From Lepidodermella squamata (taxonomy: Eukaryota > Animalia > Gastrotricha), in contig JBLDXI010000002.1 of NCBI GenBank assembly GCA_047495785.1, positions 1,736,001-1,800,000 on the forward strand: a stretch of DNA of 64,000 nt. The letters run 5' to 3'. Numbering within the stretch: the stretch's first letter is position 1; every line of letters begins with the position of its first letter. The notes below the pieces were generated by a model. That model did no database searches, was not told the DNA's origin, and was given only the letters and a program-made list of their open reading frames with translations. Below, in pieces: positions 1-64,000 of this stretch. The position numbers and the translations under genes are program-made.

Positions 1-517
1 TTATTTTTAACCTCGGAAACTTGACTTTTCAAAAAAAAACCCATCGCAACGGTATACCCCTTTGATTCCTGTCCTGATACGAATCCCGCAGCTATGCCAG
101 AATTAAAGGTATTTACGTCGAATCCCAAGGTGGCCAAAATTAGGACACTTTTTGCCATTATATATTGATTAGTCTGGTTAAAATTCGTCAAAAATAAATG
201 TTAACTCCTTTCGATAGTATATAAAACCACCCAGGTGCCTTCCTACAGCCGGGTTTAAACCCGCAAATTGAAACCTACTTCAATTCTGTGGCCGAATTTA
301 GAAGGGGGCAATCTAGTGCAAAGTCAAGTGTGAGTTTTTCAGACAATTTTTTAAATGGAAAACGCTGAAAATCTGAAAACTGACAGATTCAAAGAGACAG
401 GCGCCATGTTGCAGATTTTCTCACGCGGTCCCGAACAATCGCAAAAACTGGTCATCATTGTCCTACCAAACAATACTGAACTATCAGATTATCACAAAAC
501 AGCCACGCCGCTCGCCT

Positions 518-546
518 TATAAAAAAGGCCTGCCCTTCGTCAGATT
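518..546 (+). promoter_or_regulatory. Possible TATA box (TATAAAA) plus Inr-like TCAGATT upstream of the GH13 gene
   Basis: TATAAAA at 518 and TCAGATT at 540, about 110 nt upstream of the ATG. Confidence 0.35.
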
Positions 547-653
547 TCTTCATACATACTAGAGTGTAAGATTTGTATCTGAACAGCATTTCTGTTTGCG
601 TTCTCTTGTTGTCTTCGTTTTCTGGTTTCTTGTATCAATAACACTAAAATAAC

Positions 654-2994
654 ATGCCGAATCAACCCGCAGTTACATCGACGATCCGCGGCGCTATTGA
701 AGCCATTTCCCGCCCGTTTGCGCAATGTTTCAACGGCAAAGTTCCGATTCGACTTCCGTCTAATTCATCCCTACTTATCGACTCTAAATCTTCAAGATCA
801 CCCTCGCCAGTCGATGGTAAGAAATCTTTCATCTGGGACACTGACTGGTGGCGAAAGACTATCATCTACCAAATCTACCCTCGATCTTTCTGCGACTCGA
901 ATGGCGACGGCACTGGCGACTTGCGAGGCATTATTTCAAAACTCGACTATTTTACCTATCTGAACATCAACTGCATATGGCTGAGCCCGATCTACCAGTC
1001 GCCTATGCACGATCACGGCTATGACATCAGCGACTACAAGGCGATTGACCCGGTTTTTGGGACATTGCAAGACTTCGACGAGCTGATCGACGGGCTTCAC
1101 CAGCGTGGCATCAAGCTGCTGATGGATTTTGTGCCGAATCACACGAGTCATGAACATCAATGGTTCAAGGAGAGTTCGAAATCACGTGACAACCCTTACT
1201 CGGATTACTACGTTTGGTCCGATGGCATTGTTGATGAAGACGGAACGCGTCGCCCGCCAAACAACTGGGTAAGCCATTTTAATTTCAAATTTTTTGAAAT
1301 TTTTAAAATTTTAAGTAATTAAATTTTAAAATTTAAATTAAATTGCTAAACTTTTGAAATTTTTGAGATTATTGAAATTATTGAAATTATTGAAATTATT
1401 GAAGATTTTGAAAATTTTGAAAATTTAAAATTTAAACTTATGAAATTTAAATTTTTGTAATTTTTATTGACTTCGAATTTTCGATTTTTCGATATTTTTT
1501 TATTTTTTAGCTGAGCCTATTTGGCGGTTCCATGTGGCAATGGTGCGAATCTCGTCAACAGTACTACCTTCACCAATTTTTGCCCGAACAACCCGACCTG
1601 AACTACCGAAACCCGAAAGTTTGCCAAGAAGTTGAGGACGCACTCGCTTTCTGGCTCGAACGTGGCGTCGACGGCTTCCGCGTTGATGCCATCAAACACC
1701 TCGTCGAAGCTGAGAATTTGTTCCAGGACGAAGAGCTAACAAACCAACCCGTTCCGCCCGAACACTACGACTCGGTCCGGCACCGTTTAACGGCTGATCA
1801 GCCCGAAAATCACGCCATAATTCAGGGCTGGCGGCGGTTGCTGGACAAATTTCACGAACGCGATGGCTCGTACCGATTTATGGTGTCGGAAATTTACGAA
1901 GACGCCGATACTACGCTGCAAACGGTGATGGAGCACTACCACAACGGCTGCGATGCGCCGTTCAATTTCCGACTGATCAGCCATTTCAACCCGGAATCTG
2001 GCGGGTTAGGCCTGAAACACATCGTCGAAGAATGGATTCATACGATGCCGCCAGGAAAATGGCCGATTTGGGTGGTAAGTCTCGAAATTTCATTTCCCTG
2101 AATTTAATTTAATTTTTTTTATATTTCAGCTTGGAAATCACGACCAGCCGCGTATTGCCGATAAATTTGGGCCTGAATTTGCCGAGGCTTTGAACATCCT
2201 GTTGCTGCTGTTACCCGGCACTCCGGTCACATACTACGGCGAGGAATTGGGTATTCAAGGCCGAAATCTGCCGTTTGAAGAGACAAAAGACCATTTCTCA
2301 AAACGATTTGGCCCGGTTTGATTTCTGATTTTTCGTTTAATTTCAATATTTTTTCCTAATTTTTTAAAGGAACTTTACCACCTCTATTCGCGTGATAGAG
2401 CTCGTGGCCCAATGTGGTGGGATTCGTCAGAAAATGCCGGATTTTGCCCGGCCGAGGTGAAGCCATGGCTGCCGCCGCATGAAGAATACACAACGCGAAA
2501 TGTTGAGGTTTGTCTTTTTCGAAAAAATCACTGTTTTCCGTAAATTTTTTCAATTTTTTTAGGCTCAAAAGACGGTCGACAAAATGACGACGTTGCAGTT
2601 TTACCGTGAAACTGCCTTGCTGCGCCAAGAGGCTGAATTTCAGGACGGCACGTTCACGGTAGGCTACGCTTCAAGCAACCTGTTCACCTTCACGCGCCGC
2701 CTGCCTCATAATGGCGAAAATGCCGGGTTCCGCTACGACATTGTCGTCAACATCGGCAAGGAAGCCGAGTGTCTCGACACGCCGGCATCGACGCTTTTCA
2801 ACTACGACGCCAAGGCCGGGTTCATCGACGTCAGTAACGGCCGTCAGAAGCCGCGAATTCGCCTGCAAACTCACAATTTGAAGCCGGATCAAGAGAAAAG
2901 CATTGCGGCTTTCCCGTTCGCCCCGCTTACGATTTACCCGAGCCAGGCCTTTGTCATCCGATCGCGACCTGTCGACAAAATGAATGCCAATTAA
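654..2994 (+). CDS. GH13 alpha-glucosidase (maltase/SLC3A1-related), 5 exons: 654-1268, 1511-2074, 2130-2315, 2370-2507, 2563-2994
   Basis: WW..IIYQIYPRSFCDSNGDGTGDL, DFVPNHTS, PPNNW|LSLFGGS, YYLHQF..EQPDLNYRNP, catalytic GFRVDA / MVSEIY / LGNHD, YYGEELG; all GT-AG junctions keep frame. Confidence 0.93.
1369..1402. repeat. 9-bp tandem repeat (TTATTGAAA)n in GH13 intron 1
   Basis: ttattgaaattattgaaattattgaaattattga. Confidence 0.8.
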
Positions 2995-4260
2995 ATTGCA
3001 ACGACTTGATTAATATTTTTTTCCTTTTTTTCTCCTTTTTGCTTTTCATTATTATACTCGCTAGAGTGAGTGAGCCTTCGCATTAACTGCTAATTAGTTT
3101 CTTTCGAACTAAATAATGTAAATACCTGACTTGTACGAGTCAGGCCCTGCTTGTTAAAGTTTTCGCCGGTGTGATCTTGAATGATGTAAATAAATCTGTA
3201 TAAAATTGCATGCATGGTCAATTGAAGCGCGGCTTTGTTCGAAATCGATCATAATCAAGAGGGTCAATTAGTGTTTTTTTTAATTACACGCAGCCTTAAT
3301 TCCGGCCAATTAAGTCGGCAGACGGCTCTTGAATTCAAGTGCTTGAGCAGACATGAAGCCAGGTTCAAACTTATTTTGCAGTATAAAAGCAAATATTGTA
3401 CTGAGAGAAGCATCGCGACATCGGTAAAGTTTCGAACTATAGCCCTAATAAACAATTGATACAGAAAAAATACCGCTATTTCCGAAAAAACAAACAATCC
3501 ACCTTGAAATCTTTCCACCTCATTTCATGAGGCACAATCCTTTTCTCAAATAAATTAAAATTTGAACTTAATCTCAATCTAATTTTCCTAATTTTCTCTT
3601 AGTATTCAGAAGGTCCGTGCGCATCGTTCCTAAATAATTTACAGTTTTATCACTTAATAAATGTAATAAAAATCATTTTCATAATTACCAAGCATGCGCA
3701 TTATTTCTAGCGGTGAAAAATGAAATAATAACGTGCCTTTTTTGCGAGATTTTGCGCCATTGATACCGCTACCCGAATAAATTCCACCACTTCGGCGAGT
3801 AAATAATTCGCCGGGAAAACCCAAAAAATATTACAAAAAATACCTGCATTATACATTTCTAACAGCAGAACTTGTATATTACAGGAAATATTTTTTACAC
3901 TTTGGTGAACTGATGCGGAGGCGAGAACCCCTGAGAAACTAAATGTTGCTATATCTGTAGCGTAAACTATTCTTTTAGCGCTCAGAAGCTCAGAAGAGAT
4001 ATAAACGATCTGCGTGATCTTGATTGTTTTTAAATCGCAGCGGCCATATACATTGTAGCAAGTAAATATTTTCTGCAAACCTGTACCTATATTATGTTTA
4101 CGGGGAAAGATTCAAATCATAGACGGATTTCGAGGTAGCCAATTCAATACCACCTAACACTCCCTTTTTGCCTAAAATTATTGAAAGGTTTTTCATGTAA
4201 TTTGATTATAATATTTTAGGCTCATTAACTGAGCGCTGAAATAATTCGCAAAATTTTATT

Positions 4261-5114
4261 ATGTCTTCTCATCGTGAAATCCACGCGGCCCTAACATCTT
4301 CAGCAGCACAATTCGTTAGCCAACTCGAAGAACTGGGCAATCAGTTGCAAGTCCTCGAAGACGAGGTTTGAAATTGAAATAATCTGAAAAATATTAAAAA
4401 TACATTTTTTTTCCAGCTCGAAAAGGTGAAACAGGAGAATACGACCCTGCGAGACGCCCTGAAAGCCGCCAATGACATCCACATTCGCCATATCGAAGAG
4501 CTGTCAGGCCTTGTCGAATCGGCGAAAAGTCTCAATCTCGATGCGCCTCCGGAGTAAGCGCGGTAATTATTTAAAATTGCCGTATATTTCATTTTTTTTA
4601 CCGAATTTTCTAAATTATTGATAAATTATTTAAATTATTTAAATTTAGATTGCTCTATAGCGCTGATTATTTTGCTAAATACCCGAAATATGACAGCAAA
4701 TTCGAATATTCGTCCGCCCTTTATCAATACCTCCACCGGTTATTTGCGTCTTTAAAGCACAATAAAGTTGGCAATATCGTCGCCTCGTCTTACCCTCACC
4801 GCCCTAATAACAGTAGCTTAGCCAGCGTCAGCGGCGCCGTCTACGCCGCTCAACAATTTCGTAATTACAACAGCAATCGGCGAAATCAACTCAGGCGTGG
4901 AAGCGTTGAAAGTCCGCCGAATAGTCGAAGCGGAAATAGCAGTAGAAACAGCAGCCGTCGAAGTGCTGCCAGGTCGAGTTTCACGCGAAAAGCGGCCAAT
5001 CACCCGTTTTATCGATCGGCTTATATGTTAATGCTTCGATTGACAGACTGCCGGCGGCATCATAAGGTCGACAACATCAACAACCAGCCTTACAATGAAA
5101 CGCCTGTGCTATGA
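4261..5114 (+). CDS. Uncharacterised protein with an N-terminal coiled coil and a Ser/Arg/Asn-rich tail; exons 4261-4365, 4417-4553, 4649-5114
   Basis: MSSHREIHAAL..QLEELGNQLQVLEDE|LEKVKQENTTLRDALKAANDIHIRHIEEL..PPE|LLYSADY; two GT-AG introns splice in frame into ORF 4650-5114. Confidence 0.75.
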
Positions 5115-5532
5115 TTAATTTATATCATTATTTCCGATTGCCTTAAAAATTCGATTTTATTATTAATAAAATTATATAATTATTTGGATATAAAATAAAT
5201 AAATTATTCTTCTCTCACATTTGAATTTTGATGAGTAAAAAAACTGGCCTAAATTAAGGGTTCAATTTTTTGTCTAAATAATGTCAATAGAAGATGGCTA
5301 GGTAACGTCACTTAGCCACTTGTAAACATCGTGTACACGAATCTAGAATAAAATATTAACTCACATAGCAGCGCCCTGTAGACTTTAAGGAAGCTTTAAA
5401 ACCAAATTTCGGTTGAAATTTTGATAAAATTTGGAAACTTTCAAAACTACAAATTGCCGCACAATTAGAATTTTATTTATAATCACCGTTTATAATGCGA
5501 AAAAATAATTGATCAGCTAATTAATTCGAATT

Positions 5533-6309
5533 TTAAGGCAGCGTTACTCTGGAAATTTCAGATCCGCATTTGCTGGTCATAACAAACGATGGGTAGTCAA
5601 CTGTGACGTTGTCATATTGATCGGTGGTCACTTTCAAATTAATCAGCCTGTCCTTGAACCTTCGATTGCGGAACCAAACCTTGATTTGCCGCTCCGTAAG
5701 CCCGAGTTCTTTAGCTAGACTAGCCTTTCTAGCAGCGCTGCAAAATTTACTGCTTTCATACTCCGCAGTGAGAATCTTCAAAAAATTACAGACGAAAATA
5801 ATCTCGAAATTTCCTCGAATTTTGTTGAATTTTACCCTTTTTTGCTGAGCATTGAAAATTCTCCGAACTTTTCCAGAACCAGATCCGGCTGGAGAAACGC
5901 TGCATTTGGGAGCTTTGCGAGACAAAACTGGGCTTAAAATCGGGACATTCAACTGAGTGTCGATGTTTATTTGTGAACAAGTCGTGATGGATTGGGGAAT
6001 TTTAGCCGCAGGAGGTGGAGAAATCGGCTGATCGATTTCCTCTTCTGCCGACAACGAATTAGGCCGATGGACGAACATTCTCGAACTTATTACGTCAAGC
6101 AAAGGATCTTGAAAGCCCTGCTCTTCCACTCGTTCCAAAATATTCAGCCGGTCAATAAGGCGATTCGCGAAGATGAACGCAGATTTACTAAAAATCGTCC
6201 GAATCGTTTCGTCATTTTTTTTTATTTTAAAACTTTAAATTTACCTGTAGTCGGCTGATGTCGATAAATCTAAACGATTTCGGCGGTCTTTAATCGATTT
6301 ATTTTCCAT
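5533..6309 (-). CDS. Divergent ANTP-class homeobox protein (Cdx-like, Arg50); exons 6309-6245, 6187-5836, 5775-5533 (start could lie at 6402)
   Basis: Removing the 60-nt intron 5835-5776 gives homeodomain SGKVRRIFNAQQKR|ILTAEYESSKFCSAARKASLAKELGLTERQIKVWFRNRRFKDR with R5, F8, Q12, L16, W48, F49, N51, R53. Confidence 0.88.
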
Positions 6310-7538
6310 GATTTGAAGTAAATCGGAGCAAAGTAAAGCTACATCGCTCATAACTGCCCCAACATAGGCTCCGAGTGATACAGAAGTGTACTTACTGGCC
6401 ATGATGTCAAAAAGGGTGTTTTTCGAACAAATTTCAAAATGTGTCAAAAAAATACTCAGCGGGGAAGCGAAATCTGTTTAGATACTAGCATTTGATAACA
6501 GAAAGCTTCGCGCTAATCTCGACTTGTGCGGCTCTCGAAAGGTCGTCTTGAACACCACCTACGGCCACGTTTCTTCTCGCTACACACACGTTTGTTTATT
6601 TTAGTCAGGTGAATTTTTTGCGGCAGCTATTAATGTGTGTGTAGGCTTTATTTTTAAAGCGCGCGCGTGGTTATACTTGAGGCAGCTCTTCTTTAGGGTA
6701 TAAGCTCTCACGTGTATAGGTAGATCTATCATTTGTCTTCCCGCTAACGGGTGCAGATGGTTTGAGTTCGAGGTCTTAACGTGCGGCAACTTGAAGCTCG
6801 TGTTATTATGATGGGGAGGAGAGATAACAACAATCGTGCGTAATTTCTCGGATCTTCAGGTGATACTAGCGCGTCAATAGTGCAGCCACGTGGTTACTCG
6901 TTACTCATCTCTTGATTATTCATAATTGTTTTGGTAATTGCTTTATAACTGCCACTACAACAGACAAACAAGTTCAACTTGCATTGCCTACGCATTATTC
7001 TCGTGGAAATTTAGACAAATTTGGTGGCGAGGGAACGATTTCAGAGGGTCAAATGAGTAACAACAATTTCGAGCTCGATGTCCAATGGCTTATCATAATT
7101 AACGCGACCTGAGTTGAAGGAATCCACGCTCACTAAATAATCAGGTGCGCAATTAAGTTGTAAAAAATCCAAAATTTAGGGTTCCAACAAACTCTGGTTT
7201 TTCGATTTTCAAGTTTATGGTGCGTATACCAATTTCTTACTATTAGGCTTCTTTTGAGATTTGTGTTTTGACCATACACGTGTGACCTTTGACCTGTAAA
7301 CCCAAAGTTTAATACGAGTCATTAATGTCAGTTTACGAGGTATACTTCATATCGATATCGATATCGATTCCGAGTATCGATTTTACGAATCAGTCATTTT
7401 ATTTCGATATCGAAAGCCTTGGGAGCCAAAATTGAAAATTAATTTGCAAACCTTTCAGGGTACCAAAGGTCATGGAGGATATCAGTATCGATCAAGACGA
7501 GGAAAAACCAAGACCACAAAGCATCGAAATAACCATTC

Positions 7539-8213
7539 CGATTTTTTAATAAACAAAATCAGCATGGTGGCAAAGTGCAATCAAACGCCTCCATATCACC
7601 CAAGGGGACAGCTCACATATTACAACTATGTAACATAATTCCCCTAGGGGCATAGAGAACAGAAGTACAAGAGAGGAACCTCACGCTGGAAACTTGAAAC
7701 ATTAATTCGAAGCGGTTTTTTTAAGCCGGATCTTTTCACAAAATGCGCGCTATTTTTTAGCGCACTTTTCTCGCGCAAACCCACAAAATTTCGGCAAAGC
7801 TTTTCTCCGGCTGTACTACTTCAAATCGGATTCCCCTTTTTATGGTGAATAGACCTGGTCCTGAACTTCAAAATTGCAAAAGGCTAGGCCGATATATGCA
7901 ACGGCTAAGCCTTTTGGCACCCTTCTGAAGCTGAAAAAATTCAGCGAAAAATTTCGCAAAAATAGCTCATTTTCAACGAATTTTTTGGTCGAAAGGTGTC
8001 ACCGATTTTAACAAATTTTCGCATGGAGATAGAGAATGCTTTCAAGTACTTAACCCCAACTTAGAGTTTAAATTCAGAAAATTCAGATTCAGAGTTTAAA
8101 AATGCGAAATTATCTAGTTTTTACAATCAAGATGGAGCTGGTTTCATCCTCGTGCCTCAGTGTTACTTCACTTGCTTGATTCGAACTTGAAGCTACGGTA
8201 TGGCCGCTATTAT
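7539..8213 (-). pseudogene. Decayed duplicate fragments of the 3' end of Patched-related gene A
   Basis: 7539-7596 matches 12956-13013 (just 3' of the gene) and 8135-8213 matches 13111-13189 (coding for ..NSGHTG.SSSNQASEVTL.HEDETSS), in the same order and orientation. Confidence 0.75.
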
Positions 8214-8833
8214 AGAATGAATGCGGGAGAGTATCGAAGGAAAATTGGCAATAAATCGAAATGTGCAAATAAAACGATGGGTTTTAATTCTGAAATCTGA
8301 GTTTTAATTTTAAGCTCTTCGGTGTTTTGCTGCAAAGTTGCATGAACGTAATGTGAAAGGTGGAACACCAACTTAGCAGGGAAATTATTTGAAAAAGTGG
8401 TTTAAAAATTCAAAATTTACTTTGAAATCTTCGAATAAGGGATTTAATTAAGGAAAATGTGGAATTCAGAATATTGATTCGCCAACTTCGAACCGGTTCC
8501 AAGGCTGGAGTCAGCTTAACTTTAACGAATGAAAATATCGAGCAGGTTGATCTCGCGTTGTTCTAGCAGCTTCGAAGAGGTGCGAATCAGTTTTCCTAAT
8601 TATTTTTGCTGAAGAACAAAATAGCAGTAAAAACAACGATAACTTTTCATGTAATTTTTACTTCCAGCTTGTTACTTTCGAAACCTGGTGGAGAAAATAT
8701 CAACTCTTGACGTCCCTCTGCTCAAAATTTAAAAGCTGACTTCAAGATACTTTCAGGCTACTTTTCTATCCATTCGATACTTCGATTTAGCAGCTATTAT
8801 TTAGGTGAAGTTAGGTACAAGTGTTTTGAAATT

Positions 8834-9116
8834 GGGTGTGACTTTTTTCATCCGACGAATGTCTTATTTCATCCGACAACCAAAAATGTGACTAAAATCA
8901 TCCGACGTGAAGATATCGATTTTCTCGAATTTCCCGAGTTCGATTTATCCGTAGGGCCACACCCCTTTTATGCACCCTATTTTTGCCCCTGAACCGGCAG
9001 AATTTTATGGTGAAAGATTTATTTTTGAAAATATGAAAAAGCAACTCGGCTTGTTTTAGTCACATTTTTGGTTGTCGGATAAAAAAGACATTGGTCGGAT
9101 GAAAAAAGTTTTCCCC
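8834..9116. mobile_element. MITE-like element, family 2 (terminal inverted repeats of about 60 bp)
   Basis: ACTTTTTTCATCCGACGAATGTCTTATTTCATCCGACAACCAAAAATGTGACTAAAA at left, near reverse complement at 9055-9110; related copy at 61715-62200. Confidence 0.75.
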
Positions 9117-9240
9117 TAGAAATTAAGGTGGATGTTTTTGTCTCCGAATCTCCCAATAGACGTTTCGCCTCAAAATGACACGTGCCGACAAACTGAAATA
9201 AACAACTCGTGTTACACACGTCAGGGAATAACAAGTTCGG

Positions 9241-9281
9241 GTATATAAATCACGATTTTATCGCTAAAATTGATCATTTTA
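9241..9281 (+). promoter_or_regulatory. Probable TATA box (TATATAAA) and Inr-like TCATTT of the Pif-like gene
   Basis: TATATAAAT at 9242 and TCATTT about 33 nt later; ATG at 9307. Confidence 0.4.
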
Positions 9282-9306
9282 TATTCGAGTTATTATTATT
9301 AGAGAA

Positions 9307-11891
9307 ATGGCAGTAATCCACGTTAGCTTATTAATCGTTGCCGCGATTTTTGGCGCCGCATTGGCTCAGGACATTGATACGAATGCCTTCTGCCTCACAT
9401 GTTCAGGCCGTGCTAATGCTCGCAACTACTACGCCCACCCGACCAATTGCCACCAGTTCTACTCGTGCTTCTTCTACAACGAAACCTACGCCAAGGGCCA
9501 TCTTCGCACCTGCTCGCCCGGTCTCTACTTCCTCGAGGAGTTCCAGGCCTGCGTGCCAGAGGGCCCGACCCCGTGCAAGGACGTCTGCGCCGATGACGCT
9601 GTGGCGACCCGTGGCTGTGCCGCTATGCCTGGCAGCTGTAACCAGTACATCTGGTGCTCTGTTGGCCCCGAGCTGCTCTGCTGCCCGAAAGGCACTGCCT
9701 TCAACGAATCTACCTGCTCGTGCGATACTAGCGAAACCTGCGTCGACCAGTGCTCCATGACCGCCCCGGCTGTTCCGACCTCGGTCGCCCCGCCCACTTC
9801 GAACGCCACCCACTGCACCGACTCGTGGGGCAATGTTTTCACGATTGTCAACGGCGATTCCAGCCAGTACGGTGTTGTCGATCAAGAGAACGAAAACCAG
9901 GTCCAGAACCGGCCATGCGCGCCTGGCTCGACCTTCAGCCTCGAGCAGTGCCGCTGCGATACCCCAGTCGACGTGTTGTCATCCGCTAGCAAGAGCCAGT
10001 GCTCGTTGTACCTGCCTTTCGATGGTGACGCAACTGACCACTCCGCCACCAAGCTGATCACTTCGTTGTATGACGGAGCGTCGGTCGTCACCAACACCTG
10101 GGCGCGTGGTACTGGATCTCTTTCGACTGGCAATGGCGGTCGTCTCGAAATCCCTGGCACCAAGACTTTCGACCTAAGAAACGAGGCCTCTTTCTGCCTA
10201 TTCTTTAGGTGAGCTTCGAAATACCTATGTAATTCCCTCAATTTTTTAAATTGATTAATTTAGCTGTGCGAATGGTACGTGCCCTACCGGTGGCCTGCTA
10301 TCTAACAGCAACAACGTGAACCGAACTGTTTACACTGCAATTCTCGCAGCTGTTTCCAACTCGGTTCAAAGCAACATCAAACTGCAGTGGCCGCTCAATG
10401 AAAACCAGATCAGCAGCAGTGAAAGCATCAACACCAACGGCTGGAACCAAGTTTGCTTGACTTATGTAGCTCCGGTTTATCCTTACATTGGCGACACTTT
10501 CCTAAACCTCTACCTCAACAACGTAAGTCAATAATTCCTTTATATTATAGCTAATACACAAATTTCGAGTTAGCATTAAAACAATTTATCTATATTTTTT
10601 ATTTTATACAAAATAAAATTTTCATTCTTTCAATTTTTAATAATTTGACCGTTGACAAGGGAAAAGTGGAGTTTGGCACACATTTTGACGTTGTGAGTCG
10701 CTTTTAAGATCAATTAACGAGGAGTCGAACGATATCAAAGATGGGTTGATAGTCATCAGGGTCTCTGAGAAAATGGGCTTCAAAGTTTACCTGTAAGAAA
10801 AGATAATTTCCAAAAAAGTTTCATGGAATCAGGCCAATGTCTTCACATCAACCTCAATCAATATGAATTTTCCAGCGACAATATATGGGGTTTCCCGTCT
10901 TGGGGATGGTAGCCTCCTACGGGTTTGAAATTTGAAAATTGAAAATCTTGAAGTAAGAAAATAAGAATCTTGGAATCTAAGAATCGACTTTCTTCAAGTC
11001 TACACTTTTTGCGATTTGCTGGAAAATACAGAACATTCGCCAAACCACACTTTTCACTTGTTAACGATCATTAATCAATTAATTAATGAAAATTTCAATA
11101 ATTTTGTAGAAAGTCTAAAATTAGTAAAATTATGTTATATGGGACAGATCCATCACAAGATCTTCGGTACTTTTAGCCTTAAAACTTATTCAAGAAATAT
11201 TCTGGTACAGCGTGTCCCAAAAGTAACGCAAGCAAAGAAAATACACGGAAAAGGGTTCCGAAACTCTAAAATGAGAGACTCTGAAGTCACATCTCATGGC
11301 CAGAAAATTTTTAGAAAAATTCAAAAAATCACGAGAATAGCAATCAAGCATGTCACTTGTTCATGGGATTAAAAAAATCTTAGGAACATAGTCCAACCGG
11401 GTAAAATACCGAAAATTAGCGAAACAGTTAACATCGGGGATTTCCGGATTTTCTCCGGTAAATTTTTCATTTCTTCGGTTTGATCCCCGATAAAAGATGG
11501 AATATTCTTGCGGTAGGTTTAATTTAAAAAAAATAGCTGAATTCCTGCAAAAATATGGCAGATTTAAAAATAGTTGCGCAACTTCTGGGACACGCTGTAT
11601 TGAAATATTTCATTCAAGAATCTGATTTCGACATAGGCATAGCCAAATTAATTGATTTATTGAGTTTAATTTTTTATTGAACAGAGGCTTGTTGCTCAAC
11701 AATCCAAGCCTAACAACGGCTGGCTGTACACCGCTAACTGCCCGTACACCGTTGGCACTGACCAGTTCTACGGCGATTTTGCTGGCTTCATTGATGAAGT
11801 CTTGATCTGCAAGCACGCCCTGTCGGCCAGCGAAGTCAGCGCCCACTACGAAGGCCAATCTGCTATGCGCAACGCCAACCTGATCCCGTGA
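9307..11891 (+). CDS. Secreted chitin-binding type 2 (CBM14/peritrophin-A) repeats + laminin-G/concanavalin-like domain (Pif/LamG3-like); exons 9307-10208, 10264-10522, 11685-11891
   Basis: Signal peptide MAVIHVSLLIVAAIFGAALA; HPTNCHQFYSC..CSPGLYF....QAC; CPKGTAFNESTCSC; CAPGSTFSLEQCRC; LYLPFDG...GWNQVCLTY...LYLN...FAGFIDEVLICKHALSASEV. Confidence 0.85.
10645..10781 (+). repeat. Dispersed repeat, family 4 (transposon relic); inverted copy at 16562-16702
   Basis: ..AAGATCAATTAACGAGGAGTCGAACGATATCAAAGATGGGTTGATAGTCATCAGGGTCTCTGAGAAAATGGGCTTC matches the reverse complement of 16562-16702. Confidence 0.75.
11208..11597. mobile_element. Tc1/mariner-type MITE, family 1, in intron 2 of the Pif-like gene
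   Basis: TA|CAGCGTGTCCCA ... TGGGACACGCTG|TA: perfect 12-bp TIR with TA target duplication, 390 bp, no transposase. Confidence 0.85.
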
Positions 11892-13064
11892 AGGCGCTGA
11901 TATGAAGACTAATTAATTTATCGATGAGAACTCTTTATGAAGTGATATTAAATTATGCTATCAAATTATGAACAGTATCAGAATTAAGGATAACATAATT
12001 TATGAGAATTAATAATTTTATCGCTGAAATGACCTATATTTTAGGGTCACTTAATTTTGGTGGAAAAAGCCAGGCTCGAAAATAAATTAATTTATTATTG
12101 CTGATTCAAGACTCATTCAGTTAAAACATTGGCTATAAATTGAAATGTTAGAAAAATGAATGAAGCGACCAGTAGACATGCCGCAATCGCGCTGTTTGGG
12201 AAAAAAACAGCATTGCCTTGCCGTTTAACTTCGACATCCACGGCCGGTTGACCTGGAACAATGCCGCAATTGGGGCATTCGATTTGCTGTTGAAGTGGTA
12301 TCGTCAACGGGTCCTTTTTTTTGCTTCGCATTTTTTGAATACCGTACTGCCCGAAAAAAAACTCAGGCTCGAATAAATGTCAGAGGTTATGGGCAATACT
12401 GAAGATCGCTAATTATAGCCATTCTTGGATAATTTCAATGGAGATAATTTCTACTCTTGGCACTTTAAAATTTTCGCCTACATATAGCTATTCGATTCGC
12501 CTTTAAAAACACGAGAAAAATTTCGCAACAAGGAATAAAATTGTGTAAGGTCGAATTAGCATATGCAAATGAGGTGTACAAATTTTGGACGAGATGTCCA
12601 AATTTTGAGGTTTCTTTACCTAATTTTTAAAAATCAAAGTGAGCCCCTAAATTCTCCATAATTTACCTGCCGATCCGGATTCCTCGGGGGAAGGTTTTGC
12701 AATTTTCTTTAAATTTTTTGGACTGAAACCACATTTTTAATAATTAAAAAACTTGTTTCGTGCAAAGTTAGGACCCATTACGGTACCTTCTGTGAATCAT
12801 ATTTAACCCAAAAATTGAAATAAAAAATCAGCAAATTGTTGATTGCTTGAGGAATTGGTTGAGGAATTACATTATCTGATGAGGGTAACTTGACTTTTGT
12901 AATAATAGAAGGCATATATTGTATTGTTCGACATTTTTTTATTAACTTGATTTTTCGATTTTTTAATAAAAAAAATCAGCATGGTGGCAAAGTGCATTCA
13001 AACGCCTCCATATGGTTGTATTACGAAGAACTATGGTATTTTAAAAACTATAATCATAATAAGC

Positions 13065-16000
13065 TCAAAATCTTGGTGGTCTTTCATATGTGTTATTGCT
13101 AACATCGGTTGAGCTGGTTTCATCCTCGTGCGTCAGTGTTACTTCACTAGCTTGATTAGAACTTGAATTTCCAGTATGGCCGCTATTATCAAAATGGCTA
13201 ACAACAGGAAGCAGTTCGTTGATAACCGGCAACGGTCTCGATTTAACAATGTCATGTAAAGCTGGAATTTCGTGAAGCTCAGGCACGAAAATTCGTTTAG
13301 CTGGAACACTGGCCACACTGGCTCCAGAACTCGACCAAGGGTTATGGAGGCGAGTTTTACCGTCAATACTCGCGATTTCCATGGCGAAAGTGCTGGCGAG
13401 GCGCCTTCGCTCCCGCTGCAGCGATTTGTCGATTTCTTTCGTGATATTCCTAGCATCCATCTCAGCCTCGGCTTTGGCGAGTTTCTTCAGCTCTTTCTCC
13501 TTTTTAGACAATTTCTTCTTCTTACTCTTCTTCGACTTTTTCGTCGGCGGTGGGCCTAGGTAGAGCAGTAGAACCGGAAAGACGACCAATGTGTGAAAGA
13601 CCGAAAGCATGATGCCGACGAAGAAGAAGCGGAAGCCGGATCGTAGGATGTACGAGTAGGAAGCGCCGAGGCTGAGAACGGCCAGCAACGCGGCAACTGT
13701 CGATTGCACGACGGCGAAACCGAACTCGCCCAGCGATTCTCGAGTTTTCGCATACCGCGTTTTGCCTTTCGTTGATACGTACGTTTTCGTCATGTGAGCC
13801 GTGAAATCGACGCAGTAACCCATTGTCAACATGATGTTTATCATCTGAAGGAAGTTTACGATTTTTTTTGAATTTAAGAAAATAATATTGCGAATTTTTA
13901 ACTCACGGCTATTTGATCAAAGTCGACGCCCCAGGAACAAGTTATGGTGATGACACCGACGGTTATGCTTCCTAGCATTACGGCGATCCAAAATATAGCC
14001 ACAGGATGCTGGAAAATAACGGTATATCAAGTTTCAAGTAGAAGGCAAATAAAAAAGCAATAATATCATAGAACAGAAGCGAAATCAAATAATTCTGAAT
14101 AGCCAAAAAAGTCTTCAAGATTTTCGGAAAAAAAATCTGAATAAATTACAATATATACATTTCTGAGTAATTTTTAGTACAGCGTGTCCTAAAATTTTTC
14201 AATTTGGCAACTTTTTTATTAGGAAATTCAACTAATTTTAGGTATCAAATTAAACCTGCTAATACCGAGAGAATATTCCTTCTTTTATCCACGCTTTAAC
14301 CGAAGAAATGAAAAATTTACCGGAGTAAACTGGTTCGGCAATTTTCGGAATTTTTACCCGGTTGGACCAAATATCTGCGGACTTTTTTAATCCCATTGAA
14401 AAATTACATACTTGATTAATTTTCTCGTAATATTTTTAATTTTTCTCAATTTTCTCTGGCCATGAAATATGACTTCCTCTCTCATTTTAGAGTTTCTGAA
14501 CCCTTTTCCGTGTATTTTCTTTGCTTGCGGTACGTATGGGACATATAGTATATAAGGCCTAATCATTAATTTGAGATATAGGCGTAATCTCGAATCCTGA
14601 TTTACCAAAATTATTCGAAAATGACACCTTTTGCTGTAATTAGCAAAAAACCCGTATACTGTATATATATCTATTAATTTTCGGTTTTGGAGATTTTGGC
14701 GCTGTAAATTTAATTTCGGTGGATTTGAATTCGGTTTTGGGTTGGCCGCTGAGGAAAATATTGATTTATTTTAATTAGAATTAATATTCGGTGGTTTTAA
14801 TTTCGGTACTTTTTGCAAAAACACCGAATTCTAAGATCAAACCGAATATTTAATGACCACCGAAAATTAGTAGATATACATTACTCATATATGGGGAGAT
14901 AAAAGTGTTGGTTTTTTTCGGATTTTTTTTATGCGAAAATTCAGCGGATGCCCTCAGAAACAAAACGACACCTGCAAATTTCAAATCCGAAGTCAAAGTA
15001 TTTTTTCAGTCAATCGGCTTGTTTTTAGAGAATACGCTTTCAAAGAGAAAAAATTCTAAAAAATCCTTGATAGCGCTTTCTTAACATCAAAACCTTTAGA
15101 TATCTAGACAATTTGGCTGTAATACTCTTAGACTAATTTCCAAGCTAGCGCTGAATAATCATAGGTGAGTATAAAAGTATATGACCTTTAAGGCCGCATA
15201 TTCATATGTGAGTAATTAAAAAGAACCTGATGCTATTTACTCATAGTTGAGTAAGCCTTTTGCCCGGTGGTGCTGTATACTCAAATACCCAGTAAATATA
15301 TAATATAATAATCTGGGGGTCGAATTGTTTGGTAAGTACATCGAAAAAACGAAATCTTAATGATAAAATGTTTGAAAATTGAGAAATTTCCACCGTAACC
15401 GATACCATTCGGATAAAAGTAAAACTCACCGGCATCATGAAAGCCGTAACAAGGAGTACAGCCGCCAATTGAACGAGGGTGTTGTAAACGACGATATAAA
15501 CAGTCTAAATTAAAAGAGAACAATTCACTTTTCCTTAATATATCCCGCTAATTGATCACTTACAGCTAGCAAAGGTTCAGTGTCTACAAACTCTCGAGAA
15601 TAGAACGCAGCGTGAACTTCCCTGTCAGCATGCTTCCGGCGAACATCTCTCAATCGTTTAATCAAATCTGCCGATCCTTCCAGGTCCTTTATTTCAACAG
15701 CTTGAAGCAGTAGTCGAGAGCAGACGATGGGCGGCAGCCTCCAGCCATTTATTTCTAGCTCGTAATCTGCGTAGTCCGACGCTAGTTGGTCGGCGAATTT
15801 AACGTCGTAGAGCATATCCTGACGCATGACTCGAGAGTCCATCATGTAGGTTTTCCGCAGATGATAAGTGAATGTCTCTTCCGTGGAAATGTTCAAATTT
15901 TTCGCCTTTGCATAGCTAACAAAATCGCGCAGCCAATTGCGGTTGATAATTTCATTCCCAATGCCTTGTACTTTGTTAAGGTCCTGGTAGAAATTTTCGA

Positions 16001-18723
16001 TATCGGCTTGAACAACGGGGTCCCAGTATTCGAGGCGGTAGTCGAAAATTACGTCGATCGGGAAGGAAAAGTTGCGGAAATACGCGAAATAGTAGTCAAC
16101 TTCATTCATCCCGCCGCCTTTCATATCAGGCGCTGTGTGCTCGAAGCGGAGACCAACGTGAATCCGCGTCGCCAAATAGCCGCAGACGCCAAAGTAGCAC
16201 GCGTAGATGATCATGACAATTATCGCTACTTTTGGCTGTAGCAAAAAAGGCGTGTAAATGTCGTAGAAAAAATGGCGCGATTTTTTCGACTGAGCCGATT
16301 CAGATTTGCCCTCTTCCAACGCCGATATGTCTGCCTTTTTTTTCTTAACAGCTTTCTTTCGATCACTTCCAGCGCTTTCTTCGAGAGTCGCGTTCGCTTG
16401 GACAATTGTCAATTCGTCCTCTTGGGACATGGTTGACTTTGGCGCAGTGCAGCACATTAAATAACAGACGCCGCCTTCTTTGTAATCTAAAAATAAAGAA
16501 AATTATCATTGACTGATCATCATTGAGAGTACTCGAACCGCCGTGAAAAATTCAGAAATTAGAAGCCCATTTTCTCAACAACCCTGATGGCTATCAACCT
16601 CTTTTTGATATCATTGGACTCCTCGTTCATTGATCTTGAAAGCGGTTTCAAAATCTCACTGGGTATGTCAAACATTTCGCCTAACCCCACTTTTACGGTC
16701 AATTTTAATTAAATTTTTTGAATAGCGTCGGTTTATTAAGGAGGAATTTGTTTACCTTCAATTGTTCGTGGCTTTATTTTGACACAGCAACATAAAGCGT
16801 GTTGGTTCTTTTTCTCTGATTGGGCCAGGAAAACCATGCAAGCCGGGAAAAGCGTCATTTGATACAGGAAATCAAACATGGCCGCAGCAAGGGAAACGTT
16901 TGAAAACACTTGTAACACCAAGAAAGAACTGGAGCTGTCTAAAAAAATTTAATTTAATTTAATTTAATTTTAACTTATTGTTTTTTACCGATGATGAAGG
17001 CCAGTGAGTTCATAAATGAAGTTACAGTTATTCCAGCCGCTGCTGTCCTCATCATAGCCGACATTCTCTTACGAACAATCCACTCTGGCTTACTGGCTCG
17101 ATACGCCTCGGTATACACGAAAACGTCATCGATACCAACGGCAAGCACAAGAAGGGGTATAGCGAAGCACAAATCGACGATTTGGTACTGAATCCAGCCC
17201 ATGAGGCCGAATGACGAAGCAACTCCAATGCAAGATGTCCCAACGCCGATAGGCCCAATCCATGGCAGAGTTCGATGAGCTGGGTAGCCGCGAAGAGTTG
17301 TCATTCCGGTGAAGAACATCAGGCAAATGACGCAAATAACAAGAAAAGGAATCAATCTAACGATTTCCATCCCGCTTCGATCTTGACGGCTCCAAGTTGA
17401 AGCTACGACCATTTCAAATTTATTGAGGCGGTGGAATGTCTTATTGTTAACGTAGCGCTTCTCGAGCCATTTCGTTACCTCTTGCGTCCAATTCATGACA
17501 ACATCGGCTAAGTCGTCGTCATCTTTCATGCAATAAAAAAACTGCATTGCCCCGATTCGTTGAACTTTGCTAGCCTTGAAGCCATTTCGCCACGTCTCGT
17601 TCGCATTGACAAGTTTAACCTCGCCGAAAATCGGCCCGCTCAACTGCGCCGTAGGCAGGTTCGAATCGAATGGGTAGTAAGTTGGATTATCACTCTGACT
17701 TTTCATTATATCCTGAAATAATTGCCGCTTTTCTGTATCGTTTTGCAATTCGAACAAAAAATCATTCTGCGCTTTGTACGTATTTAAGCCCAATTTTGTT
17801 AGAGAAGTACGAACGCCCTAGTGAGAAAAAACGTGAGAATAATTAAGGATGAAAGCTGAATGATGGATCTTACAGTTAATATTGAAAACTGAACGCAGCT
17901 TCCATCTGATCGGGTCTGGCAAATTTGCATGACTTTCGGGTCCGAGATGTTAGTTGAATAGAGGGCTGCGCGGAATTTTTGTATGGTGTAATTTTGGAAA
18001 GTTAAGATCGAGTCCAATTCAATTAGATCGTTCATCATGTTCGCATCTAAAAAATAACGGAAAAATTATCTATATTTAACTGTGCGCCATGTCTTCATAC
18101 AATTTTTGGAAAATAATATAAAACACAATTATAGGTATGGAAGGAATTATTTTCGTCAATTTTGACTCGCAAGAAATATCTGAAAAGTGATTTCAGGCCA
18201 ATAGAATTTGCAAAATTTGGTTCCGCTACGGCAAATTCTTAGATTGAATTTGGCTCACGTAAAATAAAGACCCTTTTCAAGATTTACCCAATATGCTGCC
18301 TGTTTTGTTCTTGGTCCTGATCATGAGTTGTAAATGAGGGCAGGTAGAATCCAGGCCAGCATCAGCGCCTACGCAAATCTTCGGCGTCTCGTTGCCGCAA
18401 TCGTAGGTTTTGTTACAATTTTCGCCATACTCATCACATCGGACACAGGAACAAACCGAATCGTAGCTGTTAAACTGAATTTTAGCCGTCATGTTGTTGA
18501 TGCCAGCCGAGCCGGACATGGGCCAAATTTTCAGGTCGTTGGTGAGGCGGGACAGCTGCATCATGCCCGGCGCCAGGATGACTGTTATCAGCAGAGGAAT
18601 GGCGATGAACCATACCGCCCGGTCGGCGATCAACTCGCCGTACCACACAAAGAACCGATCGACTAGTTTAGGGAAAGAGCTGAAAACTTTAAGGACGGGA
18701 TTCGGTTTTTTAGATTTGCCCAT
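13065..18723 (-). CDS. Patched-related (PTCHD3/Ptr-like, RND superfamily, sterol-sensing domain) protein A, about 8 exons
   Basis: N-terminal TM (YGELIADRAVWFIAIPLLI), SSD with PLLVLAVGIDDVFV..RMSAMMRTAAAGITVTS, FDFLYQMTLFPACM, second half with TMGYCVDFTAH and FHTLVVFPVLL. Confidence 0.9.
14180..14548. mobile_element. Second, inverted and more decayed copy of MITE family 1, in an intron of Patched-related gene A
   Basis: TA|CAGCGTGTCCT at left, degenerate TGGGACATATAG|TA at right; interior is the reverse complement of 11208-11597 (both give spurious ORFs with QAKKIHGKGFRNSKMR). Confidence 0.8.
14659..14882. mobile_element. MITE-like element, family 3
   Basis: CTGTATATATATCTATTAATTTTCGGT at left, ACCGAAAATTAGTAGATATACA at right; internal TTCGGT/ACCGAA repeats. 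Confidence 0.6.
16562..16702 (-). repeat. Dispersed repeat, family 4, intronic copy
   Basis: Reverse-complement match to 10645-10781. Confidence 0.72.
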
Positions 18724-19599
18724 AAAACTGAGCTGAGTAATTTCTATAAAATCGAGAGAAAATTAAGGATTAAATTGAGCTTATTCTTTCAGAAAAATGT
18801 GGGTAAGACTTCTCGCCCAATTAAATTCTCAACCAATAATTTCTTTTGTTATGCTGAACTCTACTCGAAACAAGAAGGCCAAATTCTGGCTTTTTAACGT
18901 GTTTGCGTGGGTAGGGTCGACCTCATAAAAAGCTCAATCCTGAATGCTGAATTCATCATCCAGCTTGATCCAGAAAATTGGTACATAAAAGATGTGGCAA
19001 GAAAACAGCGTAAATTCCGCTAAAATTGTTTCTGCTTTGCGGGGGAAATGGAAACCTATTATGTAACTAACGCTAAGCAAAACAAAATGCGTTTTACTAA
19101 GGCTTTAATCTTGTACTGAACTCGGTAGTAACAGGTCGTTTTTGCTAGCTCCTCAATCTCGACTCGTGAAAGGCTTTGTTTGCCGCAGCAAGGTGTGTAG
19201 TAACTGACGTGTACACGATTCTTCCAAGCAGCTTTTGTGTTTTTTGTTCGCTCAATTTTTTTATTACTTTAAACGCGTTTGTGCTCTGCTGTAACTCGGC
19301 CGCTGCGTGGACGCGCGTAAATAAAGCCTGCGCTATATGTTTTATCAATGACAATTTTTATTTCCCCGCTTGTGTCCGTAAAACAATGAATGGAAAAACA
19401 CACGCGCTTCATTCATAAAAAATACACAGGTAATTTTTTCTAATTATTTTACGGTTGAAATTTGACCGGCGTTAAGGCCATTTACAGGCACCGGCCGGCA
19501 GATTGTGGTTGAGCTCATATTTTTATGTATTCTATCATGTCAAGAAGAAAAATCCAGAAAATTTATTATCACAAACAAATATATCATTATTACAATTAA

Positions 19600-21258
19600 T
19601 TAGTAGTTTAGCATAAAACACAAAATGAGTAGTATTATTTGAGATGAAACGCTTTCAGGAGATGACGAGGACACCGTAACAGGATTCTTCTGTTCATTCA
19701 AAAAACTGGCCGGCAATTTTGAATTCCCATAATTCGCTTGAAAGGCTTTTGCCGCTCGGAGGAGGAGAGGAAATTTCTGCGGTGTAGTCATCATAAATAG
19801 CCCAGCTGGTAGACCCTGGGGCGCATCAGGCTGAGGATCGCTGAACCCGAGTGGAATAGTCAGTGAAGGATAGCCGGTCCACGAGGCGAGGAGGACCAGA
19901 TTGATAGGCGATTTTAAGGAGGACGACCAATCTTTCAAAAACGCGTCGCTGTCGAATTTTTGCGGGAAATGCGGCACAGTCGGCCAGATGACTAAATCAG
20001 CATCGGCTAGAATTGTATTCAGGCTATTTGAAATCAACGCAGATACAGCGCTTTTGAAGTCTGCGGCATCCTTTTCGCACTTTCCCGCAATTTTCGAGAG
20101 ATTCAACATCCTTGACCAAGCTTCGTGGTAAGGATGCGGCAGCCTCTTCGAATCAACAACTTGCTCGACGCTGTGATAAGCATCGCTGGTGAAACGATTC
20201 GGATTTGAGAAGTAATCATCGTGCCACATGACGATGCAACTGCTGTAGTCGATGGAGAACATTCGCAGTATCGAAGGACCAACGGCTGTGAAGTCAACGG
20301 TGATATTTTTCACTACAGCACCCATTTTGCCCATATTATCCGCAGCGATCGAAAACAGTTTCTGCATAGTTTCGTCAACTTCATAGTTGAAATATCCCAG
20401 CGTGAAGGTATCGTAGGCCATAAGTTCGAAAACATTGATTTTTAGGCCATCTAAACTATTTAAGGAGGATTTCGTGAACTCGCCATCTCTTCCTGTCATT
20501 GCCTCCATTATTACCATCGCGTCATCGAAATTTCTCGCAATCGGGCCGACTACGTCTTGAAATTCGCTTGCAACAAAAACACCTTCCCGGCAACTGCAGG
20601 ATTTCAGAAGTTGGACAGGGGGTCTTATTCCAACAACGTCAGTCGCCGAAGCTGGTAAATTAATCGAAACGCCAGTCTCAGTCGCGATGCCTCCAACAGC
20701 CAGCATAGCACTAGCAGCCACTGCATTGCCGCCACTCGAGCCGTAAGTCGTATAAGTCAACGCGTAAGGATTCCTAACCAAACCGCCAGTCTCGCTGTGG
20801 GCCCAAGCTTCCTTACCAGAGAGGGGCGACATATTTGCCTTGCCAATGAAAATCGCCCCACGATCCTTACAATTCCTCACCACAGTCGCATCTTGTAGTG
20901 GGATTTGATTTTTAAACACATTTAGACCGTTTGTTGTAGCTATTCCGGCGATGTCAATGTTATCCTTGGCGACAAGGGGCGCGCAGTGTAGGCTGCCTTT
21001 GAGTTTCCGATTGGATTTGAAGTAGGAATCGAGATCATCAGCTTCCTGCAAAGCCGTCGGGTTCGTGCTGATAATAGCACCCGTAAAACTGCTACCACCA
21101 TATTTTTCAATCCGATTCAGGTAGCCGAGAATAATTTGACGGCATGTTACATTGCCTTTAGAAATTGCCGCTTGTATGCCAGCTATTGTAGCTGTCGTTA
21201 AGTCAAATCCATTTGCATTAGCCAGTGATGAGATTAATAAATAGAGGAAAATGCGCAT
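19600..21258 (-). CDS. Amidase-signature family enzyme, intronless, signal peptide, possible GPI anchor
   Basis: LHCAPLVAKDNI (Lys), GKANMS, RNPY...YGSSGG (cis-Ser), ATETGVSINLPAS...VVGIRP (nucleophile Ser), DVVGPIAR, GYPSLTIPLG..GLPAGL; Ser-rich spacer and hydrophobic C-terminus. Confidence 0.92.
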   Translation of the reverse strand: MRIFLYLLISSLANANGFDLTTATIAGIQAAISKGNVTCRQIILGYLNRIEKYGGSSFTGAIISTNPTALQEADDLDSYFKSNRKLKGSLHCAPLVAKDNIDIAGIATTNGLNVFKNQIPLQDATVVRNCKDRGAIFIGKANMSPLSGKEAWAHSETGGLVRNPYALTYTTYGSSGGNAVAASAMLAVGGIATETGVSINLPASATDVVGIRPPVQLLKSCSCREGVFVASEFQDVVGPIARNFDDAMVIMEAMTGRDGEFTKSSLNSLDGLKINVFELMAYDTFTLGYFNYEVDETMQKLFSIAADNMGKMGAVVKNITVDFTAVGPSILRMFSIDYSSCIVMWHDDYFSNPNRFTSDAYHSVEQVVDSKRLPHPYHEAWSRMLNLSKIAGKCEKDAADFKSAVSALISNSLNTILADADLVIWPTVPHFPQKFDSDAFLKDWSSSLKSPINLVLLASWTGYPSLTIPLGFSDPQPDAPQGLPAGLFMMTTPQKFPLLLRAAKAFQANYGNSKLPASFLNEQKNPVTVSSSSPESVSSQIILLILCFMLNY

Positions 21259-21852
21259 GTTATTATTATTGGGCTGATTAATATAATAGGTGTGGTGCCA
21301 ATTTTTGTTTAATTCTTCTCGTGTTGTGTATGTGAGGTCTATTTTTTATTATCTAAGGCTGTCTGCGTGAAACCAAACACATAGACTTAAGGTCGATCGA
21401 TGAAACCCCAGTGAAAACTAACACCAAAGACTGTGAACGACGGCTTCATATTATTATTATCATCTGCATTTTACACAACATAGTCTACAATGCATGGGCG
21501 TCGTAGACAGCTGGTTGATTAGTCTAACTCCAACTAATAAAAAATAATGTTTTACTTGTGAATCAGCTAGATAAGATCACGTGTGTTCACACATTTAATT
21601 GACGTGAAAACCGCCGTGAAACGCCGTACAGGTCGTTACATCAAAATATCTGATGACATATTTGGCCTAATAATGCTTTTCCTGAAGGTCATATGGACAA
21701 CTTTCATGCAAATAAGGAAAGGCGAAATCTGTTTTTCTGGTTTGTGTTCCAGAAGTCAAACTTAGGACCAAGGTTACCTAGTTCATATAAATTCACATTT
21801 TATTGCTGTCATATTTATTAATGATAAATATAATCTTGTGGCAAATCACAGT

Positions 21853-24800
21853 TTAGTACGACGGTGGTCGGTCATAATTTGCAGAAATAATTGTTGACAA
21901 GGTTGATGCGGGTTCTTCTCGCTTCTCAACGACAACTTGCCGCTTTGCTTCTGTTTTCACAATCTCGAACAATTGAGGAAGTTTAGTAATTTGAGGAATA
22001 TAAGCTCTTTTGATTGGCCCAGTCACACCAGAAATATTGTCATTGTCAAAAACCACAGTTGCTATGCGGCTCTTTTTAGGTGGCTCCAGCGAATTTGAAG
22101 GTTCTGCTTCAACATCCCGCTTTGGATGATTGTGCTTCCTCTTACGCTTCCTCATATGCTTCTTCGGCTGTGGGCCGAGGTATAGCAGTAGAATCGGGAA
22201 AACAACCAGCGTATGAAAGACTGAGGTCACAACACCGACTAAAAAGAACCGGAACCCTGTTCGAAGAATGTAAGCGTACGATGAGCCAAGGGAGAGAACA
22301 GCCATGAGCGCCGCAACACTCGATTGGATAACAGTGAATCCGAACTCGGTGAGCGTCTCCTCGATCCTATCGTACCTTGTCTTTGCTTTTGACGAAATGT
22401 AGGTCTTTGTCATGTGAGCCGTGAAATCAACGCAGTAGCCCATGGTCAACATGATGTTAATCATCTGAAAAAATTCATTTGAATAACACAAAAGTTGTAT
22501 TGGAAGGGACTAATACCGAAATTTGGTCGAAATTGATCCCCCATGAGCAGGTGATTGTTATGACCCCAACTGTGATACTACTCAACATTATCGCTATCCA
22601 GAACAGCGCAACAGGATGTGGCATCATGATCCCCGTAACTAATAACACAGCGGCTAGTTGGACTAGAGTGTTGTAGACTACGCTGTAGACAGTCTGTGAA
22701 GGAAAAATAATACAATTGCTACGGATATCGTTCGGCAAACCTTACCGTTAGTAAAGGCTCAGTATCAACGAATTCTCTGGCGTAGAATGACACTTTCAAC
22801 CCGCCATCTGCATGCTTGTTATTCACCAGTTTGATTTTTCGGATAATATTGGCCGACTGCTCCAAATCTAAAATGTTCACCGCGTAAACCAACAGTCGAG
22901 ATGAGACGATTCGGGGTAGAGAGTAGTTTTTGTACTGAAGTTCCATTTCCTCATAACCAGGCATAAGTCTACTCGCAAATTTAATGTCATACAGCATATC
23001 CTGTCGCATGAGTCGCGTGTCATTCAGAAAGCCATGGCGTAGATACAGCAAGAAAGTTTCCTCAGTCGAAATATTGAAATTCTTCGCCTTGGCGTAATTC
23101 AAGTAATCCCTCAGCCAGTTACGATTGACAATATCTGGACCGATATGTGGCACCTTGAGCAAATCTTGGTAGAGGTCATCGATTTCCTGCTGGACCTCCG
23201 GCTTCCAATACTCCATTTTATCGTTGAAGATGACATCGATTGGGAAGGAGAAGTTTCTGAAGTATTTGAAGTAAAATTCAACTTCATTTAGCGCGCCATT
23301 TTTCCTATCAGGTGCTGTGTTTTCGAAACGTAGACCAACTTTGATTTGAGTAGCTAGATAGCCGCATAGCCCGAAATATCCCACGTAGAGGATCATGGCA
23401 GCGACTGATATCTTCGGGTTGAGCAGAAACGGGACGTAAATATCGCGAAAGAAATGAGGTTTTTTCGCCTCTTCCGTGGGAATCTTGGGTTTATCCTTCT
23501 TCTTCTTGCCACCATCATCATCCTGTATCAGGGTTTCTTTGGGAGCTGTGCAACAAATGATGTAGCAGGTACCATCCTCCTTGAAACCTTCAAGAAAGAA
23601 TATATTTTTTTTTAGGTAAATCAGGCGGGTAACTTACTTTTAACACTTCTTGGTCTTACTGAGCAACAACAAAACAAGGCATTGCGATTTTTCCTTTCAA
23701 CCCTGCCTAGAAGGGCAAGACAGGCCGGGAACAACGTCATTTGAAAAATGAAGTCGAAAAGGGATGCGGTGAGTGAAACGCGGGAGAAAACTTGAAGCAC
23801 GAGGAAGTTGCTCGAAGAATCAATGATGAAAGCCAACATGTTCATGAAGGATGTAACGACTATTCCTGCAGCGGCTGTTTTCATTGTTCTCGACATTCGC
23901 CGGCGAATCAACCACTGAGGCTTCGTACTTTGCCACGCTTCGGTATACACGAAAAGATCATCAATTCCAACAGCTGCAAAAGGTGTCAATTAAACTTCAA
24001 AAAGGATTAATCAAGGTTATTTTTACCCAAAATTAGGAGAGGTATAGCGAAGCATAAGTCGACGATTTGGTACTGCATCCAACCCATCAAACCAAATGAC
24101 GAACCAACTCCTAATATCGAAGTCGCAACTCCGATTGGTCCGATCCAGGGTAATGCCTTATGGGCAAACTGACCTTTCGATGTAGTTAGGCCGGAAAAAA
24201 TCATCAAGCAGACAACGCAGCTGAGGAAGTAAGGTATCAAGCGAACAATTTCTTCTCCGCTCTTGTCAACGCGAGACCATGTCGAAGCTGTCATTACCTC
24301 CAGCTTAGGATTCGTTGAATAGTTCTGCTCGATCCATTTGGCAGTCTCCCGCGTCCAATTCGCAACTTTATCTGCCATAGCTTCATCGCTGTTGAGACAG
24401 TAAAACATCTGCATGGCACCAATTGATTTTGTAACGCTAGCTTTGTATCCTACTGTCCAATTTTGGGTTTTGTTAACCAGTGTAACGTCGCCCCAGATCG
24501 GGCCACTGAAAACGGCGTTAGGAGCGTTTGAGTCATAAGGGTAGTAAGTCGGTTGATCGGCCTGGCTTTTTAGCATATCTCGAAATTGTTTTTCATTCTT
24601 CGGATCTTTGAGGTCGAATAGGAATTTATTTTGAGCAGCATAGCTTTCTAGACCTGGGAGCTTCGAGATTGTTTGCCTAATACCAGTTAGGACTGAAAAT
24701 TGAACACAACTACCATCATCTCGAGTCTGGCAAAGCTGCCAGTCTGTAACGTTGCTGGAGTAAAATCCTGGTTTGAATCCACTGAAAACATAACTACCGA

Positions 24801-25358
24801 AAGTTACATTCATATCCAATTTCATCAACTCGGAGATCATTTCAGAGTCTGCAAAGATTAAAGGTCATTAAGGCAGGTGAATTTTCGTTATTGGAGCAAA
24901 CCTGTCATGCTGAGTCGTGTAACGCCATTCTTCCCTTTAATCTCCCTACTTTTGATCATGATCTGTAGATGAGGGCAGGTTGGGTCGATTCCAGCATCAG
25001 CTCCTCGACAGAGTTTCGGAATTTCATTCCCGCATTTTGAAGTTCTATTGCAATTTTCGCCATATTCATCGCATCGGACGCACGTACATATCGAATCGTA
25101 GGAATTGAACTCATTCTTCGCACTTATGTTGTTGACGCCAGCTGAGGACCCGCTCAGAGGCCAAATTTTCATGTCATCCGTCAACCGTTGCAGTTGGAAA
25201 ATACCCGGTGTTAGAATGCAAGCGATTACCACTGGAACGGCAATAAACCATGTCGCTCGGTCTGCGATAATGCCGCCATACCATAGGAAAAATCTATCGA
25301 CTAATTTCGGAAATTTTCCGAAAATTTGGAGAAATGAATTTTTTTGTTTGCCAGACAT
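21853..25358 (-). CDS. Patched-related (PTCHD3/Ptr-like) protein B, close paralog of A, multi-exon
   Basis: YGGIIADRATWFIAVPVV, QYQIVDLCFAIPLLIL|AVGIDDLFV, FDFIFQMTLFPACL, YFRNFSFPIDVIF, TMGYCVDFTAH. Confidence 0.9.
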
Positions 25359-26213
25359 AATTCAAGTCATATTTTGTCCAAATGTCAGATGTTGGTGTGC
25401 ATTTGCGGGAAGAGCCGTATAGCTCCTCCACGCTTTAACCCCCGCATCCATCCAACCGGCTCATTCATACATTTTCTTTTTCACGTGTTGCGTTGTTTCA
25501 AAAACGACACCCACAATCTCCTCTGTAAACGTGTATCAGCATCGATGAATCACTCAAGTGGGCTATAATAATAACTCATAAAGTTCTGCATGAAATTTCT
25601 ATGCCATTATCTGGACAAAAAACTCATTTATTTTTTTTCGGTAAATTTTTTCAAAAGTATAAACACGTAAACTCTGTTTATAATGCATTGCTCGCTATAA
25701 ATATATTTCGTTTAAAAATTTTTGCTCACGAGGTCACACTTGAGGGCACCCTAAAATTATTGCTGAATAGAGGCGATAGGGCGAATTTTGTCTTTCTCCG
25801 CTTTTGTGTCGCGTAAAAAATAGCCGGCGCCGTAATAATACGTGCGCATGTAATGCTATTAAATAAGCGCATCCACAATGATAATCGTAATGGAAAGGCT
25901 GCCCGACTTCTTTTCTCGATGTGTTAGAGGGTGATGCGGCTATATATTCTTCTTTTCTAATATCGCCGATAAATATCTTTAATACATTGCCGAAGCAGCA
26001 TTGTCGCATTGAACTATATCGCGATAATAGTCATATCGCAATACTTCTGTTATAAGGGAAAAGCAAAGCACTTCACCGTGTACTGGATCGATTTCGTAAA
26101 TACCGCCTAAACGGGGTAAAGTGTAACTATCCGAAAAACCAGGCCGCATTATCTCTCTGACGATGTGCTTATGAGCAACAAAGCCAAAGCGGTTGCTAAA
26201 CCGCGCCAGCAAC

Positions 26214-27648
26214 ATGTTCGATGAAGTCTTCCAGCCAATCATGGTTTTCGTAACAGGTGCTACCATTCTGCAGAACGGCCTCATCTTGCTTGGCACGCTA
26301 ATTAACTGGCGAAACGTTCGCCGAACTGTCCCGCAACGTGCTATTATTCTTTCAACAACAATGGCTGACCTCATAATGGGATCCGTAAGTCTTACAAAAT
26401 CAGCTTTCAGCAATCATTTGATTGTTTTTTAAGGTGGTTATGACTCTTGGGTTGTATTTTGAATTTCGTGGCGGCTGGGACCTCGGAAATCAACTATGTG
26501 ATTTGTGGATTAGCTGTGACATTCTTTGCTCCACCGCCTCCATTATTTCACTCGCATTTCAGTCCATAGATAAGTATTACTCGCTATGGTCACCGAAGCG
26601 GTACACCCCCAAGATTCGCCACCGATGGAATTGTTTGTTTGTCGCAATAACCTGGGCCCTGTCAGGGTGTGTCGCCTTATCAGCCGGGGCCTCTGGCTGG
26701 GCGCGAAGTGATGCAGCATCCCATTTGAACGAACATACAAAACTCAATATAGCCGACGATATAGTAGACCTGGACAACATTGAGCTGCATATAATTATGC
26801 ACGAGCAATGGAAAGCCATGCATCAGCCGTCGGAAGACTGCAATATCACAGGCAACCCAATGTTCGCGCTGTACTCTGCTGCCGTATCTTTCTACGTTCC
26901 AGCCATCGCTATCATTTACTACAGCATCCAAATCAGGAAGTTGGCCTTCATGACAGCTGAGCAGCGGAAGAGGAAGAAGCAGATGGCGAGAAAAAGCCGT
27001 GACGCTAAAACAGGGTCGAACAATTTGAACACCTCCGAGTTCAAAGAAGCCGTCCTGAAGGCAGCAAAAGCTCAAGTTTCGAGGTCGAGGCGCTCGCAGC
27101 TATTCGGCCGCGAGAGGCGAGTTGCTGTTCTTTGGATGGTCACCATCGTCACATTCCTCTTCTGCTGGGCTCCTTTCTTCATCGCCCACCCGATGAACTG
27201 TTTCGGCATTTCAATACCAGAGAAAGTTCTCATGGTACTGCCCTGGCTCGGATACTCACATTCGATCGTAAATCCGGTGCTTCACGCGTTCCTCGAACCC
27301 GAATACCTCCGCTCGTTTGCGAAACTGGTTGTACTCTGCTTCGCGCGTTTTCTCGATAATAGACGCAAGAACCGGCAAAGCGTCCCAATACCGCCAAGCC
27401 AAATGCGGAGGCGAAGATACCCACCTGTTGATGCCGATGGCAATGTTATCGAAATCAGATTTTCAGACGAAGCGGGCGATGAGGTAGAACGACCGCCAAG
27501 CCCACCTTATTCATCTCCTTTAAGAGAAGTGGGGCCTCCTTTAGATCAAATAATTACCGTATTCGATCAGGAAAGCCGCCGGATCAGTACGGAAGTCATC
27601 AAAAACAATCCACCCGATACCTCATCAATGCGAACAGTTTCGACTTAA
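26214..27648 (+). CDS. Class A biogenic-amine receptor (dopamine D1/octopamine-beta-like, divergent); exons 26214-26384, 26434-27648
   Basis: MADLIMG, W.LG..LCDLWISCDILCSTASI (TM3 Asp), DKY, YSAAVSFYVP, FLFCWAPFF, WLGYSHSIVNPVLH. Confidence 0.88.
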
Positions 27649-27704
27649 TTTTTCTCACTGCTCAAAATCAAATTTTTTTGTAATCAAACAGAAATAAAGT
27701 CATT

Positions 27705-30700
27705 TTATGCAGTATCATAAGGGTCGCTCAGTTTCTCGACATTGGTAACCATGTCCGATAGCAAGGCCGGCGCGATTCGCCGTATAGGTATCGGCTCCAT
27801 TCGGACGTTACCTGGTATGGCGAACGGGCCAGTTTTATCTGATGTAGCAACGCTGTGGTTGAATTCGAGTTCTCGGATGATTTCGTTAGCCATCATTTTC
27901 GTCTCGATTCTGACCCGCTTTTCTACCGGTATCGGTCTGTCGCATTTAGGATGTGGCCTCCTCATTATTGACCTTGCAATAGAAACATGGTTCAGCTTAT
28001 TCTTCGCATCACGCCTGATTGTTGAGAAGGGGCCGAAGTAGAGCAGCAAAACAGGTAGGAACACGAGGCAGTGAAGCAAAGACATGGTAATGGCAACAAG
28101 GAAAAATTTGAACCAGATGCTGTAAACGTAGGCTCGAGATGTTGCTAGGCAAAGCATTGCCAAGAAAACGCTTATCGATGATTCGAGAAGTAACGGCGTC
28201 ACTGAGCTGACTGCATTGATTGTCCTCTCTTTCAAACCAGCCGTACTGCATGATGTTAGGTACTTTCTCAAAATGGCCGAAATAAGTTCAATGCTGTATG
28301 CCATAGTCACCATTAAGCATATCATCTAAATTTGGCAATATAGGACTTCAAAATGTTGTAGAAGATTTGGAGGTGATAATTACTGAATATTGGTCGAAAT
28401 CGACTTGCCATTGGCAAGTTACCGATATTATCCCGAAAGTTAGACTGCTCGATAAAATAATCACCCAAGCTGCAATGATCAAATTCTGGAGAGAAAACTT
28501 TAATTTGAAACATCAGGAAATAGCACTCACCGGATTGAAGATGAAACAGGAGAGAAATATCACAACTAGCTCCAACAGGATATGGTAGGAAGCAACTAAC
28601 ACAATCTATTGGAACCAACCTCATTAGGGACAACTTCAGCATTTAGAATGATCACCTTCTGCATTGGCTCCCCGCTGTCAAATTCTGTCGAGTAGAATTC
28701 AATGTCGAAGAAATCGTTGTAGTGAGTCTTGACGTTGCGAAGACCTGAAAGAACGCTACGAGTCGACTCCAAATTGAAACAGTTGACGGCGTAGAGAACA
28801 AATCGAGATCCAACGATTCTCGGCATCTTTACGTCGTTATGAAAGACCGCGTTTTCATCGTACTCCATGTCAGCGGATGGCGCCGTTCTGTTGCCATCTT
28901 CGTCTTCGTAGGAATCCCTGAATTCAATCTGCTCAGTCGATACATCCGCAAATCTGATATCATAGACGTAACTTGCTGGCGTGCGTTTGTCTGTGAAAAA
29001 TTTCTCGCGCAGCGTGAAGGTGAACGATTCCTCGGTTGATATGTTCAACTTCCGAGCTGAGGCGAAATTCAAGAAATCCCAAAGCCAGTTTCGGTTGAAG
29101 TACTCATTAGCGATATTGGAGACGGTATGAAGGTCTCTGTAGAATGCAATAATTTTCTGCTGGGTATCAGGATCCCAATATTGAAGGTAAGGATCGGCGA
29201 ATATCACATCGATGGAAAAGGAGTAATTTCGGAAATATTTGTAGTGAAGCTGGATGTCATTCATCTTTCCCGCCGCTGCCATAGGTAACGCATTCTCTGG
29301 CCGAAATCCAACGTCAATCCGCGAACAAAGAAATCCACACATAACACAGTAGCCAACGAAGAAAATTATCACGAACACCGTCACTATTCATTAAAGGAAA
29401 GCTGGTTTACACAAATGTAATAGGGATCAAAATTACCTGGTCTCTTTAACAAAAAGGGTAGGTACTTTGTTTTTACGTAATCCCTTGCCTGAGATTTTAA
29501 AGCAGTTGGTAACGGGATAACGTAATCGATAGTAAGATCCGGCGTTATAGCTTTCTCGTCGTCCTCATCATTTTTCCTTGTCAGAGTCACCCAAGGGGCC
29601 GTGCAGCAGATTGTGGGGCAGAAGTGGGCTTCTTCCTCTGGTTTGAATATCTCCTTAGGGTTAACTCGTGCTCGGACTTTGCAGAAGCAGCAACATAACG
29701 AATGGCTGTTTGTCTTCTCAGCTTTCCCGAGCAAATGAATACAGGCTGGTAAGAAGGTTAACCGAAAAATGAAGTCGAAGATACTGGCGATTATAGCAAC
29801 AACGGAGAACAGCAGGAGTCCAGGAAAATTATGGCATAAGATCACTAATTTATAGGAAATTGATTGGCTCAGTTGAGGCTGTTAACCAAATCTTACCTAT
29901 TAAGAAAGGTGCCATATCTCTCAGGAAAGAAGTGAAAGCTTGCGGCGCATATTCTCTCACGGCAATCGCTGTCCTTTCTCGAACGTCCCATCTCGGATCA
30001 GTTTTCCTCCATGCTTTTGAGTAAGCAAGGGAATTCAGGGAGCTCAAAGCTAAAAGTCCAAATATAACGATGTACTATTGGATGGAAAATACTTATACCT
30101 AGAATTATCATTGGGATGGAAAATGAGCTATCGTCGATTTTCAAACCAGTCCATCCTAATAGGCCGAAAGCAGCAGATGTTGCCATGGAACTGGATAAAA
30201 CAACGAGAAGCCCCAGCCAAGGCATTCCGCGATGTACAGGATAGCCGGCCATAGTCATCAGCCCAATCAAAATGACGAGAACCGCATGGCATATCGCTAC
30301 AATCGGAACCAACCTTCGCGTTTCTTTCTCGTGAAGATAGCTGTAAGAAGTTGAGTAGGAAACTTTGAACGCCTTATGGGTTTTGTTTTTGATATAACGC
30401 TCTTCCAGCGATTTTATCGCCTGCAGTGTCCAGTTTGTCAAAGACGCTCTATCCTTCGTGTCATCAAGGCAGTAGACCATTTGCATGGCGCCTATCCACT
30501 TAACTTTCGCGGCTTTAAAGCTTCCGGTTTGCTTCAAATTAGCCTCCTGATTCTCGTAAATGACGTTCCCGTAAAGGGGACCGATAAACTGGCCATATTC
30601 AAGCTCGTACGGGTAGGTTATCATTCGACTGCCCTGTGAATCGAGCAAACTTCTAAATTGATCCTGTTTTTCGACATCATCCCGCAGATCGACGAAAAAC

Positions 30701-31374
30701 TGAGTTTGGCTCGAGTAGCTAGACAAAGATCCGCCAGGTAGCACAGCAAGCTGTTGCCTAACTCCGGTAAGAAGCGAGTATTGAATACAACTGTCATCCT
30801 TCCGCCTTTTCTGGCAAATTGTCCATCGCGAATCGTTGATACTGTGAAAAACAGCCGCCTTGAAATTTTGAATCGAAAAAATCGAAAAAGTGACATTAAT
30901 GTCGAGCTCAAATAATTGCAAGATTATTGCCGGGTCGACTAAGCTCAAGTTCTGAGACGTGATAACAATACGGAAATTCGGGCACTTCGATTCGATAAGC
31001 TGGTCGTCGTATTGGTTAGCTATGCAGGGTTGAATCACCGAGCAGTTTGCGCAGATCGGGTCGCAGATGGTTTTCTGACTCTTGAAAACCGATTTCGCAG
31101 TCATGTTGTTCAGTTGGGTGTGTCTGGGCTGTAGAGGCTTCATCGACACGTCCATTCCCGAACCTTCAATCCGCGACAGGCCTGGGACCATGACAAGAAA
31201 TACGAGTATGGACGCAGCTATTAACACAACGGCTTTGTCGGCTACAAAGCCCCCGTAATTGTAGAGAACAGCTGAAATTCGCCTCGTGATAAGGCCATTC
31301 CCACATTTTGTGTCCGCAGCTTTTCGATTTCCAGTTGAGGCCGTCGAGTTAGTCGAAGTCGTTGCCGAGGTCAT
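27705..31374 (-). CDS. Patched-related protein C, divergent paralog, multi-exon
   Basis: YGGFVADKAVVLIA, CQKRRKDDSCIQYSLLTG, IGAMQMVYCL, FDFIFRLTFLPAC, YFRNYSFSIDVIF, LHCLVFLPVLLLYFGP are collinear with A and B. Confidence 0.85.
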
Positions 31375-31703
31375 TCAACGTCCTCACTGTAATATTAAGA
31401 TGGCTTATTTATCTGAACTCGAGTGTATCAATTAAACACATAAGGGAGGCGGTCTTTTTCCAGAGAGGCAGTAAATGTTACAATTATGTGCGTTACACAA
31501 TGCCATGCTCTTGAACAAAAGAGCTTTCACACAGCCAGAAAACTGAACGGCGCAGCAGAACAATGAGTACTTATTCAAGAGCTTGCTGCTGTTTATCCAC
31601 AGCAGCAACGTCTATTTTTGGTATTTTAATGATTGTATAATCACGCGCTTTATCCTCATTTTTTATTTGATCACGAGTTGATAGTTAATACAGAAATTCC
31701 ATC

Positions 31704-32235
31704 TCAATTGTATCTCCCGCCCATTATATCAGCAGCCATTTTTTGAGCCCTGTTTCAAGACAAAAAATGTGCGTAAGTATAAACGCGAGATCTTCAAGGT
31801 CAAACCAAACGTAGAATGCGACATTGCGATTGCAGACAGCGGGCGAGCCGAGAACTTTTAAACACCGATGAAACCTTTCTTGCCGAATTTGGAGGAGTAA
31901 TTTTTTCAAATAATCGTCCAGTATAATGCGTCCTCTTCCTGATGCGATGAGTTGCCTGATCCCTAAAAATTAAGATATTGATGTATCGCACAATGAGAAA
32001 ATCTTGGAATCTCACTATCTTCCTTTGAAGGCTGCTCAACGGATAGCAGATCTCTTTCATTATATTGCCTGAGTCGGCGATCGACACCCATTTCTTCCAT
32101 TGATTTCAAGGCATCAGGCTCTCCTTCGATGTTCAAACCGAGATCGCCTCTAGTTGCAGGAAAGAATTCTTCAGCGCTATTAAGGTGGACATATAAAATA
32201 GCCGCTAGAGCTGACAATAAAGAAAAAACTGTCAT
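31704..32235 (-). CDS. Small secreted Cys-loop peptide precursor N1 (140 aa); exons 32235-32016, 31962-31806, 31749-31704
   Basis: Signal peptide MTVFSLLSALAAILYVHLNSA; spliced C-terminus LLLQIRQERFHRCLKVLGSPAVCNRNVAFYVWAQKMAADIMGGRYN*; homologous to N2 and N3. Confidence 0.8.
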
Positions 32236-32441
32236 TTTACGATTTCAGCATGAAAAGCATGATTGCTTGATTTTTGATACAACACCCCTGGGGTTATTTT
32301 TGTTTGTCTTTGCACTTGTTTATTTATTCAGCGAATGTATTGACTCATCATATTATTAATAATGGTCAACTCTGCAAAATCAAAGCGTCATGCTGAGATC
32401 AGCGCACACGCTCTGAAAACCGATATTTTTATTAAGGTGGC

Positions 32442-32893
32442 TCACATCGGTATGATGATGTTGTTGTCTTCGTTGTTATTATTATTGGTATTTTCCCCGG
32501 CCTTGATTGCGTCTTCGATGAGTTTTTGGGTCCATGCGGCGTAGGCTTTGCTGTTACGGTTGCAGGGCCCCTGAGAGCTGACGACTTTCACGCAGCGGCG
32601 AATCTGCTCTTGTCGCACAAAGTTCATCACGTCGCGCATTTCGTCTTCGCTTTTGACAAAATTTTGCAGCTTTTGCTTCGTTGAGAAATGGCGACCTGGT
32701 TTCGACGCAATGGCATTACTCGACACTGGAAGCAATAAAAAAAATTTACGAAAATTAGGTCACACGCGCTAAGACTTGGCTAACGTGATATTTGATTTGG
32801 GTCATCCAGGAATAAACGAAACCTGCAGCTCACTGGTATAATAAGCAAGCAATTCAAAATAAAAACAGCTGTGAAATTAATGGAAAGCACCAT
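32442..32893 (-). CDS. Small secreted Cys-loop peptide precursor N2 (130 aa); exons 32893-32785, 32725-32442
   Basis: Signal peptide MVLSINFTAVFILNCLLIIPVSC; phase-1 intron; VMNFVRQEQIRRCVKVVSSQGPCNRNSKAYAAWTQKLIED. Confidence 0.8.
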
Positions 32894-33440
32894 TATTTAA
32901 GGTCTTGGCACAATACAAAAATTGATGGATTTGACCATTGGCTTCAAGTGAGAATTTTCTAGGACGCCTTTTTTTAATATATTTGTATTGATCTAGGATT
33001 TAATTATCGGCGAAGCCTGTTCTGCGTAAGCACAGGAGGCGTCAGTAAATAATCATCACGGCGGACAATGCGCTGGTGGACCATGATTGATACGTGGTCA
33101 TCAGAGAATCGGCGCGTGACGAGTGCCCCTTGAAAACCCGCCGACGAAAAGGCGCAATTCAACTTCAGCACTTCCTATCAAAATATTCCATCTAAAAACA
33201 ACAAGAAAAGCAGCACCCATTAAACTGATTTATGAGTTTATGAGGATTCCTGTAAAAACGCGTCATGAAAGATCCAACTTAATTAAATTATATTTTTATT
33301 GGCAACTTTATAATGAAAAAAATAATTCTCTGTAATAATTGCTTGCGATTTAAATTTGTTCGAGAATTTTCAACATATATTTTTATCACAAATCATCCAG
33401 TGAACGAAACGATTTCTCCCTTCAGAATATTTCCCCAATT

Positions 33441-33798
33441 TTATTGAAGGCTTCTTTGCGCGCTGAGATCGGCGGCGAGTTTTCGCGCCCAGGCGTTGAA
33501 CGCCGATTTGTTGCGGTTGCACATGGCTGGCGAGGAGAGCATTTTCAGACATCTGCGAACTTGTTCCTGTCGAATTTGTTGCAAGATAGCCGGGTCAATG
33601 GCCGATTTCTGATCGCCATCTAAAAGCGCGACTACAAAATAAATTGATTGAAAAAATTCGCTTTTTTATCTTCAAGTATTTTATACCAGATTGCTGTCTT
33701 TTGTTACTGTGTTTTGAGTTCCATGACACGGCGTTAACTTGAAAAGCCAGAAGAGTAATTGCGAGGAAAGAGCCGAGTAACAACGCAGTTGGTGCCAT
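33441..33798 (-). CDS. Small secreted Cys-loop peptide precursor N3 (100 aa); exons 33798-33687, 33631-33441
   Basis: Signal peptide MAPTALLLGSFLAITLLAFQVNA; KR site followed by QQ; phase-1 intron; ILQQIRQEQVRRCLKMLSSPAMCNRNKSAFNAWARKLAADLSAQRSLQ* (this frame is absent from the ORF track). Confidence 0.82.
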
Positions 33799-34541
33799 TT
33801 TTGAAATACGAAACAGATATTTATTCTTGAAAATTGCGATTTAGTATATATACGCGACAATGCGAAATATAACAGCTGCCTCAGTATATATAATCGAATT
33901 ATTTCAAACGCGGCGGGCCGGACTCGGGGTGCTTCCGATGCATAATTTATCTTCCATATGGTTATGATGATGCGTATAGGCCATTATCTCTAAAAATTGC
34001 GCTGATCTATTGGAGTTGAAATTTCATCGAGTGGGCGGAACACACGCCGTGGTAAATATTTAATTCCTATAATATATAAAGTTAAAATCAAACCGGATGT
34101 ACACCTTTGCGTCACTACCTATATTGAAACGATTTGGAATTTATTTTTTCCCCGACTATACGCATTTCATAAAGTGACCACGCGATTTTTGTGAGAATTC
34201 GGGCAAATATTGACAGGTCATTCCATTTGAAAGCTATGCAATTGATCAGGCATAAGAGACATAGGATTCAAAAATAGGAAAATCAAGGAATCGGAGACTC
34301 CGACTTGAGCATAATAGATAATAATCCACGATAATTATTAATTATTTCGGGTAGCACTTACCACCTTACTTGGAGCAAGTCAAGAAGCAATATAAAAAGG
34401 TGACCTCATTCGTATCGGAAAGTAATAATGATGAAAAAAACATCTGCTAAGGTGTCTGCAACCGATAAAAAAGCTTGATAATTATTGGAAAAAATCAGAC
34501 GCATATTTTTTCGGTTGCAATAATTTTCGCGATAAAATAAT

Positions 34542-35856
34542 ATGGCTGATAAATGGAATTCCTTTGATGAATCTTGGGTTTGTCTGGACAATTTTACGAA
34601 GTTGGGCTGGGATGTGCCTCACTGTTGGTTTATGTACCTACAACAATTAAACCGGGTCAACTCACCTGCGGCTCAAATAGCCGAAGCAACCGCTTTAGGC
34701 ATCGTAGCTTTGATTGGAATTGCAACGAATTTGTACGTAATTTTCGCGAGATTGCGCCCGGCTTTCCTCGCCCTTGGAAAACCAGCAGCACCTGTTAACC
34801 AAAGGAAAAAGCCTGTGCTGAGGTTAGAGCTCATCTTCCTGTTAACATTTCATTCAATTTCAAGTTTTGTCCTCGAACTATTGGCTATTATATTTCTCGT
34901 GGCGAGATTGACTGATGACTGGTTGATGGGAAATGCAGGCTGCATCGGGTTCTTCATCACACTTGTCCTATCATTTTGCGTATTAATGGCGTCAATGGCT
35001 TTGATAGGCGTTGAGCGATGTCTAGCTATCTGCTATATTTCCAACGATGCAACGCCATCGACTATTCCAAGCCATCATCCGCAAAACCGACGCAGACAAT
35101 ACCGAGCTATTGCATTCATCCTCGTCTTTATTTTTTTCTGGCTGCTTTATTTCTCCGCTTGTATGTACGTTTTTGTCATCGAACGACTCGCAGCTGTTTA
35201 CCCGATTTACATTCGCGACAAATATTCACTCGGGCGATATGACCGAGATGTGATGATTTGCGCATTTTTCACCCAAATGAAAGACCCAGATGGCGGCACG
35301 AATTCGACTTATATCAATTTTATCTTCCTATTGGGCTCCATTATGCTCCCAGTGCCTGCTTTAATAATCAGCTACGGGTGAGACATTTTTTCATTTTTAA
35401 TATAATTTAAGGAGGATTTTTTTCAGCAAAATTTTTTACACAGTTCGGAAATCAGTGCAGCGTGACGAAAATCGGCGTAGGATGAATCGGCAAACAATTG
35501 TTGACAAATTTCTAGCTCAAATCCACCTGAGCCAAATGAAAGGCACCGATAGCAGCGAGTCGAGTACGATAATGCCTGTGACTAATAAGATCCGGCGTCG
35601 GGACATTCAAATGGCGAAGAGAACTTGCCTAGTTGTGTTTTTCTTCATTTTAAGCAACATTCCTATAGCTATTTACACGGTATTCCTCCTGCAGGATGCT
35701 GAGCTCGATAAACAAACGCAGACATATGAATTCTTGATATGTTCCATGTTCATGTATATCAATGCAGCGATAACACCGCTGATTCATTGCTACAGCGGAG
35801 CCAAGAAAAATCAAAACGCACAGAACAACAATATTGAAAGAGATACTGCGCTATAA
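34542..35856 (+). CDS. Orphan class A GPCR 1; exons 34542-35377, 35427-35856
   Basis: 7 hydrophobic helices, W.MGNAGC, MALIGVERC, ECL2 Cys, PALIISYG|KIF, TM7 INAAITPLIH. Confidence 0.85.
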
Positions 35857-36267
35857 TTTCCGAATTTTTTAAATAAATATATTAATTTTTCAATATTTCC
35901 ACTAATTTTTTTCACCTTCCATTCTGATTTAAAAATAAGGCAAGCAATTCAGGTTTCGCTTTGAAATATGGTGAATCTGATAGACGATCTCTAAAAAATC
36001 AGTGCCGAGCCAAAATCGATAATCGATAATCAGTGATTTTTCAATCAATGAAGCATTTGAGACTTGAAATTTTGTTTCCCAGAAGTATTTCAGAGTTTTT
36101 GGCATTTAGTTCTCAAGCAAATTAGCATATTTGGCCTGTGAGGTGTTCAATAAATATCGACAGATGTCAATTATCGGCGGGTCATGAACTCTTATCAGGC
36201 TTTTGCGATAACGTTCACGAACTCATTTTTTCTCAATTTTTTTATATTGAGTCACGATGCGGCTGAA

Positions 36268-37561
36268 ATGGTCGGATTTTTCGATATTGTTGATTTCGAT
36301 AATTCGACCGAGTATCAGGACAGTTCTTGGGACGAATCTTTTATCTGTATAGAAAATCACACAGGCCATCAAGACTCTCATTGCTGGTTCCTGTACCTTC
36401 AACAGCTCAATCGGCATAACCCAGACGTTGAACGATACATCGAGGCGATTTTCCTTGGTTTTTTGTGTTTGATCGGAATTCCGGCGAATGCAATCTCCGT
36501 TTATAACTACTATCAACGCCGCATTATTCGCGAGCTTTTCTTCCTAATTTGCCTACTCGCGATTTGCAATGTCCTATTCAGCATTTTGGGTGGTGCGCTG
36601 GTCATAGCTCGGCTGAATGATGATTGGATACTTGGAAACGTGGGGTAATATAGTCCATTTTTATGAAAATTTTGTATTTCTTTTGTTCAGATGCATAGGG
36701 TATTTTGTTGGATCGCTGTTCACGGTTTGTTTAGCAATTTGGACCATGGCCCTAATAAGCTTGGAACGGGCCTATTGCATTTGCCAGTCCTTTAAATCGC
36801 CCCAAATTCGGGCGAAGGCTTGGCATATCGCCCTGGGCACTGTCCTGCTGGTCGCCCTGGACCTAGGTATTTGGTACTATTGGTATTTTTACAAAAGCGC
36901 CGCTACAGTTCTTCAAGTTCACGTTCGCCAAAAACTCAACTCAGAGCATCATTTCAACCGAGAAGTTGCTGTATGCGCCATATTTCAGCAAGACAAATCT
37001 GACACGGATTTACTGAAATTTTCAACTGCTATTGCCTGCGTCCTGATTTTAGCTACAATTATCGTCCCAATGCCGATAATTGTCGTTAGCTATTGGCGAA
37101 TTCTTCGCAAAATTCGGCAGAGTTTCCGCTACAGCAAACGACTAGCGAAATCAGCCGGGCGACGGCGGTCATCCAGCCGTCCGTCAATTCGAAACCAGGT
37201 GACGTCTCTATTCAAGTCTTCAACTCGAAGAAGCGAAGTCTACCTGGCCAAGGTCATGCTTTTTGTCATGATCGCATTCTTCTTTTGCTACATCCCGGTC
37301 AACATTTTCGCTTTTGTATTGGCGTTCCTACCCAACGCGACAGCACCGCCTAGCGTTCAAACGAGCCATTTCTTGATTTGTCTATTGCCAATCTACCTTA
37401 ATTGTGCGATTTCACCGTGGATTCAGTCGTGGAAGCCGGGTAAACACGGCTCGAGGGACTCGATTATTACTGTAAAATCGCCTCAAATTATAGCGTCGGT
37501 TGAAGATATCACCTCGGCTCCTGATTTCAGTTCGAAAACTGAGTTGGAAATGGATTTTTAA
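36268..37561 (+). CDS. Orphan class A GPCR 2, paralog of GPCR 1; exons 36268-36644, 36691-37561
   Basis: WILGNVG|C, WTMALISLERA, PIIVVSYWRIL, FFFCYIP, LNCAISPWI; shares DES..C..N...HCWF.YLQQLNR with GPCR 1. Confidence 0.87.
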
Positions 37562-38233
37562 TGAAATAAAACAAGTTTTTACAGCACATATTTTAGGGAC
37601 ATTTTCATTATACCAATTTGCCCGCCAAACTTGCACTCTCGACTTTTGAATGAGCACATTTATTACGGCCTAAATATGTTTTCGACTTTATATGAGCACC
37701 TATATAAGGAAGCCAGTCCTTTGATTCGGCTCAATGAAACGCACTGAAAAAATACACGATTTTCATACCGCAAAATACGACTTTTCGGAAAATTCAATAA
37801 TAATTTATACGACGTAGTGTGGTTTTTTGTAAGGAAAAAGAACACCTTAATATTATTTTATACGCAGCATTATTTAGCCAAATAGCGAAAAGCCGCCAAA
37901 GAGCAGTGCGCTATGCGGGCTCAGGTGTTTGCCATCTATAAATGACCAACAAGCGCGCTTTTGCTTTTTATCGCTCTTCAGTTTTTACGCGTATATAATA
38001 AAAAAAATCCCAAATGGCCTATGGTCATCACCCTCTTAGAAGGCGCAATATACGGCAGACACGAGTGGCTCTTGCCAGCTATTAAAATTGAATAAACACC
38101 TGCTTATGATATATTCCTCATCATATAGATCAATTATATTTCCTACAATGATGAGAGGAATTTGTTATCTAAAATTTATCATTATTTTTATAGGTCAGAG
38201 TACCGGGATCAAGTAACTAATTTAGTTCAACAA

Positions 38234-39375
38234 ATGACGAGGGCGAGTCAGCTCTTGGTCATTTTAACTGCGACTTTCACGCTGGTATCAAGTCGGGCGA
38301 CAGGTGCCGCAAATATCGAAGGTAAATTTCAATTAATTAATTAAAAAAAATCGAAAAATTAATATTAGTAAGAGCAAGACGCCTTCACAGCTCGATTCTT
38401 GACCAGCATTTAGCAGCAGTTCGCGGTATTCTAAAATCGTTACCGGATGAGGTGAAAAAGAAGTTATTCGAACACCGAAATCGGGAACATTACGACGAGT
38501 TGCCGATTGTTGAAGCTGCGGAAATCGGGAATCTACCCATTGTTAACGCCCTAGTCCAAAACGGAGCGCCAATACGACTCAGGGCAATCCACCTCGCTGC
38601 TTATTACGGCCATCTACCTGTAGTTCGCTACTTGTTGAGTTTAAGGCCAGATTTCCTGGAAGGGCAAAACGCGTTCGGCAACACCGCCTTGAACATGGCA
38701 GCGTCAAATGGCCAGCTTGAGGTTGTTCGATTTTTAGTCAACGCGAAGCGGGCCAATATTGAAAACGGGGCAGATCACGGGCGAACGCCGCTGGTTCAAG
38801 CTATCGACGGCGGTCATTTCGCCGTAGTTCGATTTTTGATCGAAAACGGCGCGAATTGGCTGGTGAAAGATTACGAGAAAGCCGACACAGCCGCGCATTT
38901 ATCCGCATATTTCAACCACCTTAAAATTTTACAATTTTTACTACAAAAATACCCGAGCTTCATCAATTCGCGCGATAGATCTAACAACAACTTGCTGAAC
39001 ATGGCGGCTGAGGCTGGGAATTTCGAAATTGTTCAATATTTAGTCATGAATCATTCGATTGATATCGATAACCGGGGCGAATTCGGCCGAACAGCCCTGG
39101 CTACGGCGGCGAAAAATGGATATACAGATATTGTTAAATTTTTACTACAAAATGGCGCGAATTTGAACGTGCCAGACCAGGCCGGCTATCTGCCGATTCA
39201 TTTAGCCGCCAGTGAAGGCCAGTCAGATATCATTTACATGCTGCTCAATCAAGATGGAAGTCAGCTGGAGGCGTCCGATCAACGGGGCTATTCGCCTCTT
39301 GTCGTTGCGAAAAAAGCGAGACAGGAGGGCGTAGTGGCTTTTCTAGAAAATGTTGACAGCTACTACAGGAGATAA
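38234..39375 (+). CDS. Ankyrin-repeat protein (about 8-9 repeats) with a predicted signal peptide; exons 38234-38321, 38369-39375
   Basis: MTRASQLLVILTATFTLVSSRATG spliced in frame to repeats GNTALNMAASNGQLEVVRFLV, GRTPLVQAIDGGHFAVVRFLI, GRTALATAAKNGYTDIVKFLL. Confidence 0.85.
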
Positions 39376-39821
39376 TCAAAATGTGATGATTTTCGAGTTT
39401 TTTTGGATGAATCGTGTGCTTTCTCGGCTATGAACGTCCAAATTCGTGGCGAAGCGAAATTAGCTTCGATTTTTTTTTGGCATAAAATTATTATTCGTTT
39501 TTTTTAATTGATTCAAGAAAATTGGTCCAACAGATTTTTTTCATCTGAAATTAGGTTGAAACTGTTTTTTTTTATTTTGAGGCTGAGAGTAGCACAGTTC
39601 ATCCGCCATCGTTTCTATAATTTGCAATCAAAAAATGGAAAACGGAGAGTAGAATTCGGAATGGGATTGGGTAGTTCGGAAAAATTATACAATCGAATAG
39701 ATTAAAATCGATAAAATCTTTATTATGCACCTATACCCATTCAAATCCAGTGAAAAAAGCAACTCGCTATCATTTGCTCTCTCTGCCGCTTGTATTGTCT
39801 GTTACTTCTGGGTCCTACTTT

Positions 39822-40068
39822 TAGCGGAACCAAAAATTGCCTATTTCGGAACCACATTTTAAACAATTAATTTGCCCGAAACTGCATTTTCTGGAATTTG
39901 ACGATTAATTCAGAAAAATCCAAATAAATTACGGTGAAATTCTCCGTAATTTTCTGTATACCACATTTCTTCCAATGGTAGCCCGGGGTTCGAAAAATGA
40001 AATTTCAGATTTTTCAAAATTTAGAGGTTGAAACTTTGGTTCCACAACAGGCAAATTTGGTTCCGCTG
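39822..40068. mobile_element. MITE-like element, family 5
   Basis: TAGCGGAACCAAAAATTGCCTATTTCGGAACCA at left, TGGTTCCACAACAGGCAAATTTGGTTCCGCTG at right; solo arms near 18210 and 51062. Confidence 0.55.
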
Positions 40069-41178
40069 AAAGATATTCTGGTTATTTTTCTGTCATTATC
40101 GCGTCGAATTGCATTCTTCCTTAACGAATTTATCGATTTATACTGAAAGCTGATTGAAGAGCAAAAAAAATGCAAAAATGTCGTAATTTTGAGCTCATTT
40201 CCATTTTTATCCATCGAAGCCGCAGGTGCAAATAATCGTCTGAGCTTCGGATTTCCTCAAGCTTTGCTTATAGACCTCGTACATATTGTATCTTTTATAA
40301 TCTCGTGTTACATTTGCATGAAAAAAATTGAAATAAAGAATGAAAGAATGAAAGACAGCAATTTTCTGGAATATTTCATATGTTTTTACGCGCTATTGAG
40401 CAGCTCGTATTTACCGCTGCTGAGAAATCTATACATCTATCAGGCGATAATTGGGTGGGCGTTTTATTTTGGTAAACAAGAGAGCGGCGTGATGTTGTAC
40501 TATAAAAACCGGCGTATATTATCGTTTAGAAGCGCCATCTCGCCGATCAATCAACACCCGGCCCCGATATATATTCGCCCGCCGCTGCTGGCTGCTGAAA
40601 CAGGGTGTCTGCTGGCCGACCCATCATACACAAGCCGGGCAAAAGCCGAGCCGCATACTCGCCTCGCGAGTGTAATAAATACAGACTATAGGGTAATATA
40701 TATAGCGAAAATTTTGCGCTATATATTATTTATTATTGAGGAAAAAGCGATCGATAAAAAATGATTATTATCGTAGAACAAGATTTTATACTAAGCCATC
40801 TTTGTATGTTATGAAACATGAAAAACTATAGCCGCGGTTTCTTCTCGACAAAAAGTTTCGGCATCAAGTTTTTTTGGTCTATACGCATAATAATAATAAT
40901 TTATATGCACTGCAGCAGCGTATGGCTTTTGGCGTAAATTATACCGCGCGCGGCCAGTTTTTTCGGCGCTATTGCTATCATCTTCATCAGCCGTGTTCTG
41001 CCGCTCCGCAACATATGCCGAGCAGTTCGGTTTTGAGAGCACAAAAAAACTAGCATATCCTGTACTGTATTTGACTTCTGTTTTTATATCGATTTTTCTC
41101 TACCTTTTGTTTGAAATTTGTCCCCCGCAATGATGAAAAAATTTATTATTATTTTTTTTATTATTATTATAGAACACA

Positions 41179-44100
41179 ATGGCGTCAATTTTGACGAAAT
41201 TCAGCTCAACTTGGCGCCGTTTCAAGTCGACGCTTTTCATTCGGAATGAAGCGGACGATTCGGATGGTTTAGTCACCCTGCAGCCGCCGGATAATGATGA
41301 AGCCGCCGCTGGCCCATCGCCGCCGCATCAACAACGGCCAAAGCCGCGGCAAACGTGGACGAGAACGTTGATTTTCAGTAACCTAGCCATTGTTACCGGC
41401 ACGTCTTTCATGTCCGGCTTCTACATGATGGCCATCGCCCGCCCGCTTGGGTTGTACCCGAACGAAAATGACAGCCGGTTTTCGCGGAAAGTTGGCTCTG
41501 TCCCGTTGGACACGTTGATATTTCACCATTTGTTAACTTACTACGCCAGTCGAATGTTGGCATTTTTCGGCCCAGCTGCTTACCTAGGCAACAAATTCGG
41601 CCGGCGGAAGACGCTCATGTCCGGCGCTGTAGTTGGCTTTATCGCTGTGGTTATCGGCCTGGTTTCGCAGTTGTGTCCTGAGGAGGTTCGAGACATTCTC
41701 TGGGCGATAAGTACGGGTATGCTTGGGCTACAAAGTGGTATCGGTCAAGTCATAGCGCCGGCCTATTTGATCGAGATTGCGCCGTTACCCATCCGAGGTG
41801 CTTGCGGGTGTTTTTACGAATTTTTTTACTGGTGTGGTTTCGCGGCTGGTTTCATCGCTGAGCTTGATCTGCCAGGCAATGAACTTGCTCTTTGGACTTT
41901 CGTTTTAGGTAAGCAATTTTTACTCAACTTCAAGCCTTGATAGACCTTTCATTGAGTATTAGGAATATTCCACTCAATTTAATTTCCTAAATTTACAACA
42001 TTGTCCAAAATGAGGACACAAGTTTTTATTGGGTGTGCCAATTGCCAATTGCCCACCTTAAATTTGGGATTCCGGCATTGAATTTTCTCAAAAATCGGGT
42101 TTCCGAGTTTCTAAGGAATCTCAATATTTTAATAAAATACCCATAAGCGATAGATCTAATTCTTTCCTAGTTTCCCAGTCATTCTTCACTCTGCAATGCC
42201 GATATCGATTTTTGTTATCGATTTAAAAAATCAGTGATTTTTCCGATATCTGAAGTATCGGAAGCCGAAATTGAGAATGATCCTGCCTAACTAATGGTAC
42301 CAGGTACCTAAAATATCCCTGGGTCATTTTGCGCGAACCCGCGAAATTCGGAAAACTTCAAAACCTCAAGTTTAGCGGTGCATAGATTTAACATTTTTTT
42401 ATATTAGTTCATTCCATTTTAAAGCAGATCCGGACTATTTATTATGTTATGACATTGAGAACTTTATATTACATTAAAACATCAGGTTAGATCTGTAATT
42501 TTAAAATTGAAAATATTTTGCAAAAATCATACATCTCTCTCTTGAAATGTTGCTACAATTAAAATTCAAAATTTTAAAAATTAAGAAATTTAATAATCAA
42601 GCGATTAAATTTCACCCCCTAACCTTCTGGGGCATTTGGCTCAGAGAGCCGCGTCGACCGGACCAATCAAGTGCGGTCCCTACAGCGCCACTGCAATCGT
42701 GAGATCACAGACGACGGATCAGGCTTGGGTCATCACTGCCGGGCGGGACCAGCTTAACCAACCCCCGTCTCCACCCAACCAGGGCAACCCCGCCAGGGAA
42801 TCCCAACTAACCCATCCTTAATAATTTTCCCAAATTTTGAGCAGTGGCAACTAGGATTTTGTTAGAAATCCCAGTTACCACTCGACCCGTCTTAAAATTG
42901 AAATTTCTTTCGAAATCACAATTTCCCAGTGCGTTTCCGCAAATTTCATATGTACCAAAAATCCCAAATTCCGAACGGCCTAACCGTTGTATGTCGTAGC
43001 TATATTAACCGCAGAAAGTCTTTCATCCACCTTATTTGCATATTTGTCCTCTTTTTCAGCGATATCGGCATGTTTCTACCTGTTCCAGTTCGGAATGCTG
43101 TTGTTCGCTTTCGAAAGTCCCCACTGGTTGATACACGAAGCTAAAAACAACGACGAAGCGGCGTATGCCCTTCAATACCTGCGCCATAGCTCACCCGAAG
43201 AAGCGGCTATGGAAGTGAACGAAATTCGGTCTTCCCACAACATTATCTCTTCCAACTCCGATCCAGACTCCGAGGCTACGTTCTGTTGCTGCTGCTGCCC
43301 AGAAAACGGCAGATGCCGGAAGTGCGAAATGTGCAAAATCAAAGTCGCCTGGCCGACTTTCATCGGCTGCAGCCTAATGGCTGCTAATCTGCTAACAGGA
43401 GCGCCGATAATTTACAAAATTCAAACAGCACTCATGTTCAAATCAGATTTGATGATCTACAGCAAACCTGATGACCACCACTTCTCGCTGTTCATCGCCA
43501 TTGTACTGATCGTAGTCTACCTAGCTATCATGGCTGTTGTGGCTTTGCTTCTCGTCGATTCAGTCGGCCGGCGTGGTCTCGTTGTACTTGGAACTATTTT
43601 CATGGTGCTAGCGTACATTCCAACAACTTACGGCGCATTATCAAAGGTTAAAAAATGCATTTTTTCTAGATTTAATTACGGAAAAATTAAAAAAAATTGA
43701 ATGAAACTGTTTTGAAATTTTTGAAAAAATTATTGAAAATTTGAAAAAATTCTGAAAAATTCTGAAAAATTCTAAAAAATTATAGAAAATTTGAAAATAA
43801 TCGAAGAATGAATTAGGAAGTTGATTTAAATTTAAAAAGATTCAATAATTATCTAAATTTCAATTTTTTTCCTCCATGTTCAATTTTAGGATTCGACATC
43901 TTGGCAAGTCGGGACCATCATATTTATGGCCGCGTATTCGATAGGCCCCGGTCCTATAGCGCCTTTCATGACCGCCGAGTTGTTCGACCACAAATCCCGT
44001 TTAGCAGCCAGCAGTATCTGCCATCTTTTCACCCAAATATTTCCAGTTTACATGATCGAGATTTACGACACGAGTTTTGTTAGTTTTTTCATTAAATTAT

Positions 44101-44436
44101 CCTATTTTTCTATGATTTTTTTTCCCCGTCAAGGTTTACGAGCAAATAATTATGCCTGGAGGTGTTATGCTGTGCATTCTTGAAATGGTGCTACTCTGGC
44201 TGTTCTTGCCTGAGACAAAGCGCCTGCCTTTCGAGTTGATAGCCGCTAAATTCCAACCCGGCCGGCGGTGGCTTCAGCTGCCTCAATTCGCGATGCCGCA
44301 TCGGCGCCAAAGCTCATCCTCGAATCGCCAACCGGTTATTTTCAACGCTCGAGGCGCTGTCAGCATTCAAATGGCACCGACTAGCGGCCACCACTCGCTC
44401 GGTTTAGAAGACGATACGGATATTAATACAATATAA
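41179..44436 (+). CDS. MFS sugar-porter (SLC2/GLUT-like) transporter, divergent, multi-exon with a 1.15-kb first intron
   Basis: NKFGRRKTL, PAYLIEIAPLPIRGACG, FESPHWL, VDSVGRRGL, YSIGPGPIAPFMTAELF, FLPETK. Confidence 0.88.
43710..43800. repeat. Degenerate 10-bp tandem repeat (TGAAAAATTC)n in an intron of the transporter
   Basis: ttctgaaaaattctgaaaaattctaaaaaattatagaaaatttgaaa. Confidence 0.6.
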
Positions 44437-44742
44437 AAATAATGTCTCTGTTTTCATTGTGATTAGAATAATATGTTATACACTTGTAAAATAGTTATTT
44501 TTAAATTGTCATCAAACTGCTGAAAATGGATAAATAAAACGACGACGCCATTAAAATACCGGAAATGTTTTAAAGATTGTCAGTAGCGTGCACTTGCAGT
44601 ATAATAAAAGATGATTTCCGGTTTTTTCCCGATGATTTTATTAGGTCACGCGCATTGTTGTCCGCGCGGTCAGCGTCGTCGCACTGCATATTCATCAAAG
44701 TGCCTCGTTTTGATTCTATCAATTTTAAGGCACTGATTTATA

Positions 44743-47193
44743 ATGCGAAATTCGGTTGTTAAATTTTGTGTGGCTTCGGCGCTTTTTTTCGGCGTCGTCG
44801 GCCAGGTGCGACATGTCGACTATTGCGGCGTTGACCGGCTATCAGGTCGCACGCCCGATGAGCAAAGAATTTTGTGCAAAGTCTTCAAAGTATATTTTAG
44901 CTAAAATTTGTCGCTGGATAAACCCAACTGTTGATTTTCAGAATTATACCCCGCTGTTGAGGCCAGTTCGAAACTGGACCCGGCCCGTTCGGGTAGGGCT
45001 TAGCCTTGCCATAAATCAAATATTTGAGCTGGATGAGCGAAATCAGCTGTTGATAACCAACGCTTGGATCGACCAGGAATGGACCGATGAGTACATGGTT
45101 TGGAATCCGGACGAGTTCGGCATTTCTGTAATACGTATACCAGGTACTACTGAATCATTGAATTCCTGATTTTTTTCAAATTCTCTGATTCTCAGCTCGA
45201 TACCTCTGGTTACCTGACATCATGCTTTACAACAAGTATAATTTATTGATTTTTCGGGTTTTTTTGGCTGAAATTTGTGGCTTTTAGTGGGGCTGATTAT
45301 ATAAATCGATTTGTTCAAACTCGAGCGATGGTTCAGTATGACGGTACAGTTTTCTTCCCGACCCCCGTCAAACTTTACTCTTCTTGTACCATCGATGTCA
45401 CATGTAAGAATTAACTTCAAATTTTTCAGAATATTAACCTTCTTCTACTTTTCAGTTTTCCCATTCGATGTACAGACATGGTGAGTTGATTGATAAAAAT
45501 CTCAATTTTTTTTTTAATTTTTGCTGTTTGATTTTTTTAAGCTGGCTGAAATTCGGTGAGCGTAATTTCTAATGATATCGTTTATTGATTAACTTTCGAG
45601 CTAATTTGTTAGGGAGCTGGTCTCATGACATCAGATTTGTCGATATTTTCGGCCGGGTAGAAGAAATCGATCTCAGTCGATTCGTTCACAACGGTATGTT
45701 CGCGTTATTATACCGATTTTTTTCTGACCCAATTTTTCCGACGCGCTCAGGTGAATGGGACATTGCTGAAATTTCGCACAAACGCCATTTAGTCGCCTAC
45801 AGCTGTTGCGTTGAGCTCTATTCCGACCTTACGTTTTACATTAAAATCAGAAGTAAAAAACAGTAAATTTAAGAAAAATCGATTTTTAAGGTTGATTTCT
45901 CAGGAAAAACGCTCTACTACGTCGTTAACATATTTTTCCCATCATTTATCATGAGCTCACTGACAATGCTGACCTTTTTGATGCATCCAGGTGAGCAATT
46001 TGAGACAATAATTATTTAAATTCAATTTCTCATTTGGTCTCCAGATTCGGGCGAAAAACTAACCCTCGGAATAACGGTGTTGCTCAGCTTTTCCGTGTTC
46101 ATGCTATCAGTCACAGAAAAACTACCTGAAACAAGCGGTAATATATTTCGTAAAAATGTCCCTAATTTTATTGATTTTATTGTCAGAATATATTCCGCTG
46201 ATATCTATCTACCTTTGCATTGTACTATCAATGCTATGCCTCAGTATAATGTGAGTGAATTTCTACTGAAATTTCATTTTTTTCGAATTTCGAATTTCAA
46301 GGGCGACCATCGCAACTTTAAGCGTCTACTACAGGCGCCCGCCGCTCTACGCCAATCTCGACAACCGCCGACCACCGAGAATCGCCCGTCGATTCACTCG
46401 GCTGCTCCTTCGAGAAACTGATATGAAAAGTTTCGAAAAGCCCCAGAATCCTGAGGTTACAAAAGCGTTAAAAAGCGCCGAGGAAGCTATTCAGGCGCAT
46501 TATTCCGAAAAACGGCAACGCCGCCAGGCCGTAGTTTTCACCAGCCAGCGATCGCCCCTAATGGACCCCCGCCGCCAGTCATCGCTATCCGGCCTGTTGC
46601 GGCAACAACGCGTATTCTGCTCGATTAAACAATTCATGGAAGATCACGCGAAACCGCCGGCGAAAAGTAGTAGCAAGGCAGAAAAATCAGACGAGTCAAT
46701 CGCAACTGTTAAGGAGGCTGCTTCAACGGACGAGCCAGCGGCCGCTAATGTGAATGTAACCAGTAGTACGTTGAATACTGGCGAGTCAGCCGAAACTCGG
46801 ATGAGTGATGACTCGGGCGAGGTTGGCCGGCTTCATGGTGATATTGTTCGAATCATCAATCGACTCGTTGCTAAGGCGGCGCTGGACGCTCGTTTCGAGC
46901 GTGTAATTCTCGAATGGAAACTCCTATCAGCGGCTATTGATCGAGTTTTATTCGGAATTTTCGTCTTGATTACAGGAGCAGCGATTATTGTGTTGCTAGT
47001 TGTTGTGCCGGCTATTCATGATTACTACCTATCGACTGGGCGGTATGTTAGCCGATCTGGGGCTGTCGAGTATCCGGACGCGAATTCGAGCTATTTGTGG
47101 ATGTTCAAACAACAGTTGAGCACGCCTTCGAATGAAATTCACCGCGGAATTCCCGAACCTAGCGGATCTACTCATGAAAATCGCTTGCTTTGA
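44743..47193 (+). CDS. Nicotinic acetylcholine receptor alpha subunit (alpha9/10-like, cation-selective), many small exons
   Basis: Exon 1 (44743-44889, not in the ORF track) [33 protein letters not shown]|NY..RPV; [10 protein letters not shown]; Cys-loop CTIDVTFFPFDVQTC; SWSHD; loop C YSCCVELY; [20 protein letters not shown]; [11 protein letters not shown]. Confidence 0.92.
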
Positions 47194-47365
47194 CTTTACT
47201 CAATATTATTCCTTATTCCAATAAAATTCCTAATTTTTAAGGTGGAAGCTATTTTTCATCAAAAAATGACCGGAATCAAGTGCGATTTCCGCAAAGGATT
47301 GGCTGTGCTATAGGTGCATCATTTTTCGGCCATCAAAAAACAGTCACCGAATTTTCTTCAGAATT

Positions 47366-48302
47366 ATGCCGGTGAGAATATTATTTTCCTTAGTTTTCCT
47401 ATTAGGTTTGATAGCGAACTCAAATTCAAATCGAATCGGGTTATTTACCCGGAATTCTGACACAACTTGCAGCCCAAGATTCGGCTCTGGGACTCAGGTC
47501 GAAATCGACAAGAAAAACGCGTCTTGCGATACAACGTGCCAATGTGCGGATGTTTGTGCGAAAAATGAGACTTGCCTGGGGTTCAACGTACCGCCGACTG
47601 GAGGCTGGTGCTTGCTGATAACACCTCGTGACCGATGTTCGGTTATTGCCGCGAAAGGATGGACCTTTTATCGGAAAAATATTGAAATCCTTGAGACAAC
47701 TACTCAAGCTGTTCCTAGCAGTAGCCGGTCGGTTTCCAGCGCTGTTATCGAGGCTAAGAAAAGTTTGAAAATAAATTAAATTTAAATTGTGGAAAAATCA
47801 TTCAGTTTTAAAAAAATTAATAAAAAATTAAATTAAAAATTTATTAAATTAAAAATAATAGAAAATTGAATTTTAAAAATTAAAATAATTTTTTTAATTA
47901 AATGATTAAATTTTCAAATTATGACGCCAAGGTTCTGATTTTTCAGGCCCCACAATCAACAACCAAAACTATTGGCAACACAGGGTTGGATGTCGTTGTT
48001 TATGTATGTACGAGACCCCGAACAGCCGACCTTCGATGAACACATCCCCAGCCGAAAGCAACGATGAGGAAAAAACACAGCGAGATCGACGAAATACACC
48101 TGAGACATCGGTTACTTCTGTTAATAGTAATGTTTTTCCAAATTTCGCCGAAATTCTACCCGGCGGGGGTCGGTTGTTCAGCATCCGATGCCCGACGGAA
48201 GAGGTTCCGCCTCATTTGCTGCTGGAACAGCACCGAGAATTCATGCAGCCTATAGCAAGTCCTCAAGTCAGTTATTCTAAACACTGCCGATGCTTTTGCT
48301 AA
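47366..48302 (+). CDS. Secreted PAN/Apple-domain protein P1; exons 47366-47762, 47947-48302
   Basis: Signal peptide; CADVCAKNETCLGFN...CLL...C...WTFYRK; phase-1 intron joins ORF 48006-48302 in frame. Confidence 0.72.
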
Positions 48303-48429
48303 GACTCTTCAAAAAATTATTTATTAATTCTTTCAGTCGTATAAAATTCAAACAAAATCTAATAATGCCTGCAAAATAAAATTTAACCGATTTTTTCGAA
48401 ATAATTTAGTTCATTATAATGCATTGCTT

Positions 48430-49943
48430 TCAAATGCCTCGGCAACTGCCGCCGCAGGGTAGAATCGGATCGCGAGCGTCGACGAGGGCGATAAATGGCT
48501 GTAGGTCATCGTCGCGCGAGTTTGTGTTCAATTTGTAAAATTTCCACTCATCCACCGGGCTGCTTGTCCACGTGCATGCGTTAGATTTCGGCAGGCAAAG
48601 GCCGTCGTTCCGCATCGAAAATCCGAAACAGCGCGAGTCGCCCAGGCATGACCGCCGGCAAGCCGCTGCTGAGTACAGGTAATCGCTCTGCAGAGCTCCG
48701 CCCTGGCAATGCCCGTTCATTAGCGTAAAATCATTGAAAGTGGCCCAACCATCCGCCCAGCCTAAATAAAAAAAAATAAAAATTTAATTGAAAAATCGGG
48801 AAAAAATAGATGGCTGAAAGCTGAAGGCTGAGACCATGCAGGGTCTTTTTTTATTTAAATCGAAAATCGAGGACTTCGATGTTTACCTCCTGGTTGCTGA
48901 GCACTGGTGATGGGTACAAACTGGACGAGTACCAATTGCCTTTCTGGAGGTGGTGGAGGCGGCCTAGTCCTTGGCGCCATTGTGGTAGTCGTCGGCGGTG
49001 GTGGGATGTAAATTGCTCGGTAAGTTCGCAAATAAAATCCCCATTGTGGGTCAGAAATCCAGCGGCAGTTTGAAGTTTTCGTCATGCAAACGCCGTCAAA
49101 ACGCAGTGAGAAGCCGAAACAGGACGGGTTTGATAGGCAATAGGCACGGCAGGCGTCGGGTGAGTCGAATTCTCGCCCGCCAATTGGCATGCCTTGGCAG
49201 TGGGACCCGACATACGTAAATTCGGGGTAAGATATCGAACGAATATCAGCTGTAAAATTATGAAAAAATTAATAAAAAAATTGCTAATAATTCTAAAAAA
49301 AATTCAAATTTTAAATAAATAAAAAGGGAATTTTTTGCTCTCTGCATAAAAATAACCAAAAATTAATTTTCATTTTCTAAATAATTTTGTGTGAAAATTA
49401 CGCAATGGTTCTGGAGTAGTAGTCGTTGTAGTTGTTGTAGTTGTTCGGATGACCACCGCAATAGGCACCCAACTTGGCGCTGGTGGTGGCGGGGGTGGTG
49501 GGTCCTCAATGCGGATCGGCCCGCCGCCTATGCGCCGGTAGAATGTCCAATCTGGGTCATCTCGCACTGTGCACCCTGTCGTAATAGCGAAACATACGCC
49601 GTCCGCTGGGCGCACGGCGAACCCGGCACAATTATAATTTCCACGACAAGCCACGCTGCAATCACCATATCTAAATAAATAAATAATATTTAAGGAGGAA
49701 TAATTAAAAATATGATCACACCTGTATCCTGTTAGGTAGCTTGGCGTGACCAGTCTACTATTCCCACCGACACAGATAGTGCCAGCCATCGTTCGATAGC
49801 CGGCATAATCAGTTAAAAAATCTGCAATAGCAATAAAATTAAGGTGGAGCATTTTTATTTTTAGCTGACGATTTATTACCATTCTGAGCGGAAGATATTG
49901 CTATAAGGCTCAAAGTTACAGCCAGGCTGAGCCAGCTCATCAT
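48430..49943 (-). CDS. Secreted protein P2 with three PAN/Apple-like domains and Pro/Thr-rich linkers, 5 exons
   Basis: Signal peptide MMSWLSLAVTLSLIAISSA; CSVACRGNYNCAGF..DGVC, CRAYCLSNPSCFGF..DGVC, CRRSCLGDSRCFGF..DGLC, each followed by W.FY. Confidence 0.82.
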
Positions 49944-50634
49944 GCTGGTGAGGATTCCCCTGAAGATGAGCTGTTAAAAGGTTAATTACTTGACACTGTT
50001 ATTAGAATTACTATTCACACGTGTCGGAACGTTGATGATAATTATGATGATGAAGGACCCATGTCGTGTAAAAGTGTGTATATTTTTTTCGATTATTGAG
50101 CAGCTTATAATTGCTCGTTTAGTAATAAAACCACATTGCACCGGCGCCGCTGTTCCACACGCTTTGAATGCCTGGCTGCTGTATTATACGGAGCCGACTG
50201 CCGACTATACCGAGGTTATATATGGTTTTTTGTCAAGCCTAGACGTGTGAGCTATTTCCTCGGCCTCAAAGCTCGATGACCGCTGCCAATTCTGAGAATT
50301 CTCGAGTATTTTGCTGAAATTATTCATCAAGACGGGCGAACTCCAACTGAAATAGCCAGCTATTTATGTTTAATTACGAGGAAAAAATTGAAACGAAACG
50401 CATTATAATAAAGTACTGGAGATCCCTCGAAATTAATTACACTTGATAAAAATATGCGTTATAAACATTTTTCTTTTCACTATATGTTCTAGTTCGCAAC
50501 CTTAATAGATATTGGCAAGCAGTTATCAATATCTACCAGTAGAGCCAGAATTTCACTGAGTTTGCATTAGTGTTCCACTTTTCGAACTGAAAATTGAAGA
50601 CTCAAATCAGTATTGAAAAGACCCATCCTGAAGG

Positions 50635-50710
50635 TGGTTCTATTGTTATGATTTACGTCCTAGGTTCGATACCAGCACGTGACTACAGTGCCCTTGAGTG
50701 GGACATTTAA
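50635..50710 (+). mobile_element. Possible decayed tRNA-derived SINE head
   Basis: B-box-like GGTTCGATACC followed by GTGCCCTTGAGTGGGACATTTAA; no complete cloverleaf. Confidence 0.25.
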
Positions 50711-52185
50711 AAAAACCGATGTCTTTGCGGCGATATAAGATTTTATTGCATATAAGTAACCATGGAAATCGTTTTTGATAATTTATGAAATTGACGCAAA
50801 AAATGAAAATAAAATTACTTATTTTACGTGTTCTCAAACTCAAAACCTATGAGTAGGTGCAGTGGTCTTAAAAACCGATGAATTGATGTAAAAATAAATA
50901 AAAAAACCGAAATAAAAAATAACCGAAATCGATTTGGTTTATTTATTGTTAGTTCTTATGTTACGCTGAATTAAATGATGATTTTTTTTATTATTCTCAT
51001 CAATCTTGACACCCAAGAAATATTCGAAAGGTGATTAGGTCACTAGAAAATTCTAAAACTGGCTCCACAAACAGGCAAATTTGGTTCCGCGCTGGTTTTG
51101 ATTCTGCTCACCGTAAATTGAGTTCCCGAAATTATCTGGTAAATAATGGAGTAATTTTTCGAAAATTTATAAATTGTGAATCGTTGACTTAGATTCGATT
51201 GGATCGAAGTTCGATGAGCTTCGCTTTGGCTTTGATTTATTTATCTTTTTGAAGACCTTCCTCGCAATTTCTAAAAAAAAAACGCTCAATCACTTCTTAT
51301 ATTATTACCAATCATTCGATTTTCGATAGTTGGTTAATAAGATATCACTGAGTGAAATCTGGATGTGAACAAGAAAAAATATCGTCTTTGCTAGAACAAT
51401 TTTCATCGAAAAATCTGATACAACTTCATATCCTTCCTGCGATCCTTTCTTATTCTGCTAGACTCAAATCCTTCATTTTCTAAGACTAATATAGATACAA
51501 TAATGTTTGTGTTTGGTAGCCGTTTGAGGACTTCAGTTTGAGGACAGCATTTGTCCTTATTATGTCTCTCAAGGACAGCAGAAATTGTCGATCCAGTCAA
51601 ACTCCGGTGTGTCCAGATAACAATAAAGCCGTCTCGCGCCGTGGCAGACGGGCGCGTAATTTGGGCGCCGCACGCGCGCCAATTTATAGCCGCCCGTCGG
51701 GCACCTTGCTCATCGCGATGCGCCTTATACTATAATAATAATATCATTGCTAAGCGCTGATGCGAGCTTCTCATTTTGACTCGCGCATTTTATTGCCTTG
51801 TCACCGATATTAATATGGGCGGACAAGGTATCGCCATTCTATGAGACACGCGTTTTATTGAGATGTGTGCGTGTCTCGCCTCGGATTAATTGCGCATCGA
51901 GGCGCTTAGATACAGGTTACATATATAAAAGCAGAAAAGACAATCCCGCATTCGCTGTGGCTGGTAAATTATGGCGACAACAATGCGCGCGCTTAACACA
52001 TCGCGGATTACACGTGTAAACAATAATATAAAACGCAAAACTTTCAATTTGATTTGTTTATTGCCGCCGCGCCCCTTTTAAAGCCTACAACAATGCGCCA
52101 GACAGCGTCATTTCTCTCAAATCTGATATAATATTTAATTTAATTAATTTTCATATTTACTAATTTTTGCCTCGCCAAAAAAAAC

Positions 52186-53708
52186 ATGGATATCATCTTG
52201 CTACTCACCGTGACATTATTACTTGCTATTCAAGTTGCAGGTAAATTATTAAATTATTAATGGGAGTTAATTAATTATTTTATTTTCAGCCGATGCTCAC
52301 CTACCCTTGCTCCACGACCATTACAACGGGCACTTCCATGGCGATCACGTCGTTGAAGAGCCACTGCCGACTTTCCCCAACTTCTTGCCAACCGAGGAGA
52401 CGTGGTGCCGAGGCGGGCGGGGTCGTATTATTGGCGGCTATCAATCCGAACCCATCGCTTGCGCAACAATTTGCGAGGAGGAGCCAACATGCGGTGGCTT
52501 CAACTTACGCGCCGTCGACGGCATTTGCGCCGCTTATACCGTTGGCTGCCGAGAGGACACGAACACCGAATGGACATTCTACCGGCGGAAGTTGAAGACG
52601 TCTAGCGAGTCGAGCGCGGAAACGACATCGGCCAAATCAAGCGAGACGCACCACGTGCATGAAAGTACGACTTTTAAAGCGGCTACTACGACAATGACTG
52701 AGGAATTGACGACGACTGAGGCTATGACTACGCCGACGACTACTACTACAACTACGACGGAAGAGCCGACGACAACTGCGACGACGACTACGACCGAGGA
52801 GCCTACTACGACAACGACAACGACTGAAGCTACAACGACCACCACGGAAGAGCCGACTACAACCTCGACGACTACAACTACTTCTACTACAACTACGACC
52901 ACGCCGACTACTACGACAACCACGACTACGACCACGGAGCCAGAGACTACAACCGAGGCGTATGAGCCACCGACTGAGGCTACTACAACGGCCGAAACTA
53001 TCGCAGCGACTCTCGCTCAGGGTAAAAAGGGCCCTCACCACGGCCATCATCACTCTCGATTTGAAGGCCACAACGTAATCGCGAAGAAGATCATTAAATC
53101 TGAAATTATGAAGCACGAAACTCAAGTTTTCGACGGCAGCGGCCAGCAGCAGCAGCCGGAAAAGGTTGAACAGGTTGTAAGCAGCTTCTCCGACCCTGAC
53201 CCGCCCAGCATCGTGCCAGCGTATAAAAATGCGGTTTTCGGCGAGTATGAACCGTTGAAGGGCAACTGCCGGGGTGGCACTGTATTGAAAATGTTCGTTG
53301 AAATTAATACGAAACAATGCGCTGATGCTTGTTCCGCACACTGCTCCTGTGTTGGATTCACCTACGCTGATGACAGGTAAATAATTCAAAAATGTTAAGG
53401 AGGACATTTTAATTTCATGAAATAAATTTAATGAAATAAATTTTAAAATTATTCAAAAATTTTAAAATATAAATTTACATTTTTTTTTAATTTCTAAAAT
53501 TTCTAACAATTTAAATTTAAATTTCAAAAAATTTCAAAAAATGTCTAAAATTTCTAAAATTTTAATTTCTGCTTTTTCCAGCCAACATTGCGTCCTTAAG
53601 GAATCTCGCTGTGAAACTCCTATTCAACACAATCCGAACGTCAACTACTACGCCCATATCTACCGCCACCCTCTTGGGCCTTCTAACAACAAGCAATCAA
53701 CCTACTAA
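52186..53708 (+). CDS. Secreted mucin-like protein P3: PAN domain, Thr-rich stalk, PAN domain; 3 exons
   Basis: Signal exon MDIILLLTVTLLLAIQVA; CATICEEEPTCGGFN..DGIC..WTFYRR; (EEPTTTTT)n; CADACSAHCSCVGF|..HCVLKESRC. Confidence 0.85.
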
Positions 53709-54369
53709 GCAATTATACCCATAATTCTCATTTTTTCCTGCTCTTTTTTTGTCGTAACCTGTTTTTTGCCAACTTGTTTTATCGAGGTTAAAAAAAATTG
53801 GAAATTCCGAGTGTGGCCAAAACGCCCACGTCACGACAACGAAGTTCCGAATAATGTTGTGATAATATAAGGCAATGTGTTGTAAAGTTGAACGATGAAA
53901 ATAAAACCAGCCCTTCGACTCAGGTCAATTTTTTCTTAGCCAAGAAAATCTAAAGCGGGTCATTTCGGATGTCTATTATTAGACGCAGCTTAGTTTTTGT
54001 CTGAGCATGCAGTTCACGTTAAATAAATCGAAAAAAAATTCAACAAATAGGCGACAAAAGTCCACGCATAAAACACGTGTTTAGGTAGGCCGACCGAATT
54101 GTTATTGAAGTGCAGCATGCTTGAAGACTAAACTCAGTTGAAAAAAAAATGAACGCCTGTTGTTTTAACGACCTCTCTTTACAGTTTTATTGATGAAAGA
54201 CTTTTACGTATACGCATGGCCTGGTATTTTAATCGTCGTTTATTCGAGAAGGCGGTGAAGAAAAACTAAACGGCCTGTTCCTGGAATGTAGTTCAATCAC
54301 AACACATTGTTGTATGTTACGTTACTTTAAAACTTTTAATTACAACAAATTCAATTTTCCTAATAAGAA

Positions 54370-55919
54370 ATGCTGAAGATAACGGTTGTACTGCTGGTTC
54401 TGATCTACCGAACCTTATCGGCCCCGCTGAAATACAGGGTGAAACGGGATGATGGCGATGGGTTTGCGGTCACCCTGAGTTTCCGATGCCTGCCAGATCG
54501 AACGTTGGGCGCAATGAGGCCATTTTCGAATTCTCTCGAAGAATGCACGTTCGCGTGTAATCACATCTCGGAATGTGTCGGTTTTGACCTAGAAATCGCC
54601 ACTAACGGATGCTACCTGCAATTAGCTATCGGCTGCATCTCCAGGCAAGATCTCAACTTCCGGCGATACGACAGGATACACGCGACGGAAACCCCTGATA
54701 TCATAACCGAAGCTCCGAAAATCATTACGTCAACTAAAGCGAAAGTTCCAGTTTCACTGCCAGCTGGGGTCGCCGCGATTTTTTCGGCTAGCAATGAAAA
54801 ACTATGCGCTGGTTCGGAATATATCGGCGCCGCTCAGATGGATTCTACCTTATGCGCGGCGATATGCATGACTAATCCTAATTGCTACGGGTTCAACATG
54901 CGCCCGGGTGACGGGTCGTGCCAGTGCGTCGCGAAGGGGTGCCAGGAGTATTCATACCCCGACTTCGTGCTATACACTAAAATCCCGAGCAACGAGGTCG
55001 CGAATGAAATTCCTCGAAATTTCGAACTTATCGCAGCTTCGTCTCATCTGAAAAATTACGTCGCTACGCTGAACGTCGATTGCGTGTCATCTCACCCGTC
55101 TGGGGAATCTCACGGCCAAAGCGAGGTTTGCGCCTCGATTTGCGATGAAGACGCGACGTGCGGCGGATTTTCGCTGAATACCGCCACGAAGCGTTGCGAA
55201 CTCGTCAGCAATAACTGCTCGGAACAACCGAGTGGCAATACGATTTATTTCAACAAAATTGAGGCGGATTCGGTCGAATTAAATCTAGGCATCACGTTAG
55301 GTATAGTTTTAAATTTGTCAAAATTAATTCCGTAAAGTTTCAAGTTTTAAATTTTAAATTTCATAATTTTTATTTTATTTTATAATTTGTAAAAATTGAG
55401 GCTTAATATTTTACAAAATTAATTCCTTAATTTCTTCATAGATTTATTCATATTCTTTATTTTTTATTATTTTTTCATTTTTTCATAGATTTATTCAACG
55501 ACTCCCTTAGTGCCAGGCCAGAGCTGATGGATCCTGTAATATTTGGTGGACAAAAATACCCAGATATGGCGAGCTTTGATGAAGGTTCGCAATTTTATTA
55601 TCATAAAATGTCTCTTTTTGTCTAAATTGGGAGTGTAATTTCACGCTCTTTCCATTTGAATTCACATGTTCATGGTTTTGTATTAATTTCAGAACCGCGA
55701 ACTCAGTGTCTTGGCTTGTATAGCGAACAACTCGGCGGCTTGCAAACGGGTCCAGATAGCTGTGCGCAATTGTGCCTGGCATCGTCGCGGTGTTACGGCT
55801 TCAATTACGCGCTGACGCACAACATTTGCGCACTTCAGACAGCCGGCTGCAAGCTGAAATCTAACGCCTACGTAGTCTTCTACCGTAAATCGTCATACAG
55901 GCCGCGCAGATTTGACTAA
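54370..55919 (+). CDS. Secreted protein P4 with four PAN/Apple-like domains; exons 54370-55300, 55693-55919
   Basis: Signal peptide then VKR site; CTFACNHISECVGF, CAAICMTNPNCYGF, CASICDEDATCGGF, CAQLCLASSRCYGF. Confidence 0.85.
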
Positions 55920-57192
55920 GCGTACTTATTTCCTCGTAGTAATCAGCTATTCATAATTAATGCTCCGCATGCCATCTCTTGTCCTCATGCTATTTTTTTA
56001 TCATATTATTATTCAAATAAAAAAAAAGTTTCAACAAATTGAATCGTAATATAATTATTTATTTTTGATATGCCGTAATTTTTGTTTTAACATTTTCGCA
56101 GTAGTATAATGTAGAGTAAAACAATGATACAACATGCCGATGCTGATTGGGCAAAAATATAACAATCGACCTTAAAATTAATATCGGAAAGAGATAGTTT
56201 TTCGAGGCCGTAATAATTTTCCACACTTTTTATTGCTCGCTCCGAAAGATATTAATATTATGGACAACCAGAAAAGTTTGAAAAACAAAGATGTGCTTAT
56301 TCACGGGAATGCAATTTGTTTACGCAGTGGTGTGTGAAACATCGAAAAGAATATAACACTGGGTCGGAAAAATATCTGTTCAATTGGCTTTATTGAAAGC
56401 CAACAAAACACGGATATATCGGTTTCGAAGAAAGGCAATCATTATTATAGTATACATATATAGAAGAAACAACGGAAAAGTTCCGCGACTTGATAGTTCA
56501 CCCTGCTTATTGCGAGAGGTCGGAAAAGTTGTTGCATTTTTTCTACCCCGCCCTGGTCAAATTTCAGCATCGAAATGCTAGTTTTTTGTTAAGGAGGTAA
56601 ATTGTGTTATTTTTTCATGAAATTGTGTGACGCAGAGGCAAGAGAAGATATAGGAAAGGAAAGAAGAAACACGGCACTCGTTTTTTTTTAGTTACTTATT
56701 ATTACTTGCATGCTTTTTAAAGCCCTCATATAGCGTGGACGATGATTTACGCATCGAACTGCCGTGTTGGCGTTGGGAACTGTTCCGACTAGTCGCAACT
56801 GAAGGCTGATTGTAGCTAGCATAGCTAGGAACAACCGGCGATGTGTCATACAGGTCGCGCTGTCTTGACGATGACTTGTGAACCGAAGATGATGTCTGCA
56901 CCTTTTTGCAAGCAAATTACAATAAATTAGAGAGAGTAATAAAATGATTAATTAACAGCGCACGACAGAAATTATGCGAACAAGCACGCAAAAGTGTCCC
57001 ATCAATTTTCACTCCAGTGAAAAGTACAAAAAATTCTGGAAAATTGTTCAGAAGTGTTGAAAATAGCATTTACACGGCGTGATTGAAAAGAAGGTAGAGA
57101 TCATAGAGATGAAGCAGAAAATAGTAGGGAAAAGCGGCTGTTTTAAGCTGGATTATTTTTGTTTTGGTTAAATTCGCCGCTTTTCCCTGAAT

Positions 57193-60061
57193 TTAAGCAA
57201 GTACAAGATCATCGATATTTGGTACCGAGTATTCGTCGTTGACGTTGTCGCTTGAAGCACGCTCGCGGCCGAATTTTGTAACTAGGCGGATGCCTTCTAG
57301 AAATTCGTTGAAATCAATCTGCCCGTCGCGATTCGCGTCCATGCTAAGGGCCATGTTGTGTATCGTCTCGGCGTTGAGCGCATTGCCGACGTGTTTGCTC
57401 AACAGCCGGCAGCCGTTTTCAAACTCTTCGAAAGACAACTTGCCAGAATTATCCTTATCCATGAGGCGGAATATTGTTTCGAGGCTTTCGCGGTTTTGAT
57501 ACAGCATTTCTATAACCTCGTCCGGCTGTTCGTTACTAGACACATCGTTCGCTTCTTCCTGCTTACTAGCACCACTGCCACCGCTTGTCCCACCACTGAC
57601 TTGGTTCGCCCAGTTCGTGTTGAAAATGTCGTTGTAGCGAATTTTACTGTCCTCGGTTACCTTTGTCACGCGTCGGGCTAATTGACGCCAAGGTAACGAC
57701 AGGCCAACAACGCTTTCAACCACTTGAACCCATACCGAAAGCGTTATCATACCTATTTTGAAAAAATTTGAAATTTTTTTGAAAATCTAAAAGATGAAAG
57801 CTGAAAGCTGATTTTCGGTTTGCCAAATAAAATAGCAATAAATAGTAATTCTCGAAGTTTGTGCCAAGTACACACCCTAATTAGGATACGATCTTAATAG
57901 GATCCAACTTGAAGTTTAGGATTCTAAGTTTCCTATCAAGTTCAATTAAATCCTAAATCAAAATTTGAGGATTCAGCGCTGGATTTACCCGAAATAGGAT
58001 TTTTTCGAGTTTCCCTTTATAATAAAAACTTAATATCGAGCCTAACCGAAGGATCTCACTATTACGCGTATTTAGAGCTATCGGTGGTCAAATTACGACT
58101 AATAATTCAGCCCACAGAACCGATATTGATTTCCAATATCAATTTTACAAATCTGTGATTTTTTCAAAACAAAATCGCAAAATTGTATATTAGACCCTAA
58201 ATTTTAGAAATAATTTATTTTAAATTTAATTTTCCAAATATTTAGAACAATTTGTTGGAAAAAATTAAAATTTAATTAGTGAAAGATATCATAGATCCAT
58301 AGAACAATAAATATTTGAATTTAGAATTTAGATCCACCTTAATGTGTTCTAATTTTCCTTAAAATGGAAATTATTTAGCATACCTGTGCAGTAAGGATCA
58401 CGTTTTCGGAATTCTTCCAACAGCTTCGATTTGTGAGCCATAAATTTGACTTGAATATTTTGTAAGGCCGATCTTTCCATGATGCTAACGCTCTCCCGCA
58501 GCGTAACATTCGCCGCCATTTTGTTACGCTTCTGGCACGCGTACTGTAAAATTTTCGGCTGGTAAGTCAGGCCGTGCGGCACACCGGTACCAGCCAGCTT
58601 AAGGAAGGCCCCTTTGTTCGAACCTGGCGAGTAGTAGTTGCTGGCCGAGAATATCGTCAGCACGCGGTCGTCGTGCGTGTACTCGTAGCCCTCGGCCTTG
58701 CACTCGTGCGATCGCACAATCAACTCTAATTTGTACTTGATCAAGATGTTTTCGCTCACATCAGGCCCCCAATAGGTGCCACCGCCTCGGTGCGTGTTCG
58801 GGTGACATCCTCGTTGAGGTCGCGGGTCTGACCATAGCAGGTCCAAAATCTGAAAGAAATTAAAAAAAATCCGCCTTAATTCACTGAAATCACTCAAGCG
58901 TAGCATTTTTCAAAATTTTCACGCTCACCTGCTTCCATTCAAGAATTTCAGGCGAAGTATTGGCGTAAAGGGCAGTGGATAGAATGTTTTCGATTTCCTC
59001 GAGGTTAGAAGGCTTCAGCGCCGATAGGTACTTGTGGCGATCGAGCCGCTCGATAATCTCGAGATCGAGCGTGTCCGAACACCCGCCATGCATAGCGAGA
59101 ACACGCTTATCGATAACACTAGCCAACGGCAACCAGCTGAAAATGTCCTTGTAAAGCGTTAGAATGCGAGTTGCGAACGACTTGTATTTCGACGTGACTT
59201 CTTTTATAAAGCCGTAACGGCAGTTGACAATGTGGTCCTCGTGATTGCCACGGTTGAAGAACACGGCGTTCGGGTACAGTAAGTAGCACATGAACACGAC
59301 CATGGACACCTCGACGGACCTTGTGCCGCGATCCACCAGGTCGCCGTTGAATATGTAGCAGTTGGACGACGAAGGAAGGCCATTTTTGTAGAAAATCATC
59401 AGCAGATCCTCAAGCTGGCCGTGCAAATCGCCGCACAGCGTCACGTCCGAGTACATGCCCGTCGATATGTGATTGATATTCGGCAATCGCTTCATCTGAT
59501 CGCGAACCGATAGCAGAATTTCAATAACATACTTGGCGTGTAACGTCTGCTTGTCCTTGAATGAGTTAATCATCGCTGCTAACTGGTCACGCGTCAGCGG
59601 CCACGACAACCTGTAGCCCTTATAGCTGTTTTCTACAAGAATTGAATCAACATTCGCTATGGCTCGAATGTGGTCATCTTCCTCGCTCATCGAAGCCGCG
59701 GTTGACCTTAAACCGGACATCAACGAGCTGCGTAAATGCGACTTTTCGTCTTCCATCGAGTTGATGACGTCATTGAAAAACCCGTACAGCCGAACTTGGT
59801 CTTGCTCTGAGGCGTACTCAAGCTGCGTGAAAATGTTCCAAGTATATTGCCGACGTGCTTCGAGTCGAGCTTTATAGCGCCGATACCATTTTTGAATCAG
59901 CATGGTTGCTTTCATAACTAGAGAAAAAAAATTGAATTTTTTTAAAATTAATTTGGTTTTTTACCTCTAAATACTGCATCGGGGTTGGATGAGCCAGACT
60001 CGTCTTCAGGCGAGTTGCCTTCAGAGACGGATTTTTTCTTGAAAAACAGCTTGAATCGCAT
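57193..60061 (-). CDS. PPEF: Ser/Thr protein phosphatase with EF-hands (PPEF/rdgC), at least 4 exons
   Basis: IQ motif IQKWYRRYKARLEARR..WNIF..LEYA.EQDQ..LY.FF; GDLHG, GDLVDRG, RGNHE, DLLWSDP, RSHE, TIFSASNYY; C-terminal EF hands DKDNSGKLSFEE and DANRDGQIDFNE. Confidence 0.95.
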
Positions 60062-61714
60062 TTTGCTACTGGTCTTATTGCCACCTGCTTCCTGCTTGTA
60101 AGGTGATGGAATTACTGCCTCTCGCTCTAGATATATTTTACAAAAAATAAGTATTTATTGTTGTATAATTGAAACAGAAAGCGCAAGACGCGCTGATCGA
60201 TAATCAAACGATGGCTCACTCTCGCGGGCAAATTGAGGGGGTGAAACTAATTCCATGAGCCGAGGCGCTTCTTAACTTATATCTACGAAAGACTTCACGC
60301 CGTCAATAATTGAGCCTAATATCAGTATGCCGAGTGTGAGGCTTTATTTATACGCGGTATTAAAGGCGCGTAAAAATCTACGCATAATTTTGTTATTATT
60401 ATTATACTTGATATATATGTCGAGGCAGCAGAAAAAAAAACATCTGTAGAAATGGAGACGCGACACACGGGCGCATCTCTGTTCGAGCGCGAGAGAAATT
60501 AGTGATTAGCAAATAATAAGTGTATTAGTGTGTGTGCAAAGAGTTGCGAGCGCGCGGAAAAAGAGAGCAATGTGCGAGTGAGAAATGCGCAATTCAAAAA
60601 TGCGTAATATGTGCGCGCGGATCGTCAGTGTGCGCGCGCGTCGCGGCGCGCTAATCGCACGCGCCCAGCAGGCTTAAATTGATTTTTCTACACGCGCGTG
60701 CGCGCGAAAAAAAACTTGAGAGGCGCCGGATCGCGATTTCACTTCCAGCTCTATTAGCATACCCCCTATTAGTCTAATGTTATTTCAACTGCATACGTGA
60801 AGGTGAGTGATCAAAGTTGTGTCTTATTTCGCTCGGCGCAAAAATGCAGAAACTGTGGCGCGCGTGCTGCCCTTGACACGGTTGCGGAAAAACAAGCATG
60901 ATGCGAAAATAATAATCGATTACAAAGATGTTCAACATTTTGTTAAATAGCCTGCGGAGAGATTTGCGTTTGCTCTAAAATTGAAACGACAACTGTTATC
61001 AGACGTTCATCACGAGCGAAAAGAATGAAATCGTAAACCTCATTCGACTATATAGGCATGTGACTATTTTCTGGTTTGAAAAACTAAGAATAAATAAGTA
61101 ATAAAGCATTGTTGAAAAATTCAACAGTTTTGTACCGATTTTACTTTGTGAAAATCTGCTTCAATTTACACCTGTTGTTTTTTGCCTAAAGGGTTATATC
61201 GATATTTTGCCATGGCATACACTCAAACTTTACGGCACGCGTTTTAGTTATTTTCAACTTTTCCTCACAGGAATTGCGTCGAGTAGTTTTTATCCCAATG
61301 TGATGTAGTTTAGCCAAAATACAAATATCCGCTGCTTGCTTCCGCAGCTCATCTCATATAGCGGATGGCTGGGTCGACAGCGACATCAACCAGAAAATAT
61401 AGACTTTGCAGTTCGGAGTATAGCCTATAATATAAATTTTACTGGAAGCGAATCGCGATTTCAGCCTCAGGGCAGTAATTGTTGGTATTAACTATAGTTG
61501 TGGTATTAACTAAATGGTAATAAAATAATAAAAATGCCGCCTTAATTTCGCTTAGGTTGAATCGCTGAGCTTGTTTAATTTTGATTCGTGAACAATGCAA
61601 TTCGAGTTAAAAAAAGGTGGTTCTATCACTGTATATCTCTGCTATTAAAATCTCTGCGATTGCCTTTTTATTTCCATAACGTCACACCCTATGGATCCAG
61701 GAATCCAGGAATTT

Positions 61715-62200
61715 GAGAAAAACTTTTTTATCAGGCCCATGTCTTATTTTATCCGAGATCCAGAAATGTCACTTGGAATAACCAACTTTGCCTAAATTCA
61801 AATTTTTTCGATTATCTCTGCTCAATCGCCAAGCCTAGGAACCTGAAACGGTTTTGATTCGATCCGCAGCTCTGATCGATTGCAAAACGAGGCCTTTTTT
61901 GCGGAACCCATGAATCGGCAGAGTCGGGCCTTCAAAATGACGTCCTGTGAAGTAAAAGGAATCCTAATGTTCGAAAGCCTGACTTCGAATATTCCCAAAC
62001 CGTATGACCCTTTGCCGAACTAATATCGACTTCGGAATTACTCGATATCCACGGCCACCGAGTGCCTCATGAAGTTCCCTAATTTGCTAACATTCAGCCA
62101 AACTTGGCTTCGAGTAACAACTTTTGTCGGATGTTTCAAGCCACAGTTTAGGTTGTCGGATGAAATAAAACATTAGTCTGATAAAAGAAGACACATCCCT
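61715..62200. mobile_element. Decayed copy of MITE family 2
   Basis: AAACTTTTTTATCAGGCCCATGTCTTATTTTATCCGAG at left and GGTTGTCGGATGAAATAAAACATTAGTCTGATAAAAG at right match the arms of 8834-9116. Confidence 0.6.
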
Positions 62201-63399
62201 TAATTTCAGCTACCTCTTACCACAGATATGCATATATATTGGCATTCATGACTGTGGAAATCTGAAAAAAAATCACTGATTAAAAATCGATAAAAGAAAT
62301 CGATATCAGTTATGCTGTTCAAGTCGCAAAGTGGTTAGGCCATGAACATAAAAAGATTGAGATTCGAAGGACAATGTACAGCTCGAAAAAAGAACAATTG
62401 CTGAACCTTGAATTTAAGCTGGCATGTCATGGTCCAATTTTTTTCAGCCAAGGAAAAACATCGAGAATTTTCAGGCAAATGAAGGAATAATCGAATAATC
62501 GGAATATTCGGATAATCGAGATCCTTATGCTACACTTGGCACTCAGGCGGATAGCCGCTTTCAGATTCTAGTAGGCAACATCCAGAAGTAGTATTCTACG
62601 AACGGGCATACAAAAATTCGACGAATTGGCCGAGCTGTGAACTTGCGAAATCAGAATTCCAAAATCGTCCTTATGGCCGTGAAAGGGTTAACAGATCATG
62701 TTTGGAATACCTGTCCCAACAATTATTATATCTCGATTTTTTCCACTTGGAAATTTCCGGAAAATGTTGATTCCGTTGGTGGAAAATTGCGAGTGACTCC
62801 ATCTTTTGAAATGAAGGAAGTCTCTCGAACGTTTTGATGTACGTTTTATTTTAATTTTTTCCTTTGAAGTATAACGACTGTTTTTACACACCTGAATAAG
62901 CTCACCGTGCTTGCACCCGTGTTAGCCGTCACGGTTCGTTTCTGGCTGTTGGTAGCGCGCGGCAAAGGCTGTCACGTTGTAGCACGCAGTCTACACCCTT
63001 AACATAGTCATCTGCCGGCGCTTTTTCTTCACTCTCCTCATCACTTCAACACATGATAAAGTTGTATAACTTTAATACCGCCGTGTCCAGATGATGACGA
63101 GTATGTGTGTGTTTTTTATGTGTTCTATAACTAGTTATAATATTAATGAATAAATAATAACAAATTCACGCAGTTTTTGACCGCAACTATAATTTTTATA
63201 ATATTAAAGCAAAAGTTTAACGAAGCCTCACGAGTAGTGGGTTCGCAGTTAGGGTGAAACGTTGACGGTCATTCTAATACAGGAATTGCTTTTAGCCATG
63301 TTTAATTCCCCTAAAAGTATTACTAAATTACCCGAGGATGCAATTAAATTCCTGTCCTGTTAATACCCGATTGCATAGGTTGACTTATCGAAGAAAAAA

Positions 63400-64000
63400 A
63401 TGAGGCAACTTTTGGTGCTGGCCTGCTTGGTCGCAATGGCTGCTGCCCAGCAAGTAACCACTAGAGCCGGCCCTACAACAGCTAGAGCAGCTACTACAAC
63501 AGCTAGACCAGCCGCCGCGACTACCGCTAGGGCAGCAACCACAGCAGCCAGAGCTGTTACCACTGCAGCAGCCGCTACTACAACAAGAGCCGCCGTAGTA
63601 ACAACGGCTGCGGCTACCACTGCCCGAGCTGCCACAGCAGCTGCAGCAACTACCGCCAGGGTGGTCGCGACTACAGCAGCGGCAGCGGCTACAGTTAAGG
63701 CTGCTGCAGCAACCACTGCTGCCGGGGCAACCACAGTCAAAGCCGGGGCAACCACTGCAGCTGGTAGCACAGTTGCCGCTGGAACTACCGCGGCAGCGTA
63801 AGAAATTGAATTTAGCTATAATTCCGCCAAATTATTCTTTCCCTAGTGTTACAAGGGCGATTGCGAGCTTGGCCGGTGACACCAACGCCACGGCTGTTAG
63901 CGGCAATGATACTGCTGCTAGCAACAATGCTACTGCCTCCGGAAACAAAACCATATCGAGAAGTGAGGCGGATCCGTTTGATAGGCTCGACTCGCGTACT
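63400..64000 (+). CDS. Secreted Ala/Thr-rich low-complexity (mucin-like) protein, truncated by the window end; exons 63400-63797, 63847->64000
   Basis: Signal peptide MRQLLVLACLVAMAAA; (A)TTARA repeats; intron GTAAGA..CCCTAG removes the apparent stop and the frame stays open (VTRAIASLAGDTNATAVSGNDT..). Confidence 0.8.

Follow-up and report, generated by a model that had tools for sequence, protein, structure and literature searches.

Three genes for small secreted proteins facing two orphan receptor genes across 743 bp: probably neighbours by chance

Can a cluster of genes for small secreted proteins, placed back-to-back with a pair of orphan GPCR genes, be understood as a ligand-receptor module? 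The locus that raises this question (31704-37561 of a 64-kb stretch of DNA, hereafter the window) consists of three peptide genes on the minus strand, pep1-pep3, and two orphan GPCR genes on the plus strand, G1 and G2. A sequence-only reading took the former for peptide precursors diverging over 743 bp from candidate cognate receptors, with local duplication on both sides. Coordinates and content of the divergent arrangement are confirmed (Table 1), and so is the duplication: tblastn searches within the window pair pep1 with pep2 (2e-11) and pep3 (2e-13), and G1 with G2 (about 1e-38 to 1e-41), which places both paralogies far above chance. The same program found no further homologues of pep1-3 or G1/G2 elsewhere in the 64-kb window. 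Our preferred explanation, to which we assign a probability of roughly 0.6, is that two unrelated gene families, each duplicated independently, are neighbours here by chance.

Table 1. Features of the locus, in window coordinates
Feature	Position	Exons	Strand	Length	Remarks
pep3	31704..32235	32235..32016 + 31962..31806 + 31749..31704	-	140 aa	
pep2	32442..32893	32893..32818 + 32725..32442	-	119 aa	92-bp phase-1 GT..AG intron
pep1	33441..33798	33798..33687 + 33631..33441	-	100 aa	55-bp phase-1 intron
pep1 ATG to G1 ATG spacer	33799..34541		.	743 bp	divergent intergenic
G1	34542..35856	34542..35377 + 35427..35856	+	421 aa	49-bp intron past TM5
G2	36184..37561	36184..36644 + 36691..37561	+	443 aa	46-bp intron where TM3 begins

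The pep1 product is composed, in this order, of a signal peptide, a KR site and a core made of a basic helix, a Cys-x10-Cys loop and another helix; its splice (33631|33687) is seen directly in loose ends of RNA contigs from library X2. In pep2, the exon proposed to encode the signal peptide and its junction are predicted from phase and splice signals. pep3 has the same core with an additional intron within the second helix, and its third exon brings back a C-terminus alignable to that of pep1. All three proteins start with 20-23 hydrophobic residues ending at a small-residue site (VNA, VSC and NSA), taken for signal peptides from inspection and a hydropathy scan alone; the products are presumably secreted, with cleavage of this segment. 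The conserved core reads RQEx(3)RC-x10-CNRN and continues into a helix; 11 of its residues are invariant (RQE, RC, K, S and CNRN), both cysteines among them, and its flanks vary among the three tandem genes. Core pI is 9.2-11.4 and core net charge +3 to +7, the net charge of whole pep3 dropping to +2. Thus, of the "basic, disulfide-closed block" of the sequence-only reading, the basic conserved core and the invariance of both cysteines hold, and the loop is probably closed by one disulfide. An AF2 model of the pep1 exon-2 product places helices at 13-32 and 40-61 with a loop between them (pLDDT 68.6), so that a helix-loop-helix hairpin is the predicted fold of the 45-residue core.

Searches returned no relatives of these proteins. 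A word-indexed protein search was blank both for pep1 exon 2 and for the three-sequence alignment; Pfam, at E up to 10, gave a single chance match to L22; recognition in the ESM Atlas stayed below threshold, with incoherent matches; the back-translated motif produced 271 pattern matches on JGI metagenome contigs, none of them confirmed; and Foldseek comparison of the AF2 hairpin with PDB gave 0 matches. Literature searches yielded nothing on linked neuropeptide-GPCR genes and nothing on this family. This small secreted helical-hairpin family is unannotated and has no detectable relatives.

Somatostatin/allatostatin-C and elevenin are short disulfide-loop neuropeptides that are excised at conserved dibasic sites. 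Like them, pep1-3 begin with a signal peptide and have one Cys-to-Cys loop, about ten residues long; they differ in that the conserved unit spans about 45 residues with helices flanking the loop, and in the lack of any Pfam or other search match. The three proteins have their dibasic residues at different positions, with no conserved cleavage site found; the sole dibasic in common is the RR ahead of the first cysteine (RRC in two, HRC in pep3). An amidation signal (conserved C-terminal G-K/R) was likewise not found in pep1-3, whose C-termini are unrelated. The label of "peptide precursors" in the classical sense is therefore doubtful. Under our preferred explanation, the products would be secreted basic proteins, about 75-120 aa long once the signal peptide is removed, most likely acting extracellularly as whole small proteins, in signalling or defence, and not as short processed, amidated neuropeptides.

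Could they be defence effectors proper, i.e., cationic amphipathic helical-hairpin peptides of antimicrobial type, with no signalling role and unconnected to the receptors? pep1-3 would then be a typical fast-evolving tandem family. A strongly basic core behind a signal peptide, the predicted helix-loop-helix with its single loop disulfide, tandem triplication with variable flanks, and the abundance of the pep1 transcript compared with neighbouring genes are all consistent with this idea, as is the failure of every search to find relatives. We nonetheless consider it unlikely: the 11 invariant positions with their polar RQE…CNRN residues are more suggestive of a specific binding surface than of a membrane-active helix, the charge of whole pep3 is low, and the searches found no similarity of pep1-3 to known antimicrobial families.

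Turning to the receptors, G1 and G2 share about 30% identity and have introns at different positions; translation of G2 may begin at Met29 instead of the start given in Table 1. Exon 2 of G2 matches Pfam 7tm_1 with 70.6 bits (E 1.9e-19; cut-off 30.5 bits), and the two G1 exons, searched separately, score 21.5 and 25.0 bits, each under the same cut-off. Both are rhodopsin-class (class A) GPCRs, G1 being homologous to G2 (~1e-38). In our alignment (A5), ER is retained at the DRY position with the third residue varying (ERC in G1, ERA in G2), and TM6 carries CYIP in G2 and SNIP in G1. In place of NPxxY, G1 has TPLIH and G2 has SPWIQ, giving [ST]PxxQ/H in these two and in the metagenomic relatives P0001 and P0002; the TM3-ECL2 cysteine pair is present. 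A 17-residue insertion in ICL1 of G1 was considered as an unspliced intron and this was rejected, as the stretch has no fitting in-frame GT..AG pair, is GC-rich and carries a synonymous variant.

The acidic N-terminus of G1 carries DESWVC…HCWFMYLQQLNR, and the motif DESxxC…HCWFxYLQQLNR is common to G1 and G2, whose N-termini have pI 4.3-4.7. The family-wide form, SWxC…C[WF]FxYLQQ[FL]NR, is specific to this family, is predicted to form a β-hairpin, and is the best-conserved part across all its members. The "acidic, Cys-paired N-terminus" proposed earlier is thus real in G1 and G2 as to motif and acidity, but the second cysteine of the pair varies across the family.

The family is tiny, with 15 matches among 1.84 billion representatives, and every one that was traced comes from one of three metagenome assemblies. 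A word-indexed protein search with G2 exon 2 was blank, and a scan of JGI metagenomes with the N-terminal alignment (A4) gave 599 pattern matches, 0 of them confirmed. phmmer against PDB found marginal matches only: C5aR1 and histamine receptors at E 1e-3 to 3e-3, the best (~1e-3) spanning 75 residues, and the neurotensin receptor at ~0.1. The family tree joins G2 to P0002 (support 90/95) and G1 to P0001 (80/84) instead of joining G1 and G2. Since each clusters with its own metagenomic relative, their duplication is old, apparently older than the split from those relatives. G1 and G2 belong to a small, divergent, lineage-restricted branch of class A.

The 7TM fold was modelled on P0002 (38% identical to G2) and not on spliced G1 or G2; with the family alignment, AF2 gives seven long helices (pTM 0.80) and a long ECL2 β-hairpin. 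Foldseek returns at least 500 PDB GPCR matches with E below 1e-3 for this model, and the nearest solved folds are the opioid, somatostatin, orexin, CCK, apelin and chemokine receptors (E about 1e-9, TM up to 0.83 by target). Melanopsin and squid rhodopsin also appear among the fold matches. An opsin reading of G1 and G2 was rejected, because no lysine is found at or near the Schiff-base site in TM7 of G1, G2, P0001 or P0002. The conserved N-terminal β-hairpin together with the long ECL2 hairpin suggests, at the level of the model, an architecture typical of peptide/protein receptors. Such class A receptors resemble G1/G2 in the 7tm_1 match, the 7TM bundle of the P0002 model, the ECL2 β-hairpin, the TM3-ECL2 cysteine pair, an ER(x) in place of DRY and, in G2, the C-x-x-P of TM6. 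They differ in that no significant sequence affinity connects them to G1/G2 (hence the marginal phmmer values), NPxxY is replaced here, and the N-terminal motif is specific to the present family.

The chemokine system combines a small basic disulfide-containing secreted protein with a class A receptor that has an acidic N-terminus, both encoded by tandem gene families; the ligand and receptor clusters of vertebrates do not adjoin each other. Comparable components, tandem on both sides and with the disulfide predicted, are encoded at the present locus. Chemokines themselves have a β-sheet/helix fold with two disulfides, as opposed to the predicted one-disulfide helical hairpin, and no homology to pep1-3. 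By analogy, the basic hairpin proteins might be ligands of G1 and G2 that dock at two sites, chemokine-like, on the acidic N-terminal/ECL2 surface, and the linkage might be kept because ligand and receptor co-evolve or share divergent-promoter regulation. We regard such a cognate pair as quite improbable. The linkage is physical, with duplicates on either side of the 743 bp between the pep1 and G1 start codons, yet the gene order (P3-P2-P1, then G1-G2) forms two separate arrays, without interleaved ligand-receptor units and of unequal size, 3 peptide genes against 2 receptor genes. Given these separate arrays and the old G1-G2 duplication, the proposed co-duplication is not upheld. The charge contrast between peptide cores and receptor N-termini, which had suggested complementary docking, stands; the N-terminal motif, however, is conserved also in relatives without a detectable peptide. 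The long ECL2 hairpin and the peptide/protein receptors closest to the modelled fold would suit a pair, but such a hairpin, like an acidic N-terminus, is generic in class A. Both families are lineage-restricted, as partners might be; the receptor duplication, however, predates the split from metagenomic relatives, in which peptide relatives are undetectable, and a strongly conserved receptor motif contrasts with peptides that have no recognisable relatives.

Co-occurrence and linkage of homologues, which the sequence-only reading had named as a check, with missing linkage as a refuting outcome, are not kept in the receptor relatives. The closest relative of G1, P0001, whose orthology to G1 is only moderately supported, lies on a 9.4-kb contig (L001) with a Cys-loop channel gene and a sulfotransferase-like gene as neighbours, and no peptide or G2-like gene was found around it. 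Across about 53 kb surrounding eight family members (L001-L008), on short contigs and in relatives so distant (20-38% identity) that a fast-evolving 45-residue core could go undetected, no peptide homologue was found by tblastn, motif regex or core HMM, the best core-HMM E-value being 0.24. On L004, the head-to-head partner of the family member is another GPCR. As the neighbourhood is not kept in relatives, chance neighbours are likelier than a ligand-receptor pair, and the claim of cognate pairing has gained no support.

Ligand and receptor genes are linked in the basidiomycete pheromone/receptor (P/R) mating-type loci and in the Brassica S-locus (SCR/SP11-SRK); there, linkage is kept across related species, and the loci are highly polymorphic, under balancing or diversifying selection. 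The present locus is similar in that small secreted ligand-like genes adjoin receptor genes, with several paralogues of each, and dissimilar in that linkage is missing at the nearest receptor relative. Variation also differs. Compared with run X1, indels in predicted exons of the window are multiples of 3, and those in predicted introns are not, in 3/3 introns with a listed indel; G1, for example, has a 1-nt indel within its predicted intron and a 3-nt indel within an exon. The listed variants are 16 synonymous to 3 nonsynonymous in G1 and 11 to 5 in G2, that is, 27 to 8 together (two samples; 40 of the 124 variant sites listed), with purifying selection acting on both receptors. The stretch 32163-33636, covering pep2 and pep1 exon 2, has 0 differences in the X1 contig (two samples compared). 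With an identical peptide stretch and mostly synonymous listed receptor differences, the locus does not resemble a recognition locus under rapid evolution; in the two samples, the listed sites gave no sign of raised, chiefly nonsynonymous allelic diversity.

Transcripts of all five genes occur in one whole-animal RNA library (X2), an observation that a cognate pair would also predict, and intergenic stretches are uncovered. RNA depth is about 50 for pep1, 23 for the core exon of pep2, 2 for pep3, 4-7 for G1 and 2-7 for G2. X2 also contains many "opposite strands" joints and one loose end with a cDNA adapter, taken as library artefacts. The spacer between pep1 and G1 has only short ORFs of 41-61 aa, and RNA contigs are absent from 34050-34649. 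A short divergent spacer without another gene or transcript, flanked by two genes transcribed in the same library, could be a shared bidirectional promoter that switches on pep1 and G1 in the same cells, their products not binding each other. We hold this to be most improbable: RNA depths of pep1 and G1 are some ten-fold apart (in one RNA run), and spacers of a few hundred bp are ordinary in the window, the G1-G2 intergenic distance being 327 bp.

A third 7tm_1 gene, unrelated to G1/G2, lies 7 kb off at 26422-27648, indicating that chance adjacency of GPCR and secreted-protein genes has a high base rate here. Rfam gave no match in the window, and for the PPEF-type phosphatase the ESM Atlas led no further than a cluster rich in arthropods. 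Under the chance-neighbour explanation, the contact of the two arrays would have arisen in a gene-dense invertebrate genome with an abundance of both GPCRs and small secreted proteins and would carry no functional meaning, and G1 and G2 would be old paralogues of a lineage-restricted class A branch, of the receptor type that serves peptides or proteins. Counting against this explanation are the 743-bp divergent adjacency, the two-sided duplication and the lineage restriction of both families, which are also expected of a linked pair; the charge complementarity and a receptor model closest to peptide/protein receptors; and the distant relatives and short contigs, in which homologues of a core that evolves fast could be missed.

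Adjacency alone is weak evidence for pairing in a compact genome rich in GPCRs and peptides. As it stands, the value of the locus lies in an unannotated secreted hairpin family and in a small, divergent GPCR branch whose conserved N-terminal motif is unusual and whose NPxxY is degenerate. If the pairing were true, this would be a rare animal case of a genetically linked ligand-receptor module, a protein-hormone or pheromone system specific to the lineage and served by a receptor subfamily of its own; the whole subfamily would be deorphanised, and the pair would be ready to test.

The window is compact animal DNA: genes follow each other about every 2-3 kb, introns are of the GT..AG type and 46-92 bp long, and the G+C content is ~42%. 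Three paralogous genes for small, presumably secreted proteins (pep1, pep2 and pep3) stand there head-to-head with two paralogous genes for orphan rhodopsin-class GPCRs (G1 and G2); the start codons of pep1 and G1 are 743 bp apart, and 327 bp separate the end of G1 from the start of G2. Other genes nearby code for alpha-amylase, Patched-related sterol-sensing proteins, an amidase, a peritrophin-type chitin-binding protein, PAN-domain proteins, Cys-loop channels, a sugar transporter, ankyrin repeats and a PPEF/rdgC-type phosphatase. Two Patched-related, sterol-sensing-domain genes occur within the one 64-kb window, one of them ending just downstream of pep3, and the amidase ORF is intronless amid spliced animal genes.

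Features of the gene cluster and its surroundings (window coordinates, except for the last two rows, which refer to locus L006)
Feature	Position	Strand	Remarks
pep1	33798..33687 + 33631..33441	-	100 aa
pep2	32893..32818 + 32725..32442	-	119 aa; exon 1 putative
pep3	32235..32016 + 31962..31806 + 31749..31704	-	140 aa
G1	34542..35377 + 35427..35856	+	421 aa
G2	36184..36644 + 36691..37561	+	443 aa
ICL1 insertion of G1	34745-34795	+	17 residues
TM7 of G1, with the NPxxY site	35740-35790	+	TPLIH
TM7 of G2, with the NPxxY site	37385-37435	+	SPWIQ
Third rhodopsin-class GPCR ORF	26422-27648	+	408 aa; 7tm_1 E 5.8e-30; ~7 kb from cluster
Patched-related gene	16975-17793	-
Patched-related gene	27705-31374	-	the one ending next to pep3
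Amidase ORF	19600-21258	-	552 aa; Pfam Amidase E 3e-56
4-Cys ORF, L006	start 6496	-	137 aa; CxxC pair + two later Cys
4-Cys ORF, L006	start 5093	-	114 aa; CxxC pair + two later Cys

The sequence-only reading proposed that the pep proteins are ligands of G1 and G2 and that their genes are linked and co-duplicated. The arrangement itself is real and the genes were correctly identified, as seen from five clean gene models, RNA, a spliced junction and the pattern of indels. In X2, an RNA run from a whole-animal library, contig depth is ~50 for pep1, ~23 for pep2, ~2 for pep3, 4-7 for G1 and 2-7 for G2, with no RNA contigs over the intergenic stretches 34050-34649 and 35650-36449, and two contigs directly cross the pep1 splice junction 33631|33687. 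Several other features of the X2 contigs, at 33058, at 32419 and at many sites across 32000-37400, look like library or assembly artefacts, not biology: a loose end with the sequence of a SMART-type cDNA adapter in reverse complement; a plus-strand poly(A) loose end at 32419; and at least 15 'opposite strands' joints.

Another run, X1, appears to be DNA from the same or a sibling lineage and contains 78% of the sampled words. Its indels in exons are all multiples of three (+3 at 34572, -9 at 37450, +3 at 37491), and those in the predicted introns that have one, in pep1, G1 and G2, never are. Synonymous changes make up 16 of the 19 listed X1 substitutions in G1 and 11 of the 16 in G2, so purifying selection acts on both receptors. 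The stretch 32163-33636, with pep2 and exon 2 of pep1, is covered by a single X1 contig of 1474 bp identical to the window. Part of G2 (36875-37195) is represented by two X1 contigs, one equal to the window and the other differing at 19 of 321 positions (6%), so that divergence between haplotypes or copies is a mosaic over a few kb.

G1 and G2 both match Pfam 7tm_1 and share ~30% identity (E ~1e-38 to 1e-41), with the single intron of each at a different place. Just before TM1 both have an acidic segment that contains DESxxC, an N-x-T sequon and HCWFxYLQQLNR, and the pI of their N-termini is 4.3-4.7. A search of 1.84 billion representatives with the G1+G2 profile retrieved 15 proteins at E <=1e-3, four of them below 1e-10; the best eight (P0001-P0008) keep the motif SW[IV]C…C[WF]Fx[YF][LI]QQ[FL]NR, two of them having W or S in place of the second Cys. 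The acidic N-terminal motif claimed earlier for G1 and G2 stands; the Cys pairing claimed with it is not kept throughout these relatives. Three ENA metagenome assemblies are the source of the seven relatives that were traced (P0001-P0006 and P0008). AF2 with the family alignment gave a confident 7TM model of P0002 (pTM 0.80), in which the N-terminal motif is a beta-hairpin beside the long beta-hairpin of ECL2. Among solved structures its fold comes closest to opioid, somatostatin, orexin, CCK, apelin and chemokine receptors, and also to opsins; opsin identity is ruled out, the TM7 lysine being absent, and sequence searches against solved structures found no meaningful affinity to any named receptor. 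As orphan receptors, G1 and G2 belong to a small branch of class A that is lineage-restricted and whose outer face resembles that of peptide receptors.

The NPxxY motif is degenerate, [ST]PxxQ/H, in G1, G2, P0001 (SPLLQ) and P0002 (SPLIQ), and is kept in more distant matches; loss of both Asn and Tyr is unusual in a sub-branch under purifying selection. The ICL1 insertion of G1, unique within the family, is probably coding, to judge from its sequence. It is intron-sized, but an intron was rejected: no GT..AG pair fits in frame, the insertion is rich in G+C, and a synonymous variant falls within it.

Each pep gene encodes a signal-peptide-like hydrophobic start and has a phase-1 intron past the leader region; outside a core of ~45 residues the three proteins are unrelated to each other. 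The core is basic (pI 9.2-11.4) and has 11 invariant positions (RQE, RC, K, S, CNRN) and Cys-x10-Cys spacing; C-terminal to CNRN comes a helix with the conserved pattern A-[FY]-x-x-W-x-x-K-[LM]. Dibasic sites differ among the three proteins (RRC in two, HRC in the third), and all three lack an amidation signal. The AF2 model of the pep1 core, made with an alignment of three sequences, has helix 13-32, a seven-residue loop with the second Cys and helix 40-61, at mean pLDDT 68.6. No relatives were detected by word-indexed search of 5.8 billion proteins with single-sequence and alignment queries, in Pfam, in ESM Atlas, by back-translated motif scan of JGI metagenome contigs or by Foldseek of the AF2 model against PDB; such searches are weak for a fast-evolving 45-residue core, and the result means none detectable, not none existing.

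A maximum-likelihood tree groups G2 with P0002 (support 90/95) and G1 with P0001 (80/84), not G1 with G2; therefore the G1/G2 duplication predates the split from those organisms. The 9.4-kb contig of P0001 has a Cys-loop channel gene upstream on the same strand and a sulfotransferase-like neighbour downstream, and holds neither a G2-like gene nor anything peptide-like. Across the eight loci around family members (~53 kb), tblastn, a regular expression for the core (Cys-x(8-12)-Cys-[NSDK]-R-[NSD]) and a core HMM found no pep homologue, and no score was better than E 0.24; in the window this HMM recovers pep1-3 at 1e-30 to 1e-39. The relatives compared are only 20-38% identical and their contigs short, support for the orthology of P0001 is moderate, and the best relative of G2 sits on a 2.4-kb contig, outside the reach of this comparison. 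Lack of linkage in relatives was among the refutations named with the sequence-only reading, and within these limits the comparison leans towards refuting that reading.

These data make cognate pairing of the pep proteins with G1 and G2 improbable. Tight divergent adjacency, duplication and restricted distribution of both families, complementary charges of cores and receptor N-termini, the peptide-receptor-like extracellular architecture and the presence of transcripts from all five genes in one library agree with pairing, and none is specific to it. Besides the missing linkage, the genes form separate and unequal arrays (three versus two), not repeated ligand-receptor blocks, and the idea of a co-duplicated unit is not borne out. 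Within the receptor family nothing is better conserved than the proposed docking motif, whereas no relatives of the supposed ligand are recognisable; identity to X1 at 32163-33636 and mostly silent listed receptor differences are unlike the expectation for a recognition locus.

The base rate of adjacency also matters, given the third GPCR ORF, which shows no relationship to the G1/G2 family (tblastn E 0.011) and must have its first exon or exons further upstream. The metagenomic locus L004 has two GPCRs head-to-head, 450-1728 (-) and 2782-4143 (+), so the G1/G2 family also clusters with itself; the first is a family member, and the second, with a degenerate N-terminal motif and no tblastn match at 1e-3, was assigned by eye. 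On L006, P0008 is tail-to-tail with two paralogous secreted 4-Cys proteins with no Pfam match on record and no similarity to pep1-3, which fits with small secreted genes being simply common in such genomes. Where GPCR genes and small secreted genes are both so frequent, there is a fair chance that a three-gene peptide array touches a GPCR by accident, and we regard the two families as independent neighbours, with a probability of roughly 0.6. What cognate pairing and independence leave is shared between a purely regulatory link of the pep and G genes and other roles of the secreted proteins, for example as cationic defence peptides. The novelty is modest: a previously unrecognised family of secreted proteins and a small divergent branch of class A GPCRs, both known kinds of genes.
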